From positions 158,718 through 222,717 of the forward strand of contig OZ245797.1 of NCBI GenBank assembly GCA_965228195.1: a stretch of 64,000 bases of DNA, given 5' to 3'. Positions 1 through 64,000 of the stretch are shown one piece after another (positions within the stretch are counted from its first letter, which is position 1; each line of letters opens with the position of its first letter). The DNA comes from Candidatus Cloacimonadales bacterium (GTDB lineage: Bacteria > Cloacimonadota > Cloacimonadia > G963667145). Below the pieces are notes generated by a model. It was not told the origin of the DNA and did not search any database. It worked only from the letters and a program-made list of their open reading frames with translations. A program made the position numbers and the translations under genes.

Positions 1-215
1 TTGGACAAAGCCCCGCATTAATAAGCAGCCACTGCCCACCAGCAAGACAAAGCTCCTCAATAGCCAGCGTGGCAAAATAGTCAGACACATCGGCAAAACT
101 ACTGGTTATCCTCTGTGCTTGGGTTAAACACCCTTTGCGCAAAGAAGCCACTCCCCTCACCCCAGAAAAAGGGGCTAAACTAGGAAAAAGGTGGTTATCT
201 TCGAGAATGACCAGT

Positions 216-503
216 TTAGGTCTCATACACCAAAACTTTTTTATTTTTCTCCCGCCACGCCTTGTGCTCTTGCAATATCTCCATCTGAAAAAGGGTCTTC
301 TTATCTTCATCACGGAAAGTCAAGATGTCCATCCAGTGCATCCTGCCGTCTTTTCCTTTGAAAGATTTTTGGGGAAACTCCACCTGCAACTGACCGTCTT
401 TCCTGAGGACGGAAACCTCGTTGATATACACGCCTTCACACACTTCGATGATAACCCGAGAGTCCACGACCCCGCGGGAAACATCTTTAAAAGTCATTTT
501 CAT
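216..503 (-). CDS. spoVG: SpoVG-like small regulatory/septation protein (95 aa)
   Basis: 95-aa ORF whose conserved positions align with B. subtilis SpoVG (M..T.DVR...D.R....I.....V...G.L.V..P.K...DG...DI). The stop overlaps the downstream Nif3-like start by 4 nt. Confidence 0.55.
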   Translation of the reverse strand: MKMTFKDVSRGVVDSRVIIEVCEGVYINEVSVLRKDGQLQVEFPQKSFKGKDGRMHWMDILTFRDEDKKTLFQMEILQEHKAWREKNKKVLVYET

Positions 504-1234
504 ATTACCTCTAATTTTTGTATCTTGTGCTTTGGAGGCACAAAAGTTTTTATGTTCATCTTGTTCAAAAGGTTTTGCAAAATATCGATTGCCACCTTTT
601 CGCTCCAGTAGTGTCCAACATCCAAAATCGACACTTGGCTGTCTATGATTTGATGATATTTAAAATCTGAGGAGACCAAGATGTCCGCCTTACCTTGCAA
701 AATTGGCAAGAGTGAACTTCCGTTGCCACCGCAAACTGCCACGGTTTGCACAAACTCTTGCAAAGGGTAAACCTTAGCAAAAGGCGCCCCCAGCTTATTT
801 TTGCAACTCTTGGCAAACTCAAACAAACCTTGCTTTGACACTTGCCCCAAAAGCCCTATAGGCTCACTCTGGCTGATGGGTCGCAGATTATCTAGCCCCA
901 AAAGTTTGGCTAAGGCGTAGTTTAGGCCTTTGGGAGCGATGTCCAGATTGGTGTGAGCACAGATAACGCCAATCTTCTGCTCGGCTATCTGCAAAATGGT
1001 TGGGTCGGTAACCGAGCAAAGAGGAGAGATAAAAAGAGGATGATGAGAAACTATCAGGTTAGCTCCCACTTGAGTAGCGGTCTGCAGCGCGTTTTGGTCT
1101 ATGTCCAAACACACCACGGCTTTGCTCACCTCTTGGCTTTCCCTACCTAGCAAAAGCCCAACATTGTCCCACTCTAGGGCTGTTTGCCAAGGAGCAAAAT
1201 TGTCTAACTCTCTTAAAATTTCTTCTATTCTCAT
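500..1234 (-). CDS. Nif3-family dinuclear metal-centre protein (GTP cyclohydrolase 1 type 2 homologue, YqfO/YbgI-like)
   Basis: 244-aa ORF. Its N-terminus 'NVGLLLG...VVCLDIDQ', 'LIVSHHPLF' and C-terminal 'GGNGSS...ILVSSDFKYH' match the Nif3/NGG1p-interacting fold. Confidence 0.8.
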   Translation of the reverse strand: MRIEEILRELDNFAPWQTALEWDNVGLLLGRESQEVSKAVVCLDIDQNALQTATQVGANLIVSHHPLFISPLCSVTDPTILQIAEQKIGVICAHTNLDIAPKGLNYALAKLLGLDNLRPISQSEPIGLLGQVSKQGLFEFAKSCKNKLGAPFAKVYPLQEFVQTVAVCGGNGSSLLPILQGKADILVSSDFKYHQIIDSQVSILDVGHYWSEKVAIDILQNLLNKMNIKTFVPPKHKIQKLEVI

Positions 1235-1291
1235 GCGGTTAAAAAATCGACTACTTACTTTTAGTCAATAGTTTTTGCGGGGGGATTAGCT

Positions 1292-1351
1292 CTGAGCTGA
1301 CCACATAATTGCGGCTAATCAATCAAGAGTTTATTTATGTGGTCAGCTCAG
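1292..1351. repeat. hairpin H1 (type A, extended 17-bp stem)
   Basis: 'ctgagctgaccacataa' / 'ttatgtggtcagctcag'; the loop contains 'gcggctaatca'. Confidence 0.85.
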
Positions 1352-1514
1352 AAAATAAAAATTAAGAATTAAAAATGAAAAATTTCACCGCAACCCCGCA
1401 CTTTTCAGAGCATCGTCCTACTGATGGTTTCCTGCTTCCGCTAGGAATGAGGGCGGGAGGGGAAATATGTTTTTTTCTCCTTGCGGAGATTTGGTGGTTT
1501 GGCTTTCAGCCAGA

Positions 1515-1552
1515 CCCTCTCTTTTCGTTGAGCGCTCAACGAAAAGAGAGGG
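1515..1552. repeat. 38-bp palindrome T1, perfect (similar copies T2 17213-17250, T3 20265-20302, T4 62760-62797; T4 degenerate)
   Basis: 'ccctctcttttcgttgagc|gctcaacgaaaagagaggg'. T2 and T3 each have one central mismatch (gagcgttcaac / gaacgctcaac); T4 reads 'gagcgatcaaag'. Confidence 0.85.
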
Positions 1553-1768
1553 GAGAGAAAAGAAAACCGCTCCGCTTCAACTCGCTAGAGACAGGTCGTG
1601 AGATGTCTTAAGATTACCGTGGCGGGGAGCATCTCCGAGATTTTTTCCTGACTGGCTAATCACTTTGGTCTTGCGTTTTCAACACCTTACGAGAGTGCTA
1701 AGTGTCTCTGCTCAACCGAGCAAGTGAAAACGGGTGACCCCGATGAAGCGGAGAGTGCCACCCCAAAT

Positions 1769-1818
1769 CTGACACCAAAATAGTTGCTAACCATTTTTTG
1801 CTTATATTTTGGTGTCAG
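1769..1818. repeat. hairpin H5 (type C)
   Basis: 'ctgacaccaaaata' / 'tattttggtgtcag', a perfect 14-bp stem; the 22-nt loop contains 'gctaacca'. Confidence 0.85.
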
Positions 1819-1822
1819 ATTC

Positions 1823-3001
1823 TCACCGCAGTGGATAAAACCGCTGCAGAGATTCAGCTGGTAGAAGCTTTTCCCCCAAAGGGATCTCCACCAAACCGTC
1901 CACGCCGCACAGAGCTTGCAGATGTCCCGAGTTGACGAAGTTTGCCTCCACAATCTTGTCGTCTAAAATATAGACAGGGCGGAACTCTTGCCGGTCCAAA
2001 TCGTTTTTGCGCCTCAACTCTTTCCCCATCGGCAATTGAAAAGATCTGGGTTGCGGATGCAAGCCGACCATCCTTCTCAAAAGCCTTGCCACAAAAAGGT
2101 TGAAAACAACGAAACTGGCGACAGGATTGCCGGGCAAGGCAAAGTAAGGCTTGCCTTTGACCGTAGAAAAAAAGGTTGGCTTGCCCGGTTTAAACCTGAT
2201 TTTCTGGAACTCAAACTTGGCTGCCAAACTTTGTAAAGCAGAAGGGATATAGTCGTAATCGCCCATCGAGGCTCCCCCCGAGGAGATGACCAGATCACAT
2301 TCAGCCAAAGCTTTTTCGATAGCGGCGATAGTCGCATCCAAACTATCTGCCACCACCCGATACTCTTGCGGGACTCCCCCTTGCTCTTTTATCTGAGCTG
2401 CCAACATGGGGCTGTTACTATCGAACTTCTTGCCTGGTTGCAGCTGGCAGGCGTCTGCCACCAGCTCATCACCCGTGACCAACACTCCCACTTTGGGTCG
2501 GCGATAAACCTTGAGCTTCCTTTTGCCGACCGAAGCCAAAATTGCCACATCTTGGGGAAACAGCTTGGTGTCTTTGCTCAAAATCTTGGCTCCTTTGCTC
2601 AGATACTCACCTTGATAGCAGATGTTGTTGGCAACCTCAGCAGAGCAGATGTGTAGCCTGTTTTCAACAACTTTGGCGTCTTCCACCGGCACCAGCAGGT
2701 CAAACTCTTTGGGAACCACCGCTCCGGTCATAATCTTGATGCACTCACCCTTGGCATATTTTTTTTGCAAGTCTACCCCTGCCCTCTGGACTGCTACCAC
2801 CTGAGGGTGGATATCTTGACTTTTGCACGCATAACCGTCTTTGAGCGCTTTGTCGAAAGCTGGCTCATCGCTAGGCGCAAAAAGGTCTTCTGCCAAAACT
2901 CTGGACAAAGAGTCAGCCAAAGCAACTTGCTCAATCTTCGCTTTGTCCAGATGGTAACTATCTATCAGCTGCCAAGCTTCTTGGGTTTGTATGAAGTTCA
3001 T
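1823..3001 (-). CDS. moeA: molybdopterin molybdotransferase MoeA
   Basis: 392-aa ORF with MoeA N-terminal and MoCF-biosynthesis domains ('GDYDYIP', 'ALPGNPVASFVVF'). Its stop abuts repeat hairpin H5. Confidence 0.85.
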   Translation of the reverse strand: MNFIQTQEAWQLIDSYHLDKAKIEQVALADSLSRVLAEDLFAPSDEPAFDKALKDGYACKSQDIHPQVVAVQRAGVDLQKKYAKGECIKIMTGAVVPKEFDLLVPVEDAKVVENRLHICSAEVANNICYQGEYLSKGAKILSKDTKLFPQDVAILASVGKRKLKVYRRPKVGVLVTGDELVADACQLQPGKKFDSNSPMLAAQIKEQGGVPQEYRVVADSLDATIAAIEKALAECDLVISSGGASMGDYDYIPSALQSLAAKFEFQKIRFKPGKPTFFSTVKGKPYFALPGNPVASFVVFNLFVARLLRRMVGLHPQPRSFQLPMGKELRRKNDLDRQEFRPVYILDDKIVEANFVNSGHLQALCGVDGLVEIPLGEKLLPAESLQRFYPLR

Positions 3002-3146
3002 CTTTTCTTTCTCCCCTTAAAAATCTATTTTTCTACTTTCTTAAAGCCAGTGTTCGAGATTGAATATTTTTTGCCAAGCAGAAAATGAAACTAAAAAAGG
3101 GGTTGACAGATTTTCGATATTTTTTGGTGAATAGTTCGAGAAAATT

Positions 3147-3521
3147 ATGGAAGAAGATAGAAACATCCAAATAAAATTAGCGCTTCTGGACGACGAAAAC
3201 AAGCCGTTTATGGGCATCGGTATCGTCTGGCTGATGCAGGCAGTGGCTACTCACAAATCTTTGAAGAAAGCTGCCCAAAGCATGCACCTGTCTTACTCCA
3301 AAGCCAACAAGATGGTGCGGCGCGTAGAGTCGGTAACGGGTAAAACTTTCTTGCAGAGCCACAAAGGCGGAATAGAGCGAGGTGGCAGCGTCCTCACCCC
3401 TTTTGCTAGGCATTACATCCAAGCTTACCAAAAGATGAGCCAAGATCTAAAAGCTAACTCTCAAAAATTTTTTTATCGGTTCAAAGACGAAATAGGCAAG
3501 TTTAACCAAGAAGGAAAATAA
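3147..3521 (+). CDS. ModE-like winged-helix regulator, N-terminal HTH domain only (124 aa, no Mop/TOBE domains)
   Basis: 'MGIGIVWLMQAVATHKSLKKAAQSMHLSYSKANKMVRRVE' matches the ModE N-terminal LysR-like HTH. The gene is divergent from moeA and lies directly upstream of modABC. Confidence 0.65.
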   Translation: MEEDRNIQIKLALLDDENKPFMGIGIVWLMQAVATHKSLKKAAQSMHLSYSKANKMVRRVESVTGKTFLQSHKGGIERGGSVLTPFARHYIQAYQKMSQDLKANSQKFFYRFKDEIGKFNQEGK

Positions 3522-3522
3522 G

Positions 3523-4251
3523 ATGAAAAAAATAGTTATCGGCGTTTTGCTACTAACAATCTTGGCTTGCAACGCCAAGACCCCCAAAATCAAGCTATCC
3601 AGCGCTGCCAGTTTGACCGATGTCTTGACCGCTTTGAGCCAAGAGTATGGGAAGGAAAAAAATGCCGAGTTTCAGCTCAATTTCGCCTCCAGCTCCATCT
3701 GTGCCAAGCAAATAGGAAAAGGGATGCAAGCCGATATCTTCGTCAGTGCCAACCCCAAATGGAGTCAATATCTGATCGACAAAAAGATTGTTGCCAAAGA
3801 AAACAGCAAAACTTTGCTGCACAACTCGCTGGTGGTCGTAATACCGGCTGGCTCGGAGTTGGTTATAAAAAGCTTAGCCGATTTAGACAAGTGCCAGAAG
3901 ATTGCCTGCGGCGATCTCTCCCATGTGCCGGCAGGAATCTATGCCAAAAAGAGCCTAGAGCGTGCGGGTGTCTTTACTCAATTGGAGCAAAAAATCATCG
4001 GTGCGGTAGATGTGCGAGCGGCGATGAGTATGGTAGAGTCCGGCAGCATCGACTGTGGCATAGTTTACAAGACGGACGCCTTGGTAGGCAAAAACATCGA
4101 GATAGCTTTTGAAGTTCCTGCCGAGTTTACTCCCCAAATCACTTACACCATCTCTTGCTTAACGCCCCAAGGGGAGAAGTTTTGTCAGTTTTTACAAAGC
4201 GATAAGGCAAAAACTTTTTACAAGAAATTTGGCTTCACGCCTGCCTTTTAA
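3523..4251 (+). CDS. modA: molybdate ABC transporter substrate-binding protein
   Basis: 242-aa ORF with a signal peptide and ModA-like periplasmic binding fold ('ASSLTDVL', 'DIFVSANPKW', 'YAIAAL'-type motifs); first gene of the mod operon. Confidence 0.85.
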   Translation: MKKIVIGVLLLTILACNAKTPKIKLSSAASLTDVLTALSQEYGKEKNAEFQLNFASSSICAKQIGKGMQADIFVSANPKWSQYLIDKKIVAKENSKTLLHNSLVVVIPAGSELVIKSLADLDKCQKIACGDLSHVPAGIYAKKSLERAGVFTQLEQKIIGAVDVRAAMSMVESGSIDCGIVYKTDALVGKNIEIAFEVPAEFTPQITYTISCLTPQGEKFCQFLQSDKAKTFYKKFGFTPAF

Positions 4252-4260
4252 AACAAAAAG

Positions 4261-4935
4261 ATGACCTCCATAGAATTTTTTGCCATCAAGTTCTCCATTT
4301 TGGTGGCGTGCCTTGCCACCATCATCAACTTACCTTTTGTGCTGTTGACGGCACACTTTTTAACCCGATACAAGTTCAAAGGAAAGATGCTGATCGAGGC
4401 TGTGCTTATCTTCCCCTTAGTGCTTCCTCCGCTGGTGACAGGCTATATTTTGCTTTTCATCTTTAGCCAAAACTCCATCTTGGGTAGCTTCTTGGCTCGC
4501 CTTGGCATCGGTTTCACCTTCAACTTGTCTGCGGCTGTGCTCGCCTCTTGCGTGGTCAGTTTTCCGCTGATGCTCCGCCCGATCAAACTGGCGATGTCCT
4601 CTATCGACCAAGGGTATCTGAACATCAGCCGAAGCCTTGGGCAAAGCCGCTTCAACACCTTTATCAAAGTCATCTTGCCGATGTCCAAGTCGGGGATCAT
4701 CTCCGGCTCGGTGCTTTGCTTTGCCCGTAGCATCGGTGAGTTCGGTGCCACCATAATGCTGGCAGGCAACATCCCTTTCAAGACCACCACTATCTCGATG
4801 GCCATCTTCAGCTTTTTCAACTCCGTGGATGGCGATTTTGCTTGCTTCAGGCTAGTTTTGGTCTCCATCGTCATCTCCCTTATCGCCCTTTTGATAAGCG
4901 AATATTACCAAAAAAAAGGGTTGAAAAATGCTTGA
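4261..4935 (+). CDS. modB: molybdate ABC transporter permease
   Basis: 224-aa polytopic membrane protein carrying an ABC permease EAA-like loop ('SRSLGQSRFNTFIKVILP'); it follows modA. Confidence 0.85.
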   Translation: MTSIEFFAIKFSILVACLATIINLPFVLLTAHFLTRYKFKGKMLIEAVLIFPLVLPPLVTGYILLFIFSQNSILGSFLARLGIGFTFNLSAAVLASCVVSFPLMLRPIKLAMSSIDQGYLNISRSLGQSRFNTFIKVILPMSKSGIISGSVLCFARSIGEFGATIMLAGNIPFKTTTISMAIFSFFNSVDGDFACFRLVLVSIVISLIALLISEYYQKKGLKNA

Positions 4936-5983
4936 GGTGCAGATAAAAAAGAGGGTCGGTAAGTTTGAACTCGATTTAGATTTGCGCTTCGACAAGGAGT
5001 TCACCGTGCTACTGGGCGAGTCTGGCAACGGAAAATCTTTGACGCTCTCGGCAATCGCCGGGTTCCTAACGCCCGATAAAGGCTACATCAAGCTTGACAA
5101 CCGCTTTTTGCACTGCGACAAACAAAACATCTTCTTGCCACCCGAAAAGCGCCATATCGGCTATGTGATGCAAGACTCTTACCTGTTTTCGCATCTGAAT
5201 GTCAAAAAAAATTTGCTCTTCGGTGTTAAAGATCTAGACCAGGAGCTACTGGACTCTTTGCTGAAGATATTGCAGCTGCAGCCGCTACTCTGCCGTGGCA
5301 CTTGCAACCTCTCTGGTGGTGAAAAGCAGCGCGTGGCTATTGCCAGGGCTCTACTGACCAAGCCCAAGCTCCTTTTGATGGACGAGCCTATCTCGGCGAT
5401 AGACCCTCGCCAAAAAGATAAGATCTTGATCTATCTCAAAAAAATTCACTCCGTTTTCAAGATTCCCATCCTTTATGTCACCCACAGCATCAGCGAGGCT
5501 GAGTTTTTGGCTGAGAAGATCGCCATCATCAAGTCGGGCAAGATCGTCAAATGTGACACCAAAGAAAAGATCACCTCCTCGGACGACATCTTCAAGCTCG
5601 GAAAAACTTTTATCAACTTCCTCAAAGGCTCACTGCAGCAACAAGACCCCAAAAAAGATTTTAGCATCATCAAGGTGGCAGAAAAACAGATACACATCCC
5701 CTACCTAAAGGCAAAACTGGGGACACAAATCTACCTCAGCTTGCCTGCCGACCAGATCTTGCTCAGCAAAAGTAACCTGAGTGATATCGGCTCGGTCAAT
5801 GTTTTTAGGGCGAAGGTGAAAAGGTTTGTGCGCAAATCAAAGACGAAGAAGATTTTTTTGCTCGATTGTGGCTTCGATCTGGCAGTTGAGCTTCCTCAAG
5901 ACGACCTAAACGACATCAGCCACATCAGCATCGGCGACCAACTCAAGGTCGTTTTCCGTCGAGAAGCTATAGAAATTTTTTAA
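4928..5983 (+). CDS. modC: molybdate ABC transporter ATP-binding protein with C-terminal TOBE domain
   Basis: Walker A 'GESGNGKS', signature 'LSGGEKQRVAIARAL', Walker B 'LLLMDEP'. A C-terminal TOBE-like extension follows. The start overlaps modB by 8 nt. Confidence 0.85.
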   Translation: MLEVQIKKRVGKFELDLDLRFDKEFTVLLGESGNGKSLTLSAIAGFLTPDKGYIKLDNRFLHCDKQNIFLPPEKRHIGYVMQDSYLFSHLNVKKNLLFGVKDLDQELLDSLLKILQLQPLLCRGTCNLSGGEKQRVAIARALLTKPKLLLMDEPISAIDPRQKDKILIYLKKIHSVFKIPILYVTHSISEAEFLAEKIAIIKSGKIVKCDTKEKITSSDDIFKLGKTFINFLKGSLQQQDPKKDFSIIKVAEKQIHIPYLKAKLGTQIYLSLPADQILLSKSNLSDIGSVNVFRAKVKRFVRKSKTKKIFLLDCGFDLAVELPQDDLNDISHISIGDQLKVVFRREAIEIF

Positions 5984-7196
5984 GCGCCCTGATCCTTTGC
6001 AAGACAGGAGGATGAGAGTAACTAACAAAGACGCGCAAGGGCGATGGGGTTAGGTTACTCAGGTTGCTGGACGACAACTTTTTCAGAGCCGATATAAGGT
6101 GCTGCCCTGAGCCGGTCGTAGTGGCACTATACTCGTCTGCCTCGTATTCGTAACGGCGCGAGAAGTGCGCTGCACAAATATCTTGCGCTACAGATACGGG
6201 TGTAAAAATCAGCCCAAACAAGATCATCCCAACATAGATGCTGGTGCTACTAACACCGAAATCGGCATAAAGAGAAACCTCCTTGACGAAGAAAGAAAAA
6301 AGAAACAGCACCAATCCCGTGTTCAAAAAGCTGAGCAAAAGCCCTTTTTTGATATGACCTTTCAGGCAATGCCCCACCTCGTGAGCCAAAACTGCCACTA
6401 TCTCTTGGCTACTCATTTTTTCGATCAAGGTGTCGTATAAGGCGATTCTTTTGGTCTTGCCAAGCCCGGTGAAGTAAGCGTTAGCTTTGGTTGACCTTTT
6501 GGAGCCATCGATAGAGAAAAGCCCTGATATTTTGAAGCGTTGCTTTGCCATATACTCCATAATCTTCGTTTTCAGATCACCATCCGGCAAAGGCGAAAAC
6601 TTGTTGAACAGTGGCAAGATCACCACCGGCGAGAGGAACGCTAAAAACAGCCCCAGCAAAATCATAGCTACCCAAGCGTAAAGCCAAGCCAACTGCCCCA
6701 AAGAGGCGAAGATCCAAACAGCCAAGGCAAAAACGCCTCCCAAGATCAGCAAAGAGAGCAAAGAGCTTTTCAATTTATCCAAACAAAAAGTGGCAAGAGT
6801 GGTTTTGTTAAACCCGAATTTGGCTTCGATGACAAAAGTTGAGTATAAGCTAAAAGGCAAGCTCAAAAAAGTTAGGACAAGCAAAAGCACGCCCAAGTAA
6901 ACGGCTGCCGAAAGAGCAAGAGGCAACTGCCAGCTTTTGACCCAAACATCAAGGAGTGCTACTCCACCAAGCCCGAGGAAGGTAAACATCGCCAGCAGAT
7001 CGAAGCTCTTTTTCCACAGCCCAAATTTGGTGATCACCCGCGAGTATGCTTGGCTTTTTTGATACTTAGCCTCATCAAAAACATCGGCAAACTCGGCTGG
7101 CATTGGTTTGGCCAGCCACTTAAAAGTGGAGATATCGCAAACCAAATCTAAGATGTAGTTCGCCAACAAAAGGGACAAAATCAAGTATAAATACAT
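5967..7196 (-). CDS. M48-family zinc metalloprotease (Ste24/HtpX-like) with N-terminal multi-TM domain
   Basis: HEXXH motif 'VLAHEVGHCLKGH' plus a downstream 'EYEADEYS' glutamate; N-terminal TM helices. Converges with modC and overlaps it by 17 nt. Confidence 0.75.
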   Translation of the reverse strand: MYLYLILSLLLANYILDLVCDISTFKWLAKPMPAEFADVFDEAKYQKSQAYSRVITKFGLWKKSFDLLAMFTFLGLGGVALLDVWVKSWQLPLALSAAVYLGVLLLVLTFLSLPFSLYSTFVIEAKFGFNKTTLATFCLDKLKSSLLSLLILGGVFALAVWIFASLGQLAWLYAWVAMILLGLFLAFLSPVVILPLFNKFSPLPDGDLKTKIMEYMAKQRFKISGLFSIDGSKRSTKANAYFTGLGKTKRIALYDTLIEKMSSQEIVAVLAHEVGHCLKGHIKKGLLLSFLNTGLVLFLFSFFVKEVSLYADFGVSSTSIYVGMILFGLIFTPVSVAQDICAAHFSRRYEYEADEYSATTTGSGQHLISALKKLSSSNLSNLTPSPLRVFVSYSHPPVLQRIRALKKFL

Positions 7197-7199
7197 AAT

Positions 7200-8624
7200 C
7201 TAGGCGTCCAACTTTTGTTTGAGTAACTTATTGGCTATCTGAGGGTTAACTTGTCCTTTGGACAGTTTCATCAGTTGCCCTACGAAAAAGCCAAACAGCT
7301 TCACTTTGCCAGCGCGGTAATCTTGGAGCTGGACAGGATTTTCCTCTAACACTTTGTCTACCATCGCCAAGATAGCCTCTTGTCCAGATATTTGCACCAA
7401 ACCAAGCGAGTCAACGATCTGCTTGGGGCTACGCGGATTTTTTACCAGCTCGGCAAAAACTTTTTTAGCCATCTTGGAGCTGAGCTGACCGCAAGAGACC
7501 AAATCTGCCAGCTCACCCATCATCTGAGCCGAGATAGGACACTGGCAAATATCTAGCTCCTCTTTGTTTAGATACGCCAAAAGCTCGGCTTGAATCAAGT
7601 TGGAGACGATTTTGGCATCACCGAAAGTGCAAGCTTTTTCGTAGTAGTCGGCGATATGCTCGCTATCTGCTAGCACAATCGCATCTTGACTGGTGAGACC
7701 ATACTGCTGAGTAAACCTTTTGCGCTTGGCATCGGGTAACTCCACCAGGTGTGTTTTCAAGAAGTTGATATGCTCTTGGCTGACTCTGATCAAAGGGATA
7801 TCCGGCTCGTCGAAGTAGCGATAGTCACTGCTGCCCTCTTTTATGCGCATGGTCTTCAGCTCCATGGTAACCGGGTTGAGCGTCTTGGTCGCTTGCAAAA
7901 TCTTCTCACCTTTGGCTAAGGCTTGCTTTTGGATCTCTATTTCGATCTCGATCGCCTTTTGAACATTCTTGAAGGAGTTCAAGTTCTTAATCTCCACTTT
8001 CGTACCCAAGGTTTTGGTCTTGCTAATGGAGATATTGACATCACAACGCAGCGAACCTTGCGACATATTGCCATCAGAGATCTTCAGGTAAGTGAGGATC
8101 TGCTTAAGTTTTTGCAAGTAGTTGTAAGCTTGCTCCCCCGTGTGCATATCTGGATGGGAGACGATCTCCAAAAGCGGAACGCCTGCCCGATTGAAATCGA
8201 TGTAACTCCTGTCTTGCGGCACATAAGAGGCGTCGTGCATACTCTTGGCAGTATCTTCTTCCATATGAACTCGCTCGATGCCGACTTTGGTTCCATCGTC
8301 CAAAAGCAGTGAGCCTTCAAAACAGATAGGCTTGTCGCTTTGCGAGATTTGATACCCTTTTGCCAAATCTGGGTAGAAGTAGTTTTTGCGAGCAAACTGA
8401 ATATCTTCTCTGATCTGACAGCCCAAACTGAGTCCCAAGATGATGGCGTTGTCCACCAGCTTCTTGTTTACCCTGGGCAAAGCCCCGGGCATCCCCAAAC
8501 ACACCGGACAAGTGTTAGAGTTGGGTTGTTTGCCAAACTCTGTGGAGCAACCGCAAAAAGCTTTGCTTTTGGTCAATAGCTGTGTATGAATCTCTAATCC
8601 TATGGTCGTTTTCACTTTTTTCAA
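7200..8624 (-). CDS. gatB: Asp-tRNA(Asn)/Glu-tRNA(Gln) amidotransferase subunit B
   Basis: 474-aa ORF. The N-terminus 'IGLEIHTQL...AFCGCSTEFG...NTCPVCLGMPGALP' is diagnostic of GatB; a C-terminal GatB/YqeY domain follows. Confidence 0.9.
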   Translation of the reverse strand: MKKVKTTIGLEIHTQLLTKSKAFCGCSTEFGKQPNSNTCPVCLGMPGALPRVNKKLVDNAIILGLSLGCQIREDIQFARKNYFYPDLAKGYQISQSDKPICFEGSLLLDDGTKVGIERVHMEEDTAKSMHDASYVPQDRSYIDFNRAGVPLLEIVSHPDMHTGEQAYNYLQKLKQILTYLKISDGNMSQGSLRCDVNISISKTKTLGTKVEIKNLNSFKNVQKAIEIEIEIQKQALAKGEKILQATKTLNPVTMELKTMRIKEGSSDYRYFDEPDIPLIRVSQEHINFLKTHLVELPDAKRKRFTQQYGLTSQDAIVLADSEHIADYYEKACTFGDAKIVSNLIQAELLAYLNKEELDICQCPISAQMMGELADLVSCGQLSSKMAKKVFAELVKNPRSPKQIVDSLGLVQISGQEAILAMVDKVLEENPVQLQDYRAGKVKLFGFFVGQLMKLSKGQVNPQIANKLLKQKLDA

Positions 8625-8634
8625 TTCCTTTTTG

Positions 8635-10092
8635 TCAAAAATAGTATTTCACGCCGGCATAAATCTGCGGGCCTCTTTCTGGATAGATCGGCAGTTTGTT
8701 CAATTTATTATCGAGCAGGTTCAGTAGCCGCAAGCTCAAACTAAGCTCTTGGGTGAAGTTCCAACTTTGCTCCAAGTTTAGCTCAAACTTATCGTCCAAC
8801 TGTTGTCCGTCTTCGTCTTTTATTAGCCTTTCGACAACGAAGCTCAGCTCGTTGGTGATAATATCGAACATCGTGCAAGACAAGCTCGCTTTTGCCTGAT
8901 TGGCAGGCTCGTAGGCGATGTAATCTTTTGGGCTATTGAGCACCATCATCAAATAAGAGGAGAGCGACAACCGATACCCTTTGTAGTCAACACTCGCCTG
9001 GGCGCCGCTTTTGTTGAGCAAAAAATCTTCTTCGTCTAAAAGGTAGCTTTGTTGATCTGCCGCCTTGCTATAACAGATGTGATTCATCCGATAGCTGATG
9101 TTGTTAAATAGGGAAAAATACCTCTTGTAGCCACTCTTGATGGTGAGATCCAAAGGAACTATCTCTTGCAAAAGCTCGTAATCGAGGTCTTGGGCGTAGT
9201 TTTCGCTCAAAAGCTCAAAATGGGTCTTCTTGGAGATAGAGGGTGCGTTCTCGATGTGAAAGAAAATCTTGTTGGGTAAGAAGTATAGCCCCAAAAAACC
9301 TACCGACGGCATAATTTTGTCTTGCGAGATCCCAGCCCAAAAATCTACGGTGTAAAAGCCCCAGTCGTTGACATTCTTGTGCGCTTTGAACTCTGCGTTC
9401 AACACATCTGCGTAGTGGAAAAGATCTGCGGAGAGCAAAACATCTTTGATCGTCCCTACAGGAGAGATGGCGAAGTTGGAAAAGCTCTTAGTTTTGGTCA
9501 CATCAGCCTTATCTTGTTGTAGCTCCTGGGCGAAAAACGAGATACTCACCGACTCCAATAGTGTGTCCAAAATCGCCAAGTTCCAAGAAAATCCGCCTTC
9601 TAACACCTTGGTAACAAGGGAATCGGCGCTGGCGTCCAACTGCTCAAAAGAGAAATCTATCTCGGTTCTGCCAAAGTTCGGACTCCACAAAAAAGATTGC
9701 CGCAAGCTATACCAATCAGGGTCGTAATAGAAGTTTTTGCTCTCAAACTCAAAGTCTAAAAGCTCGTTTTGCAAGCTGTGGTAAACGCTCTTGAGCTGAG
9801 CCTTGTGTCCATAACCAAGCCAAAAATCGAAAAAACCAACCCGAAGATTGCTCCCAGTGGTATCTTTTTTGCTGGCAAAATCTAAGTCTTGCAAACCGAC
9901 ATCGAAGTCGAAATCACCCTCGATTTGCCACTGCTCAGAAAGATCATCATCGAAGTAAAACTGCTCCTTCTTTTGCAACTCGTCTTTGCCCTCGATAGTC
10001 ACCGAAGGCAAATCTAGCTCATCAGAATCTAAAGACCACACCAAACAAGGGACCAGCCAAAGCAAGCAAAGAGACCTTTTTAGTCCGCTCAA
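8635..10092 (-). CDS. predicted outer-membrane beta-barrel protein (hypothetical)
   Basis: Signal peptide 'MSGLKRSLCLLWLVPCLVWS' and a C-terminal aromatic beta-signal '...GVKYYF' ending in Phe; no recognisable enzyme motifs. Confidence 0.45.
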   Translation of the reverse strand: MSGLKRSLCLLWLVPCLVWSLDSDELDLPSVTIEGKDELQKKEQFYFDDDLSEQWQIEGDFDFDVGLQDLDFASKKDTTGSNLRVGFFDFWLGYGHKAQLKSVYHSLQNELLDFEFESKNFYYDPDWYSLRQSFLWSPNFGRTEIDFSFEQLDASADSLVTKVLEGGFSWNLAILDTLLESVSISFFAQELQQDKADVTKTKSFSNFAISPVGTIKDVLLSADLFHYADVLNAEFKAHKNVNDWGFYTVDFWAGISQDKIMPSVGFLGLYFLPNKIFFHIENAPSISKKTHFELLSENYAQDLDYELLQEIVPLDLTIKSGYKRYFSLFNNISYRMNHICYSKAADQQSYLLDEEDFLLNKSGAQASVDYKGYRLSLSSYLMMVLNSPKDYIAYEPANQAKASLSCTMFDIITNELSFVVERLIKDEDGQQLDDKFELNLEQSWNFTQELSLSLRLLNLLDNKLNKLPIYPERGPQIYAGVKYYF

Positions 10093-10122
10093 ACTACTTC
10101 ATCCCCTCTACAAGCTCTTTTC

Positions 10123-11055
10123 TCACTTCTTGTGTTTGCGCAAATAACCTTCTACCAAGATGGGACTTGCCACAAATATCGAAGAGTAAGTTCCGATTAC
10201 CACGCCTACCAAAAGAGCGAAAGAAAAGTCGTGAATTACCGAACCACCAAACAAAAACAAAAACAAGATCACTACAAAGGTGGTGAAAGAGGTGATCACG
10301 GTGCGGCTCAAAGTCTCGTTGATACTGAAGTTGATGATATCGGGGAAAGCCATACGGCTGTTTTTGTTGGAGTCTTCCCGAATCCGAGCGAAAACAACGA
10401 TGGTGTCGTTGAGGGAGTAACCCACCAAAGTCAACAAAGCTGCCACGATGGACAAACTAAGCTTTAGATCTAACACCGAAAAGATCCCGATGGTAATCAA
10501 AACATCGTGAGCCAAAGCTACCACAGCCGCAAAGCCGTAAGTGAACTTCTTGAACCTCCACCAAATGTAGAGGATGATCCCGCAAAGGGCGTAAAATATC
10601 GCTTTGAGCGCTTTGCCTTTGAGCTCCTTACCGATTTGCGGACCCACAGTTTGCGAGCTCCGCACCAAATCGGCGTTCTTGGTGTATTGCGGCAACTTCT
10701 CTTGCAACGCTTGGACGATCTCTTTTTCTACCAAAGGAGCGTCTTTGCCAGAAGGGATTTGAGTAGAGAGCAAGAAAATGCTCTTACCCCCTTGCATAGA
10801 AAGTTTTTGAAAATCCACATTGTCGTAGCTACCACCGACAAAAACATCTCTTAGTTGTTGCAAAGTTACCGCTTGCTCACCCTGGCCGCTAAGGTTAAGC
10901 TCCATCGACACACCGCCGGTGAAATCTATGCCGTAGTCGGGTCCACCCTTGAGTAGCAAAGATACCAAACTACCCACAATCAAAAGAGCCGAGAACAAAA
11001 ACATAGCTCTTCTTTTGCCGACAAAATCTATTTTAGAGTTTTTAAACAATCTCAT
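10123..11055 (-). CDS. secF: protein translocase subunit SecF
   Basis: 310-aa SecD/F-family membrane protein ('IDFTGG', 'LHDVLITIGIFS', RND-like TM bundle) directly downstream of secD. Confidence 0.9.
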   Translation of the reverse strand: MRLFKNSKIDFVGKRRAMFLFSALLIVGSLVSLLLKGGPDYGIDFTGGVSMELNLSGQGEQAVTLQQLRDVFVGGSYDNVDFQKLSMQGGKSIFLLSTQIPSGKDAPLVEKEIVQALQEKLPQYTKNADLVRSSQTVGPQIGKELKGKALKAIFYALCGIILYIWWRFKKFTYGFAAVVALAHDVLITIGIFSVLDLKLSLSIVAALLTLVGYSLNDTIVVFARIREDSNKNSRMAFPDIINFSINETLSRTVITSFTTFVVILFLFLFGGSVIHDFSFALLVGVVIGTYSSIFVASPILVEGYLRKHKK

Positions 11056-11080
11056 TTTTTACTTCCTTAATTTTTTAACT

Positions 11081-12697
11081 CTAGATACTCAGACGCTTTA
11101 CCGCTCTGTCTTTGATAATCCGCTCAAAAAAGAGCTTTACCAAGATGAGGGTAGAAAAAAGCGATCCAACTATTCCGATGGATAAAGTCACTGCAAATCC
11201 ACGAATAGGTCCACTGCCAAACTTGTATAACACCGCGGCTGTGATCAGGGTGGTGACATTGGCGTCCATAATAATCCAAAAAGCTTTTTGGAAACCTGCT
11301 GAGATAGCCGAGGAGACAGGTCGCTCCAGATCTAGCTCCTCTCTGATCCGCTCGAAGATCAAAACGCATCCATCCACTGCCATGCCGATAGTAAGGACAA
11401 TCCCGGCAATGCCTGGCATCGTCAGAGTAGCAGAGAACATCGTCAGGGCTGCCAAGATAAACAAGATGTTAGCAGCCACAGCCACGATAGCCAAAATCCC
11501 TGATAGACGATAATAGAAGATCATAAAAAGCAAGATGGCTGCCAATCCCAAAAGACCTGCCATAAATCCAGCCTTGATGCTGTCAGCACCCAAAGTAGGA
11601 CCAACAGAGCGGCGCTCCAAAATGCTCACCGGTGCAGGCAAGTTACCCGCACGCAGCACAATCACCAGGTTTTGCACCTCTTCCATGCTCATACTACCGG
11701 TGATGCTGGCTTTGCCATCGGCGATGCGAGAGTTAATCGTGGGAGCCATATAAACCACATCGTCCAAAACGATTGCCAACCTCTTGTGCAGGTTATCGGC
11801 AGTGATGTTGGCAAACTTCTTGGCTCCTTCCGAGTCGAACTCCAAAGAGACATAAGGCTCGTTGGTCTGGATACCACCCACATCTTGCCCGACGCGAACA
11901 TCGGCAGACTGGAGGTATTTGCCCGAGAGTTGCACCTTCTTTTGCAAGAAAAAAAGCGGCGTGTAAAGAGGCACCCCGTTTTTATCCAAATAAACTTTGC
12001 CCAGATTAAAACTGTATTCGGACGGCAACAACTTGGCTACCTCGTTGCTGGCGACTATTTTCTTCAGCAGCTCCACATTCTCTTGAGCCACGATCAGGTT
12101 ATTAGAACCTTGATAGTTTATCAAAGCCGAAAAAAGGTTTTCGTTTTTGCCATCTTGCGCCTTTTTTTCCTTGGGATCGTCCAAGACAGACTCGGCTAAG
12201 TTTTCGTCCTCGGTGGCAATTTTTGCACTCAACTCGGGAAACTTCTGGCTGTTTTTTTGCAAATAAGCGTCGATAGCGGAGATCACTTTCGCCAGAGATT
12301 CACTACTACCCAAAAGCTTAAACTCCAAAAGGGCAGTCTTGCCAATCAACTGCTCGGCTCTATTAAAATCTTTGACACCCGGCAGACTCACGGCAATCCT
12401 GTTGCTACCCACTCTTTGGATAACAGGTTCGGTCACCCCAAACTCGTCCACACGATTACGAATAATCTCCAAAGATGTCTCCACCACTTGGTCTTCTTGC
12501 TCTTTGGATATTCCAGCTGCCTTGCTATCCACTCCCAAAACAAGCCTCATGCCACCTTGCAAATCCAAGCCAAGATTGAGTTGTTTGGAAGTAAACCCTT
12601 TGCCTGCTACATTGGGCCAAACCAGCGGAACCAAATAGTAAACGATAGCCAAAATCACCAGAGTCACTACCGTAAATCTAAACTTACCTTTTTTCAT
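11081..12697 (-). CDS. secD: protein translocase subunit SecD
   Basis: 538-aa ORF with the large periplasmic domain and SecD/F TM region ('LGLDLQGGMRLVL', 'GPTLGADSIKAG'). Confidence 0.9.
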   Translation of the reverse strand: MKKGKFRFTVVTLVILAIVYYLVPLVWPNVAGKGFTSKQLNLGLDLQGGMRLVLGVDSKAAGISKEQEDQVVETSLEIIRNRVDEFGVTEPVIQRVGSNRIAVSLPGVKDFNRAEQLIGKTALLEFKLLGSSESLAKVISAIDAYLQKNSQKFPELSAKIATEDENLAESVLDDPKEKKAQDGKNENLFSALINYQGSNNLIVAQENVELLKKIVASNEVAKLLPSEYSFNLGKVYLDKNGVPLYTPLFFLQKKVQLSGKYLQSADVRVGQDVGGIQTNEPYVSLEFDSEGAKKFANITADNLHKRLAIVLDDVVYMAPTINSRIADGKASITGSMSMEEVQNLVIVLRAGNLPAPVSILERRSVGPTLGADSIKAGFMAGLLGLAAILLFMIFYYRLSGILAIVAVAANILFILAALTMFSATLTMPGIAGIVLTIGMAVDGCVLIFERIREELDLERPVSSAISAGFQKAFWIIMDANVTTLITAAVLYKFGSGPIRGFAVTLSIGIVGSLFSTLILVKLFFERIIKDRAVKRLSI

Positions 12698-12745
12698 CTA
12701 AATTTTCTCCTTAAAATATTATCGCCTTTCTTGCGCTAAACAAAA

Positions 12746-13131
12746 TCAGAGCTTACGCTCCAACTCATTCACTTTCTTGGAAATTCTGTTCACCTTGAAC
12801 TCGATTGCGTTCAATATCCAGAACTGAAAATGGCTAACTTTACTCTGCAGATGCATCATCCAAATAAGCTTGATCGAAACCAAAAAAAGACCGATTTCGA
12901 TAGTCAACACGCCTGACCAGTTTTCGTAAACGAAGATGTTTTTGTACATATCTATCAAAAACAAAACCATCACCGTGGCAATGAAGATGCTCATGGTTGC
13001 CTTGGAAACATTACCGCTTTTACCCCCAATCTGTCCGAGCATATTGCGGAGCTTCTCTTTTTCGTTTTTGTAAGAAGCCAGCTCCTTTTGCAGTTGATCG
13101 AACTCTTGGTTGATACAATCTTTTTTATTCA

Positions 13132-13132
<1 letters not shown>
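12746..13132 (-). CDS. hypothetical small membrane protein with N-terminal coiled-coil
   Basis: 128-aa ORF whose start overlaps the atpC stop; two predicted TM helices; no family recognised. Confidence 0.35.
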
Positions 13133-14924
<1,792 letters not shown>

Positions 14925-14998
14925 TTAAATCCTCCAGTTCTAAGTTTTCGCCAAACTATTTTTCTCAAAACTTCTTATCAATACTTTTTTTACTTTTT

Positions 14999-15736
14999 TT
15001 ACAACTTCTCCAAAACCTCGTCCGAAATCTCGAAATTTGCATAAACTTTTTGGACATCGTCGCTGTCTTCCAGCTTGTCTATCAGGTTCAAGAGTTTCTC
15101 GGCTACATCGTCGGCGTTGACCGTGTTTTTGGGGATTTTGGTCAGCTCAAACCTTGTTACCTCAAACCCTTCCGATTTTAAGGCGTCCACCACCGTGTGT
15201 AGCTCTTTGGAGTCGGTGTAGACCAAAAACTCACCTTGGTCCATCTCGATGTCTTCGGCTCCACAATCCAGTGCCTTGAGCATAAACTCGTCTTCACCCA
15301 GATCGCTTTTGACCACGATCTCACCCTTGGAATCGAAAACCCAAGCCACCGCTCCGTTCTCTGCCAAACTTCCCCCGTGCTTGGAAAAAATGTGGCGAAC
15401 ATCTGCCACGGTCCGATTGCGGTTGTCTGTCAAACATTCGACGATGATTGCCACTCCCGCCTGACCGTAACCCTCATAGGTTATCTCTTCGTAGTTAACG
15501 CCATCGGTCTCGCCGGTGCCACGCTTGATCGCCTTGTCCACATTGGAGGTGGGCATATTGGCGTCTTTGGCCGCTGCCATGGCTGTCCGAAGGCGAGGAT
15601 TGGAGCTCTCGTCTCCTCCCCCCTGCCGGGCTGCCACGGTAATCTCTTTGATCAACTTGGTAAAAAGCTTAGCCCTCTTTTTGTCCGCTGCTCCTTTCTT
15701 GTGCTTGATGGAGCTCCATTTATTGTGTCCTGACAT
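14999..15736 (-). CDS. yebC: YebC/PmpR-family transcriptional regulator
   Basis: 'MSGHNKWSSIKHKKGAADKKRAKLFTKL...NPRLRTAMAAAKDANMP' is the canonical YebC N-terminus; 245 aa. Confidence 0.9.
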   Translation of the reverse strand: MSGHNKWSSIKHKKGAADKKRAKLFTKLIKEITVAARQGGGDESSNPRLRTAMAAAKDANMPTSNVDKAIKRGTGETDGVNYEEITYEGYGQAGVAIIVECLTDNRNRTVADVRHIFSKHGGSLAENGAVAWVFDSKGEIVVKSDLGEDEFMLKALDCGAEDIEMDQGEFLVYTDSKELHTVVDALKSEGFEVTRFELTKIPKNTVNADDVAEKLLNLIDKLEDSDDVQKVYANFEISDEVLEKL

Positions 15737-15926
15737 AATCGGTTTAATTTTCTCCTTAAAATTAGTTCACCCTCAAATCAAAGCAAAAAAGGGAAAACGG
15801 CAAATATCTGTCAAATAGTTTCTTTGGTTGATTTCGCCGAAAGCTTTGTCGCTTCCGCTCCAAAGCTTTGGTTGATTTCCTATAAGTAAAAATGTCACCT
15901 TTTTTTTCTCCTTGCGGAGGGCTAGT

Positions 15927-15976
15927 ATGACCACTAAAATATAGTCGCAAATTTATAGCTTAATTTTAGTGGTCAT
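15927..15976. repeat. hairpin H2 (type B)
   Basis: 'atgaccactaaaat' / 'attttagtggtcat', a perfect 14-bp stem; 22-nt loop 'atagtcgcaaatttatagctta'. Confidence 0.85.
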
Positions 15977-16516
15977 AAATTAAAAGTTAAAAATGAAAAA
16001 TTTCATCCAAACCCTTTCCCTTTAAGTGATTAAATTTTTTCTCCTGCGGAGGCTATTTTTTTTGCGGGGCAGGTAAGCACCCGCTCCTTTCCTTATTTTG
16101 CTAAGTAAATTATTATTGCTTTCTCCTGCGGAGGGCTTACTCTTTTCGGATTGCCGAAAAGAGTAACAGAAAAGACAACTCCGCTTCAAAGCGCCAGCGA
16201 CGGAGCGTGTCACCAGCAGAGTAAAAAAGTGTGGTCGTTCCCGCTTATTACCCGTAGTCTTGTCATTTTCTGCTTTTGGCTTTGCACCTCTACTTAGAAA
16301 GTGATTGGTGTCGCTGGCTTAACAAAGTAACGAAAAGGGGCTAATTTCCCTTTAAGCGGAGGTTGTCCCCACACTCTAAGCAAATAAGCAAGCACCTATC
16401 CACCCAGCTGGGCAGGGCAGGAAGCTCCCTGCCCGCCCCCCTCATTCCTAGCGGAAGCAGGAATCCATCAGTAGGACGATGCTCTGAAAAGTGCGGGGTT
16501 TGAATGGAAAAAAATC

Positions 16517-16801
16517 CTAATCGCACCAACCATCAGATAAATCTTTCCACTCAGGGTTGTCTTTTTCTATCAGCTCTATCTTCCACTCTCTTTTCCACTT
16601 TTTCAGGCTTTTTTCTCGATACACGGCTTCCAGCACTGTTTCATACTCTTCGTAATAAACCAATCGAGTAACATTGTATTTATTGGTAAAACCTTTATTT
16701 ATTTTCTGCTTGTGGGTGGACACTCGCCAAACAAGGTTACGAGTGGTGCCGATATAGAGAGTGCCATTTCGACAGGATGCTAGTATATAAACATACTGCA
16801 T
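16517..16801 (-). CDS. GIY-YIG nuclease-domain protein (94 aa), nested inside repeat block R2
   Basis: 'VYILASCRNGTLYIGTTRNLVWRVSTH' is the GIY-x10-YIG motif. 'YEEYETVLEAVYREKSLKKWKREWK' matches the C-terminal helix and the conserved Arg/Glu. The gene is flanked by inverted copies of repeat module P. Confidence 0.8.
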   Translation of the reverse strand: MQYVYILASCRNGTLYIGTTRNLVWRVSTHKQKINKGFTNKYNVTRLVYYEEYETVLEAVYREKSLKKWKREWKIELIEKDNPEWKDLSDGWCD

Positions 16802-16938
16802 TATGCTTCCTTTGATTTTTTAGCTAAAATGGTATAGCTTTTATTTTGTGTTTACTGTTTTTTGTTCCCTACCCAACCCTTCCTTGGATTCCTGCTTCCG
16901 CTAGGAATGAGGGTGGGAGGGGAAAATGGGTTTCCTAC

Positions 16939-16988
16939 CTGACCACATAAATACGGCTAATCATTTGAGACTTCATTTATGTGGTCAG
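16939..16988. repeat. hairpin H3 (type A)
   Basis: 'ctgaccacataaat' / 'atttatgtggtcag'; loop 'acggctaatcatttgagacttc'. Followed by a duplicated 'gtcag' and then module S. Confidence 0.85.
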
Positions 16989-17532
16989 GTCAGATTTGGG
17001 GTGGCACTCTCCGCTTCATCGGGGTCACCTGTTTTCACTTGCTCGGTCGAGCAGAGACACTTAGCACTCTCTTCAAGTGTTGAAAACGCAAAGACCAAAG
17101 TGATTAGCCTAATCAGGAACAAATCTCGGAGATGCTCCCCGCCACGGTAATCTTAAGACATCTCACGACCTGTCTCTAGCGAGTTGAAGCGGAGTGCGTT
17201 TTCTTTTCTCTCCCCTCTCTTTTCGTTGAGCGTTCAACGAAAAGAGAGGGACTCACCGTAGGTGAACCAAAGGCTTTGTCGCTTCCGCTCCAAAGCAATT
17301 GATGAGTTACAAAGGATAATTGTTAATTAAAAATAAAAGTGAAAAAATCTACTCCACCAGATGGACAGGGTGGAAACACTTTACCCCTATTCCCTCATTC
17401 CTAGCGAAAGCAGGAATCCATCAGTAAAACGATGCTCTGAAAAGTGCGGGGCGAGGAAGAAAAAAACACCATCACTTAGTGGGGAAAGGATGGGGTGTAA
17501 TTTTTCATTTTTCATTCTCAATTTTTAATTTT

Positions 17533-17582
17533 ATGACCACTAAAATGAAGCTATAAATTTGAGACTATATTTTAGTGGTCAG
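17533..17582. repeat. hairpin H4 (type B)
   Basis: 'atgaccactaaaat' / 'attttagtggtca(g)'; loop 'gaagctataaatttgagactat'. Followed by 'atttggggtgg' (the start of S). Confidence 0.85.
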
Positions 17583-17658
17583 ATTTGGGGTGGATTTTTT
17601 CATTCTTCTTTTTTATTCTTTCATTTGCGTGAGCTACTGCTCACGCAACTATCAACTA

Positions 17659-19905
17659 TCAATTACCTAGTTCCGCGTCCCAGTCGAACTGCTCTTTTTT
17701 CAAGAGAGGTAGTTTATCATCATCGGCAAAGATATGCCAAATATTTTCGTCCAAACCGATAGTGTTTTTCCAGTGATTTTCCATCGTCCCCGTAATCACG
17801 GTGCCTTGATTAGTAAATGTTTGTGAGGTACTTGATAAAGAAAAATCACTACTAGATTTATAGTAATTGTTAAGTGATTGGAGATCTTTTCCTAGTTGAT
17901 TGGTCTGAACATAACCACCACCAGAAGATATAATTTGTATTTGACCTGTCCCATTACGCAAAACAGTGTTTTTTTCGATACTTGCATTTGCATTGTTGGC
18001 TCCTGAAATACTTGCCACCAAAGCTCCACCTTGAGAGTATCCATATCCTCTTACCTTGGTTATCTTCATAATATTTTTTTCTACTACCCCAGTTTTATTT
18101 TTAAAACCTCCTATAAGACCTCCCGTGTGAACAGAAGAATACGTTGTTAAAGAATTATAAACTTGAACAAGATCTATCTCCATATAACAGTTAGATATAT
18201 TCAAACCGCTGCTTACAGCATATCCTATAAGACCACCTACAGCTCCACTGCTGGAATTAGTAACATTAAGATAGTAATTAGTAAGAGCCAATCTACTGAA
18301 ATTTGAAGCATATGAATTAGAAACAAATCCCTGACTATATCTATTCCCGCTTATATTAATTCCATCTAATTCATGCCCTTTCCCATCAAAATTAGTGTTT
18401 AAAGTATAAATAAAACATCCAGCAGTAAATCCTTGGTCTATTTGCCAAATAGAGGCTGTTCCACTCTTAGAAAACTCCATATCTGTGTATAAACTCAGTG
18501 TGAAATCACTTCCCCCCCCCGCACTCTTACCTTTAGCATTCACAAGCCCTAGCCCGGTGTGGATAGACTCGGTAGCGCCTGAAGTAAATCCGGACATATC
18601 TGCCTCAAAGCCGCGCCGCGTGATAAGCCCATTGGTCGCGACGCTACTAACACCACCAGCGCAAGTCGGCACGGGATACTGGTCTCCTTCGGTGAAAGTC
18701 CAGTCAGTAGTTAAGTCGAAGTCTGCCTTGTTAGCCCAAAAAGTTGTCGTGTTGCTCTTATTATCTGAAAAACTCAAAGCGGCTAGATTGTAGTCGCCCA
18801 CAAAAAGATTCTCCCCGTGTTCCTGCACATCGTCAACATCGCCAGTATAGGTACTATTGTTATCCCAGTAAGGGTAGTAAACCCAGTAGTAGTTACCGAT
18901 GTCGTTGTTCCAGCGGGTGAAGCCGGTCTCCACCCAGCCATAAAGGTCAAGATATTCCATCCCACTTCTGTTTCCCGAAACCCGTCCAAGCGTTCCGTTT
19001 TTTGCCGGTTTGTAGTTGAGTTTAAACATATCGAGCATAGTAACAATATTAGTAAAATAAGCGTAAACTCCTATATAGCCAACTGCTCCTCCTACATGAG
19101 CATCAGTTATTAAAACGTCGGGGTCGTCACCGATGTTGCTGGTGATGGTGCCGTTGACCACCAAGCACTTTTGCACTTTCCCGCAATTTGAACTGCTAGC
19201 GCTAGTACCATCTTTGATACTTCCGGCAAACATACCCAGATATCTGCCTCCGGTGATGTGGCAATCTTTGATCAGGCAGTTTTGGATGGAGCCACCGTTG
19301 CAGACCTCGGCAGCCACGATACCTACCGTGTCGCCGTCGTAGATGACCTCGGCGTTTTCGATGACCAGATTTTGCACCGTTCCTTCTAGATTTTCGATAA
19401 ACCCTTTGCCCTCTATCTTGAAGTTGCATATCTTGTATCCGTTGCCATCTAAGGTCCCTTTAAATTCGCTGATAGATTTAATCGTTGCCCAGTTTAGGTC
19501 GATATCGCCTTCCAAGGTCATATCGTGCTCGCCGAAATTGATCTTCCCCTCTTCGCCGATCAGCGGCTGGTCGGCTTCGAAAATATCCAAGAATTCGCTC
19601 TCGTTGCTGAAGATTTTACTCTCGCCTATCGTAATAACCCCGTCGCTGGAGGCGAAGTTCTTTTGATCTTCGTGCTGGACGGGGAAGCCTGTGCCCTCTT
19701 TCATATACCAAGGATTGGCAGTGTTCGCATTAATTCCTACCGCATCTTTCCACTGCATCGTATCTTGCCAAAATTCTATGGTTTGCAAAAGGTCAGTATC
19801 GGTCTCCTGCTTGCCGCTTTTATCGCCGAGAGCTGCCCACAGGCTCAGCACTCCACCAAGAAGTGCCAGCACGAGCATCGCTTTTATTTTGGGAAAATTT
19901 TTCAT
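17659..19905 (-). CDS. secreted repeat protein with GLUG-like (GGxxG beta-helix) motifs, 748 aa
   Basis: Signal peptide 'MKNFPKIKAMLVLALLGGVLSLWAALG'. Recurrent 'GG[LA][IV]G...N[SC]' units ('VGGLIGYAVSSGLNISNCY', 'TGGLIGGFKNKTG', 'GGAVGYIGVYAY') resemble GLUG/adhesin-type beta-helix repeats. Repeat blocks R2 and R3 flank the gene. Confidence 0.55.
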   Translation of the reverse strand: MKNFPKIKAMLVLALLGGVLSLWAALGDKSGKQETDTDLLQTIEFWQDTMQWKDAVGINANTANPWYMKEGTGFPVQHEDQKNFASSDGVITIGESKIFSNESEFLDIFEADQPLIGEEGKINFGEHDMTLEGDIDLNWATIKSISEFKGTLDGNGYKICNFKIEGKGFIENLEGTVQNLVIENAEVIYDGDTVGIVAAEVCNGGSIQNCLIKDCHITGGRYLGMFAGSIKDGTSASSSNCGKVQKCLVVNGTITSNIGDDPDVLITDAHVGGAVGYIGVYAYFTNIVTMLDMFKLNYKPAKNGTLGRVSGNRSGMEYLDLYGWVETGFTRWNNDIGNYYWVYYPYWDNNSTYTGDVDDVQEHGENLFVGDYNLAALSFSDNKSNTTTFWANKADFDLTTDWTFTEGDQYPVPTCAGGVSSVATNGLITRRGFEADMSGFTSGATESIHTGLGLVNAKGKSAGGGSDFTLSLYTDMEFSKSGTASIWQIDQGFTAGCFIYTLNTNFDGKGHELDGINISGNRYSQGFVSNSYASNFSRLALTNYYLNVTNSSSGAVGGLIGYAVSSGLNISNCYMEIDLVQVYNSLTTYSSVHTGGLIGGFKNKTGVVEKNIMKITKVRGYGYSQGGALVASISGANNANASIEKNTVLRNGTGQIQIISSGGGYVQTNQLGKDLQSLNNYYKSSSDFSLSSTSQTFTNQGTVITGTMENHWKNTIGLDENIWHIFADDDKLPLLKKEQFDWDAELGN

Positions 19906-19967
19906 CTTCTATCCTTTGTTAAAAATAAGACAATTTTACAAGACGAAAAAAGGGTTGCAGGGTGAAG

Positions 19968-20966
19968 GTGTCAAATAGTTTCTTTGGGTGTTTTTGCCGA
20001 AAGCTTTGTCGCTTCCGCTCCAAAGCTTTGGTTTATTTTACCAAAAGGAAAAATATTACCTTTCTTTTTGGTCGTTCACCTTGCGGTGAGCTACTCTTTC
20101 TTGCAAAGCAGGTAAGCACCCATTCCTTTCCTTATTTTACGAAGTAATCTATTATTGCTTTCTCCTGCGGAGGGCGGACTCTTGTCGCTTTCAGCGGTGA
20201 GTCTTTTTTTCGCCTAGTGGCGAGATGTGTCGCCTTTCTTTTTGGTTATTGGCTTTCAGCCTGACCCTCTCTTTTCGTTGAACGCTCAACGAAAAGAGAG
20301 GGGAGAGAAAAGAAAACCGCTCCGCTTCAACTCGCTAAAGACGGGTCGTGAGATGTCTCTAGAGTTCCGTGGCGTAGAGCATCTCCGAGATTTTTTCCTG
20401 ACTGGCTTATCACTCTGGTCTTTCGTTTTCAACACCTTAAAGAGAGTGCCAAGTGTCTCTGCTCAACCAAGAAAGGAAAAAAAGTGACCCCAGATGAAGC
20501 GGAGTATACCATCTTACCCCTCTAAGCAAGCAAGTGAGACCTAGTCTATCCCCCCCAGCTGGGCGGAATGGGTGCTTGCCTGCTTGCCTAGAGGGAGGGA
20601 ACAATCTCCGCTTAACTGGGTCTTCTTGTTTTCCCTGCATTGATAAGCCAGTGACAAAAATCACTTTCTAAATAGAGGTGCAAAGCCAAAAGCAGAAAAT
20701 AACAAGACTACGGGTAATAAGCGGGAACAACCACACTTTTTTACTCTACTGGTGACACGCCCTGTCGCTGGCGTTCTGAAGCGGAGTTGTCTTTTCTGTT
20801 ACTCTTTTCGGCAATCCGAAAAGAGTAAGCCCTCCGCAGGAGAAAAAATTTAATCACTTAAAGGGAAAAGGTTTGGATGAAATTTTTTCATTTTTCATTT
20901 TTAATTTTTATTATCTGACACCAAAATATAAGCAAAAAATGATTAGCAACTATTTTGGTGTCAGAT
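19968..20966. repeat. repeat block R3: modules S (inverted), T3, Q (inverted), ending in hairpin H6
   Basis: 20230-20520 is the reverse of the S/T unit in R1/R2. 20690-20880 is the reverse complement of Q at 16120-16270. Lies between the GLUG-gene start and the hemW stop. Confidence 0.85.
20914..20963. repeat. hairpin H6 (type C, stem extendable to 17 bp 'tatctgacaccaaaata')
   Basis: 'ctgacaccaaaata' / 'tattttggtgtcag'; loop 'taagcaaaaaatgattagcaac' contains 'tgattagc'. Overlaps the hemW stop codon. Confidence 0.85.
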
Positions 20967-22046
20967 AAGAGCCAGAGCTATCAGCTCGTCTGCCACGAAG
21001 TAATCTTTCGGTTTTAAAGCCACCCTCTTATCATCAACCAGCAAAAATTCGGCATATTTTGCCAAAAATTGCCGATACTTCTGCCGAAAGTCACTGCCAA
21101 ACTTCTTCCGATAATCTGCCAAAATGATGCCTGTTGCCAAGCGTAAACTCAATAAGATGAACTCCGACTCCCGCTGAGCCAGGCTCAGCTCCTCCACCCC
21201 GCCGTGTCCGTCGGTGCGCAAAAACTTATCGCCCTTTTGGTAATAACTGCATCCGCCCTTGCCCAAAGCCAAATACTGCTTGTCTTGCCAATAAGCCAAG
21301 TTGTGCTGCGAGCGGTAGCCCGGCAGGCAGAAGTTAGACAGCTCATAGTGACAATATCCTGCCTGCAAAAGCTTCTTTCTGATCTGAGCATAAAAATCAG
21401 CCAACTGATCGTCACCGGGCAAGTTTTGCTTTTGGGCGAACATCGGCACGCCCTGCTCCAGTGTGAGCAAATAGGTGGAGATATGTTCTGGACGAAGAAG
21501 CAAAAACTTCTCTAGACTCTTGTCTAGATCTGCCTGAGTTTGCCCCGGCAAGCCATAAATCAGATCCAAAGAGATGTTGTCAAAACCTACAGAGCGCAAA
21601 GTATGAAAAGCGGCAATGTTTTGGCGACTATCCGACCGGCGCCCTAGTAGCTGCAGCTCGCTATCCAAGAAAGATTGCATCCCCAGACTCACTCTGGTGA
21701 AGCCCAGTTCCTTGAGGCTACGGGCAAACTGGCTGGTAATATCGAAAGGGTTAGCCTCGATACTCAGCTCTTGCACTCTTGCCAAATCTAAACAAGACAA
21801 GAGCTTACCTAGCTGTCCATAAGTGAGCAAAGAGGGCGTGCCACCGCCGAAGTAAACGGTGATTGGCTTAAAAGTGGGAAAAGCAGCAAGACGCTTTTGT
21901 GCTGCCGCTAGATATTCGTCAAAATCGAACTCCAAGCCAGAGTAAAAACTACAGTAGTTGCACTTTTGACGACACCAAGGAATATGGAAGTAGAGGTGTT
22001 CCAAGCTCTTCAAATCAGCTTTAGACCCAGTAAAATCCCCAGCCAA
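20961..22046 (-). CDS. hemW: radical SAM family haem chaperone HemW / oxygen-independent coproporphyrinogen-III oxidase-like
   Basis: 'LYFHIPWCRQKCNYCSFY' is the CxxxCxxC radical-SAM cluster motif at the HemN/HemW position, and 'GGGTPSLL' is present; 361 aa. The stop overlaps hairpin H6. Confidence 0.8.
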   Translation of the reverse strand: MAGDFTGSKADLKSLEHLYFHIPWCRQKCNYCSFYSGLEFDFDEYLAAAQKRLAAFPTFKPITVYFGGGTPSLLTYGQLGKLLSCLDLARVQELSIEANPFDITSQFARSLKELGFTRVSLGMQSFLDSELQLLGRRSDSRQNIAAFHTLRSVGFDNISLDLIYGLPGQTQADLDKSLEKFLLLRPEHISTYLLTLEQGVPMFAQKQNLPGDDQLADFYAQIRKKLLQAGYCHYELSNFCLPGYRSQHNLAYWQDKQYLALGKGGCSYYQKGDKFLRTDGHGGVEELSLAQRESEFILLSLRLATGIILADYRKKFGSDFRQKYRQFLAKYAEFLLVDDKRVALKPKDYFVADELIALALI

Positions 22047-22387
22047 ACTGCCAACACCCCTAGTAGCAGATGCAAGAAAATATATTGCAAGCAGACAAGC
22101 CAGTCGCCCTTTTCTAGCAAGGCAAACACATCAAACATAAAACTGGAGTAAGTGGAAAATCCGCCCAAAAACCCCACGAACACGAAGCGGCGAAAGTTTT
22201 CGGAAAACCAGCTGTAATGTTCGGCAAGCGGAAAAAGCATCCCGAAAATAAAACACGCCAGAAGGTTGGTAAGCAGAGTCGGATAAGGAACCTTGCAATG
22301 GTCTAAAAGCCCTGTCAAAAAATCGCCATTCAAGTAACGGAAGCAAGCTCCCAAAAATCCGCCCAAACCGATGTAAAGCAAACTCAT
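22010..22387 (-). CDS. crcB: fluoride ion channel CrcB/FluC
   Basis: 125-aa four-TM protein; 'GGFLGACFRY' and 'TLLTNLLACFIFG' are CrcB hallmarks. Confidence 0.8.
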   Translation of the reverse strand: MSLLYIGLGGFLGACFRYLNGDFLTGLLDHCKVPYPTLLTNLLACFIFGMLFPLAEHYSWFSENFRRFVFVGFLGGFSTYSSFMFDVFALLEKGDWLVCLQYIFLHLLLGVLAVWLGILLGLKLI

Positions 22388-23427
22388 CTTAAGAGGGCAA
22401 ACCCCATTGCCTTGCGCAAGTTATCCAGATTTCGCTGTGCCAACACACGCACCTTGGCAGCTCCCTGTGCCAACACCTTGTCCAGATAAGGTTTATCGTC
22501 GATTATCTGCTGATAAACTTGGCGCTTGTCGGCTATCTCCCGCTCGATCGCCTCAAACAAAGTTTGTTTGGCATCGCCCCAGCCCATTCCACCGGCTTTA
22601 TACCTTTGTGCCAAAGCAGCTTGCTCGTCGGGGGAACTGAAATGTTTGTAAAGGGCAAAAACTCCACAACTCTCTGGATCTTTCGGCTCTTGCACGGTTT
22701 GAGAGTTGGTCTTTATCTTCATCACCAGCTTGCGCAGCTTCTTACTGGGCAAAAACAGAGGAATGGTGTTCCCATAAGATTTACTCATCTTGCGTCCGTC
22801 CAAACCAAGCACCTGCATCTCTTTGCTAAACTTCGCCTTGGGAATTTGCAAAAGCTCTTTCCCATAAGTGTTGTTGATCACCCTGGCTGCCTGAGCACAC
22901 ATCTCCACATGCTGCTTTTGGTCTTTGCCCACCGGCACGATGTGGGGATTGAAGATCAAGATGTCGGCTGCCATCAACACCGGATAGGTGAAAAGACCCA
23001 CATTGACCTCGTCGTCCGCTGGGCGTCCAGCCTCCAAGTTTTTGGCAACCTTGTCTTTGTAAGAGTGAGCCCGATTGAGCAAACCTTTGGGCATAAAAGC
23101 TGCCAAGATAGTCGCCAGCTCAAAAATCTGGGGAACATCCGATTGACGGTAAAAGTGGATCTTGGCAGGGTCGAGTCCACAAGCCAACCAAGTGGCAGCG
23201 ATCTGATACATACTCTCCAGCCTCTGGTGAGGATCTTTCACCGAGTTCAGCGAGTGATAATCTGCCATAAAGTAGTAAGAGTCGTAATCTTTGGCGTGCT
23301 GCAAGGCGGGCTTAATCGCCCCCAAGTAGTTGCCCAGATGAGGCACGCCCGTGGTTTGAATACCTGTTAAAGACCTTTTCATAAAACTTCCTTCCTCATT
23401 TCTAACATTTTTTCTTTTTATGGGCAA
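22384..23427 (-). CDS. trpS: tryptophan--tRNA ligase
   Basis: Class I synthetase motifs: HIGH-type 'GVPHLGNYLG' and 'KMSKS'; the 347-aa length fits TrpRS. Confidence 0.9.
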   Translation of the reverse strand: MPIKRKNVRNEEGSFMKRSLTGIQTTGVPHLGNYLGAIKPALQHAKDYDSYYFMADYHSLNSVKDPHQRLESMYQIAATWLACGLDPAKIHFYRQSDVPQIFELATILAAFMPKGLLNRAHSYKDKVAKNLEAGRPADDEVNVGLFTYPVLMAADILIFNPHIVPVGKDQKQHVEMCAQAARVINNTYGKELLQIPKAKFSKEMQVLGLDGRKMSKSYGNTIPLFLPSKKLRKLVMKIKTNSQTVQEPKDPESCGVFALYKHFSSPDEQAALAQRYKAGGMGWGDAKQTLFEAIEREIADKRQVYQQIIDDKPYLDKVLAQGAAKVRVLAQRNLDNLRKAMGFALLR

Positions 23428-23430
23428 CGC

Positions 23431-24717
23431 TCAAAACTTGCCCAAAACATTTTTCAAAAATTGGTCTCGGGATCGCACCGCTTTGGCGTAAGAGCCGTTT
23501 TCCACAAACGCAAACAGATACAAGCGCTGCTGCTTGCCCTGATACAACCCCGACAAGGCGCTAACATTGTAAAGCGAGCCGCTCTTGGCTTTCACCTTCA
23601 TCTGGCTATCGATCCGCTCCAAGGTGCCTTCTTTGCCCAAATCTGGCAAACCTGCAAAAAAATCTAGGCGCAAAAACGGCTTGCTCCAAACATATTTCAA
23701 CAATTCCAAGATCGTCTGCACTGACAAGTAATTTTTGCCCATCCCACTGCAACTCTCTAGCCTGGCGCTTTGCCCCAAGCTGTCTTGAATAAAACTCTCC
23801 ACCATCCTCACCCCCATCTTGGCATCGCCAAACTTGTGTTGCCCAAGATAACAACCCAAAGACTCGGCAATGAAGTTGGAAGAGTAGATGTTCATCAGAT
23901 GCAAAATATCTTTCAAAGGTTTAGAGTGGTGCGTGTAAACATCTCCATCGGCAAATACCTCGTCGCTCAGTTTTCGCCTGACCAACTGAGTGGTTTCGGG
24001 CAAATCTAGGTAGTAGCACAAGGTGTAAAAAAAATGGCTGGTGGGGTTATAAACCCGTTTGAATTTACGCCTTCGCCTCTTGCTCATTTTCTTACCCACC
24101 TCGATCAAAAGCTTGTCTTGATAAGCACGAGTGAGAATTTGCTCTCCCAGCTCTTCTCTTGGTTTGACCACAAAGTATCCACCGGGCGTTTTGACCGAAA
24201 CCTTGCCTTTTACGATATCGAGCCTATAGGTGTTGTAGTTCAGAGCCAAGGCACTGACAGGAGCGTTGTAAGCTCGGTCGTTTTTGGCGTTGGGCAAATC
24301 TTGATAACCAGACGGAAAGTAAAGCTGGTCGTCGATCACCACTGTCACCTCTTTGCTTTTCAGCTGCTCTTTACATTTTGTTAAGGCTGTTTTTGCCCCT
24401 GACTTCTTCAGCTCCAGACCGATCAGATAAAGCTCCTCCATCACCAGAGTCGGGTCACCGCCAGCCTTGACAAAAAGCGTGTCTTGTTTCCATCTGAACT
24501 GGGTGGCAAACCGAAAGTCGGAGCCAAGCTCCTGCAACGCCACCAAAGATGTGAAAAGTTTTAGGTTAGAGGCGATGTTCAGACTCTGCCCTTGAGCTTG
24601 CTCTGCCACCGCTTGCTTACTTGCCAGATCGTAAACGATGTAACCTCCACGCGCCGACAACTGCCCGAAAGCTAGCCACACCAACAGCACCATCGAAAAT
24701 TTGGCTACTTTCACCAC
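23431..24717 (-). CDS. dacB: D-alanyl-D-alanine carboxypeptidase/endopeptidase, PBP4 (S13) type
   Basis: Signal peptide, then SxxK 'SNLK', SxN 'YSSNF' and KSG 'KAKSGS' motifs in PBP4 order; 428 aa. Confidence 0.7.
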   Translation of the reverse strand: MVKVAKFSMVLLVWLAFGQLSARGGYIVYDLASKQAVAEQAQGQSLNIASNLKLFTSLVALQELGSDFRFATQFRWKQDTLFVKAGGDPTLVMEELYLIGLELKKSGAKTALTKCKEQLKSKEVTVVIDDQLYFPSGYQDLPNAKNDRAYNAPVSALALNYNTYRLDIVKGKVSVKTPGGYFVVKPREELGEQILTRAYQDKLLIEVGKKMSKRRRRKFKRVYNPTSHFFYTLCYYLDLPETTQLVRRKLSDEVFADGDVYTHHSKPLKDILHLMNIYSSNFIAESLGCYLGQHKFGDAKMGVRMVESFIQDSLGQSARLESCSGMGKNYLSVQTILELLKYVWSKPFLRLDFFAGLPDLGKEGTLERIDSQMKVKAKSGSLYNVSALSGLYQGKQQRLYLFAFVENGSYAKAVRSRDQFLKNVLGKF

Positions 24718-25712
24718 AAACCTCGCACAGCCTCAAAATCTACCTTGTAATCTATACGCAAAGTTACCAGCTTGCTCCTAAGGCTTTGGTCTGTGCTCAA
24801 CTTGACCAGATCTTTGTCGGTCACCACCAAGAACTCAGCTTGAGCCAACCGCTTCTTAGGCAAACCTTGCAGATGGTGATGATCGGCAAAAGAGAACCTC
24901 TTTGCCAAGCGGACACCAAAGTTTTCCACCATCTGCTCGAAAGCGGTTGGATCGGCGATGGCAGAAAGCGAATAACACCGTCCGCATCGCAGCTTCTCTA
25001 TCGAAACCTTGTTGCCATCGGCATCGAAAAACCCTCGGGGGACAATCTCGCCTTTGACAAGCTGCTTCTTGTATCTCTTTGCCAACCTCTCCACGCTGGG
25101 GTTGTCGCCGTCCAGCACGATGCAATCGGCGTCAGCCAAAGCCTCTTCGCCCTCTCGCAAATATCCAGCCGGCAAACACCAACCGTTTCCGACTCCCACC
25201 TTGGCTTTGAACAAAACGAAGTCGAAGTCGTGCGCAAGCTTGAAGTTTTGGAAAGAGTCTTCCAAGATAACCACCTCTAAATCTTTGAACTTATCCAACA
25301 GGAGCCTCACCGCTCGCTGTCTGTCTTTGCCCACCACCACCGGCACTCCCGGTAGCATTTGCGCCAAAAGTTGCGGCTCATCACCAGCCATCTTGGCTTG
25401 CGGTAACACCGCTTTTCTATCACTAATTAAAGTAGCGCTACTCTCCAGCCGGCTCTTGTAGCCTCGCACCGAGATTGCCACCTTAACCTTCTTCTCTTGG
25501 TAGCACCGTGCTAGAGCCACATCAAAAGGCGTCTTGCCCGAGCCACCACAGACGATGTTCCCCACCCCCACTATCTTCACCCCTTTTATCTTCAGCGGGG
25601 CAGCTTTCTTCCTTTTGGCTGCCACCACAAAGCGGTAGATCAAAGAAGCTCCCCACAAAAGGTGCGAGAGCCAAGATTTTTTTTTCAGGTGTTTATCGGC
25701 AAAACTGCTCAT
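24711..25712 (-). CDS. lpxK: tetraacyldisaccharide 4'-kinase
   Basis: P-loop 'VGNIVCGGSGKTP' in the characteristic LpxK context; 333 aa; indicates lipid A synthesis. Confidence 0.8.
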   Translation of the reverse strand: MSSFADKHLKKKSWLSHLLWGASLIYRFVVAAKRKKAAPLKIKGVKIVGVGNIVCGGSGKTPFDVALARCYQEKKVKVAISVRGYKSRLESSATLISDRKAVLPQAKMAGDEPQLLAQMLPGVPVVVGKDRQRAVRLLLDKFKDLEVVILEDSFQNFKLAHDFDFVLFKAKVGVGNGWCLPAGYLREGEEALADADCIVLDGDNPSVERLAKRYKKQLVKGEIVPRGFFDADGNKVSIEKLRCGRCYSLSAIADPTAFEQMVENFGVRLAKRFSFADHHHLQGLPKKRLAQAEFLVVTDKDLVKLSTDQSLRSKLVTLRIDYKVDFEAVRGLW

Positions 25713-26728
25713 CTGTCTAACAAAGAGTAATGCTCAAAATTTTTCTTGAAAAAATCTATGGTGAACAACATATCGGCAGGTAAATCGGAGGTAAAACTCA
25801 TCTTCTCTGCACTGATAGGATGCTCAAAGCCAAGCAGATGAGAGTGCAAAGCTGTCCGCAAAAGATGATTTTTGAGCAAGTGCTTCATCTTCTTGGCGTA
25901 GCTGGGTGGAACCCGCATAATCGCATTTTTGTCGCTCCCATAAACTTTGTCTGCCAAGATCGGATGCCCCAGATGTGCCAGATGAACGCGGATTTGGTGG
26001 GTCCTGCCGGTCAATATCCTCACCTTCACCAGCGAAAAAAAATCGTAACTCTCACAAGTTTGATACTCTGAGATAGCCAGCTTCCCTGTCTGATAGACAC
26101 CCATCTTGCGAAAATCTTTCTTGCTCCGAGCCATCATATTTTCTATCCTGCCCTCGGGCGGCTCGATGTTTCCCAGCACCAGAGCCAGATAACTCTTGCT
26201 TATCTGCCGCAGAGCAAACATCTTACTCAGTGCCACTGCCACCTCATCACGCTTGGCAATCATCATCAAACCGGAAGTGTCTTGGTCGAGGCGATGAACA
26301 ATCCCTGGGCGCACCGTGTCCAAATTTGCCAGATTGTCACCAAACCTTTTCAGCAGTCCGCTCACCAGAGTCCCCGAGGTTTGCCCGTTGCCAGGATGAA
26401 CGCAAACTCCTGCCGGCTTGTCGATTACTGCCAAGTGCTCATCTTCGTAAACTACGCCAAACTCCACATCCTCAGGCTGCAAATTTGCCGCCGACATCTG
26501 ATTGGCTACTGCGTGCTCAGCTGACAAATCTATCTCTACAGCATCGCCTTGGCTCAATCTAAAGCTTTTCTTGGTCTCTTGTTTGCCGTTCACCCGCACC
26601 AAGCCATCGCTGATAATCCGCCCTGCCTCGGAGCGAGAGCTAAACTGAGTTTGCAAGAACTTATCCAATCTTTGCTCGCCGCCTTCCAAAACTTGCAAGG
26701 GAGCCGACAAAACTTTTTTACTCTTCAC
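25709..26728 (-). CDS. rluD: RluA/RluD-family 23S rRNA pseudouridine synthase with N-terminal S4 domain
   Basis: S4 domain 'RLDKFL...SRSEAGRII..G.V.VNG'; catalytic 'HRLDQDTSGLMMIAK' (HRLD motif); 'GRTHQIRVHLA'. Confidence 0.85.
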   Translation of the reverse strand: MKSKKVLSAPLQVLEGGEQRLDKFLQTQFSSRSEAGRIISDGLVRVNGKQETKKSFRLSQGDAVEIDLSAEHAVANQMSAANLQPEDVEFGVVYEDEHLAVIDKPAGVCVHPGNGQTSGTLVSGLLKRFGDNLANLDTVRPGIVHRLDQDTSGLMMIAKRDEVAVALSKMFALRQISKSYLALVLGNIEPPEGRIENMMARSKKDFRKMGVYQTGKLAISEYQTCESYDFFSLVKVRILTGRTHQIRVHLAHLGHPILADKVYGSDKNAIMRVPPSYAKKMKHLLKNHLLRTALHSHLLGFEHPISAEKMSFTSDLPADMLFTIDFFKKNFEHYSLLDR

Positions 26729-27467
26729 TCTTTTTTTCTTTTTTCTTGGTGCTACCTTTGATACTCACGGCGATCACAAAGCCCAAAATCTCCGAATTTT
26801 GTCCCCTGACCACCGCACTCTTCAGTCCGAAATGTAGCTCCATCTTCTTCATATTGTAGAAAGTGGGCTCTTGCGCCTCTTTGGCTTCCAGCACCTCCAA
26901 AACATAATCCCGCAACTTCTGCGAGCCAGCACCCAGAGTGACATTGAACAGGTTGGTATCTTCCTCTATATCGGGAAAATAGTCTCGTAGTAGATTGGAG
27001 ATACTCACCACTTGAGCTTGCAAATCGACAATCAAATAAGCGTCGCTGGAGATCGAATACAGCGCCTCCAATCGTGATCTTTGCTCCAAGATCTTGACCT
27101 TCTTAAGCTCATCAAAATCTCTGAGTTCGTTATACATAATGCGCACATTCTCATAAAGTTTCATCAACTCTTTTTCCGCTTTGGGAACCTTGATTTGCGT
27201 GTTAAACTTACCCACAGCAATATCTTTGACCACCCGATTGAGTCCACTCAACATCTTGTTCAAAAATCTGGGGATAAACAAAAACAAGATCGAGCCCACG
27301 GCAAACTGCACCACCACCAAAATCATCAAGTTGTTCAAGAAAGTGTTCTTGATATACTTTTCCGCAATCGAGTAGTCGCCAGTAAACCTGAAGGTGTAGA
27401 TCAGCTGCGATACCGAAAGCAAAATCAAAACTATCACAAAAAATCTTAGCGTAAATTTCAATCTCAT
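26718..27467 (-). CDS. hypothetical membrane protein (two TM helices, then a HAMP-like coiled-coil region)
   Basis: 249-aa ORF with an N-terminal TM pair, a linker, and a charged helical region; no catalytic motif found. Confidence 0.35.
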   Translation of the reverse strand: MRLKFTLRFFVIVLILLSVSQLIYTFRFTGDYSIAEKYIKNTFLNNLMILVVVQFAVGSILFLFIPRFLNKMLSGLNRVVKDIAVGKFNTQIKVPKAEKELMKLYENVRIMYNELRDFDELKKVKILEQRSRLEALYSISSDAYLIVDLQAQVVSISNLLRDYFPDIEEDTNLFNVTLGAGSQKLRDYVLEVLEAKEAQEPTFYNMKKMELHFGLKSAVVRGQNSEILGFVIAVSIKGSTKKKEKKSEE

Positions 27468-27472
27468 AACTA

Positions 27473-28177
27473 TCAGCTCCTTTTGAACTTATCTATAAAT
27501 ATGTTCACATTTTCTTGCAACCCGATGAGCAGAAAAGAGTCTCCGCTAGAAAGAATGTCGTTAGCTTTGGGTCTGTCGTTCATCACAAACTGAATCTGGT
27601 TCTCGCCGTTCTCGTCCACAAACTTCTTCCTTCTTTTGATAGCTATCACATTCAGCCCATACTTAGCCAAGATCTCAGCCTCCGAGAGCGACTTGCCAAA
27701 AAACTTCTCCGGTATCTCTATCTCCACCAAAGAGTGAGTCTTAGATATCTCGGTGTAAGCCAAGATGTTGTTGTGCAAGATGGTTCTGGCAAGCTCGATG
27801 CCCACCTTTTTTTCGGGATAGATGACATTGAAGATGCCCATCCTTTCCAAAATCTCTTTGTGTATCTGGTCTTTCACCTTGCTAAAGATGACCGGAATTT
27901 TCATCTTCTTCAAAAGCATATTGATGGTGATATTTATCTCAAGATTGCTACAAGTTGCCACGATCACCGCATCCATCTCGTGCAAATTCAGCTGATTGAG
28001 GACAGCCTCGTCGGTCGCATCGGCGTTGATAGCAGAACTCACCAACCCCTTTGCCTGCATCTTGTCGGTCATCTTCTTGTTGATGTCCACCGCCCAAACC
28101 TCCACGCCCGCCTCGTAAAGCTCCGATGCCACCGTGCTACCAAATTTCCCCAATCCTAATACTGCATACTTACTCAT
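27473..28177 (-). CDS. trkA: Trk potassium uptake system NAD-binding subunit TrkA
   Basis: Rossmann 'AVLGLGKFGSTVASEL' (TrkA-N) followed by a TrkA-C domain; 234 aa; adjacent to trkH. Confidence 0.8.
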   Translation of the reverse strand: MSKYAVLGLGKFGSTVASELYEAGVEVWAVDINKKMTDKMQAKGLVSSAINADATDEAVLNQLNLHEMDAVIVATCSNLEINITINMLLKKMKIPVIFSKVKDQIHKEILERMGIFNVIYPEKKVGIELARTILHNNILAYTEISKTHSLVEIEIPEKFFGKSLSEAEILAKYGLNVIAIKRRKKFVDENGENQIQFVMNDRPKANDILSSGDSFLLIGLQENVNIFIDKFKRS

Positions 28178-28211
28178 AACTTTTCTATCTCCTGTCTACT
28201 AATAACTCGAT

Positions 28212-29944
28212 CTACCCGATGTTAATATTTTCCACTGGGTAAACAAAAACATTTTTTTCGCTGGCGTCCGACAAAGCGAAGATTATCGTCAAAGGACCGA
28301 TTCTGCCGAAAAACATCAGAAACATCACCACCAGTTTGCCACCCCACGAAAGCCCTGAGGTGATCCCCATACTGAGTCCCACCGTGCCGAAAGCCGAAAC
28401 AGCCTCGAAGATGATCGGCTTGAACCCAAAAGGCTCCAAGGCGAACAAGAAGAAGATTGCCACCAAAACCGTCAAAATGGCAATCGCCAAAAGAGCGATG
28501 ACTTGGTTGAGCTTGCTCAACGGAATGCTCCGCTGAAACACCGTTATCCTCTTGTTGCCACGCATCAAAGAGATCACTGCCACCACAATAATCGCCAGAG
28601 TGGTCGTCTTGATGCCACCTCCGGTCGAGCTGGGACTGGCTCCCACGAACATAAAAAGCAATGTCCACAAAAAAGAGGAGTCGGAGAGCTGGGCTTGGTC
28701 TATGGTGTTAAATCCGCAAGTTCTGGTGGTAACAGACTGAAAGAAAGAGTGAGCCATCCGTTGCAAGTTGCCAATGCTACTCATGGAGCTGTTAACCTCG
28801 GAGAAGTAGTAAAAAATCGTGCCCACCACCAGCAAGATCAAGGTGGTGTTCACCGCAATCTTGGTGTGCAGAGCCAGGCGACTAAACTGCAAGTTTCGGT
28901 GCCTTACCATATTCCAAAGATCGATAAGGCTGGGGAAGCCAAGCCCCCCCAAGATTATCAAGATAGGCACAACCAAAACAAGATACCAGCTCAAATCTAA
29001 CCCCACGAAACTTTCTTGATACAAAGAGAAGCCCGCATTACAAAAAGAGGAGATAGAATGAAAAACCGCAAAGTAGCCCGATTTGAGGTAAGAGTATTGC
29101 AAAGAGCGGAAGTTGAGGTAGAGCAAGATAGCTCCTACAAACTCGATGTGAAAGTCAAGACGATCACATTGCGCATCAAAGAGCCGATGCTGTAACCTTT
29201 CAAAATTCCGCTGACGGTCTCCTCCATAGATTTACCCGCCGAGTTGATCTTCTCCCCGATTATCAGAGCGAAGAGGGTCGATATGGTCATTATCCCCAAG
29301 CCGCCTATCTGGATCAAAGACAAAATCACCAGCTGCCCAAAAAGGGTGAAGTAGGTGTAAGTGTTTTTGACCACCAAACCGGTGACGCAAACCGCAGAGG
29401 TGGAGGTAAAAAAAGCGTCGATCACCGAGATTTTGCCTTCCACCACCGACATCGGCAACTTCAGCAGCACCGCTCCCAAAAAGATTGCCAACAAAAAACT
29501 GATTATCACCAAATAAAAAGGGTTGTTGTAATATTTTTCTAAGAGAGGGTTGTCTTGTGAATTGGTAGAAAACGAGTAAAGAAAACGCGCAATTTGCCTA
29601 AAGATGATGAAGAGGAAAAATATGTTGCTGCTGGAGTAACTCCAAAAAAAGGCAAAGCAGAAACTCTCGGCAACCACCAAGATTTGCCTGACCAGAGGAA
29701 AACTTTTGAACTGGAAATAAAACAAAGCAACATTGGCGCCATAAAAAGCCAACACCACCCTGCCATAATGACCCAAGATGAAGTTCGCCGACATCTCGGA
29801 GACATTGACCCCCAACAGCAAAAAGCACAAGTTTACCAGAGCAAAAAAGTAAAGAGCCACTCTGAGAGTGGCACTAAGCACTCCGACCTTGCTATAGATT
29901 TTCTTTAATAAATCCAAAAACTTGCTCCGGAGATTGATCGGCAT
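28212..29944 (-). pseudogene. trkH: Trk potassium uptake permease TrkH, apparently frameshifted into two ORFs (29135..29944 N-part; 28212..29126 C-part)
   Basis: Both ORFs align with consecutive parts of TrkH: the N-part ends '...MRNVIVLTFTSSL*', and the +1/-1 frame continues '..EFVGAILLYLNFRSLQ..GYFAVFHSISSFCNAGFS'. The frames differ, the gap is 8 nt, and there is no obvious homopolymer. Confidence 0.5.
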
Positions 29945-30548
29945 CGACCCTTACCAAAATATTTTTGGCTGCGAAAAAATCGAGTAGCGGCTCAGTTTGT
30001 TTCTTGAAAGTAGCCACCCTCTTGGCAATCGCCTTAGGGTTGTCGTCTGCCCTTCTTTGCAAAGGCTTGCCACACACATCGCAAACATCTGCCACCTTCG
30101 GCTTGTTGATAAGGCTATACTCGATGTTGCAGCTAGGGCAATTTTGCCTTGCCGACATTCTGGCAATAGCCAAATCTTCTTGCAAATCCATATAGATCAC
30201 TTTGTCTATCTCAAACTCTTGCAAAAGAAACTCAGCCTGCGAGATGTTGCGTGGAAATCCGTCCAAGATAAACCCTTTGCCTTGAGCAGCTATCTCTTGC
30301 TTCAAGAGTCTTATGACCAGCTCATCTGGCACCAGGGTGCCCTCATCCAGATAACCTTTGAGCTCTTTGCCGATAGGACTCTGCTCTTTGATGTTTTTCC
30401 TAAAAAGGTCACCCGTGCTGATGTGAGCCAAATCGTAACCCTTTTCGATCTTCTTCGATTGCGTGCCTTTGCCACAACCTTGAATACCCATTATACAAAT
30501 AGCCAACTTGTTATTATACATCTGTTCTCCTGTTGTTCTAATTATCAA
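29892..30548 (-). CDS. adk: adenylate kinase (with zinc-binding lid)
   Basis: P-loop 'GIQGCGKGTQ'; lid 'CPSCNIEY...CDVCG' is a Cys4 zinc knuckle; 218 aa. Its 3' end overlaps the annotated trkH start by about 50 nt. Confidence 0.9.
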   Translation of the reverse strand: MIIRTTGEQMYNNKLAICIMGIQGCGKGTQSKKIEKGYDLAHISTGDLFRKNIKEQSPIGKELKGYLDEGTLVPDELVIRLLKQEIAAQGKGFILDGFPRNISQAEFLLQEFEIDKVIYMDLQEDLAIARMSARQNCPSCNIEYSLINKPKVADVCDVCGKPLQRRADDNPKAIAKRVATFKKQTEPLLDFFAAKNILVRVDADQSPEQVFGFIKENL

Positions 30549-31476
30549 AATTTATACTTTCTTCTACCACCACACCCTCAGATCTGCCACCTTTGAGATG
30601 CACCATCAGCTCGCAAATAAGCCCGATGGAGATAAACTGAACCCCGATCACCGAGAGCAGCACCCCCAGCATCAAAAGAGGTCTGCCCGAGATGCCCTCT
30701 ATCATAAAATATTTAAGGTAAACAAGATAAAGGCAAATTCCAGTTCCAGCAAGCGTCAACAAAGAGCCGATGCCACCAAAGAAGTAGATGGGGCTTTTTT
30801 TGTATTTGGTGATAACCCTGATGGTCAAAAAGTCCAAAAACCCACGCAAATATCGCTCAAACCCGTATTTAGACTTACCGTGTTCCCTTCTGCGATGTTC
30901 GACGATCACCTCGCCACAACTAAATCCCAAAGATTTCGCCAACACAGGGATATAGCGGTGCATCTCCCCATAGACATTCAGACTCTTGACAACTTTTTGG
31001 CGATAAGCTTTGAACCCGCAGTTATAATCGTGCAACCTCATCCTAAAAAATCGAGAAACCACGAAGTTGAAAAGCTTGGAAGGCAAAGTCTTACCCAAAG
31101 GGTCAAACCTTTTTTTCTTCCAGCCGCTAGCCATATCGTAACCCTCATCCAGCTTTGCCAAAAACTTACCTATCTCTTTGGGGTTGTCTTGCAAATCGGC
31201 GTCCAGAGTGATCACCACCTCACCTTTAGCCAGCTCAAACCCTTTTTGGATGGCTGCGGCTTTGCCGAAGTTGCGCTGAAACTTGACCACCTGCACCTTT
31301 TTATCTTTCTTTGCTTGCTCAACCATCCGAGCGTAGCTATCATCGTGCGAGCCATCATCGATCAAGATGATCTGATAGTCGTCGCCCAAAGGGATGTTTT
31401 CCCGTATCTCATCACACAAAATGCCGATGGTCTCTTGCTCGTCTAACACCGAGACGATAAACGAAATTAACCTCAA
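30538..31476 (-). CDS. family-2 glycosyltransferase (polyprenyl-phosphate sugar transferase, DPM1/ArnC-like)
   Basis: N-terminal GT-A fold 'ISFIVSVLDEQE', 'IILIDDGSHD' and 'DADLQD' (DxD), then two C-terminal TM helices typical of polyprenol-P glycosyltransferases. Confidence 0.75.
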   Translation of the reverse strand: MRLISFIVSVLDEQETIGILCDEIRENIPLGDDYQIILIDDGSHDDSYARMVEQAKKDKKVQVVKFQRNFGKAAAIQKGFELAKGEVVITLDADLQDNPKEIGKFLAKLDEGYDMASGWKKKRFDPLGKTLPSKLFNFVVSRFFRMRLHDYNCGFKAYRQKVVKSLNVYGEMHRYIPVLAKSLGFSCGEVIVEHRRREHGKSKYGFERYLRGFLDFLTIRVITKYKKSPIYFFGGIGSLLTLAGTGICLYLVYLKYFMIEGISGRPLLMLGVLLSVIGVQFISIGLICELMVHLKGGRSEGVVVEESINFDN

Positions 31477-32087
31477 AACTGTCCTCCAACTCTCAAAACT
31501 ATCATCATCACCACTCCCGCGGCTATGGGCATCTTCAGATTATCGTCGAACCTACCCGGGATAAGCTCGGCAATGGTGGCAGCCAAAGCCCCACCCGAAC
31601 AAGCCGTCCAAAAAAGCCACTGCGAGGCTACAAAACTGCGGTCGGCAAAGAAGTAAACCAGTGCCAAACATCCCAAAAAACAAGCCAAAGATCCTTCTAA
31701 GCTCTTTGCCCCTAGCCGTATCTTGCCGAACTTCTTGCCGATCAAAGCAGCCAAAGAGTCACCCAAAGACAAAAAGCTCAGTGATAAGAAGGCGACCTCT
31801 CCCGAAAAAAATAAGATACAAACCGCACTCGCCACCAAAAGGTGAAAAGAGCCTGCCAAACTACCGGCTTTCTCGTGGTCCCGCAAGACCATCCCAAACC
31901 ATCTATTCAGCAGTTTACCCATCTTTCCTTTGGTGCGGCGCAAATATTCGTAAGCAAAAAAAACAGCAAACACAATCGCCAGCCAAAACAAAGCAGCCGG
32001 CTTATCGTAACCAAACCAATACTTGTAACCAAAAGGGATCAGCAACGAGCAAAGGTGGATCGTTTTTCGCAGTAGCTCTTGTTTCAT
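31473..32087 (-). CDS. CTP-transferase-1-family membrane protein (CdsA / dolichol-or-polyprenol kinase-like)
   Basis: The 'GDSLAALIGKKFGK' signature of the CdsA/DGK/dolichol-kinase superfamily within a polytopic membrane protein. The start at 32087 ('MKQELL') is preferred over the longer ORF start at 32219, which would overlap secA. Confidence 0.5.
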   Translation of the reverse strand: MKQELLRKTIHLCSLLIPFGYKYWFGYDKPAALFWLAIVFAVFFAYEYLRRTKGKMGKLLNRWFGMVLRDHEKAGSLAGSFHLLVASAVCILFFSGEVAFLSLSFLSLGDSLAALIGKKFGKIRLGAKSLEGSLACFLGCLALVYFFADRSFVASQWLFWTACSGGALAATIAELIPGRFDDNLKMPIAAGVVMMIVLRVGGQF

Positions 32088-32094
32088 CGTCTTC

Positions 32095-35000
32095 TCAAGA
32101 TTTTTTACCGCAACACTGCTTGTATTTTTTCCCACTACCACAAGGGCAAGGGTCGTTTCTGCCGACTTTTTCTTCCACCACTCTTTGCTTGGTGACAGGC
32201 GGTTCATCTCCGCTGGCACTGTAAGCAGAGCTATTAGAGTGTTGCAAGCTCAGTCTTTGATCTTCTGCGGTAGCCAAAGGTTGTCGTGCCACCACCTGAA
32301 AGATGAAAACTTTCTTGGCAACACTCTCGGTGATGTTAGCCAGCAGCTCCTCAAAAAGCTTGAAACTCTCTTTCTTATACTCGATCAAAGGATCTCGCTG
32401 TCCATACGAACGAAGCCCGATACCCTCTTTGAGCGAATCCATCTCGTGCAAATGCTCGCGATAAAGTTCGTCCACGGTCTCCAGCAGCACAAACCGCTCG
32501 ATCTGCTCGATCATCTGCTTGCCCATGGTCTTGACTTTGTGATGGTAAGCACTCAAAACCTCGTCTTGCAACTTCTGCTCCACATCACCTGACTCATAAT
32601 CTGCCGTCTGTAGATGCAAATCTAGCTCTCGGTTGATCTTTGCCAGCAGCTCAGCCACATCTATCTTGCCGTCCACATCGGTGGTTTGGCTCACCTTGTT
32701 ATAAACAAAATCGCCGATAAACTCCAAAATCTCGGGGCGAACGCTTTTGCCTTCTAGCACCTTGCGACGATAAGAGTAGATGATCTCCCGCTGGCTACTG
32801 CCAACTTGATCGTATTCCAACAAGTTCTTACGAATCTGGAAGTTGTGCGACTCCACCCTCTTTTGCGCCTTCTCCACCGAGCGATTCATCCAAGGATGGT
32901 AGATAGCCTCGCCGTCTTTCAAGCCCAGCCTTTTCATCATCGGAGCGATCCTATCCGAGCCAAAAAGACGCATCAAGTTGTCTTCCAAAGACAGATAGAA
33001 GCGTGATGTCCCCGGATCGCCTTGGCGCCCGGCACGACCCCGCAGCTGGCGGTCTATTCGTCTGGATTCGTGCCTCTCGGTGCCTATCACATGCAGTCCG
33101 TCCATCATCTTGCCATAAGGCAACTTCTCACTGATTTTCTTGTTGTAACCTTGTCGGTAGCTCTCTTTAGATTGGCTGATAACGCCTTGACCCAGCTTGA
33201 TATCTGTTCCCCGCCCAGCCATATTGGTGGCAATCGTCACCGCTCCAGGCTCTCCTGCCTTAGCTACAATCTCCGCCTCTTTGGCGTTTTTCTTGGCGTT
33301 CAAAACATTGTGCGGTATCTTGCGTCTTTTGAGCATCTTGGACAAAAGTTCCGACACATCCACCGAGACAGTTCCCACCAGCACTGGCTTGCCTTGCTTG
33401 TGCCAAAAAACCACCTCGTTTATCACCGCTTGATACTTCTCGTTTCTAGTCAGATAGATCATATCGTCGTAATCTATCCTGGTTATCGGCACATTGGTCG
33501 GCACCTCCAACACAGGCAAGTTGTAAATCTCACCAAACTCTTTCGCCTCGGTCACAGCCGTTCCGGTCATTCCTGAGATTTTATTGTAAAGACGGAAATA
33601 GTTTTGAATAGTCACCGTAGCGAAAGTTTGCGAGGCGTTCTCGATCCTAACACTCTCTTTGGCCTCGATGGCTTGATGTAACCCTTCGGAAAACCTTCTG
33701 CCCGGCATCAAGCGCCCGGTGAACTCATCGACAATCATCACCTTGCCGTCTTGCACCACATACTCTTCGTCTTTGTTAAATAGGGCATAAGCTTTCAGCA
33801 GCTGGTCGATGTTGTGTAGCTTCTCGTTTTTATCCAAGAAGTTCTCCGAGATCTCCTCTTTTTTTTGTGCCTTCTCTTCGACCGAGAGCTGACTGTCTTG
33901 GTCCACCTCCGCTAGCGCCTCGTCCAGCGAATTTACCAGAAACAGATCGTTTTCCAGTTTGCCGATCTCAGCCTGACCTTTCTCGCTCAAGTGACAAGAG
34001 TGACCTCTCTCATCCACCACAAAATAAAGTTGCTCGTCAGCCACATACATCTTCTTGTCTCGAATTGCCACATTCTCCGCATCGATCAGAGCTTGTTTGT
34101 AGGCAGGATCTTTTAGCAGCTTCAAAAAAGCTTTCCGCTTGGGCAAAGCCCTTTTTATCTTCAACAAAATCTCGCCGACTTCCACGCTCTGCTTGGTCAC
34201 ATCCAAGCTACCGATCTGCTTAAGAAGCTCGCCTACCAACTCGCGTTGCAACCTGAAGAGTCTGGAGATGATCGGTCTGAACTCGGCAAAGTAGTTCTTA
34301 CTCTGCGGCACAGGTCCGCTGATGATCAAAGGGGTTCTCGCCTCGTCTATCAAGACGCTGTCCACCTCATCGATAATCGCATAGTTCAGCTTCCGTTGCA
34401 CCAGCTGACTCTTGTCCACAGCCATATTGTCGCGCAAATAATCGAAACCGAACTCACTGTTGGTGCCATAGACGATGTCCCGAGCGTAAATCTCTTGCTT
34501 TTCTTGCGAATCCATCATATTTTGCAAACAACCCACCGTAAGACCGTGATACTCGAAGACGGGACTCATCCATTGCGAGTCTCTTTTTGCCAAGTAGTCG
34601 TTCACCGTCACCAGATGCGCTCCGTCTCCGCTGATCGCATTCAAAAAAAGCGGCAACACAGCCACCAGCGTCTTACCCTCACCCGTTGCCATCTCGGCTA
34701 TCTCGCCATCGTGCAAGGCTATGCCCCCGATCAGCTGAACATCGAAAGGCACCATATCCCACACCTGCTGATGCTCTGCCACCTGATAAGTGTGCCCAAT
34801 TAGTCTGCGGCAAGTGTCTTTTAGATACGCAAACACCTTTGGCAGATAGTCGTCCAAAACCTTCTTGGTTTGCTCTTTCAGCTTTTGTTGCTGCTTATTT
34901 AAAGCATCGTGATTAGCGTCGGTCTTGTGGCTTTGATACTCATCTTCCAACCTCGCCAAAACCTCTTTCTCCACCTTCAACTTCTGCCGAATATCTTTCT

Positions 35001-35151
35001 TAATCTCTTGCAAGTTGCTCTTGAACACCTCATCGGAAAGCCCTGGCAAAGATTTATAAACCTTATTTATCTCTTCCACAATAGGATAGATAGATTTCAG
35101 CTTCTTGGCAGATCTATCTCCAAAAACTTTTTCGATCATCGATTTTAACAT
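32095..35151 (-). CDS. secA: preprotein translocase ATPase SecA
   Basis: DEAD-motor motifs ('MATGEGKTLVA', 'DEVDSVLIDEARTPLIIS'), a preprotein cross-linking domain, and a C-terminal zinc finger 'CPCGSGKKYKQCCG'. The 'MLKSMIEKVFGD' start at 35151 fits SecA better than the upstream ATG at 35199. Confidence 0.93.
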   Translation of the reverse strand: MLKSMIEKVFGDRSAKKLKSIYPIVEEINKVYKSLPGLSDEVFKSNLQEIKKDIRQKLKVEKEVLARLEDEYQSHKTDANHDALNKQQQKLKEQTKKVLDDYLPKVFAYLKDTCRRLIGHTYQVAEHQQVWDMVPFDVQLIGGIALHDGEIAEMATGEGKTLVAVLPLFLNAISGDGAHLVTVNDYLAKRDSQWMSPVFEYHGLTVGCLQNMMDSQEKQEIYARDIVYGTNSEFGFDYLRDNMAVDKSQLVQRKLNYAIIDEVDSVLIDEARTPLIISGPVPQSKNYFAEFRPIISRLFRLQRELVGELLKQIGSLDVTKQSVEVGEILLKIKRALPKRKAFLKLLKDPAYKQALIDAENVAIRDKKMYVADEQLYFVVDERGHSCHLSEKGQAEIGKLENDLFLVNSLDEALAEVDQDSQLSVEEKAQKKEEISENFLDKNEKLHNIDQLLKAYALFNKDEEYVVQDGKVMIVDEFTGRLMPGRRFSEGLHQAIEAKESVRIENASQTFATVTIQNYFRLYNKISGMTGTAVTEAKEFGEIYNLPVLEVPTNVPITRIDYDDMIYLTRNEKYQAVINEVVFWHKQGKPVLVGTVSVDVSELLSKMLKRRKIPHNVLNAKKNAKEAEIVAKAGEPGAVTIATNMAGRGTDIKLGQGVISQSKESYRQGYNKKISEKLPYGKMMDGLHVIGTERHESRRIDRQLRGRAGRQGDPGTSRFYLSLEDNLMRLFGSDRIAPMMKRLGLKDGEAIYHPWMNRSVEKAQKRVESHNFQIRKNLLEYDQVGSSQREIIYSYRRKVLEGKSVRPEILEFIGDFVYNKVSQTTDVDGKIDVAELLAKINRELDLHLQTADYESGDVEQKLQDEVLSAYHHKVKTMGKQMIEQIERFVLLETVDELYREHLHEMDSLKEGIGLRSYGQRDPLIEYKKESFKLFEELLANITESVAKKVFIFQVVARQPLATAEDQRLSLQHSNSSAYSASGDEPPVTKQRVVEEKVGRNDPCPCGSGKKYKQCCGKKS

Positions 35152-35220
35152 ACAATTTCCCCTATTTTCATAGTGTAAGCTTGATTTGGAGTGTGCCAAG
35201 TCAAGAGTTTTTTTTAAAAT

Positions 35221-36393
35221 CTACCCTTGAGCCAAAACTTCCCTGCTGCCTGTCTTGCTCTGGACCAAATAGACAAACCCCAAAAAGAAAAGAACAAGCC
35301 CACCAACCACAAAGGCGTGATGAGAGCTGACCCACTGCAAAACAAAATAGACCCAAAAAGGTGCTACTCCTTGCCCCAAAAATGCGAAAGCACTCAACCC
35401 CGCAATCATCGCTCCTTTCGACTGCGGACAAACCATAGACATAAGGCAACTGGTGCAGTTGACCACCACCAAACCTCCCCCAAGCCCTGCCACAAACACG
35501 CCCAAAAGCAGCGGGTAATAACCGGTGGCAAACCCTATCAGCAAATAACCAAGCCCCATCACCAATGAGATCAAAACGAAGATTTTCCTGTTGTTAAACT
35601 TGCTTAAAATCTTGTCGAAAAAAAGACAAATAAAGCCGGTGGAAACATTTAGCACCACAAAAACCATCGAAACATAGTAGCTTTTAACAAAGCCACCTGT
35701 CTGCAAGATGAAGGGGATGATGTTGTGCATCATCAAAAAAAGGCACATCAACCCGAAGGTTGTCAGATATACAGGCAAAGCTTTATAAAAATCTTGCTTG
35801 GACAAAGCGGCACTAGTGGTTACAACTTTTTTGGGGGTTGCCGTAGCCGGCAAACTGACCAAGCTCAGCAAAAACAAGACAAATCCAAATCCATAAATCC
35901 AAAAAGGCGTCTTCCAACCGTAGGCGACCAAAAAGCCTCCACCCCCAACCCAAACAATCCCCCCAAGACTGATGGCAACCCCTTGATAGCCGAGCATCTT
36001 CTCCCTGAGCTTATCAGAAAAGTAGTCGCCGATAAGGATATTCACGCTGGTGTAAGCCCCGCCGATGGCAAGACCTAGCAACATTCGAGAAAACAGAATC
36101 AAAGGCAAAGATTGGCAAAATATGGGAACAAGCCCAAAGATGGCGTAAGCAAGCAAAGAGAGGCTCAAAACCTTCTTCACGGCAAACTTGTTGATAAACC
36201 CATTGCAAAACAAGAAGCCGACACCAACTGCCAAAGAGGGCAGAGTCAACACCAAACGAGCCAAGCTCTTGGAGTTAGGATAGTCAGAAAACTGCTCTGC
36301 CATCCCAGGCAAGCAGGCGCTTACGGCAAAGGCGCTAACGTATAAAGAACTGACTAAACAAAGAGATAAGACGCCCCATCGGGAGAGCCTCAC
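35221..36393 (-). CDS. major facilitator superfamily transporter
   Basis: 390-aa protein with 12 predicted TM helices and the MFS loop motif 'GDYFSDKLREK'. It overlaps the upstream radical SAM gene by 4 nt and lies 20 nt upstream of secA. Confidence 0.8.
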   Translation of the reverse strand: MRLSRWGVLSLCLVSSLYVSAFAVSACLPGMAEQFSDYPNSKSLARLVLTLPSLAVGVGFLFCNGFINKFAVKKVLSLSLLAYAIFGLVPIFCQSLPLILFSRMLLGLAIGGAYTSVNILIGDYFSDKLREKMLGYQGVAISLGGIVWVGGGGFLVAYGWKTPFWIYGFGFVLFLLSLVSLPATATPKKVVTTSAALSKQDFYKALPVYLTTFGLMCLFLMMHNIIPFILQTGGFVKSYYVSMVFVVLNVSTGFICLFFDKILSKFNNRKIFVLISLVMGLGYLLIGFATGYYPLLLGVFVAGLGGGLVVVNCTSCLMSMVCPQSKGAMIAGLSAFAFLGQGVAPFWVYFVLQWVSSHHAFVVGGLVLFFLGFVYLVQSKTGSREVLAQG

Positions 36394-37301
36394 TCTTTGA
36401 CTCTCACGAATGTTTGCCCCGAAACATCGGTGTATTCCAGCTCATCTTTGCTCACCAACTTGGCAACTTTTTTGCTCAAGGCGTGCAGGTTGACCCCCAA
36501 AATCTCTGCCAACTCCACCACCGTGCAAGGTCTTCGCTTGATCGTGTTCAAAATCTGCTCTCGTAGGTTACCTTCCAGACTAACCAAAGAAGAGTCGACA
36601 TCTTTGCGCACAGGAATATCTACCGGCACGCCCCACGGCAAAGCGGCTATCTGCTGCAACTTTTGGTAACTCACCGGTTTCACCCAGCTCTCCGTCCCCG
36701 GGCGATCCAGCGTGTTGAGCTGCACTCGGTTAGGCTTTATCTTCTGCACGGCTGCCACCAACTTCTCCAGCTCGGCTTGTGTGTCGTTCACTCCCGCTGC
36801 CAAAAAAATCTCCAACCACATTTGTCCTGTAAAACTTTTTTGGAACTTCGCCAGATCTTCTACGATTTGGGACGCCTTTATCCCCGCAACGGGTCTGTTG
36901 ATTTTTTGGAAAATATCTTGGCTGACGGCGTCCAACGACGGCACCAACAGATCGACCCGCGGCTCTAGATAAGAGCTGGAGTTGGTAATAAGACAAAGCC
37001 GATACTGCGGATAGTTCGCCTTCATAAAATCGGTAATCTTCTCCAGGCTAGTGGACAAAGCCGGCTCTCCATTACCCGAAAAAGTGACATAATCTAGCTG
37101 AGGTGATTTTTGCAAATATTGGTCCAACTCGGCGATCACATCTTGAGTCGGCACCAGCTCAGCTCGCTTGGCACTGAGCTGCGTCGTCCGCCCCGATTCG
37201 CAATAGACACAGTCGAAACTGCAATGCTTGTAAGGAACGATGTCCACCCCTAAAGACACACCCAACCTTCTGGATAAGATAGGTCCGAAAACATACTTCA
37301 T
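36390..37301 (-). CDS. radical SAM domain protein with C-terminal winged-helix-like tail
   Basis: 'GPILSRRLGVSLGVDIVPYKHCSFDCVYCESG' has CxxxCxxC for the 4Fe-4S/SAM cluster. No SPASM or B12 domain is seen, and the C-terminal 70 aa look HTH-like. Confidence 0.65.
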   Translation of the reverse strand: MKYVFGPILSRRLGVSLGVDIVPYKHCSFDCVYCESGRTTQLSAKRAELVPTQDVIAELDQYLQKSPQLDYVTFSGNGEPALSTSLEKITDFMKANYPQYRLCLITNSSSYLEPRVDLLVPSLDAVSQDIFQKINRPVAGIKASQIVEDLAKFQKSFTGQMWLEIFLAAGVNDTQAELEKLVAAVQKIKPNRVQLNTLDRPGTESWVKPVSYQKLQQIAALPWGVPVDIPVRKDVDSSLVSLEGNLREQILNTIKRRPCTVVELAEILGVNLHALSKKVAKLVSKDELEYTDVSGQTFVRVKE

Positions 37302-37480
37302 AATTAAATCTCCGTTATTAAAAAAAGCCCGATTATCGAGCCTATTTTATCTAATCGCTAGCTAGTTGCTCCTAAAGCAAAGGAAAAAATCACTTATTGC
37401 CAAACTCTTAGATCGTTTTTATCAAAAGATTTATTTGTTCTCAAATTAAGAGCTTCAAGAAGTTTATACCAATAGCAAAG

Positions 37481-37762
37481 TTAGCGCTTAACCGTCTTGG
37501 GAACGCTGAAATAGACATCTGAGTCTTGCGATCGTCTGTTGGCAAGAGCCTCTTGCCTACTCAAAGATTTCTCCAGCTCATCATCACGCAAATCATCGTA
37601 ATCCAAAGCGAACCTTTGACCATTGTCGGTTTTCGACTGCACCTCACCGATGACTCTCACATAATCGACAATCTTACCAAAATCTTGACTGAACTCTTGC
37701 AAATCGTCGAAATCGACCTTGCAAAGATCGGCAATTCTCTTTATCTCGTCTGTCTTTATCAT
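37481..37762 (-). CDS. gatC: Asp-tRNA(Asn)/Glu-tRNA(Gln) amidotransferase subunit C
   Basis: 93-aa ORF. 'IKRIADLCKVDFDDLQEFSQDFGKIVDYVRVIGEV' matches the GatC pattern (I..IA.LARL.L.EEE...F...L..IL.YVE.L.EVD). Confidence 0.65.
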   Translation of the reverse strand: MIKTDEIKRIADLCKVDFDDLQEFSQDFGKIVDYVRVIGEVQSKTDNGQRFALDYDDLRDDELEKSLSRQEALANRRSQDSDVYFSVPKTVKR

Positions 37763-37790
37763 CTTTTTTCACACCTTCTTTTTTGGCTTA

Positions 37791-38336
37791 TTAAGGATTT
37801 AGCTTCACATTCATAGGGTTGTCTTTGCTCAGGATATACTCGCCCACATAGTCGGTGCTATCGGCGAGCCAGACGGCGATCTGCTCATCCTCCAACTTCG
37901 CCTGACAACTCCTTCTCTCTTCAGCTTTTACCTTGCTCTTGCTACCTAACATGGGGTCAACCTGAAAGTTGCTATGAATGTAGCCAGTTGCTGCCAACAT
38001 CAAACAGATGACCGCCGCTATTGGCAGTCCATACAAAAACCACTTCGACGACCAGAAACTTTTGGAGTTGTCAAAATCACCCAAACTCCGTTTGACTTTT
38101 TTCTCGCCCGAAAAGTTCTCATCGAAAGCGTCCAAAATCTTGCGGGTGTCGGCACCGATGACTCTGGCGTAGGTATAAACGAAGTTTCTTGCCAAGGTGC
38201 CTTTTTGGTAATAATCTTGGTCATCAGACTCTATCTTCTTGAGTATATCCAAAGAGATGCGTGTGGCCAAAGCCACCTCTTCTAAGCTCTTGCCTACAGA
38301 CTCTCTATACTGAACTAATAACTCTCCAACACTCAC
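37791..38336 (-). CDS. RodZ-like cytoskeleton protein (XRE-type HTH plus single TM)
   Basis: N-terminal HTH 'VGKSLEEVALATRISLDILKKIE', then a TM helix 'FLYGLPIAAVICLMLAA'; 181 aa. Confidence 0.5.
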   Translation of the reverse strand: MSVGELLVQYRESVGKSLEEVALATRISLDILKKIESDDQDYYQKGTLARNFVYTYARVIGADTRKILDAFDENFSGEKKVKRSLGDFDNSKSFWSSKWFLYGLPIAAVICLMLAATGYIHSNFQVDPMLGSKSKVKAEERRSCQAKLEDEQIAVWLADSTDYVGEYILSKDNPMNVKLNP

Positions 38337-38471
38337 GAAATCTCCCTATCTCCAAGATTTTGATACAAAAAAAAGGAGCCTAAAATCTATTAACTTTTTC
38401 TCGGAAAGCTTGCCGCTCGACAAAAAAAGTTAATCAAACTTCAATCTCCTTGACAATTATAAATAAAAAAA

Positions 38472-38547
38472 TGGTGGACCCAAGTGGATTCGAACCACTG
38501 ACCGTCCGGTTATGAGCCGGAAGCTCTACCAACTGAGCTATAGGTCC
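38472..38547 (-). tRNA. tRNA-Met (anticodon CAT; elongator-type, tRNA-Ile2/lysidine not excluded)
   Basis: The reverse complement folds as a cloverleaf: acceptor ggaccta/tgggtcc, anticodon loop 'ctCATaa', T-loop 'ggttcgaatcc', encoded CCA. Confidence 0.85.
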
Positions 38548-38559
38548 TATGACGATTTG

Positions 38560-39300
38560 AACGCTTAAAACAAGCCAAATTTTACCCTCGCTTATGTCAA
38601 GAAAAAATAGTTTGTGTCTGCTTTCTCCTGCGGAGGGCTCTGACCTGACCACATAAATACGGCTAATCATTTGAGACTTCATTTATGTGGTCAGGTCATA
38701 ATTAAGAGTTAAAAATTAAAAATGAAAAATTCCACCGCAACCCCGCACTTTTTTTTGCATCGTGCTACTTATGGATTCCTGCTTCCGCTAGGAATGAGGG
38801 AATAGGGGTAAAGCGTTTCCGCCCTGTCCATCTGGTGGAGTAGATTTTTCACTTTTATTTTTAATTAACAATTATCCAATGTAACTTATCAATTGCTTTG
38901 GAGCGGAAGCGACAAAGCTTGCGGAGGGCTTACTCTTGTCGCTTTAGCTAGTGGTTCACCTTGCGGTGAGCTACTCTTTCTTGCAGGGCAAGTAAACACC
39001 CATTCCCTTCCTTATTTTGCTAAGTAAATTATTATTGCTTTCTCCTGCGGAGGGCTTACTCTTTTCGGATTGCCGAAAAGAGTAACAGAAAAGACAACTC
39101 CGCTTCAGAGCGCCAGCGACGGGGCGTGTCACCAGCAAAGTAAAAAAGTGTGGTCGTTCCCGCTTATTACCCGTAGTCTTGTTATTTTCTAAACTTAACC
39201 TTTGCACCTCTATTTAGAAAGTGATTTTTGTCGCTGGCTTATCAATGCAAGGAAAATAAGAAAACCCCGTTAAGCGGAGGTTTCCCCGCCTTTAAGTCAT
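38560..39300. repeat. repeat block R4: H7 - inverted P - linker - Q, adjacent to tRNA-Met
   Basis: 38745-38930 is the reverse complement of 17270-17450 (P plus linker). 39040-39250 matches Q at 16120-16330. Detached hairpin H8 lies 340 bp further on at 39649. Confidence 0.85.
38641..38698. repeat. hairpin H7 (type A, extended 18-bp stem with duplicated 'tgacc')
   Basis: 'tgacctgaccacataaat' / 'atttatgtggtcaggtca'; loop identical to H3. Confidence 0.85.
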
Positions 39301-39648
39301 CGCTAGCTTTTGTGGTTGGCATATATTCAAGGCTCAGCACCAAATAAATACTCTAATCAAAAAGCGTCCAATTTCTTACACTGACTGAGCTTACGATAAT
39401 TGCGTAGTGCTATATCACCGATAAAAAAGAATGATAGTGATTCATAGCACAAGCAATATTAGCGTGCGAGGCGAAGTTTAGAAATTTAGCTTTTTGATTA
39501 TGTATTTTGTTTTTACCTTTTGTTTTACTTTTAGCTTTGGACACCCAAAGGGAAAAGTAAATAACTAGTCACCTATTAGGCGAAAGAATCCACTCTGACC
39601 AGTTAGGCGGGGTGGATTTTTTCATTTTTCATCTTTAATTATTATTTT

Positions 39649-39698
39649 CTGACCACATAAGTGCGGCTAAAGATTTTAGACTTAATTTATGTGGTCAG
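39649..39698. repeat. hairpin H8 (type A variant, 12-bp stem), solitary, just downstream of cysK
   Basis: 'ctgaccacataa' / 'ttatgtggtcag'; loop 'gtgcggctaaagattttagacttaat'. Preceded by the AT-rich 'ttttcatttttcat' box. Confidence 0.8.
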
Positions 39699-39705
39699 AA
39701 ATCCC

Positions 39706-40602
39706 CTATCTTCTAAACAAATCGGTGGAGAGATACCTATCGCCGCGGTCGGTCAGCACGGTCACTATTGTCCCTTTTTCCAGCTTTTCTGCCAGTTGCA
39801 CAGCACCCAACACATTGGCTCCAGAACTCATCCCCACGAAAAGACCTTCCTGTTCAGCAAGGCGCCTGGTCATCGCAAAAGCTTCGTTGCAAAAAACATT
39901 TTTCACTTGGTCTAACTTGTCAATCTCGTAAATCTTCGGTTTCACCGACTCCACCATATTTTTCAAACCTTGCAAATCGTGCTTCAACTGTGGCTCTAGC
40001 CCCACTATCTTAATCTTTTGGTTTTTCTGCTTGAAAAAGCGACTACACCCCATCAAGGTGCCGGTAGAACCCATCCCAGCCACGAAGTAGTCCAGCTTGC
40101 CCTCCAGCTGCTCATAAATCTCGGGAGCTGTCCCCTCATAGTGCGACAAAGGGTTAGCGGGATTACTAAACTGGTCAGGATAAAAATACTTTTCGGGATT
40201 CTCTTGTAGCAGCTCTTGCACCCGCTCAATCGCACCATCGGTGCCTTTATCTTTGGCAGAGAGAACCACCTCCACCCCAAAACCTTCCAAAATCTGCACC
40301 CGCTCTTTGCTGACGGCACTACTCATCACGATCTTGCACTTGTAGCCTAGGTGCGCTGCCAACATCGCCAAAGCCAACCCTGTGTTGCCCGAGGTCGCCT
40401 CGATAATCGTCTTGTCTTTGTTCAGGCTCCCGTCTGCCTCTGCCTTGCGGATCATCATCGCCGCGGGCCTGTCTTTTATCGAGCCTCCGGGATTCATAAA
40501 CTCCAACTTGGCGTAGATCTTCACACCCCCATGCGGCTCGATCTTGGGCAAACGCAGAAGCGGGGTGTTACCGATGCAGTCCAATAAATTAGCCGGTCTC
40601 AT
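39706..40602 (-). CDS. cysK: cysteine synthase (O-acetylserine sulfhydrylase, CysK/CysM type)
   Basis: PLP motif 'GGSIKDRPAAMMI' (Lys), 'TSGNTGLALA', 'GMGSTGT'; 298 aa. Confidence 0.9.
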   Translation of the reverse strand: MRPANLLDCIGNTPLLRLPKIEPHGGVKIYAKLEFMNPGGSIKDRPAAMMIRKAEADGSLNKDKTIIEATSGNTGLALAMLAAHLGYKCKIVMSSAVSKERVQILEGFGVEVVLSAKDKGTDGAIERVQELLQENPEKYFYPDQFSNPANPLSHYEGTAPEIYEQLEGKLDYFVAGMGSTGTLMGCSRFFKQKNQKIKIVGLEPQLKHDLQGLKNMVESVKPKIYEIDKLDQVKNVFCNEAFAMTRRLAEQEGLFVGMSSGANVLGAVQLAEKLEKGTIVTVLTDRGDRYLSTDLFRR

Positions 40603-41005
40603 CTGGTTTATACCCTTTCAACCCTGCGAAGGTTTTGCCACTTTTTTGGCTATAGTCCCAAATCGCCGCTTTGATGGCGTCTTCTGCCAACACCGAGCAA
40701 TGCACCTTCTCGCTGGGTAGTCCACCCAAAGCTTCCAGCGCATCTTTGTTCTTGAAGCGCAAAGCCTCTTCCACGCTTTTGCCGATGATCATCGTCGAGG
40801 CTATCGAAGAAGAAGCCACCGCCGCACCACAGCCGTAAGTTTGGAACTTCAAATCGGTGATAATCTGGTTCTCGTCCACCTTGATATATATCTTCATCAC
40901 ATCGCCACACTGCGGACTGCCAATCTCGCCAATTCCGTCGGCGTCGTCTATCTTACCCACATTCCTAGGATTTTGGAAATGGTCCAAAACTTTATCTGAA
41001 TACAT
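40589..41005 (-). CDS. iscU: Fe-S cluster assembly scaffold IscU/NifU
   Basis: 'HFQNPRNVG...GSPQCGDVMKIYIKV' and 'GCGAAVASSS' supply the three conserved Cys ligands. Confidence 0.9.
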   Translation of the reverse strand: MYSDKVLDHFQNPRNVGKIDDADGIGEIGSPQCGDVMKIYIKVDENQIITDLKFQTYGCGAAVASSSIASTMIIGKSVEEALRFKNKDALEALGGLPSEKVHCSVLAEDAIKAAIWDYSQKSGKTFAGLKGYKPDETG

Positions 41006-41048
41006 CCTTTTCCTCCTTAAATTTTACCAATCTACCCTTTTAAAAAAA

Positions 41049-42203
41049 TCAATCGCACAACGGCGAGAGCACCCTTAACCTTTTTATGCTTTTCTTCAAA
41101 ACTTCTACCACTTGATCTACCTCAGCCAAGCTGTTGAAATGTCCCACAGACAAACGCAGTGAACCGTGCGAGATCATATCGGGGATGTTCATCGCCTCCA
41201 GCACATGCGATGCTCCCGCAGAACCGGTTGTGCAAGCCGAACCTGTCGAGGCGTAAATATCGGCGAAGTTCAAATCCAAGACGATCGCCTCTCCCTCTAC
41301 ATACTCGAAACAAAAACTGGCGATGCCGCTGTGCCTTTTTTGAGGATGCCCGGTCAAGTAAACAGAGTCTATCTCGCTGGTAATCCTCTGAATGAGCCTA
41401 CTGCTCATCTTTTGCAAACGGTTTTGGTGGGCAGCCAGATCTTTGCTCAAAAGCTCCACCGCCTTGGCAAAACCAACGATACCCGGGATATTCTCTGTGC
41501 CTGCTCGCTTACCTCGCTCTTGCGCTCCACCTTCTATAAAAGGCAAAAGATTCACCTTGCTCTCCACATAGAGCGCTCCCACCCCTTTTGGCCCGTAAAC
41601 CTTGTGAGCCGAAAAGCTTGCCAAATCTACACCCAACTCCTTCACATCTAGAGGCAAAACCCCTAAAGCCTGCACCGCATCTGTATGCAACAAAGCTCCC
41701 GCTTGGTGGGCGATCTTGGCGATCTTCTTTATGTCTTGGATAGTGCCTACCTCGTTGTTGACCATCATCACCGACACCAGCGTCGTTTGGTCGTTTATCG
41801 CATTTTCCAACTGCTGAAGATCCACCTGTCCATACTCGTCCACATCCAGATAAACCACCTCAAACCCTTCTTTCTCTAGGCTCTGAAACGAATGCAACAC
41901 GGCGTGATGTTCAATTTTTGTAGTTATCAAACGCTTACCACCAGAAGCCAACCGCCTTGCTACGCTCTTAATCGCCCAGTTGTCACTCTCGGTGCCACCA
42001 GAGGTGAAAAACAGCTCCTGAGACTCGGCTCCGATAAAATCGGCAATCACCCTGCGGGCGTCTGCCAAAAGCTTGCCAGCCTCAACCCCCGGCTTATAAT
42101 AGATACTAGAAGCGTTCCCAAAATCTTTCTCATAGCAAGGCAACATCGCCGCAACTACCTCCCTGCGCACCCGCGTGGTGGCAGAGTTATCCATATATAT
42201 CAT
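41049..42203 (-). CDS. iscS: cysteine desulfurase IscS/NifS
   Basis: Class V aminotransferase; 'SFSAHKVYGPKGVGALY' (PLP Lys) and 'SGSACTTGS' (catalytic Cys loop). Confidence 0.9.
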   Translation of the reverse strand: MIYMDNSATTRVRREVVAAMLPCYEKDFGNASSIYYKPGVEAGKLLADARRVIADFIGAESQELFFTSGGTESDNWAIKSVARRLASGGKRLITTKIEHHAVLHSFQSLEKEGFEVVYLDVDEYGQVDLQQLENAINDQTTLVSVMMVNNEVGTIQDIKKIAKIAHQAGALLHTDAVQALGVLPLDVKELGVDLASFSAHKVYGPKGVGALYVESKVNLLPFIEGGAQERGKRAGTENIPGIVGFAKAVELLSKDLAAHQNRLQKMSSRLIQRITSEIDSVYLTGHPQKRHSGIASFCFEYVEGEAIVLDLNFADIYASTGSACTTGSAGASHVLEAMNIPDMISHGSLRLSVGHFNSLAEVDQVVEVLKKSIKRLRVLSPLCD

Positions 42204-42216
42204 CTTCGTCTCCTTC

Positions 42217-42612
42217 TCAACCGTTTAATAAATCTTGCAAAGTAGTGGTGTCTATCACCTTCTTGATACTGGCATAAATCTTGGCAAAAGCTTTTTTACT
42301 CAAGCAGTCTGTCTGTTTGTCACAATGCTGAGTTGAGCCCAAACACTCGATGGGAAACATATCGTCTTCTAAAGACCGCAAGATCTCTCCCACCGTAATC
42401 TGCCCAGCGTCTCTTGCCAAACTATACCCACCGTATTTCCCCCGCTTGCTCTCCAAAATTCCCGATTTTTTCAGTTTGGCAGCCAGCTGCTCCAGATAGC
42501 TCAGGGAGATCTCTTGCTCTTTGGCAATCGTCTGCAAAGACAAAGGTTTTTGCGCCGCAGCGATGTGTGCCACAGCCCGCAAACCGTATCTGCTCTTCGT
42601 CGAAAAGTTCAT
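42217..42612 (-). CDS. Rrf2-family transcriptional regulator (IscR-like)
   Basis: 'STKSRYGLRAVAHIA' and 'LSYLEQLAAKLKKSGILESKRGKYGGYSLAR' form the Rrf2 wHTH. Three Cys 'C..C.....C' near the C-terminus may ligate a cluster. First gene of the isc-like operon. Confidence 0.8.
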   Translation of the reverse strand: MNFSTKSRYGLRAVAHIAAAQKPLSLQTIAKEQEISLSYLEQLAAKLKKSGILESKRGKYGGYSLARDAGQITVGEILRSLEDDMFPIECLGSTQHCDKQTDCLSKKAFAKIYASIKKVIDTTTLQDLLNG

Positions 42613-42753
42613 CCTGCCTCCTTGAACTTAAACCTTTATTTAACCATTTTTAATTCCCACTATTTTTGTCAAGTATAAACTTACTCTTTAATCAATAAAA
42701 AAAACCTTCTCTTTTTTATTAGAAAAGGTTTCTTAAGGGGTCTGTTTTTTACA

Positions 42754-43389
42754 TTAAAACCAGTGACGCACCTCTTTCCCTTCGTTGATGAAGATACTAC
42801 CTTGGGCGATGTTCGTCGCCAAATCGGCTATCCGCTCTAGGTTTTTGGAAAAGTTGTTGATCAAAAGAGCGTCTTCTACCTCCACCTTATCTTTTATCAG
42901 CTTCCGCAAAATCTCGTCTTTAAGCTCGTCAACTTCGTCGTCGTCTTGGCACACTTTCTTTGCCAACTGGCTATCTTCACCAAAAAAACTTTTCAGCGCC
43001 TGCTCATACATCTCTTGCACCTTGCTCAGCATCTGCACCATCTGTTCTTGTAAAATCTGTCTGCCGCTTATCTTTACAAACTTTTCGATTATCACGCGGT
43101 TGTTATCACACAAATCGCCTATCCGCTCAAGGTCTGTGTTTACCTTGCGGATCATCAACACCTCTCGTAAACTCTTGGCGTGTGGAGTGCGCAAAGCCAA
43201 AACATAAAAAGCCATCTTCTCCAGCCTCAAATCTGCCAAATTAACCTCTTGTTCCAACTCTGCCACCTTGGGCAACTGGCTACTATCACCAGATCTGTAA
43301 CTATCGGCAACAATTTCTACCATCTTTGCCACCCGCAGATTTTGTTTATGCAAACCTTTTTTAAGCTCTGCTATCTTCTTTTGAATCAT
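42754..43389 (-). CDS. phoU: phosphate transport system regulator PhoU
   Basis: Two PhoU repeats ('LERIGDLCDN', 'LERIADLATNIA'); 211 aa; last gene of the pst operon. Confidence 0.85.
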   Translation of the reverse strand: MIQKKIAELKKGLHKQNLRVAKMVEIVADSYRSGDSSQLPKVAELEQEVNLADLRLEKMAFYVLALRTPHAKSLREVLMIRKVNTDLERIGDLCDNNRVIIEKFVKISGRQILQEQMVQMLSKVQEMYEQALKSFFGEDSQLAKKVCQDDDEVDELKDEILRKLIKDKVEVEDALLINNFSKNLERIADLATNIAQGSIFINEGKEVRHWF

Positions 43390-43406
43390 CTCTACTCTCC
43401 TTCACT

Positions 43407-44159
43407 TTAGCCAAAATTGCCTTGCAAATAATCTTCGGTCATCTTCTGCTGAGGGTTGGTAAAAAGGTGCTTGGTCTTGCCAAACTCGACCATCTTGCCC
43501 AGATACATAAAGGCGGTGTTGTCCGAAATTCTGCCGGCTTGTCCGATGTTGTGGGTGACGATCAAGATCGTCATTTTTTGTTTCAATCGCAAACACAGCT
43601 CCTCTATCTTCAAGGTCGATTTGGGATCAAGAGCCGATGTGGGCTCGTCCAAAAGCAGCACCTTGGAGTCGTTGGCGATGGCCCTAGCGATACAAAGCCG
43701 CTGCTGCTGTCCACCCGATAACCTCAAGGCACTTTGCGACAACCTGTCTTTCACCTCGTCCCATATCCACGCCTGTTTTAAGGCTGACTCAACGATCTGG
43801 AGCAAATCTTTTTTGGGCAATCCTTTCAAACGCGGTCCATAGCTGATATTGTCAAAAATAGATTTGGGAAAAGGATTGGGACGCTGGAAAACCATACCCA
43901 CTCTAGATCGCAGCTGGTTCACATCGTAACCAGAAGCAAAAATGTCCTTTTTCTCTAAGCAAACAGAGCCTTTAACCCTTAAGACGGGCGACAAGTCGTT
44001 CATCCGATTAAATGTCCGCAAAAGCGTAGATTTGCCACAGCCAGAGGGTCCTATCAAGGCGGTGATTTGGTTGGTTGCCACCTTCAAGTTCACATCTTGC
44101 AAAACATGGTTATCGGCAAACCACAAGTTTAAATCTTTGGTTTCTATTATATTCATCAA
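43407..44159 (-). CDS. pstB: phosphate ABC transporter ATP-binding protein
   Basis: Walker A 'GPSGCGKST', signature 'LSGGQQQRLCIARA', Walker B 'LLLDEPTSALD'; 250 aa. Confidence 0.9.
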   Translation of the reverse strand: MMNIIETKDLNLWFADNHVLQDVNLKVATNQITALIGPSGCGKSTLLRTFNRMNDLSPVLRVKGSVCLEKKDIFASGYDVNQLRSRVGMVFQRPNPFPKSIFDNISYGPRLKGLPKKDLLQIVESALKQAWIWDEVKDRLSQSALRLSGGQQQRLCIARAIANDSKVLLLDEPTSALDPKSTLKIEELCLRLKQKMTILIVTHNIGQAGRISDNTAFMYLGKMVEFGKTKHLFTNPQQKMTEDYLQGNFG

Positions 44160-44182
44160 ATTCCTCTTTTTAAAAAAAATAA

Positions 44183-45031
44183 CTATCTGTTTTTCCTAAT
44201 CCGATAACGCACCACCACCGCCAGTGAGCTCACGCTCATCACCAAAACTAGCAAAAGCAAAGCCGAACCATAAGCGATGGGTATCTGATTTTTTGGGTGC
44301 ACCCCTTCGCTCACCAAAGCATAGATATGGTAAGGCAAAGCCATCACCTCCGAAAAAAGTCCCGTCGGCAAAAAGCGAGAATAAAAAGTGACCGCCGTGA
44401 ACATAATCGGAGCTGTCTCTCCTGCCACTCTGCCCATGCTGATGATCACCCCCGTTAAGATATTGGGCAAAGCCACCGGCAGTGCTACCCGCAAAATCGT
44501 CTGCGCCTTACTCGCCCCCAGTCCATAAGAGGCTTCCAGATAATCTTGAGGAAGTTTGGCAAAGGCGTGACAAGAGTTGGAGACGATCACCGGCAACACC
44601 AACACAGCTAGGGTGCAAGCACCAGCCAGCAAACAAACCCCCATACTCAAAAGCTTGACAAAGACCGTCAGCCCAAACAAGCCATAAACTATCGACGGCA
44701 CCCCTGCCAGTGTGTCCAAAGCTATCTGCACCGAACTCTTGAACAGTCCGGCTTTGGCATAAAACACCAAATAGATAGCGCTCATTATTGCCAAAGGCGT
44801 AGCTAAGGCGATAGATAGCAAAGTCAAAAGAAAGCTACCCAGCAAGGCGGGAAACACTCCGCCCTTGGTCATATTGTGCAAAGGCGCACTGGTCAAAAAC
44901 TCCCAAGAAAGCACCGCAGAGCCTCGCAAGATCACATCTGCCAAAAAAATAAACAAAAATAAACAGGTAAACCCAAGGCAAGCCAGTAAGAAAAAGTAGC
45001 CTAGCCTTTGCTTCATCTCACGCAGTCTCAT
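44183..45031 (-). CDS. pstA: phosphate ABC transporter permease PstA
   Basis: 282-aa six-TM permease with EAA loop 'ASYGLGASKAQTILRVALP'. Confidence 0.85.
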   Translation of the reverse strand: MRLREMKQRLGYFFLLACLGFTCLFLFIFLADVILRGSAVLSWEFLTSAPLHNMTKGGVFPALLGSFLLTLLSIALATPLAIMSAIYLVFYAKAGLFKSSVQIALDTLAGVPSIVYGLFGLTVFVKLLSMGVCLLAGACTLAVLVLPVIVSNSCHAFAKLPQDYLEASYGLGASKAQTILRVALPVALPNILTGVIISMGRVAGETAPIMFTAVTFYSRFLPTGLFSEVMALPYHIYALVSEGVHPKNQIPIAYGSALLLLVLVMSVSSLAVVVRYRIRKNR

Positions 45032-45894
45032 CTGGCTTCTCCTTTTTTGGACAGGTAGTTAGCTACCAGCACCAAACCAAAACAGATCGCAAATAGCACC
45101 ATACTAATGGCGAACAAAGCGTAGTAATGGACAGAGCCGATCACCGTCTCACCCATCTCAGCTGCCACCGTAGCCGGCATAGGTCGCACCGGACTAAATA
45201 TACTGGTAGGGATAATCACCGCTCCGCCTGCCAACATCACCACCACCATCGTCTCGCCCACGGCTCTACCCAACCCCAACACCAGCGACTTCATCACCCC
45301 AGCCTTGGCAGCGGGCAACACCACTCTCATAGTCGTCTCCCACTTGTTCGCCCCTAACCCCAAAGACGCCTCCCGCAGCGATACAGGCACCATCGACAAG
45401 GCGTCTTCGCTCACCGAGCAAATAATCGGCACCACCATCACCCCCAGTATCACCGCAGTGGTAAACATATTCAACCCGATAGAGGCGCCCAAATAGTTTT
45501 GCACCCACGGAGCCAACACCACCATCCCAAAAAGACCGTAAACTACCGATGGTATCCCTGCCAGCAGCTCGATAGTCGGCTTAACCACCTCCCTGAATCT
45601 GTCGCCTGCGAACTCCGACAAATAGACTCCCGCACCGACCCCTGTCGGCACTGCCACCATCATCGCCCCCAGAGTGACCACCCCTGAGCCGATAATGATC
45701 GCTCCGATGCCAAAGCTGGGCTCGCTGGCAGTGGGTTGCCACTCAGTGGAAAAGATAAAATCGCCTAGGCCGACAAATCGAAAAAGCTTGAGCCCTTCGC
45801 CAAAGATGGTAAACACGATCCCCAAAAGAACCAAAATCACACTCACAGCTGCCAGATAAACGCAAAGCTCAAAAATCTTCTCGCCTTTTTTCAT
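45028..45894 (-). CDS. pstC: phosphate ABC transporter permease PstC
   Basis: 288-aa permease; EAA loop 'REASLGLGANKWETTMRVVLP'; overlaps pstA by 4 nt. Confidence 0.85.
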   Translation of the reverse strand: MKKGEKIFELCVYLAAVSVILVLLGIVFTIFGEGLKLFRFVGLGDFIFSTEWQPTASEPSFGIGAIIIGSGVVTLGAMMVAVPTGVGAGVYLSEFAGDRFREVVKPTIELLAGIPSVVYGLFGMVVLAPWVQNYLGASIGLNMFTTAVILGVMVVPIICSVSEDALSMVPVSLREASLGLGANKWETTMRVVLPAAKAGVMKSLVLGLGRAVGETMVVVMLAGGAVIIPTSIFSPVRPMPATVAAEMGETVIGSVHYYALFAISMVLFAICFGLVLVANYLSKKGEAR

Positions 45895-45932
45895 AATCTT
45901 TTTCCTTATCGCTTTCTACACAACCGAGCAAC

Positions 45933-46742
45933 TCAGTTGATCTCCACAAACCCTTGCCCCGATACCACCTTTTGCCCTTCTTTCGATTTGACAAAATCTA
46001 GGTAAGTTTTTACCATCCCTTTTGGTTGCCCTGCGGTATACATCTGCAAAGAGCGTGAGATTGGGTACTCGCCAGATTTGATCACCTTCTTGCTGATACT
46101 CACGCCCTCCACTTTCAACACATTCACTTTAGATCTGATATAGCCATAACCAACATAGCCGATAGCCCCTTTGGTGCTTGCCACACTGCTCACCACCGCA
46201 TTGTTCGAGCCCAAATTCAGAGCCGTTGCCACTATCTTCTGCTTACGCATCACCCTCTTCTCAAAGGTCTCAAAAGTTCCCGAAGAGGCGTCTCTGCTTA
46301 TCACCACAATCTTCTTATCTTCTGCCCCCAACTCTTTCCAGTTGCTTATCTTACCGCTGTAAATATCTGCCAAATCGGACAAGCTTATCTGCCCGATAAG
46401 ATTAGATTTATCCACCACAACGGCAATGCCATCGAAAGCTACGATGTGCTTTACCAGCTGAACCCCTGCCGCTTGTGCCTTCTTTTGCTCTTTCTCTTTT
46501 GCCAATCTAGAGGCGCTACCAATATCCACGGTGCCCTGGATAACCCCGGCAATACCCACCGAAGAGCCTCCCCCACGAACACTCACATCCACATCTTGAT
46601 GCTCCTGCATAAAAGCCTCAGCCGTCGCCTGGGCTATGGGTAACACCGTGGTGGAACCTGCCATACTCACCTTCTTTATCTCAGGTTTGCAACCCAGCAA
46701 AGCGACCACCATCACACCAACTAAAATAAAAACTTTTCTCAT
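45933..46742 (-). CDS. pstS: phosphate ABC transporter substrate-binding protein PstS
   Basis: Lipoprotein-like signal 'LLGC', PBP fold with 'GSTTVLPI', 'RDASSGT'; 269 aa. Confidence 0.85.
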   Translation of the reverse strand: MRKVFILVGVMVVALLGCKPEIKKVSMAGSTTVLPIAQATAEAFMQEHQDVDVSVRGGGSSVGIAGVIQGTVDIGSASRLAKEKEQKKAQAAGVQLVKHIVAFDGIAVVVDKSNLIGQISLSDLADIYSGKISNWKELGAEDKKIVVISRDASSGTFETFEKRVMRKQKIVATALNLGSNNAVVSSVASTKGAIGYVGYGYIRSKVNVLKVEGVSISKKVIKSGEYPISRSLQMYTAGQPKGMVKTYLDFVKSKEGQKVVSGQGFVEIN

Positions 46743-46867
46743 CTTTTTTTTCTCCTTAAACTTTAACTCGTTTTTTTTATTAAAAAGCCAAAACTAATCT
46801 TCAGCCCTTTAACCTATTATACTCTGCCAAAGTTAAAATTTTATAAAGGTTATGTTAAGATTGTATT

Positions 46868-46917
46868 AAAAACAAAAAAAAACGGCTCAAGCCTAAACTT
46901 GAACCGTCTGTTTTATT
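46868..46917. terminator. candidate bidirectional intrinsic terminator between clpX end and pstS start
   Basis: Hairpin 'acggctcaagc ctaaa cttgaaccgt' (46882-46907) with an A-run 5' and a T-run 3'. It would serve the minus-strand tig-clpPX transcript. Confidence 0.5.
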
Positions 46918-46928
46918 AAAAAAAATTG

Positions 46929-48140
46929 CTAAAACTTATACTCCGGCTTACCACCATCGGTGATGACATCTTGCCCCACCACACACTTTTGCAATCCATC
47001 CATATCTGGCACCTCATACATAATATCCAGCATACTCTTCTCCATGATCGAGCGCAAACTGCGTGCCCCCAGCTTCTGGTTCATTGCCAACTCTGCCACC
47101 TTCTCCAAAGCGTCTTCGGTGATCTGCAAATCCACTCCCTCTAAGGCAAACAAAGCTTTATACTGGCGAACCAAAGCGTTTTTGGGAACAGTCAAGATGC
47201 TCTTCAGGGCAAGCTTGTCCAAACGCTCGAAAGTGGTCAACACCGGCAACCTGCCGATCATCTCGGGAATCAAACCGTAGTGCAAAATATCCTCGTAACT
47301 CACCTGATGCATCAGCTCTTTTTTTTGATCTTTGCTGATAATCGTCGAGTCAAAACCAATGCTTTTCTTGTTCACCCTTTGTTTAATCAGCTTCTCGATG
47401 CCGGCAAAAGCTCCGCCGACGATAAACAAGATATTGGTGGTGTCCATCTGGATGAAATCTTGGTTGGGATGCTTACGCCCACCTTTTGGCGGCACATTCA
47501 CACTCGTTCCTTCCAAAATCTTCAAGATGGCTTGTTGAACGCCTTCCCCCGACACATCTCTGGTGATGCTGGTGCTCTCCGATTTGCGGGCAATCTTGTC
47601 GATCTCGTCGATATAGATGATCCCTTTCTCGGCTTTCTTCACATCGTAATCGGCACTTTGCAAAAGACGAACCAAGATGTTCTCCACATCCTCACCCACA
47701 TAACCAGCCTCGGTCAGGGTGGTAGCATCGGCTATGGCAAAAGGCACCTTAAGCATCTTCGCCAAAGTTTGAGCGATGTAAGTTTTGCCACAACCTGTTG
47801 GGCCCATCATCAAGATGTTACTCTTCTCGATGGTCACCTCGTCTTTCTCCTGGGCTTTCCAGACTCGCTTGTAATGGTTGTAAACGGCAACGGCTATCGT
47901 CCGTTTGGGAGCGTCTTGTCCGATCACATACTCGTCCAGATACTCTTTTATCTTGGCTGGCGTAGGCAACTCCACCTCTTGCTCGACACTCTCTTCTGCC
48001 TGATACCTATCTTGAAATATATTGGCACAATGCTCAACACACTCGTTGCAAATCGCCACATTAGAAACCCTGATCAGCTCTCTGGTCTGGCTCTCTGGCT
48101 CTCCGCAAAAAGAGCATCTGCCGCGTTTGTATTCACTCAT
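46929..48140 (-). CDS. clpX: ATP-dependent Clp protease ATP-binding subunit ClpX
   Basis: N-terminal C4 zinc finger 'CSFCGE...CNEC' and AAA+ '[15 protein letters not shown]'; 403 aa. Confidence 0.95.
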
Positions 48141-48730
48141 TTCACTTGACTCCTGTCTTCTAACACCTTATCCAAAATTCCGTAACTTTTACTCTCTTGC
48201 GCCGACATAAAAAAGTCACGGTTGGTGTCTTTCTCTATCTTCTTCAAAGTTTTGCCGGTGTGATGGCTCAAGATCTTGTTCAAATTGTCTCTCACCTTCA
48301 GGATTTGGTTGGTGTGAATCTCGATATCGCTAGCTTGTCCTTGCATTCCACCCAAAGGCTGATGAATCATCACTCTGGCGTTCTTCAACGCAAACCGCTT
48401 ACCCTTGGCTCCACCTGCCAAAAGCACCGCTGCCATCGAACAAGCTTGCCCCAGACAAATAGTGGAAACTTTAGGGGTGATGAACTGCATCGTATCGTAA
48501 ATTGCTAGCCCCGCGGTCACCACACCACCGGGAGAGTTCAAATAGATGTAAATATCTTTGTGTGGATCTTCGCTCTCCAGATGCAGAAGCTGAGCGCAAA
48601 CCAAATTTGCCACATTGTCGTCGATCTGCGAGCCGATGAAGATTATCCTATCTTTAAGCAAGCGAGAAAAGATGTCGTAAGCCCTCTGGTCACGACCACT
48701 CTGCTCTACCACCATTGGCACAAAAGACAT
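48137..48730 (-). CDS. clpP: ATP-dependent Clp protease proteolytic subunit ClpP
   Basis: Catalytic triad context '[11 protein letters not shown]', 'MIHQPLGG', 'RDFFMSA'; 197 aa. Confidence 0.95.
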
Positions 48731-50022
48731 TAGTTATCCTCTTTTTTCTGGGTCGCTTTAGCTTTAGGCTGGCTTTTGCCCGAAGTTGCCTCTGCTGCCG
48801 CCTCAGGACTGATAACGCTCATCTTCTTGACTATCTTGTCCACAATCTTGTTGTCCAAAGCAGGAGCAAAATATTTATCTTCGTCAGCCAAACTGTCTTT
48901 GTATTTATCTTGGTAATCCTCAAGGCTCATCTTCATCCCTTGGGCGTTGAGTAAGGTAAACTTCTCTTTTTCGTTATCGGTCAGCTTCACATCCATACTC
49001 TTGCGGAAAAAATCCAAAACATACATCTCACGCAGTTGAGACTCTGCCATATTCATAAACATCGGCATAACCCCAGAGATCTTCGACTTGTAAGCTTGCA
49101 TATAAGGTTGTGCCATCTGACGAGCATACTCTCTGACCAAATCTTGCGGAACTTCCAGATCGTTGACCTTCGCCAGTGCTGCTACCATCGCTTGTTTCTT
49201 AAGCACCTTGTTGTCCACATCCAACTTAGTTTTGAGATCTTTTTTTATCTCAGCCTTCATCGTCTTCAAATCATCAAATCCAGCATCTTTCGCCAGCTCA
49301 TCGTCAACTTTCGGCAAATTCAATCTTTTCACCGAGGTGATCTTCATCTCCACCTGTTTCATATCCGAGCCATCTTTCTCTTTGCTATAATCCATCTGCG
49401 TGGTCAGCTCATCACCCACTTTCACGCCCTTGAGCGCATCTTCAAACTCCTTGCCATAAGGGGTGCTACCATAGATAAAGTTGCGTTGAAACTCCTTGCC
49501 ACTAACCACAAACTTCATATCGGCATAAATCGTGTCGCCCTTCTTGGGAGCGGTCTTAATCTCCTCCAACTTGCCCATCTTGTAACACAGATTTTGCAGC
49601 TCGGCGTCCACCTCTTTGGCTCCCACCTTCTTCTGCTCAAAAACCATCTCCACACCGTCGTAGTCGATCTTATCGTAAACAGGAGCCACCTGATAAGAGT
49701 ATTTAATCTCCAAATCTTGAGAAGGCTTTTCTTGAATATCCAAAATATCACCAACTCCCACAGGCTTAATCTCTAGCTTCTCTACCACCGACTTATACTC
49801 TTTTGAGGCAAAATCTTCTCTAAACTGAGCGGTTATGCTCTGGCCATAGATCTTCTCCACCATAGTCAAAGGCGCTTTGCCCTTGCGGAAACCTTTGATA
49901 CTCACCATCTTGGCGTATTTGCGCAAAGATTTTTGATACTCTTTGTTTACCAACTCAGCCGCAAAAACGACTGTAGCTTCTCTCTTACATTTACTAATCT
50001 CTTTCAGTTGAATATCCATCAA
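48730..50022 (-). CDS. tig: trigger factor
   Basis: 430-aa ORF with a ribosome-binding N-domain, an FKBP-type PPIase middle domain and a C-terminal arm. Confidence 0.9.
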
Positions 50023-50273
50023 AACTCCTACTCTTTGAGTCTAAAAAATCACAAAAAAAAATCTTTCTTCAGAAAAACAGTTTGAAGAACGACCAATTAC
50101 TTAACATTTCTCGAGCCAAATAAGACTCTACATTACATCTTGCAAACTACAACCAACCAAAAAAAGAGTGCCAAGCTGTCAAACAATTTGTTATCTAGCC
50201 AATTCACTCTTTATCTTTCTTGATTTTCGGGTTGATCGTAATCGGTTATCCATTTTTTCCCTCAAGAAAAAAA

Positions 50274-50359
50274 TGGTGCGAGAGGGGGGACTTGAACCCC
50301 CAAGAGCAGAGCTCGCTGGATTCTAAGTCCAGTGCGTTTACCAATTTCACCACTCTCGC
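50274..50359 (-). tRNA. tRNA-Leu (anticodon TAG)
   Basis: The reverse complement 'gcgagagtggtgaaattggtaaacgcactggaCTTAGAAtccag...' has a long variable arm (class II), T-arm 'ggggttcaagtcccc' and encoded CCA. Confidence 0.85.
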
Positions 50360-50439
50360 TTTTGGAAAAAGCAGTAGCCTCTTTGCAAAAAGAAAAAACC
50401 ACCACTGCGCCCACAATTTAAAAACTGCCTTGGCTGTCA

Positions 50440-51195
50440 AGGCAAAAAAGACAAGATTTCCTGCCCCAAAGGGCTGGAAATCTCTCCGCTTTCAGCGGGG
50501 AATGTTTTTTTCGCCTAGCGGCGAAGAGTTTTTTACTTTTCCCTTTGGGTTCTTGGCTTTCAGCCAAAATGTCACCTTTCTTTTTTTTTGAAAAAAAATA
50601 AATGTGACCGAAAGAAAAAATCAAATCAAAAGACAAAATCCTAACTTGCAAAACTCCTTCGTTGTGGCTGTAGTGTATCGTTTAGATTCTTTCTTAGATA
50701 TACTAAAGTAAGAGAAATAAACTCCTCACACATCCACAACTTCAGTCGTTTAAACAAGTTCACGGATTTAGCCTTGATTGATTACTAGCCCTTCCCGCCT
50801 AGCTGGGTAGGATAGGTGCTTGCTTATTTGCTTAGAGTGTGGGAACAACCTCCGCTTAAAGGGGTCTTCTTATTTTAGTTACATTGATAAGCCAGCGACA
50901 AAAATCGCTTTCTCAGTAAAGATGCAAAACCAGAAGCAGAAAATGACAAGACTACGGGTAATAAACGGGAACAACCACACTTTTTTACTCTGCTGGTGAC
51001 ACGCCCCGTCGCTGGCGCTCTGAAGCGGAGTTGTCTTTTCTGTTACTCTTTTTGGCAATCCGAAAAGAGTAAGCCCTCCGCAGGAGAAAGCAAATATTAC
51101 TGCTTTAATGAGACTAAGACGATGGTGTCTCCGACACCTTATCTTTCTCCCCTAATTCCTAGCGGAAGCAGGAATCCATCAGTAGGACGATGCTG
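50440..51195. repeat. repeat block R5, including direct repeat DR1 (50571-51195), left boundary of the defense island, adjacent to tRNA-Leu
   Basis: 50571-51195 and 61604-62226 differ at about 17 positions over ~625 bp by eye. The block contains Q (reverse orientation) and P, and begins with hairpin-like 'gtcaccttt...aaatgtgac'. Confidence 0.9.
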
Positions 51196-51391
51196 AAAAA
51201 AACCAAACAAAGCAAACAGCTACAAAAAAAAATCTTTCGCTGTTTTTCAGCTTGCGGGTAACGGTTTGAATATGTGGAATACAGGATTTCAAAGCACTTC
51301 ACTATCAAACCGTTGAGAAGTTGAAGCGGGCTATAACCGTTGAATTCACTACTATTTCGCCTATTTTGTATATAAAATGTTGTAACATTTT

Positions 51392-52936
51392 TTATTCTTC
51401 ATCCTTTTTAAAGACTGCCAAATGTTCTAATAATTCTATGTTTCTTTTCGGTTTCTTTATAGTCTCAAATAATTTAATCCCTGTTGGTATCGGTTTAAAG
51501 AATTCAGCCCGATTATCTTTTAAACTTTTAATCAACTTGCTCCTAACTTTTGATGGAAAGCTAACTTTAAATAAGTCCAAAGACTTTACAAAGTACACCA
51601 ACCAAATAATATCATATTGATTGTCCTCTGGATTTTTCAACTTGTCATTTAAAAGATTTTCAATCACTGAACTAATTGTTGAAATCGTCCTGACCTTTTT
51701 CCTATTGTTCAATATTATTTGCTCTATTATTCCTAATATTTGAGGAAATGATTTATTTCTTCTTTCCTTAAGCATAAGCAATAAGCTTATTGTTTTCAAT
51801 AAATCTTTTTCCTTAAAGTCAAATTTAAGGTCAAAATCCTTGGTGTAAAGTTCACTTAAAAACCTATCAACAACACCAGTACCTTCGTATTTTTGGTCTA
51901 CCTTTAGAGTTCCTCTTATTGAACTTTCAAATCTTTTATAACTTACCTTTCTCTTATACCTTAATGAATATTGTTGGTAATCAGCCGTCCATTCCCTAAA
52001 TAATCCTTCTGGCAATTCATCAATTTTCGATTTACCTTCATTTAGCGTCAGGTTGTATAAAGCTAACTGTTTCTGCAATACCTTAATTATTTGATTAGCT
52101 TCTTCTTTTGTCTGACACAAAAAACGATAATCGTCTTTAAATCTTACTCCTAAAAAATCAATCCCTTGAGTATCGATTATTTTAGAGCACTCAGTATCCA
52201 AAGCAACAAGAATTAACTCAGAAATTAAGTCTGAAAGAGCTGGCCCAATAGCGATTCCGTTTGTACACCCATCATTAGAATATTGGAATAGTTTATCCAG
52301 AACTAATCCGACAAAATTATTAAAATCACTCCGATTACCCTTTTTTCTTATCTTCTCCTTAGTGTGAATTGCCCAAGCAATACTATGTGTATAGATTGAA
52401 GAATAGAAATTTTTAATATCTGTTTTAAGTATGTATTTATAGTTATAAGCTTCTGCTACTAAATCATTTTCTGCCATTTCAAGAAACTCATAAATCATTC
52501 TACCAGCTCTCAAATTTCCAAGAAGTCCTTCACTTTTATTTGAAACGGGTATTGGAAAACTATAAGAGTAGATTTTATTCTGTCGCCTAAACAATGATTT
52601 CTGAATTAATTCCCAATCATTTATCAAGTACCATACAATGTCGTGATATATTTTAGGAGCAATAATTCCAAATGTTCTATCAGTCAGTTGTGTTTTTGGA
52701 AATGAAACATTTAATAATTCGGATTTTTCAGGCTCAAATTTAGGCTGGCTACCTGAATTATCTATTTCAAAATATGGATTTGTCAATAGGTCAAATTTAC
52801 CAACTTCAAAACACGGAGGCATAACATATTGCTCAGGAAAATAACCTTCTTCCAATAACCATTTTGCAACAATGTCTTTTGGTACTTTTTTTAGAAGTTT
52901 TTTAGTTTCAATGCTATGTTTTCTTGGTAATGTCAT
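51392..52936 (-). CDS. stand-alone reverse transcriptase of the UG/Abi (defense-associated, DRT/Abi-P2-like) type, 514 aa
   Basis: RT motif 1 'FPIPVSNKSEGLLGNLRAGR', motif 2 'DIKNFYSSIYTHSI', motif B-like 'NGIAIGPALSDLISELIL', motif C 'FLGVRFKDDYRF' (catalytic DD), then a ~170-aa helical C-terminal domain. No maturase or endonuclease domain; A+T-rich codon usage. Confidence 0.8.
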   Translation of the reverse strand: MTLPRKHSIETKKLLKKVPKDIVAKWLLEEGYFPEQYVMPPCFEVGKFDLLTNPYFEIDNSGSQPKFEPEKSELLNVSFPKTQLTDRTFGIIAPKIYHDIVWYLINDWELIQKSLFRRQNKIYSYSFPIPVSNKSEGLLGNLRAGRMIYEFLEMAENDLVAEAYNYKYILKTDIKNFYSSIYTHSIAWAIHTKEKIRKKGNRSDFNNFVGLVLDKLFQYSNDGCTNGIAIGPALSDLISELILVALDTECSKIIDTQGIDFLGVRFKDDYRFLCQTKEEANQIIKVLQKQLALYNLTLNEGKSKIDELPEGLFREWTADYQQYSLRYKRKVSYKRFESSIRGTLKVDQKYEGTGVVDRFLSELYTKDFDLKFDFKEKDLLKTISLLLMLKERRNKSFPQILGIIEQIILNNRKKVRTISTISSVIENLLNDKLKNPEDNQYDIIWLVYFVKSLDLFKVSFPSKVRSKLIKSLKDNRAEFFKPIPTGIKLFETIKKPKRNIELLEHLAVFKKDEE

Positions 52937-53084
52937 TCTCTGTCTTTAAATAACTGGCAACCACTCGCTACCATCATTTTACATATCATCCTTATTTGAC
53001 TTGCTATCTACATAGTTTATATTTTTTCCCATAACTCTTACTCACTCCTACTTGTCGAAAAAATAAGCCCAAACTTCTTTGTCA

Positions 53085-53500
53085 ACCAAAATAGTCAAGG
53101 CTTTGTCGCTTCCAGCGGTGAATGTTTTTTTCTCCTGCGGAGGGCTTACTCTTTTCGGATTGCCGAAAAGAGTAACAGAAAAGACAACTCCGCTTCAAAG
53201 CGCCAGCGACGGGGCGTGTCACCAGCAGAGTAAAAAAGTGTGGTTGTTCCCGCTTATTACCCATAGTCTTATTATTTTCTGTATCTGGCTTTGCATCTCT
53301 ACTTAGAAAGTGATTTTTGTCACTGGCTTATCAATGCAGAGAAAATAAGAAGATCCCGTTAAGCGGAGATTGTCCCCACACTCTAAGCAAATAAGCAAGC
53401 ACCTATCCCGCCCAGATAAGCAGCGCAAGAAGCCCATTTTCCCCTCCCACCCTCATTCCTAGCGGAAGCAGGAATCCATCAGTAGGACGATGCTGAAAAA
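53085..53500. repeat. repeat block R6 inside the island (Q forward ... P forward) between the RT promoter region and the DUF1016 gene
   Basis: 53130-53230 matches Q ('ttctcctgcggagggcttactcttttcggattgccgaaaagagtaacagaaaagacaactccgcttcaaagcgccagcgacggggcgtgtcacc'). 53450-53500 matches P ('cctcattcctagcggaagcaggaatccatcagtaggacgatgctg'). Confidence 0.85.
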
Positions 53501-53602
53501 AACCATTTGACAATCAATGTCTTAACCAAACCCTTTGAAAGATCAATCCAAATTGTTCAAAACAAAAAGCCAATATTTTGAGTTGGTCGAAAGGAGATAG
53601 CT

Positions 53603-54604
53603 GTGAGTAACAAAAAAAATATAGATGATCAACTAATTAGTTCAAATTTTTATTCTGACATAAAAAATATCCTCCAAAATGCTCGCTCTAAAGCCCGCTC
53701 TGCTGTAAATTCGACAATGGTTGAAGCTTATTGGTTTATAGGTAAACGAATAGTAATAGAAGAGCAAAATGGACAAAGCAAAGCAAAATACGGTCTGCAT
53801 TTATTGGAAAATTTATCAACAAAACTAGCCGATGATTTTGGCAGAGGATTTTCTTATGCTAATCTCAGAAATTTCCGTCAGTTTTATCTAACCTATCCAC
53901 AGAAAGAGATTTGCTACACAATGTGTAGCAAATTGACTTGGAGCCACAACAGATTAATAATGCGTGTTGAAGATCCAAAAGCTCGGGATTACTACTTACA
54001 AGAGGCTTCACAAGAAAACTGGAGCGTTCGCCAACTAGAGCGTAATATCAAATCTAACTATTTTGAACGCTTGCTTTCTACGCAAAAAAACGATGCTGTT
54101 TCTAATACTGAGAAAACACTCGACTTTATTAAAGATCCTTATGTTTTAGAGTTTTTGCAACTGCCAGAGAGTAACATAAAAGAATCAGCTTTAGAAGAAG
54201 CTATTGTCAGTGAATTAAAAAGTTTCTTGCTTGAAATGGGAAAGGGATTCTCTTTTGTAGCTAAACAAATGCGTATAAGCACCGAAACTTCTCATTTTTA
54301 TATCGATCTTGTATTTTATAATTATTTGCTAAAATGCTTTGTGATTATAGATCTTAAAACAGGCAAACTCACCCACCAAGACATTGGGCAAATGGATATG
54401 TATGTGCGTATGTTTGACGATTTAAAACGCAATAAAGACGATAATCCTACCATCGGAATTATCTTATGTGATAGCAAAGATAAAACCGTCGTGAAATATT
54501 CTGTGTTAAAAGAGAACGAACAACTTTTTGCTTCAAAATATCAGAAAGTGCTACCAACCGAAGAAGAGCTAATTGCTGAAATTGCAAGAGAAAAACGCAG
54601 ATAG
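53603..54604 (+). CDS. DUF1016/YhcG-like protein with C-terminal PD-(D/E)xK nuclease fold
   Basis: 333-aa ORF. 'FYIDLVFYNYLLKCFVIIDLKTGK' gives the D...(D/E)xK nuclease core seen in YhcG-family proteins; A+T-rich; between the RT and the hsd operon. Confidence 0.75.
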   Translation: MSNKKNIDDQLISSNFYSDIKNILQNARSKARSAVNSTMVEAYWFIGKRIVIEEQNGQSKAKYGLHLLENLSTKLADDFGRGFSYANLRNFRQFYLTYPQKEICYTMCSKLTWSHNRLIMRVEDPKARDYYLQEASQENWSVRQLERNIKSNYFERLLSTQKNDAVSNTEKTLDFIKDPYVLEFLQLPESNIKESALEEAIVSELKSFLLEMGKGFSFVAKQMRISTETSHFYIDLVFYNYLLKCFVIIDLKTGKLTHQDIGQMDMYVRMFDDLKRNKDDNPTIGIILCDSKDKTVVKYSVLKENEQLFASKYQKVLPTEEELIAEIAREKRR

Positions 54605-54715
54605 TAGTGTTTTTTTTCCACCAAGCACATAAATTTGCTCCTAAGAGATATTAAAATTTATTCTATTCAAATTATTTATAAAATTGTAAACAATTTGTGT
54701 GCTGGTAAGAGTCTT

Positions 54716-57700
54716 CTATAATCTGATTTGATTACCAGTTTGACTCTGAATCAATGTTTCAAAAATAAACTCTTTATATCTTCTTTGAAAATCTTTGTCG
54801 TTGTTAAACTTTTTGAACACTTCAGTTTGACTAAACAAATATTGTTGCACCACTTCCTCAAGTTTTTTATCTGCACTAATTTTTGCGTTTTGGCGATCTG
54901 AGTATTTTATCGTATTCATTATTTCTTTATTAGCTTTCATTTCTGCAGGTAATTGCTCTATTAATATTTTTCTTACTTTGTCTTTATCAGACCACTCAAT
55001 ATCACCAAATCGCTGATTAAATACACTTAAAATATTTTCCAGTGTATCTAACTCTGGTTCTTGTTGTCCACCTCTTACATCAACAGGAATTCCACAAATT
55101 TCGCCTGGCTTCTCAACTAATGCAATATCTTTGGTTGTCTCTTTTGAGGGACGATAACTGTCCATATCAATACTTTCCAAAATTCCTTCCGTAAAATCAT
55201 CAGTCTGATCTATATATAACTTAGTAACAAGGTATTTAAGAAACCAGAAAAGCTTTTCCCAAGTTTGATTGTTAAAATCTAGTATTTTAGTAAGATAGCT
55301 GTAAACTCTCAAAAATGATTTTGCTTTTGCCTTGAAATCTATTTGTTGATCTTTGCTAATATCATTTTTAAATATTTTAACAGACCTATCTATTATAGGG
55401 TCAAGTTTTGCACGCTCTTCACCTTCAATATATTTTTTGAAAAAGTCATCAATTTGGTAATCAGAATAAACCTCGAAAGCTTCCATAGAGTCTACTAAAT
55501 CGTTCAGTTTATTTGGATTAGTTTCTTCACTTAATATGGTTGCCGTGTAATAAGGGTCAAAAGCCAACTTAATTTCTTCTGCTTCGTTGAAAAAGTCTAA
55601 GACAAAGGTATCTTTTTTATGTGGTTTTTTAGCACGGTTTAATCGTGAAAGTGTTTGAACGGCTTGAACTCCTGCCAACTTTTTATCTACATACATAGTG
55701 TGCAATAATGGCTCATCAAAACCTGTCTGGTATTTTTCGGCAACTATCAAAAAGCGATATTCCATTTTTTTAAAATTCTTGGGAATATCTGTTTTAAATG
55801 TTTTGAAGTTATTCATGCCAACCTCATTATATTCAACACCCTTGTATAGTTTTGTTCCAGAGAAAGCAACAATAGCTTTGTAGGGCGATTTTATTTCTTT
55901 CAAATAAGTGTCGAAAGCTTGCTTATACTTAATTGCTAATTCAATACTTTTGGTAACAACCATCGCTTTTGCTTTTCCACTTATTAGTTGACGAACATCA
56001 CGATGAAAATGGTCAATCATTATTTTAGACTTTTCGGCAATGGCAAATTCATTACCCTCTACATAAGCTCGAAGTTTTTTCTGTGCCTGTTTGGTGTCAA
56101 ATTCAGGATTATCTTCAACCGCTTTAATTAGCTTATAAAAAGAGTTGTAAGTTGTGTAATTTTTCAATACATCCAGAATAAACCCTTCCTCAATTGCCTG
56201 TTTCATGCTGTAGACATGGAAAGCATAAAATCTATGTTTTATCTCCCCATTTTCATCGGTGTAAGTTTCTTCCGATTTTACACCAAAAGTTTCCAGTGTT
56301 TTATTTTTTGGCGTAGCCGTAAAGGCAAAGTAAGAGCCGTTTTTGATCATTTTACGACTTTCAATCAGGTCGTTTATTTTATCCTCCAAGGTTTTCTCTT
56401 CCTTTTCTTCTTCGCCATGTTTATCTGCTAAAACAGCATTCATTTTCGAAGAAGTCTGTCCACTTTGTCCACTGTGTGCTTCATCAATGATAATTCCGAA
56501 TTGCATAGCTGGCATATCTGCCATTTCATCTAATAAAAACGGGAAAGTCTGAACGGTGCAAACAATTACTTTTTTACGGTTGGCGAGTGCTTCTTTTAGC
56601 TGACTTGTTTTACTTCCACCAACACTGGTAATGTGCTCAACAATGCCACGTTTTGGCGAGAACTGTTTAATATCTTCGCTTAGCTGTTTATCAAGCACAA
56701 TACGGTCTGTAATTACGATAACCGAATCAAATAAATGCGTTTCTCCTGAAGTGTCAAACAAACCATGCAGTTGATGAGCCAACCAAGCTATCGATTTTGA
56801 TTTGCCCGAACCTGCCGAATGTTGAATCAAGTATTTATTGCCAACACCATTACTTTTTGCATCTGCTAAAATTTGCCTGACTGCGGTAAGCTGATGATAA
56901 CGAGGAAAAATCATCATGCGTTTTACTCTTTTAGTTTCCTCGTCGGTTTCTTCAACAACCTGTGCAAATTTGTCGATAATGTTGGCAAGCGACTGTTTGG
57001 TTAAAACCTCTTCCCAAAAGTAATGTGTTTTTAGTCCCGTTGGGTTTACTGGATTTCCAGCCCCAAAATTGCCTGTTGCTCTACCTTCGTTTAAGCCTTT
57101 GTTAAAAGGCAAAAAGAAAGTTTTTTTATGATTCAAATGCGAGCTCATAAAGATCAATTCTGTATCGACTGCAAAATGAACCATGCAACGAGCAAAAGAA
57201 AATATCTTTTCTTTTGGGTCTCGGTCGTTTTGGTATTGGCGAATGCCGTTGTGAACGGTTTGTCCGCTTAACGGATTTTTAAGCTCACATGTAATAATTG
57301 GCAAGCCGTTTAAAAAGATAGTCAAATCTAAGCGGTTGGCATTGTCAGAACTATAAACTAACTCCTGAGTCACTGAAAAAATATTGGCGTTGAATTTATC
57401 AAGGTCTTTGGTATTGTAGCTTGAAGCAGGTTGACGGAAAAACAAATTCACGGTTTTATCGAAGTGCTTTATACCTTTTCGTAACACTTCAATTACGCCT
57501 AGTTTCCTGAGTTTTTCATCCAAACGCACCAAAAAAGAACGCTCGCCCTTGCGCTTAATCATTTGGTAAGTCTCAGGCTGGGTCTTTTTGATAAACCCCC
57601 ACAATTGTTTTGGGTTTATGCAAAACTCTTTGTCGAAATCTTTAGAAACAGTCTCGCAAAACTTGTTTTGCTCCACAAGTTGTTTCACAATGTATTTCTG

Positions 57701-57736
57701 AAACCCCTTTTCTGATGTATCTGTAAATGTCCTCAT
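54716..57736 (-). CDS. hsdR: Type I restriction enzyme R subunit HsdR
   Basis: 1006-aa ORF. N-terminal nuclease domain, SF2 helicase motifs 'QHSAGSGKSKSIAW' (Walker A) and 'IIIDEAHSGQ' (DEAH), and a C-terminal helical domain. Last gene of the operon. Confidence 0.9.
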   Translation of the reverse strand: MRTFTDTSEKGFQKYIVKQLVEQNKFCETVSKDFDKEFCINPKQLWGFIKKTQPETYQMIKRKGERSFLVRLDEKLRKLGVIEVLRKGIKHFDKTVNLFFRQPASSYNTKDLDKFNANIFSVTQELVYSSDNANRLDLTIFLNGLPIITCELKNPLSGQTVHNGIRQYQNDRDPKEKIFSFARCMVHFAVDTELIFMSSHLNHKKTFFLPFNKGLNEGRATGNFGAGNPVNPTGLKTHYFWEEVLTKQSLANIIDKFAQVVEETDEETKRVKRMMIFPRYHQLTAVRQILADAKSNGVGNKYLIQHSAGSGKSKSIAWLAHQLHGLFDTSGETHLFDSVIVITDRIVLDKQLSEDIKQFSPKRGIVEHITSVGGSKTSQLKEALANRKKVIVCTVQTFPFLLDEMADMPAMQFGIIIDEAHSGQSGQTSSKMNAVLADKHGEEEKEEKTLEDKINDLIESRKMIKNGSYFAFTATPKNKTLETFGVKSEETYTDENGEIKHRFYAFHVYSMKQAIEEGFILDVLKNYTTYNSFYKLIKAVEDNPEFDTKQAQKKLRAYVEGNEFAIAEKSKIMIDHFHRDVRQLISGKAKAMVVTKSIELAIKYKQAFDTYLKEIKSPYKAIVAFSGTKLYKGVEYNEVGMNNFKTFKTDIPKNFKKMEYRFLIVAEKYQTGFDEPLLHTMYVDKKLAGVQAVQTLSRLNRAKKPHKKDTFVLDFFNEAEEIKLAFDPYYTATILSEETNPNKLNDLVDSMEAFEVYSDYQIDDFFKKYIEGEERAKLDPIIDRSVKIFKNDISKDQQIDFKAKAKSFLRVYSYLTKILDFNNQTWEKLFWFLKYLVTKLYIDQTDDFTEGILESIDMDSYRPSKETTKDIALVEKPGEICGIPVDVRGGQQEPELDTLENILSVFNQRFGDIEWSDKDKVRKILIEQLPAEMKANKEIMNTIKYSDRQNAKISADKKLEEVVQQYLFSQTEVFKKFNNDKDFQRRYKEFIFETLIQSQTGNQIRL

Positions 57737-57739
57737 AAA

Positions 57740-59128
57740 CTATTCCTTTATTTTTGAACGATATTGGTTTTCTTTTTCGGCGACCATTCCCAAATCAATA
57801 TCTTGACCCAAATTTGAGTTTGCATCATCAGGCACTTTTAACTGCCCTGTTACTATTTGGGTGATTAAACTTTCTTGGTACTCTTTGGCTTTAGCGATTT
57901 CTGTTTGGGCTTTTGTAACAGCTATTTCATACGGAGATAGTTCGCTCTCAATCTTTCGAACAATATTAATTTGTTCCTCTTTAGGAGGTAGTGGAATAAA
58001 CATTTTACTAAAATCTCCCTTGCCAATATTTGGTTGACCTGTCTCTCTTTGACCAAATATAATTTGGTCAAAAATAACAGACGAAGATAATAGCCAAAAA
58101 AGATAGTCTTTATTTAGTTTTTTATTAGAAGGGAAAAAGTTGCCTACACGATAGTTTTGTAATAAAACTTCGTTAATACCCTTTGCACATATAATCTTAC
58201 CAATTGTACCACCTGTCAATGCCATTAAAATATCACCTTCGTTTATGATATCTTCTCTAAATTCAACCTTCCTTTTAGAATCAACAAAAGAGCAATTTGA
58301 TAAATCTAAACTTCCTTCATAGGTTAGTTGGGTGATTTTAACAATTTTAATTCCAATATTCTTAAAGTCATAATCTCTAAATTGGTGACCATGCCTTAAA
58401 TAAATATAATGGTTAAATTTCACAACTTCCCAATGTTCAGGTATATCACCAATCCATTCGTTGTTAGAACTAATAAGTTTTCCTGAACCCTCACCATTGG
58501 TTATAAGTTTATATATGATTGATTTCTTTTCTTCCTCCAACAGCTCAATCAATCGTTCTTTTTTAGCAACAAAATCTTGTATTTGCTTTGTTTTGCGGTC
58601 GAGGTAGGCAACTATGGCATTTTGGGTTTCAAGCGGTGGCACAATACTGTACATACGTTTGAAATCCACGTAACGTAATGGTATTTGTCCATCTGCAATT
58701 CCATAAGCAAAACGTTCCACATAGTTTTTATAAAAACCAGTACGAAACATGTAATAGAAGAAACGAGGATTTAACTCAACTCCTTTCTTTGGTTTCAAAA
58801 CTGTACAAGCTGGACTTACAATTCCTTTGTAAACGCTGTAACCCGATGCACCTTGGCGAAAACGCATGCTGTAAACCAAATCGCCAGGATAAACCAATAA
58901 GTACTTACTTTTATCTAAAGTGGATGAATCCCTTTTCTCCAATTCAGATTGTTTAATTACTCCACGCCCAATGGTTACTGAAAGTAGTTCTTTATCTTCG
59001 TGTCCACGTTCAATCCGTTCCTGAAAAATTGCAATATTTGGTAACAGTTTCCAGCCTTCGGGTAATTGCGAAATGTAATCGTATTCAACAGGCTGATAGT
59101 TTGTGTATGCTTGTAATTTACCCATCAC
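57740..59128 (-). CDS. hsdS: Type I restriction-modification specificity subunit HsdS
   Basis: 462-aa ORF with two target-recognition domains separated by conserved coiled-coil spacers ('LIELLEEEKKSIIYKLITNG', '...LITQIVTGQLKV'). It overlaps hsdM by 4 nt. Confidence 0.85.
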   Translation of the reverse strand: MMGKLQAYTNYQPVEYDYISQLPEGWKLLPNIAIFQERIERGHEDKELLSVTIGRGVIKQSELEKRDSSTLDKSKYLLVYPGDLVYSMRFRQGASGYSVYKGIVSPACTVLKPKKGVELNPRFFYYMFRTGFYKNYVERFAYGIADGQIPLRYVDFKRMYSIVPPLETQNAIVAYLDRKTKQIQDFVAKKERLIELLEEEKKSIIYKLITNGEGSGKLISSNNEWIGDIPEHWEVVKFNHYIYLRHGHQFRDYDFKNIGIKIVKITQLTYEGSLDLSNCSFVDSKRKVEFREDIINEGDILMALTGGTIGKIICAKGINEVLLQNYRVGNFFPSNKKLNKDYLFWLLSSSVIFDQIIFGQRETGQPNIGKGDFSKMFIPLPPKEEQINIVRKIESELSPYEIAVTKAQTEIAKAKEYQESLITQIVTGQLKVPDDANSNLGQDIDLGMVAEKENQYRSKIKE

Positions 59129-61314
59129 TCTTTCACTATTTGGTTTAAAATACCGTCGGTTTCTTGCTCTAGTTGCAAAATTTCTGCGCTAATCTCTTCA
59201 ATGCTGCGTGGCGGAACATAGTTGTAGAAATAACGGGTAAAAGATATCTGGTAACCTTTTACGGTTTTCTTGTGGTCAATCCAAGCGTCATTTACATGAG
59301 CCAAAACCTCACGCTCAAAATAGGTTTGAATATCTTCGTCTAAAGGCACATTTTCGGTGTCGCGCAAATCGCCATCGGCTTCGTAAATTATAGTGCCGTC
59401 TTTTTCTGTTTTCTTGATTACAGGCTCGGCATCTTCGTTTTTCCAAGTAATGGCGTTTATAATTGCTTTTTGTGCCTTATTGTCGAGTTTCAGCTTTTCA
59501 CTCTTTATGGTTTCGGTAAATAGTTTAGAAAACTTGTTAAAATCGTTATGCTGTTCGGTTCCAATGCTGCTCATTAGTTTTGTCGCATTTTTAAGCAGTT
59601 CTTTTTGTGCTTTCCAAAAATCCTCACTAAACAAATTTTTCTTTTGTGCCGCTTTTAGTTTTATCTCGTGTCGGGCAAGATGGTTTTCAATCTCAGGTTT
59701 TAAATCTTTCAGTTTGGTATAAACATCATCGCCAAACTTCTGGTAAACCCAAACCATTTCAGCGGCAATACTTTTTTCAAAACGCAAACCCTTAAGGGCT
59801 TCCTGGGTAAATTGTGCCGATAAACGCAAAGGGCGTTCAACCGTAATTTTATTGTAGCCAAAATAGTCGTTCGGGAATATTTTGGAAATGTCCGATTCTT
59901 CAAAGTCCATATAAAGCTTTGTAATTTGGTCGATGTGTTTGGCTGTCATCTCACAGTTCTTATCTCCCAAGTTTTTGCGAAGCTTTACATACAATTCAAG
60001 TGCGTTAATCAATTGCACCTTCCCTTTTCGTTTGTCTGGTTTTCGGTTGTTCACAATCCAAACATAGGTTGGTATTCCTGTATTATAAAAGATATTTTTA
60101 GGTAAAGCAATGATGCAGTCTAACCAATCGTTTTCGATAATATATTTGCGGATTTCGCTTTCTCCGCCACCAGCGTCGCCTGTAAACAAAGCCGAACCAT
60201 TATGAACAGTTGCAATTCGGCTTCCCAGTTCGGTATTGTGTTTCATTTTGCTGAGCATATTCATCAGGAACAATAATTGCCCGTCAGAAATAGTTGGCAA
60301 ACCAACTTGAAAACGAGGATCTTTAATATTCTGGGCATTTTCGCCCGAACCTTTTTTGCCTCGGTTGGCAACAATGGCGTTTTCATCAAGCTTCCAAGTT
60401 TTGCCATAAGGTGGATTTGAGAGCATAAAATCAAAATTAAGGCTTGGAAAACCATCTTTTGAAAGGGTAGAGCCAAAAGCGATATTTTCAGGTTTATCGC
60501 CTTTTATCAGCATATCAGAGGTGCAAATTGCAAAAGTTTCAGGATTTACCTCTTGTCCATACAACAAAAATGATGCTTCGTTTTCTGTAAGTTCCAAAGC
60601 AAACTGTTCTGCCTCGGTTAACATTCCGCCACTACCACAGGCTGGATCATAGATTAAATAACTTCCTTTTTTGATTTTATTTTTAACAGGCAAGAACAAA
60701 ATGTGAGTCATCAGTTTAATGATTTCTCGTGGCGTAAAGTGTTCTCCAGCTTCCTCGTTATTTTCTTCGTTAAACTTTCTGATTAGTTCCTCGAAAACAT
60801 AACCCATTCCTAAATTGGTCAACGGTGGCATTTTATCACCTTTTCCATTTACCGCTTCATTAGGACTCAAGTTAATCTCTCTGGAGGCAAACTTTTCAAT
60901 TAGCAAATAGGTGATCTCGTTTTCTTTCATAGTCTCAAGCTGGTTTCGCAGTTTGAATTTGCTAATTATTTCTTGCACATTGGGGCTGTAACCATCCAAA
61001 TAAACCTCAAGGTTGCTGTCTATATTATCAGAATCGTTTAACAGGCTCTCAAAAGTAAACTTGGAAGTGTTCCAAAATGGATAACCAGTTTGTGATTTTA
61101 AAGCAGACAAATCGTCTATTTGATTTTGCTTCATAAACTCTACTGCTTCAAGCACCTTTGCCTTTGTCGGAACAAGAAGAGCGTCTAACCGTCTCAAAAC
61201 AGTAAAAGGCAAAGTTATATCTCGATATTTGCCTCTAACAAAAACATCTCTGAGCACATCGTCGGCAATACTCCAGATGAAACTTACTATTTGATTGTGA
61301 ACTTTATTGTTCAT
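59125..61314 (-). CDS. hsdM: Type I restriction-modification N6-adenine DNA methyltransferase HsdM (long form, 729 aa)
   Basis: HsdM N-terminal domain, SAM-binding 'DPACGSGGML', catalytic 'LSNPPYG', and a ~250-aa helical C-terminal extension. Confidence 0.9.
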   Translation of the reverse strand: MNNKVHNQIVSFIWSIADDVLRDVFVRGKYRDITLPFTVLRRLDALLVPTKAKVLEAVEFMKQNQIDDLSALKSQTGYPFWNTSKFTFESLLNDSDNIDSNLEVYLDGYSPNVQEIISKFKLRNQLETMKENEITYLLIEKFASREINLSPNEAVNGKGDKMPPLTNLGMGYVFEELIRKFNEENNEEAGEHFTPREIIKLMTHILFLPVKNKIKKGSYLIYDPACGSGGMLTEAEQFALELTENEASFLLYGQEVNPETFAICTSDMLIKGDKPENIAFGSTLSKDGFPSLNFDFMLSNPPYGKTWKLDENAIVANRGKKGSGENAQNIKDPRFQVGLPTISDGQLLFLMNMLSKMKHNTELGSRIATVHNGSALFTGDAGGGESEIRKYIIENDWLDCIIALPKNIFYNTGIPTYVWIVNNRKPDKRKGKVQLINALELYVKLRKNLGDKNCEMTAKHIDQITKLYMDFEESDISKIFPNDYFGYNKITVERPLRLSAQFTQEALKGLRFEKSIAAEMVWVYQKFGDDVYTKLKDLKPEIENHLARHEIKLKAAQKKNLFSEDFWKAQKELLKNATKLMSSIGTEQHNDFNKFSKLFTETIKSEKLKLDNKAQKAIINAITWKNEDAEPVIKKTEKDGTIIYEADGDLRDTENVPLDEDIQTYFEREVLAHVNDAWIDHKKTVKGYQISFTRYFYNYVPPRSIEEISAEILQLEQETDGILNQIVKE

Positions 61315-62285
61315 TTATTTACCTCGTCAATTTAAAAAAGTCATAACAATAAACAAATTACAGCTTTGCAAAAAAAAATCTTGCTGCAAATTTGAGTTTT
61401 AGCAAAAATGTGACTTTTTGGCAAGCTAAAAACATCAACTTGTGTGTCGGAGCTTGCAAATTTGCTGTTTGTGTGGAGTGCAATCACAACTATTTACTAA
61501 CATCATTGTCTATAATTTTCATTATAGTATCCAAGAAAACTTATCCAAATTTTCCCGTCAACCAAAATAGTCAAGGCTTTGTCGCTTCCGGCGGGTTACT
61601 TATGTCACCTTTCTTTTTTTTTGAAAAAAATAAATGTGACCGAAAGAAAAAATCAAATCAAAAGACAAAATCCTAACTTGCAAAACTCGTTCGTTGTGGC
61701 TGTAGTGCATCATTTAGATTCTTTCGGAGCATAGCTAAAGACAGAGAAATAAACTCCTCACACATCCACAACTTCAGTCGTTTAAGCAAGTTCGACGGAT
61801 TTAGTCTTGATTGATTACTAGCCCGTCCCGCCTAGCTGGGTAGGATAGGTGCTTGCTTATTTGCTTAGAGTGTGGGAACAACCTCCGCTTAAAGGGGTCT
61901 TCTTATTTTAGTTACATTGATAAGCCAGCGACAAAAATCGCTTTCTCAGTAAAGATGCAAAACCAAAAGCAGAAAATGACAAGACTACGGGTAATAAACG
62001 GGAACAACCACACTTTTTTACTCTGCTGGTGACACGCCCCGTCGCTGGCGCTCTGAAGCGGAGTTGTCTTTTCTGTTACTCTTTTTGGCAATCCGAAAAG
62101 AGTAAGCCCTCCGCAGGAGAAAGCAAATATTACTGCTTTAATGAGACTAAGACGATGGTGTCTCCGACACCTTATCTTTCTCCCCTAATTCCTAGCGAAA
62201 GCAGGAATCCATCAGTAAGACGATGCCCAAAAAAGTGCGGGGTTGCGGTGGATTTTTTCATTTTTCACTCTTAATTTTTTCTTTT

Positions 62286-62335
62286 ATGACCACTAAAATG
62301 AAGTTATAAATTTGAGGCTATATTTTAGTGGTCAT
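62286..62335. repeat. hairpin H9 (type B)
   Basis: 'atgaccactaaaat' / 'attttagtggtcat'; loop 'gaagttataaatttgaggctat'. Followed by module S. Confidence 0.85.
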
Positions 62336-62990
62336 ATTTGGGGTGGCACTCTCCGCTTCATCGGGGTCACTTTTTTTCCTATCTTAGTAGAGCAGAGACA
62401 CTTGGCACTCTCTTAAGGTGTTGAAAACGAAAGACCAAAGTGATTAGCCAGTCAGGAACAAATCTCGGAGATGCTCCCCGCCACGGTAATCTTTAAGACA
62501 TCTCACGCCCTGTCTCTAGCGAATTGAAGCGAAAGCGACAAAGCTGTGGGGACAATCTCCGCTTAAAGGGAAATTAGCCCCTTTTCGTTACTTTGTTAAG
62601 CCAGTGACAAAAACCACTTTCTAAGTAGAAGTGTAAAAGTTACGTTTAGAGAATGACAAGTCTACGGATAATAAGCGGGAACAACCACACTTTTTTACTC
62701 TGCTGGTGACACGCCCCGTCTCTAGCGAATTGAAGCGGAGCGCGTTTTCTTTTCTCTCCCCTCTCTTTTCGTTGAGCGATCAAAGAAAAGAGAGGGTCTT
62801 GCTGAAAGCAATAAGAGTAAGCCCTCCGCAGGAGAAAGCAATAATAATTTACTTAGCAAAATAAGGAAAGGAGCGGGTGCTTACCTGCCTGCAGAAAAAA
62901 ATGCAAGGTTAGAAAGAGAAAAACATAATCACTCAGTGGGAAAAAAATTGAATGAAATTTTTTCATTTTTCATTCCCAATCTTTTATTTT

Positions 62991-63040
62991 ATTACCACTA
63001 AAATGAAGCTATAAATTCGAGACTATATTTTAGTGGTCAT
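62991..63040. repeat. hairpin H10 (type B, one stem mismatch)
   Basis: 'attaccactaaaat' / 'attttagtggtcat'; loop 'gaagctataaattcgagactat'. Confidence 0.8.
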
Positions 63041-63150
63041 ACCTGCCCTCCGCGAGGAGAAAAAGACATCCCACCCCCTTGCAAGCAGAAAACAAAAAAA
63101 AAGATTGACTCAAAATCTATCTTCCAGAGTTTACTCCTAAATTAAGATGT

Positions 63151-63227
63151 GCGCCCGTGGCTCAATTGGATAGAGCACCTGACTACGGATCAGGAGGTTT
63201 GGGGTTCGAATCCCTACGGGCGTGCCA
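63151..63227 (+). tRNA. tRNA-Arg (anticodon ACG)
   Basis: 'gcgcccgtggctcaattggatagagcacctgaCTACGGAtcagg...ggttcgaatccc...cgggcgtgcca': a cloverleaf with anticodon ACG, encoded CCA and a G1:U72 wobble. Confidence 0.85.
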
Positions 63228-63247
63228 TTTTTTTTGTTTGGGAGTAA

Positions 63248-63628
63248 TTGATGATTTTTGGTGTTGGAGTTGATATTCTCAAGGTGGCTCGCCTAGAAGA
63301 GTCGATCAACAAACTGGGCGAAAAGTTTTTAGAAAAAATCTTCACTCCTGCGGAAATCTGTTATTGCCAAAGCAAGTCCTGCCCTGCTATCCATTTCGCC
63401 GCTCGCTTCGCTGCCAAAGAGGCTTTGAGCAAAGCTATCAAAACTGGTTTTGCCCAAGGCGTTTGTCCACAACAGATAGAGGTTACCAAAAACGATCTCG
63501 GATCTGTTTGCTTGCAGTTGCACGGCCAAACGAAAGAGGTTTGTGAGCGCCTGCAGATCAAGCGTCTACACCTGAGCCTCTCACACGAAAAAGATTTTGC
63601 TATTGCCCAGGTGACTGCCGAAATTTGA
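63248..63628 (+). CDS. acpS: holo-[acyl-carrier-protein] synthase
   Basis: 'IFGVGVDILKVARL' (Mg-binding Asp), 'FAAKEALSKA', 'LSLSHEKDFAIAQV'; 126 aa. Confidence 0.85.
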   Translation: MMIFGVGVDILKVARLEESINKLGEKFLEKIFTPAEICYCQSKSCPAIHFAARFAAKEALSKAIKTGFAQGVCPQQIEVTKNDLGSVCLQLHGQTKEVCERLQIKRLHLSLSHEKDFAIAQVTAEI

Positions 63629-63652
63629 TGCGACAACACAATAGATATTAAT

Positions 63653-63743
63653 GGAGATGTGTCCGAGTGGTTGAAGGAGCACGCTTGGAAAGCGTGTATA
63701 CGCTAACTGCGTATCTAGGGTTCGAATCCCTACATCTCCGCCA
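63653..63743 (+). tRNA. tRNA-Ser (anticodon GGA)
   Basis: 'ggagatgtgtccgagtggttgaaggagcacgcTTGGAAAgcgtg' plus a long variable arm, T-arm 'agggttcgaatccct', and acceptor end 'catctccgcca'. Confidence 0.85.
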
Positions 63744-63770
63744 TTTTCACCTCTACTGCCAGCACCCCAG

Positions 63771-63998
63771 CTAAGCTAACCACTGAATCAACTCAGCCTT
63801 GTCTGGAACTCTACCCACACATTTGACCTGATCGTCGATAACCACCGCCGGCATCGACATCACTCCATAACTCATCACCTTGGCGATATCGGTGATTTTT
63901 TCCACGCTCGCCTTGAAGCCACCATCTTGTATCACCTTGGCGATGTTTTGTTTTAACTCTGAACAAGTGGTGCATTTCTCAGCACCCAAAACCAACAC
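63771..63998 (-). CDS. small thioredoxin-fold protein (redox-active disulfide protein 2-like)
   Basis: 75-aa ORF with N-terminal 'KCTTCSELK' (CxxC) in a thioredoxin-like beta-alpha-beta layout. Confidence 0.55.
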   Translation of the reverse strand: MLVLGAEKCTTCSELKQNIAKVIQDGGFKASVEKITDIAKVMSYGVMSMPAVVIDDQVKCVGRVPDKAELIQWLA

Positions 63999-64000
63999 TT

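What the first reader, a model, noticed from the sequence alone, without database searches (positions are those of the whole stretch)
51196..53085. Stand-alone UG/Abi-class reverse transcriptase with a structured ~190-nt 3' flank (candidate cognate ncRNA)
The 514-aa ORF has RT motifs 1, 2, B and C (FKDD replaces YxDD) and a ~170-aa helical C-terminal domain. It has no maturase, endonuclease or retron-like features. This is the layout of defense RTs of the DRT/Abi-P2 group.

Several DRT systems need a structured ncRNA encoded next to the RT. Here the RT stop (51392) is followed, on the RT strand, by:
- a tight hairpin at the stop ('aaaatgttacaacatttt');
- a 10-bp stem enclosing a 35-nt loop ('aacggtttga...tcaaaccgtt', 51269-51323) with a third 'aaccgtt' repeat;
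- a terminator-like stem-loop plus T-rich tract only at ~51213-51247.

A ~150-nt structured tail before the terminator is unusual for a 3' UTR.

The 5' side (52937-53085) holds a TTGACA box and a 17-codon uORF-like frame, which I rate low.
Basis: partly seen in the sequence, partly recalled or inferred. Interest (0 to 1): 0.75.

Follow-up and report, generated by a model that had tools for sequence, protein, structure and literature searches.

The report
Defence reverse transcriptase, relic integron cassette
The gene is a stand-alone anti-phage-type reverse transcriptase (group UG14), and the "structured tail" behind it is a worn-out integron recombination site (attC) rather than a partner RNA, so the locus is an ordinary though instructive example of a defence gene that arrived as a mobile gene cassette.

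Summary
The 514-aa ORF (51392-52936, minus strand) is a full-length UG14 reverse transcriptase of class 1 UG/Abi (PADLOC E 8e-214). Its nearest solved relatives by sequence and fold are DRT4, DRT6, AbiK and Abi-P2, which make untemplated, protein-primed DNA and need no ncRNA.

The flank as a whole, however, folds no better than shuffled sequence (z about -1.6). It is also not conserved with the RT. Homology to relatives of 84-93% identity stops 25 nt before the ATG and 4-23 nt after the stop.

What is conserved is an integron cassette signature:
- a GTT box upstream and a matching AAC box at the stop, which co-vary;
- a ~135-nt imperfect palindrome that also follows unrelated ORFs in same-strand arrays;
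- integron integrases next to the RT in two genomes.

A profile and a covariance model built without the window both hit 51253-51388 full length (E about 4e-7). This is the only such hit in 64 kb. The window copy is degraded: its boxes no longer match, only 10-13 of 20 stem pairs form, and no integrase is present.

Verdict: a UG14 defence RT on a relic single cassette, inside a small restriction-modification island.

The parts
51392..52936 (-). UG14 reverse transcriptase gene, 514 aa: RT domain plus a C-terminal helical-repeat domain. Class 1 UG/Abi.
   Evidence: PADLOC RT_UG14 E 8.2e-214 over residues 2-511. Pfam RVT_1. PDB sequence hits: DRT6 9wy8 at 3.9e-27, Abi-P2 7r08 at 8.6e-23, UG15/DRT4 at 3.8e-19. 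Foldseek top hits DRT4, UG15, DRT6, AbiK and Abi-P2 over about 400-520 (mostly 460-500) columns.
52952..52961 (-). GTTGCCAGTT: R'-type (GTT) box, the 5' boundary of the former cassette, 25 nt before the ATG.
   Evidence: Homology to relatives of 84-98% identity begins at 52950-52961. The corresponding box in relatives (GTTACCAGCT, GTTACCTGCC and others) is the reverse complement of the box at their stop codon. The window box matches its partner at only 6 of 10 positions.
51253..51388 (-). Degraded attC-type recombination site (imperfect palindrome).
   Evidence: nhmmer profiles built without the window: E 2.3e-8 at 51256-51384 and 4.3e-7 at 51254-51384, spanning nearly the whole profile (positions 5-135 and 5-137). 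Covariance model R1: 37.8 bits, E 3.8e-7, model positions 1-138 of 138. It is the only full-length hit in 64 kb. Only 10-13 of the 20 consensus pairs form.
51379..51388 (-). ATGTTACAAC: R''-type (AAC) box of the attC-like site, altered relative to L087 (AGCTGGTAAC).
   Evidence: Alignment columns 1-10 of A2. Comparison with L087 and L088.
51253..51262 (-). GTTACCCGCA: R'-type box that closes the attC-like site. The presumed crossover G|TT lies at 51262|51261, which is the 3' boundary of the former cassette.
   Evidence: The GTT aligns with the nearly invariant GTT of the family.
51374..51391 (-). Local 7-8-bp hairpin abutting the stop codon. Specific to this genome.
   Evidence: Present. Absent from L087, L088 and L084-86, which carry the intact AAC box here.
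51260..51314 (-). 10-bp stem with a 35-nt loop. Specific to this genome. Formed between an internal attC motif and the spacer next to the GTT box.
   Evidence: The 5' arm is not present in L087, where homology ends at 51318.
51202..51252 (-). Short T-rich tail between the attC-like site and the dispersed repeat. Not a consensus terminator.
   Evidence: No terminator-like site on the minus strand here. A 16-nt imperfect inverted repeat lies at 51192-51207 / 51236-51251.
50569..51201 (+). Left copy of a 635-nt direct repeat. The right copy is at 61602-62234. Together they bracket the low-GC island that holds the RT, YhcG and the type I R-M genes.
   Evidence: 96.9% identity over 635 nt. GC is 30-40% inside the island against 41-54% in the housekeeping stretch upstream of it.
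53081..53118 (-). An identical copy lies upstream of hsdM (61557-61594).
   Evidence: There are only two copies in the window.
53603..61314 (.). Rest of the island: YhcG/DUF1016 PD-(D/E)XK nuclease (53603-54604, +), HsdR (54716-57736, -), HsdS (57740-59128, -), HsdM (59125-61314, -).
   Evidence: Pfam YhcG_C and DUF1016_N. The Hsd assignments are my reading of the ORF translations and are not confirmed by a domain scan.

Best explanation
**The protein.** The ORF encodes a UG14 reverse transcriptase, a single-protein system of the class 1 UG/Abi group. It has an RT domain fused to a helical-repeat domain.

By homology with DRT4, DRT6, AbiK and Abi-P2, it most likely acts alone. The inferred mechanism is that it polymerises DNA without a template, starting from one of its own side chains. 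The candidate priming residue is the invariant Tyr149 in the motif RAGRMIYEF. The resulting single-stranded DNA would become toxic when a phage protein stabilises it, giving abortive infection. These steps are inferred, not shown.

**The 3' flank.** It is not an RNA partner. Positions 51253-51388 are a degraded attC site, the folded-DNA recombination site of an integron gene cassette.

In many relatives the RT is a bona fide cassette. The unit runs from the TT of a GTT box 18-60 nt upstream of the ATG, through the ORF, to an AAC box at the stop codon. A ~135-nt imperfect palindrome follows and ends in the next GTT. An integron integrase can excise and insert this unit.

**History in this genome (inferred).** The cassette was either inserted on its own or survived from a decayed array. 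It sits at the edge of a ~10-kb low-GC island with YhcG and a type I restriction-modification system, close to tRNA-Leu.

Its boxes and stem have since decayed and no integrase is nearby. It is therefore probably fixed in place, and it must be expressed from whatever promoter lies upstream.
For: **Protein**
- PADLOC RT_UG14 E 8e-214, full length.
- PDB sequence hits to DRT6, Abi-P2 and DRT4.
- AF2 model (pLDDT 74), with Foldseek E 1e-15 to 1e-11 to DRT4/UG15, DRT6, AbiK and Abi-P2 over about 400-520 (mostly 460-500) columns. DRT2, DRT9, retron and group II RTs reach only about 1e-5, and most of them align over fewer columns.
- The DRT4 priming Tyr125 aligns with Tyr149, which is invariant in 37 UG14 sequences.
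- Literature: DRT4 and DRT6 make protein-primed untemplated ssDNA and are single-gene systems (PMC12783706). UG14 was predicted to be a defence gene from its island association (PMC9226505).

**Cassette signature in relatives**
- Homology to relatives ends at 52950-52961 and at 51388-51369.
- The upstream GTT box and the stop-codon AAC box co-vary. 25 of 114 non-identical loci match at 9 or more of 10 positions, against 0.8% of mismatched pairings. In the clade of 60% identity or more the figure is 19 of 47.
- In arrays, the GTT box of one site is the reverse complement of the AAC box of the next: L070, L019, L064, L104, L098.
- The palindrome has a 17-bp stem in which all 17 pairs show double changes. 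82% of cells pair, against 30-41% when the partner is slid.
- The sites are all on the RT strand. They directly follow unrelated ORFs.
- TIGR02249 integron integrases (485 and 441 bits, cutoff 265) lie 2.0 and 1.4 kb upstream of the RT in L053 and L058, divergently oriented.

**Window site**
- Profile and covariance-model hits built without the window: E 2e-8 to 4e-7, spanning the whole model or nearly so, and the only full-length hit in the window.

**Precedents**
- Single attC sites lacking an integrase, formed by cassette insertion outside integrons (bioRxiv 10.1101/2022.09.11.507474).
- A defence cassette homologue with a pseudo-attC inside a defence island (bioRxiv 10.1101/2024.07.02.601719).
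Against: - No UG14 enzyme has been tested. The mechanism is carried over from homologues of 20-24% identity.
- DRT6 has Ser, not Tyr, at the position aligned with Tyr149. That loop (residues 129-150) is modelled with low confidence.
- The window's attC-like site forms only about half of the consensus pairs, and its boxes match at chance level (6 of 10). 'attC' here therefore rests on sequence homology to the family, not on an intact structure.
- IntegronFinder's attC model could not be run.
- The Bacteroidota-type sites have an asymmetric spacer (1 nt against 5-6 nt) where canonical sites have a more symmetric unpaired spacer.
- No integrase was found within the flanks available for the Bacteroidota loci or in the 64-kb window.
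- Nothing here shows that the RT is transcribed, or from where.
Confidence: 0.75

Rival explanations
1. One reading: the ~190-nt 3' flank is transcribed as a structured ncRNA that the RT uses as template or scaffold, as in DRT2, DRT9 or DRT3.
For: Hairpins are present. A conserved structured element does lie downstream of many UG14 RTs. Mestre et al. raise the possibility of ncRNAs in further UG groups (PMC9226505).
Against: - The fold is no better than shuffles.
- The hairpins are absent from the closest relatives.
- The conserved element also follows unrelated ORFs. It resembles its array neighbours rather than the elements of RT orthologues, for example the up and down sites of L115, L055 and L104.
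- Several loci have 10 nt or less, or an overlap, between the RT stop and the next ORF.
- The RT groups with the template-independent class 1 enzymes, not with DRT2 or DRT9.
- No Rfam family matched.
Confidence: 0.04
2. The flank is just a 3' UTR or spacer, and its similarity to attC-like sites is coincidental or reflects a shared terminator-type palindrome.
For: The stem is poorly formed in the window. No integrase is present in the window. The z-scores are weak.
Against: The match is full-length and collinear with E about 4e-7, from models that exclude the window, and it includes the internal motif AGTGAAGTGCTTTGAAATC and the AAACCGTTA end. The 98%-identical relative L087 has the same element with an intact AAC box matching its upstream GTT box 10 of 10.
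Confidence: 0.08
3. The cassette is still mobile: the attC site works despite its mismatches and could be excised by an integrase encoded elsewhere in the 1.56-Mb genome.
For: attC sites tolerate great sequence variation. The covariance-model score of 37.8 bits lies inside the range of independent sites, 22-84 bits. Bottom-strand pairing is slightly better, at 13 of 20.
Against: There is no attC or attI upstream to pair with. The R'/R'' boxes do not match. Stem pairing is among the lowest in the family. The DNA fold does not give the long hairpin.
Confidence: 0.1

Closest known systems
UG14 group of class 1 UG/Abi reverse transcriptases (Mestre et al. 2022, PMC9226505)
   Same: Full-length match to the UG14 profile. 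RT domain plus a helical C-terminal domain. Stand-alone. Located in a defence island.
   Different: Nothing of note. UG14 itself has no experimental characterisation and no DRT number in the sources I could search.
DRT4 (UG15) and DRT6 (UG12), AbiK, Abi-P2: protein-primed, template-independent DNA polymerases
   Same: Same fold over nearly the whole length. Single-gene architecture. No ncRNA. The candidate priming Tyr149 aligns with DRT4 Tyr125.
   Different: Only 20-24% identity, and a separate UG group. Oligomeric state, product and trigger are unknown. The priming residue differs among known members: AbiK Tyr44, Abi-P2 Tyr61, DRT4 Tyr125 (PMC12783706).
Integron gene cassettes carrying phage-defence genes (BRiCs; bioRxiv 10.1101/2024.07.02.601719 and 10.1101/2024.07.02.601686)
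   Same: In relatives, the defence gene is a promoterless unit bounded by a GTT box and an attC. It sits in same-strand arrays, and integron integrases are adjacent in two genomes.
   Different: I found no report of an RT (DRT/UG) cassette in those papers. Most arrays seen here are in Bacteroidota and use their own attC sequence family, with no integrase in the flanks available.
SALIN: single attC site lacking an integron integrase. Also pseudo-attC beside defence genes outside integrons (bioRxiv 10.1101/2022.09.11.507474; 10.1101/2024.07.02.601719)
   Same: One attC-like site after one gene. No integrase and no second site in 64 kb. Located in a small defence island. The attC carries disabling changes.
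   Different: Whether it arose by attC x genome-site insertion or by decay of an array cannot be told from this window.
DRT2, DRT9 and DRT3 systems (RT plus a structured ncRNA)
   Same: An RT of the UG/Abi superfamily with adjacent non-coding sequence.
   Different: Those RTs, or one partner in DRT3, are class 2 and copy an ncRNA. Here the RT is class 1, and the adjacent element is shared with unrelated cassettes.

Membership tests
UG14 (class 1 UG/Abi RT) | Full-length match to the group's profile, better than to any other UG/Abi/DRT group | tested here: met
   RT_UG14 scores 708.9 bits and E 8e-214 over residues 2-511 against profile positions 2-492 of 493. The next best is Drt6 at 241 bits.
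UG14 (class 1 UG/Abi RT) | RT domain with a catalytic xxDD motif, fused to a C-terminal helical-repeat domain | tested here: met
   RVT_1 at residues 141-305. FKDD with invariant D268 and D269. Helices at 333-473 in the model, and fold matches spanning the C-terminal domains of DRT4, AbiK and Abi-P2.
UG14 (class 1 UG/Abi RT) | Anti-phage activity | not testable with these tools
   Predicted only from defence-island association (PMC9226505). Here the gene sits beside a type I R-M system and YhcG.
Protein-primed template-independent polymerases (AbiK/Abi-P2/DRT4/DRT6) | DNA synthesis without template, covalently attached to a Tyr of the enzyme | not testable with these tools
   Inference only. 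The invariant Tyr149 aligns with DRT4 Tyr125. The aligned residue in DRT6 is Ser.
RT plus cognate ncRNA systems (DRT2/DRT9/DRT3-like) | A structured non-coding element next to the RT that is conserved together with the RT | tested here: not met
   Flank homology stops at the cassette boundaries. Intergenic distances vary widely. There is no flank conservation among 60 loci apart from neighbouring genes. The one conserved element is shared with unrelated ORFs.
Group II intron / retron / DGR RT | Profile match above cutoff, and accessory features (maturase/En domain, msr-msd, TR/VR) | tested here: not met
   Group II RT model 49 bits against a cutoff of 300. Retron model 44 bits against 235. No Rfam group II or retron RNA in 49.5-54.5 kb.
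Integron attC site | Imperfect palindrome of about 57-141 nt with conserved AAC ... GTT triplets | tested here: met
   Family: 135-141 nt, AAC and GTT nearly invariant, 17-bp co-varying stem. Window: AAC at 51379-51381 and GTT at 51260-51262, 136 nt. The stem in the window is degraded, at 10-13 of 20 pairs.
Integron attC site | Crossover signature: the box after GTT upstream of a cassette is the reverse complement of the box before AAC at its 3' end | tested here: not met
   Met in relatives at 9-10 of 10 positions in 25 of 114 loci, and between consecutive array sites. In the window only 6 of 10, which is chance level.
Integron attC site | Occurs in same-orientation arrays, one site after each ORF | tested here: not met
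   Met in relatives: L020 has 9 sites, and L019, L070, L064 and L008 have 3 each. All sites are on the ORF strand and lie within a few to about 60 nt (mostly within 20 nt) of a stop codon. In the window there is a single site, so the locus is SALIN-like rather than an array.
Integron attC site | Integron integrase (IntI) nearby | tested here: not met
   Met in L053 and L058 (TIGR02249 at 485 and 441 bits). No IntI-like sequence in the window, or in the 1.5-5-kb flanks of the Bacteroidota loci.
Integron attC site | Unpaired central spacer and extrahelical bases in canonical positions; recognised by IntegronFinder's attC model | tested here: inconclusive
   The family has 1 nt against 5-6 nt between the AAC/GTT triplets and the stem, plus three internal mismatch columns. 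The IntegronFinder model is not available here.
Integron attC site | Recombined by IntI as folded single-stranded DNA | not testable with these tools
   Needs an in vivo recombination assay.

The most novel reading that the evidence does not exclude
UG14 reverse transcriptases may be one of the commonest cargoes of a largely undescribed set of integron-type cassette arrays in Bacteroidota and related FCB-group bacteria. These arrays use their own ~135-nt attC family.

IntegronFinder 2.0 reported only one complete integron in Bacteroidetes (PMC9024848). Such arrays would therefore mean one of two things. Either integrons are far more widespread in this phylum than recorded, or the cassettes are moved by a recombinase that has not been recognised.

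The window would then be a stranded cassette from that system, in a Cloacimonadota-like small genome.
Probability: 0.35. Interest if true: 0.55.

Novelty: new member of a known kind. Interest (0 to 1): 0.3.

Why it matters
For this window, the result removes a false lead. There is no RT-ncRNA system here. There is a single-protein UG14 RT, with a DNA recombination relic behind it.

More generally, it shows that conserved structure next to a defence gene can belong to the vehicle (the integron cassette) rather than to the defence mechanism. Any search for DRT-associated ncRNAs needs this control.

The cassette boundaries also define the minimal transferable UG14 unit: about 25 nt of leader plus the ORF. 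That is useful for cloning and testing this uncharacterised group.

The attC family found in Bacteroidota arrays could serve as a probe for cassette arrays in a phylum where integrons are barely documented.

Tried and rejected
- **Rfam scan of 49.5-54.5 kb at E up to 1:** only tRNA-Leu and a chance sX4 match on the same tRNA.
- **Folding of both flanks as RNA and as DNA:** z between -1.6 and -1.9, so not significant.
- **Direct blastn of the window's flanks against 80 genome loci:** nothing.
- **An RNA pairing between the 5' and 3' ends of the mRNA that would enclose the ORF.** I first considered this to explain the co-varying inverted repeat. I dropped it once the same box logic was seen between consecutive sites around unrelated ORFs, and integron integrases were found.
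- **Terminal inverted repeats of a transposon-like element.** Rejected because the box cores differ between lineages while the GTT/AAC ends stay fixed.
- **The 308-nt inverted repeat flanking the RT (50797-51104 / 53114-53421) as an invertible segment or RT-associated RNA.** Rejected because it is a dispersed repeat with at least 7 copies in the window.
- **Automated attC delimitation by constrained folding:** too noisy to use.
- **The 17-codon uORF and the TTGACA box:** no conservation, and no matching -10 element.
- **Exact look-up of the window protein:** returned only the same genome, as a fold-back contig.
- **Naming the organism:** it could not be named. The nearest named ClpX relatives are Cloacimonadota at about 61% identity.
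Full report
**1. What is there**

The ORF at 51392-52936 on the minus strand encodes 514 aa.
- Pfam sees only RVT_1, at residues 141-305.
- Against PADLOC, the best model is RT_UG14: E 8.2e-214, residues 2-511 on profile positions 2-492 of 493. Drt6, Drt4 and AbiP2 follow far behind.
- NCBIfam models for group II intron and retron RTs score far below their cutoffs.
- More than a thousand homologues exist, at 57-98% identity among the best 120. They are mostly from Bacteroidota and metagenomes.
- The catalytic motif reads FKDD, with both Asp residues invariant.

**2. What the protein most likely does**

By sequence, the nearest solved structures are DRT6 (9wy8), Abi-P2 (7r08) and UG15/DRT4.

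An AlphaFold model built from 37 sequences (pLDDT 74) matches DRT4/UG15, DRT6, AbiK and Abi-P2. The Foldseek E-values are 1e-15 to 1e-11, over about 400-520 (mostly 460-500) columns. RTs that depend on an ncRNA (DRT2, DRT9, retrons, group II) reach only about 1e-5, and most of them align over fewer columns.

DRT4 and DRT6 are single-gene systems. They make random single-stranded DNA without a template, primed from a tyrosine, and are triggered when a phage DNA-binding protein protects that DNA (PMC12783706). Class 1 enzymes are summarised as untemplated in the abstract of PMC13174585.

In the HMMER alignment, DRT4 Tyr125 falls on Tyr149 of this protein. Tyr149 lies in the invariant RAGRMIYEF motif and in a loop that is modelled with low confidence. 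This is inference. UG14 has only been predicted as a defence gene (PMC9226505).

**3. The flank as a structure**

The hairpin at the stop codon and the 10-bp stem are real.

The flank does not fold better than shuffled sequence, as RNA or as DNA. The scan finds no terminator on the RT strand.

**4. The flank in relatives**

I collected 80 genome loci, 80 metagenome loci and the contigs of the closest proteins.
- Relatives of 84-86% protein identity align to the window from 52950-52959 to 51388 only.
- The 93% relative aligns from 52961 to 51369.
- The 98% relative aligns from 52961 to 51318.
- The distance from the RT stop to the next ORF ranges from an overlap to about 1 kb.
- Flanks of different loci share nothing except neighbouring genes in one distant subclade.

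An RT-specific ncRNA is therefore not supported.

**5. What is conserved instead**

The short conserved ends contain an inverted repeat that brackets the ORF and co-varies. Examples are GTTACCAGCT ... AGCTGGTAAC and GTTACCTGCC ... GGCAGGTAAC. The downstream arm abuts the stop codon.

The upstream arm always starts with GTT and the downstream arm always ends with AAC. These are the core and inverse-core boxes of integron attC sites. An anchored test gives 9 or more matches of 10 in 25 of 114 non-identical loci, against 0.8% for mismatched partners.

Downstream of the AAC box lies a ~135-nt imperfect palindrome that ends in the next GTT. In an alignment of 17 such sites:
- a 17-bp stem has double changes at all 17 pairs;
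- 82% of cells are paired, against 30-41% when the partner is slid;
- the covariation score is 0.545, against 0.107 or less for the slid controls.

The same element follows unrelated ORFs in same-strand arrays. L020 has nine sites, and L019, L070, L064 and L008 have three each. The GTT box of one site is the reverse complement of the AAC box of the next. This is what recombination at G|TT predicts.

Most of the cassette ORFs scanned have no Pfam match. One has Abi_C, and one array is interrupted by an IS transposase.

In Chitinibacter tainanensis (L053) and a Methylophaga MAG (L058), a TIGR02249 integron integrase lies 2.0 and 1.4 kb upstream of the RT, divergently oriented.

**6. The window copy**

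An nhmmer profile was built from five sites of other genomes. It hits 51256-51384 on the RT strand at E 2.3e-8. A 16-site profile gives 4.3e-7 at 51254-51384. Both hits span nearly the whole profile. A covariance model gives 37.8 bits and E 3.8e-7 over model positions 1-138 of 138, at 51253-51388.

This is the only full-length hit in 64 kb. Independent sites score 22-84 bits, and all 35 lie on the RT strand.

The window site is worn:
- only 10-13 of the 20 consensus pairs form;
- the AAC box (ATGTTACAAC) matches the upstream GTT box (GTTGCCAGTT) at 6 of 10 positions, whereas the 98% relative L087 has 10 of 10;
- no integrase-like sequence is present in the window.

This corresponds to a single attC site lacking an integrase, or a pseudo-attC. 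Both have been described, including beside a defence gene in a defence island (bioRxiv 10.1101/2022.09.11.507474 and 10.1101/2024.07.02.601719).

**7. Setting**

The RT sits at the edge of a low-GC stretch with a YhcG nuclease and the HsdR/S/M genes. A 635-nt direct repeat brackets this stretch, and tRNA-Leu lies 0.8 kb away.

The 308-nt inverted repeat around the RT is a dispersed repeat of this genome.

The host is an unnamed bacterium with a contig of about 1.56 Mb. Its ClpX is closest, at about 61% identity, to Cloacimonadota.

**8. Verdict**

The ncRNA interpretation does not hold.

The locus is a new member of known kinds: an uncharacterised class 1 defence RT, carried on a relic integron cassette.

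One point may be new. UG14 RTs are frequent integron-type cassettes, many of them in Bacteroidota arrays with their own attC family. I found no report of this in the searchable literature. It is incremental to the known fact that integron cassettes carry defence genes.

Noticed in passing
window 16116-16483, 20549-20848, 39035-39296, 50797-51104, 53114-53421, 61830-62122, 62545-62740: A ~300-nt dispersed repeat (82-92% identity between copies, both orientations) occurs at least 7 times in 64 kb. Two inverted copies flank the RT. In 49.5-54.5 kb, which covers two of the copies, no Rfam family matched. Its nature (MITE, REP-like element or RNA gene) is unknown.
   Followed up: partly
window 1402-1469, 16438-16483, 16885-16934, 17392-17436, 38749-38800, 51150-51205, 53450-53505, 62183-62234: A ~56-nt unit (CCCTAATTCCTAGCGGAAGCAGGAATCCATCAGTAGGACGATGCTGAAAAAAACCA) with an internal hairpin is dispersed in both orientations. 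It is often, but not always, next to the 300-nt repeat.
   Followed up: no
window 50569-51201 and 61602-62234: A 635-nt direct repeat (96.9% identity) brackets the ~10.4-kb low-GC island that holds the RT, YhcG and the type I R-M genes. tRNA-Leu (50274-50359) lies just outside. This suggests that the island was gained, or can be lost, by recombination between repeats.
   Followed up: partly
window 53081-53118 and 61557-61594: A near-identical 38-nt piece (one mismatch; 29 nt are identical), containing two TTGAC boxes, lies upstream of the RT and upstream of hsdM, and nowhere else in the window. It may be a shared promoter or operator for the two defence units.
   Followed up: partly
L091 (ENA ERZ25074352 ctg15830), whole locus: An 11-kb long-read contig from the same organism (99.6-99.9% identity) is a perfect fold-back: RT-YhcG-partial hsdR, then its mirror image. 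It is most likely an assembly or read artefact, not an inverted duplication.
   Followed up: partly
L047, L048, L052, L054, L056 (RT at about 41% identity): In a distant subclade from Proteobacteria and Verrucomicrobia, the sequences flanking the RT on both sides are conserved across the five loci. Pfam scans place a 938-aa N6_N4 DNA methylase upstream in L047 and ~700-aa UvrD-like helicases downstream in L052 and L056. This suggests a three-gene system, not a cassette.
   Followed up: partly
L020 529-9345; L019 6536-8230; L070 1087-4947; L064 3191-8577; L008 6551-10755: Bacteroidota-type cassette arrays use a shared ~135-nt attC family. L020 has nine sites. Cassette ORFs are mostly without Pfam matches. 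One is an Abi_C protein, and an IS transposase interrupts the L070 array. No integrase lies in the 5-kb flanks.
   Followed up: partly
L085 and L086, upstream of the RT: In the 'Delongbacteria'-type relatives, two ORFs (387 and 295 aa, no Pfam match) precede the RT by 48 nt. An attC-like site lies further upstream (L085 270-406). This may be a multi-gene cassette or neighbouring cassettes.
   Followed up: no
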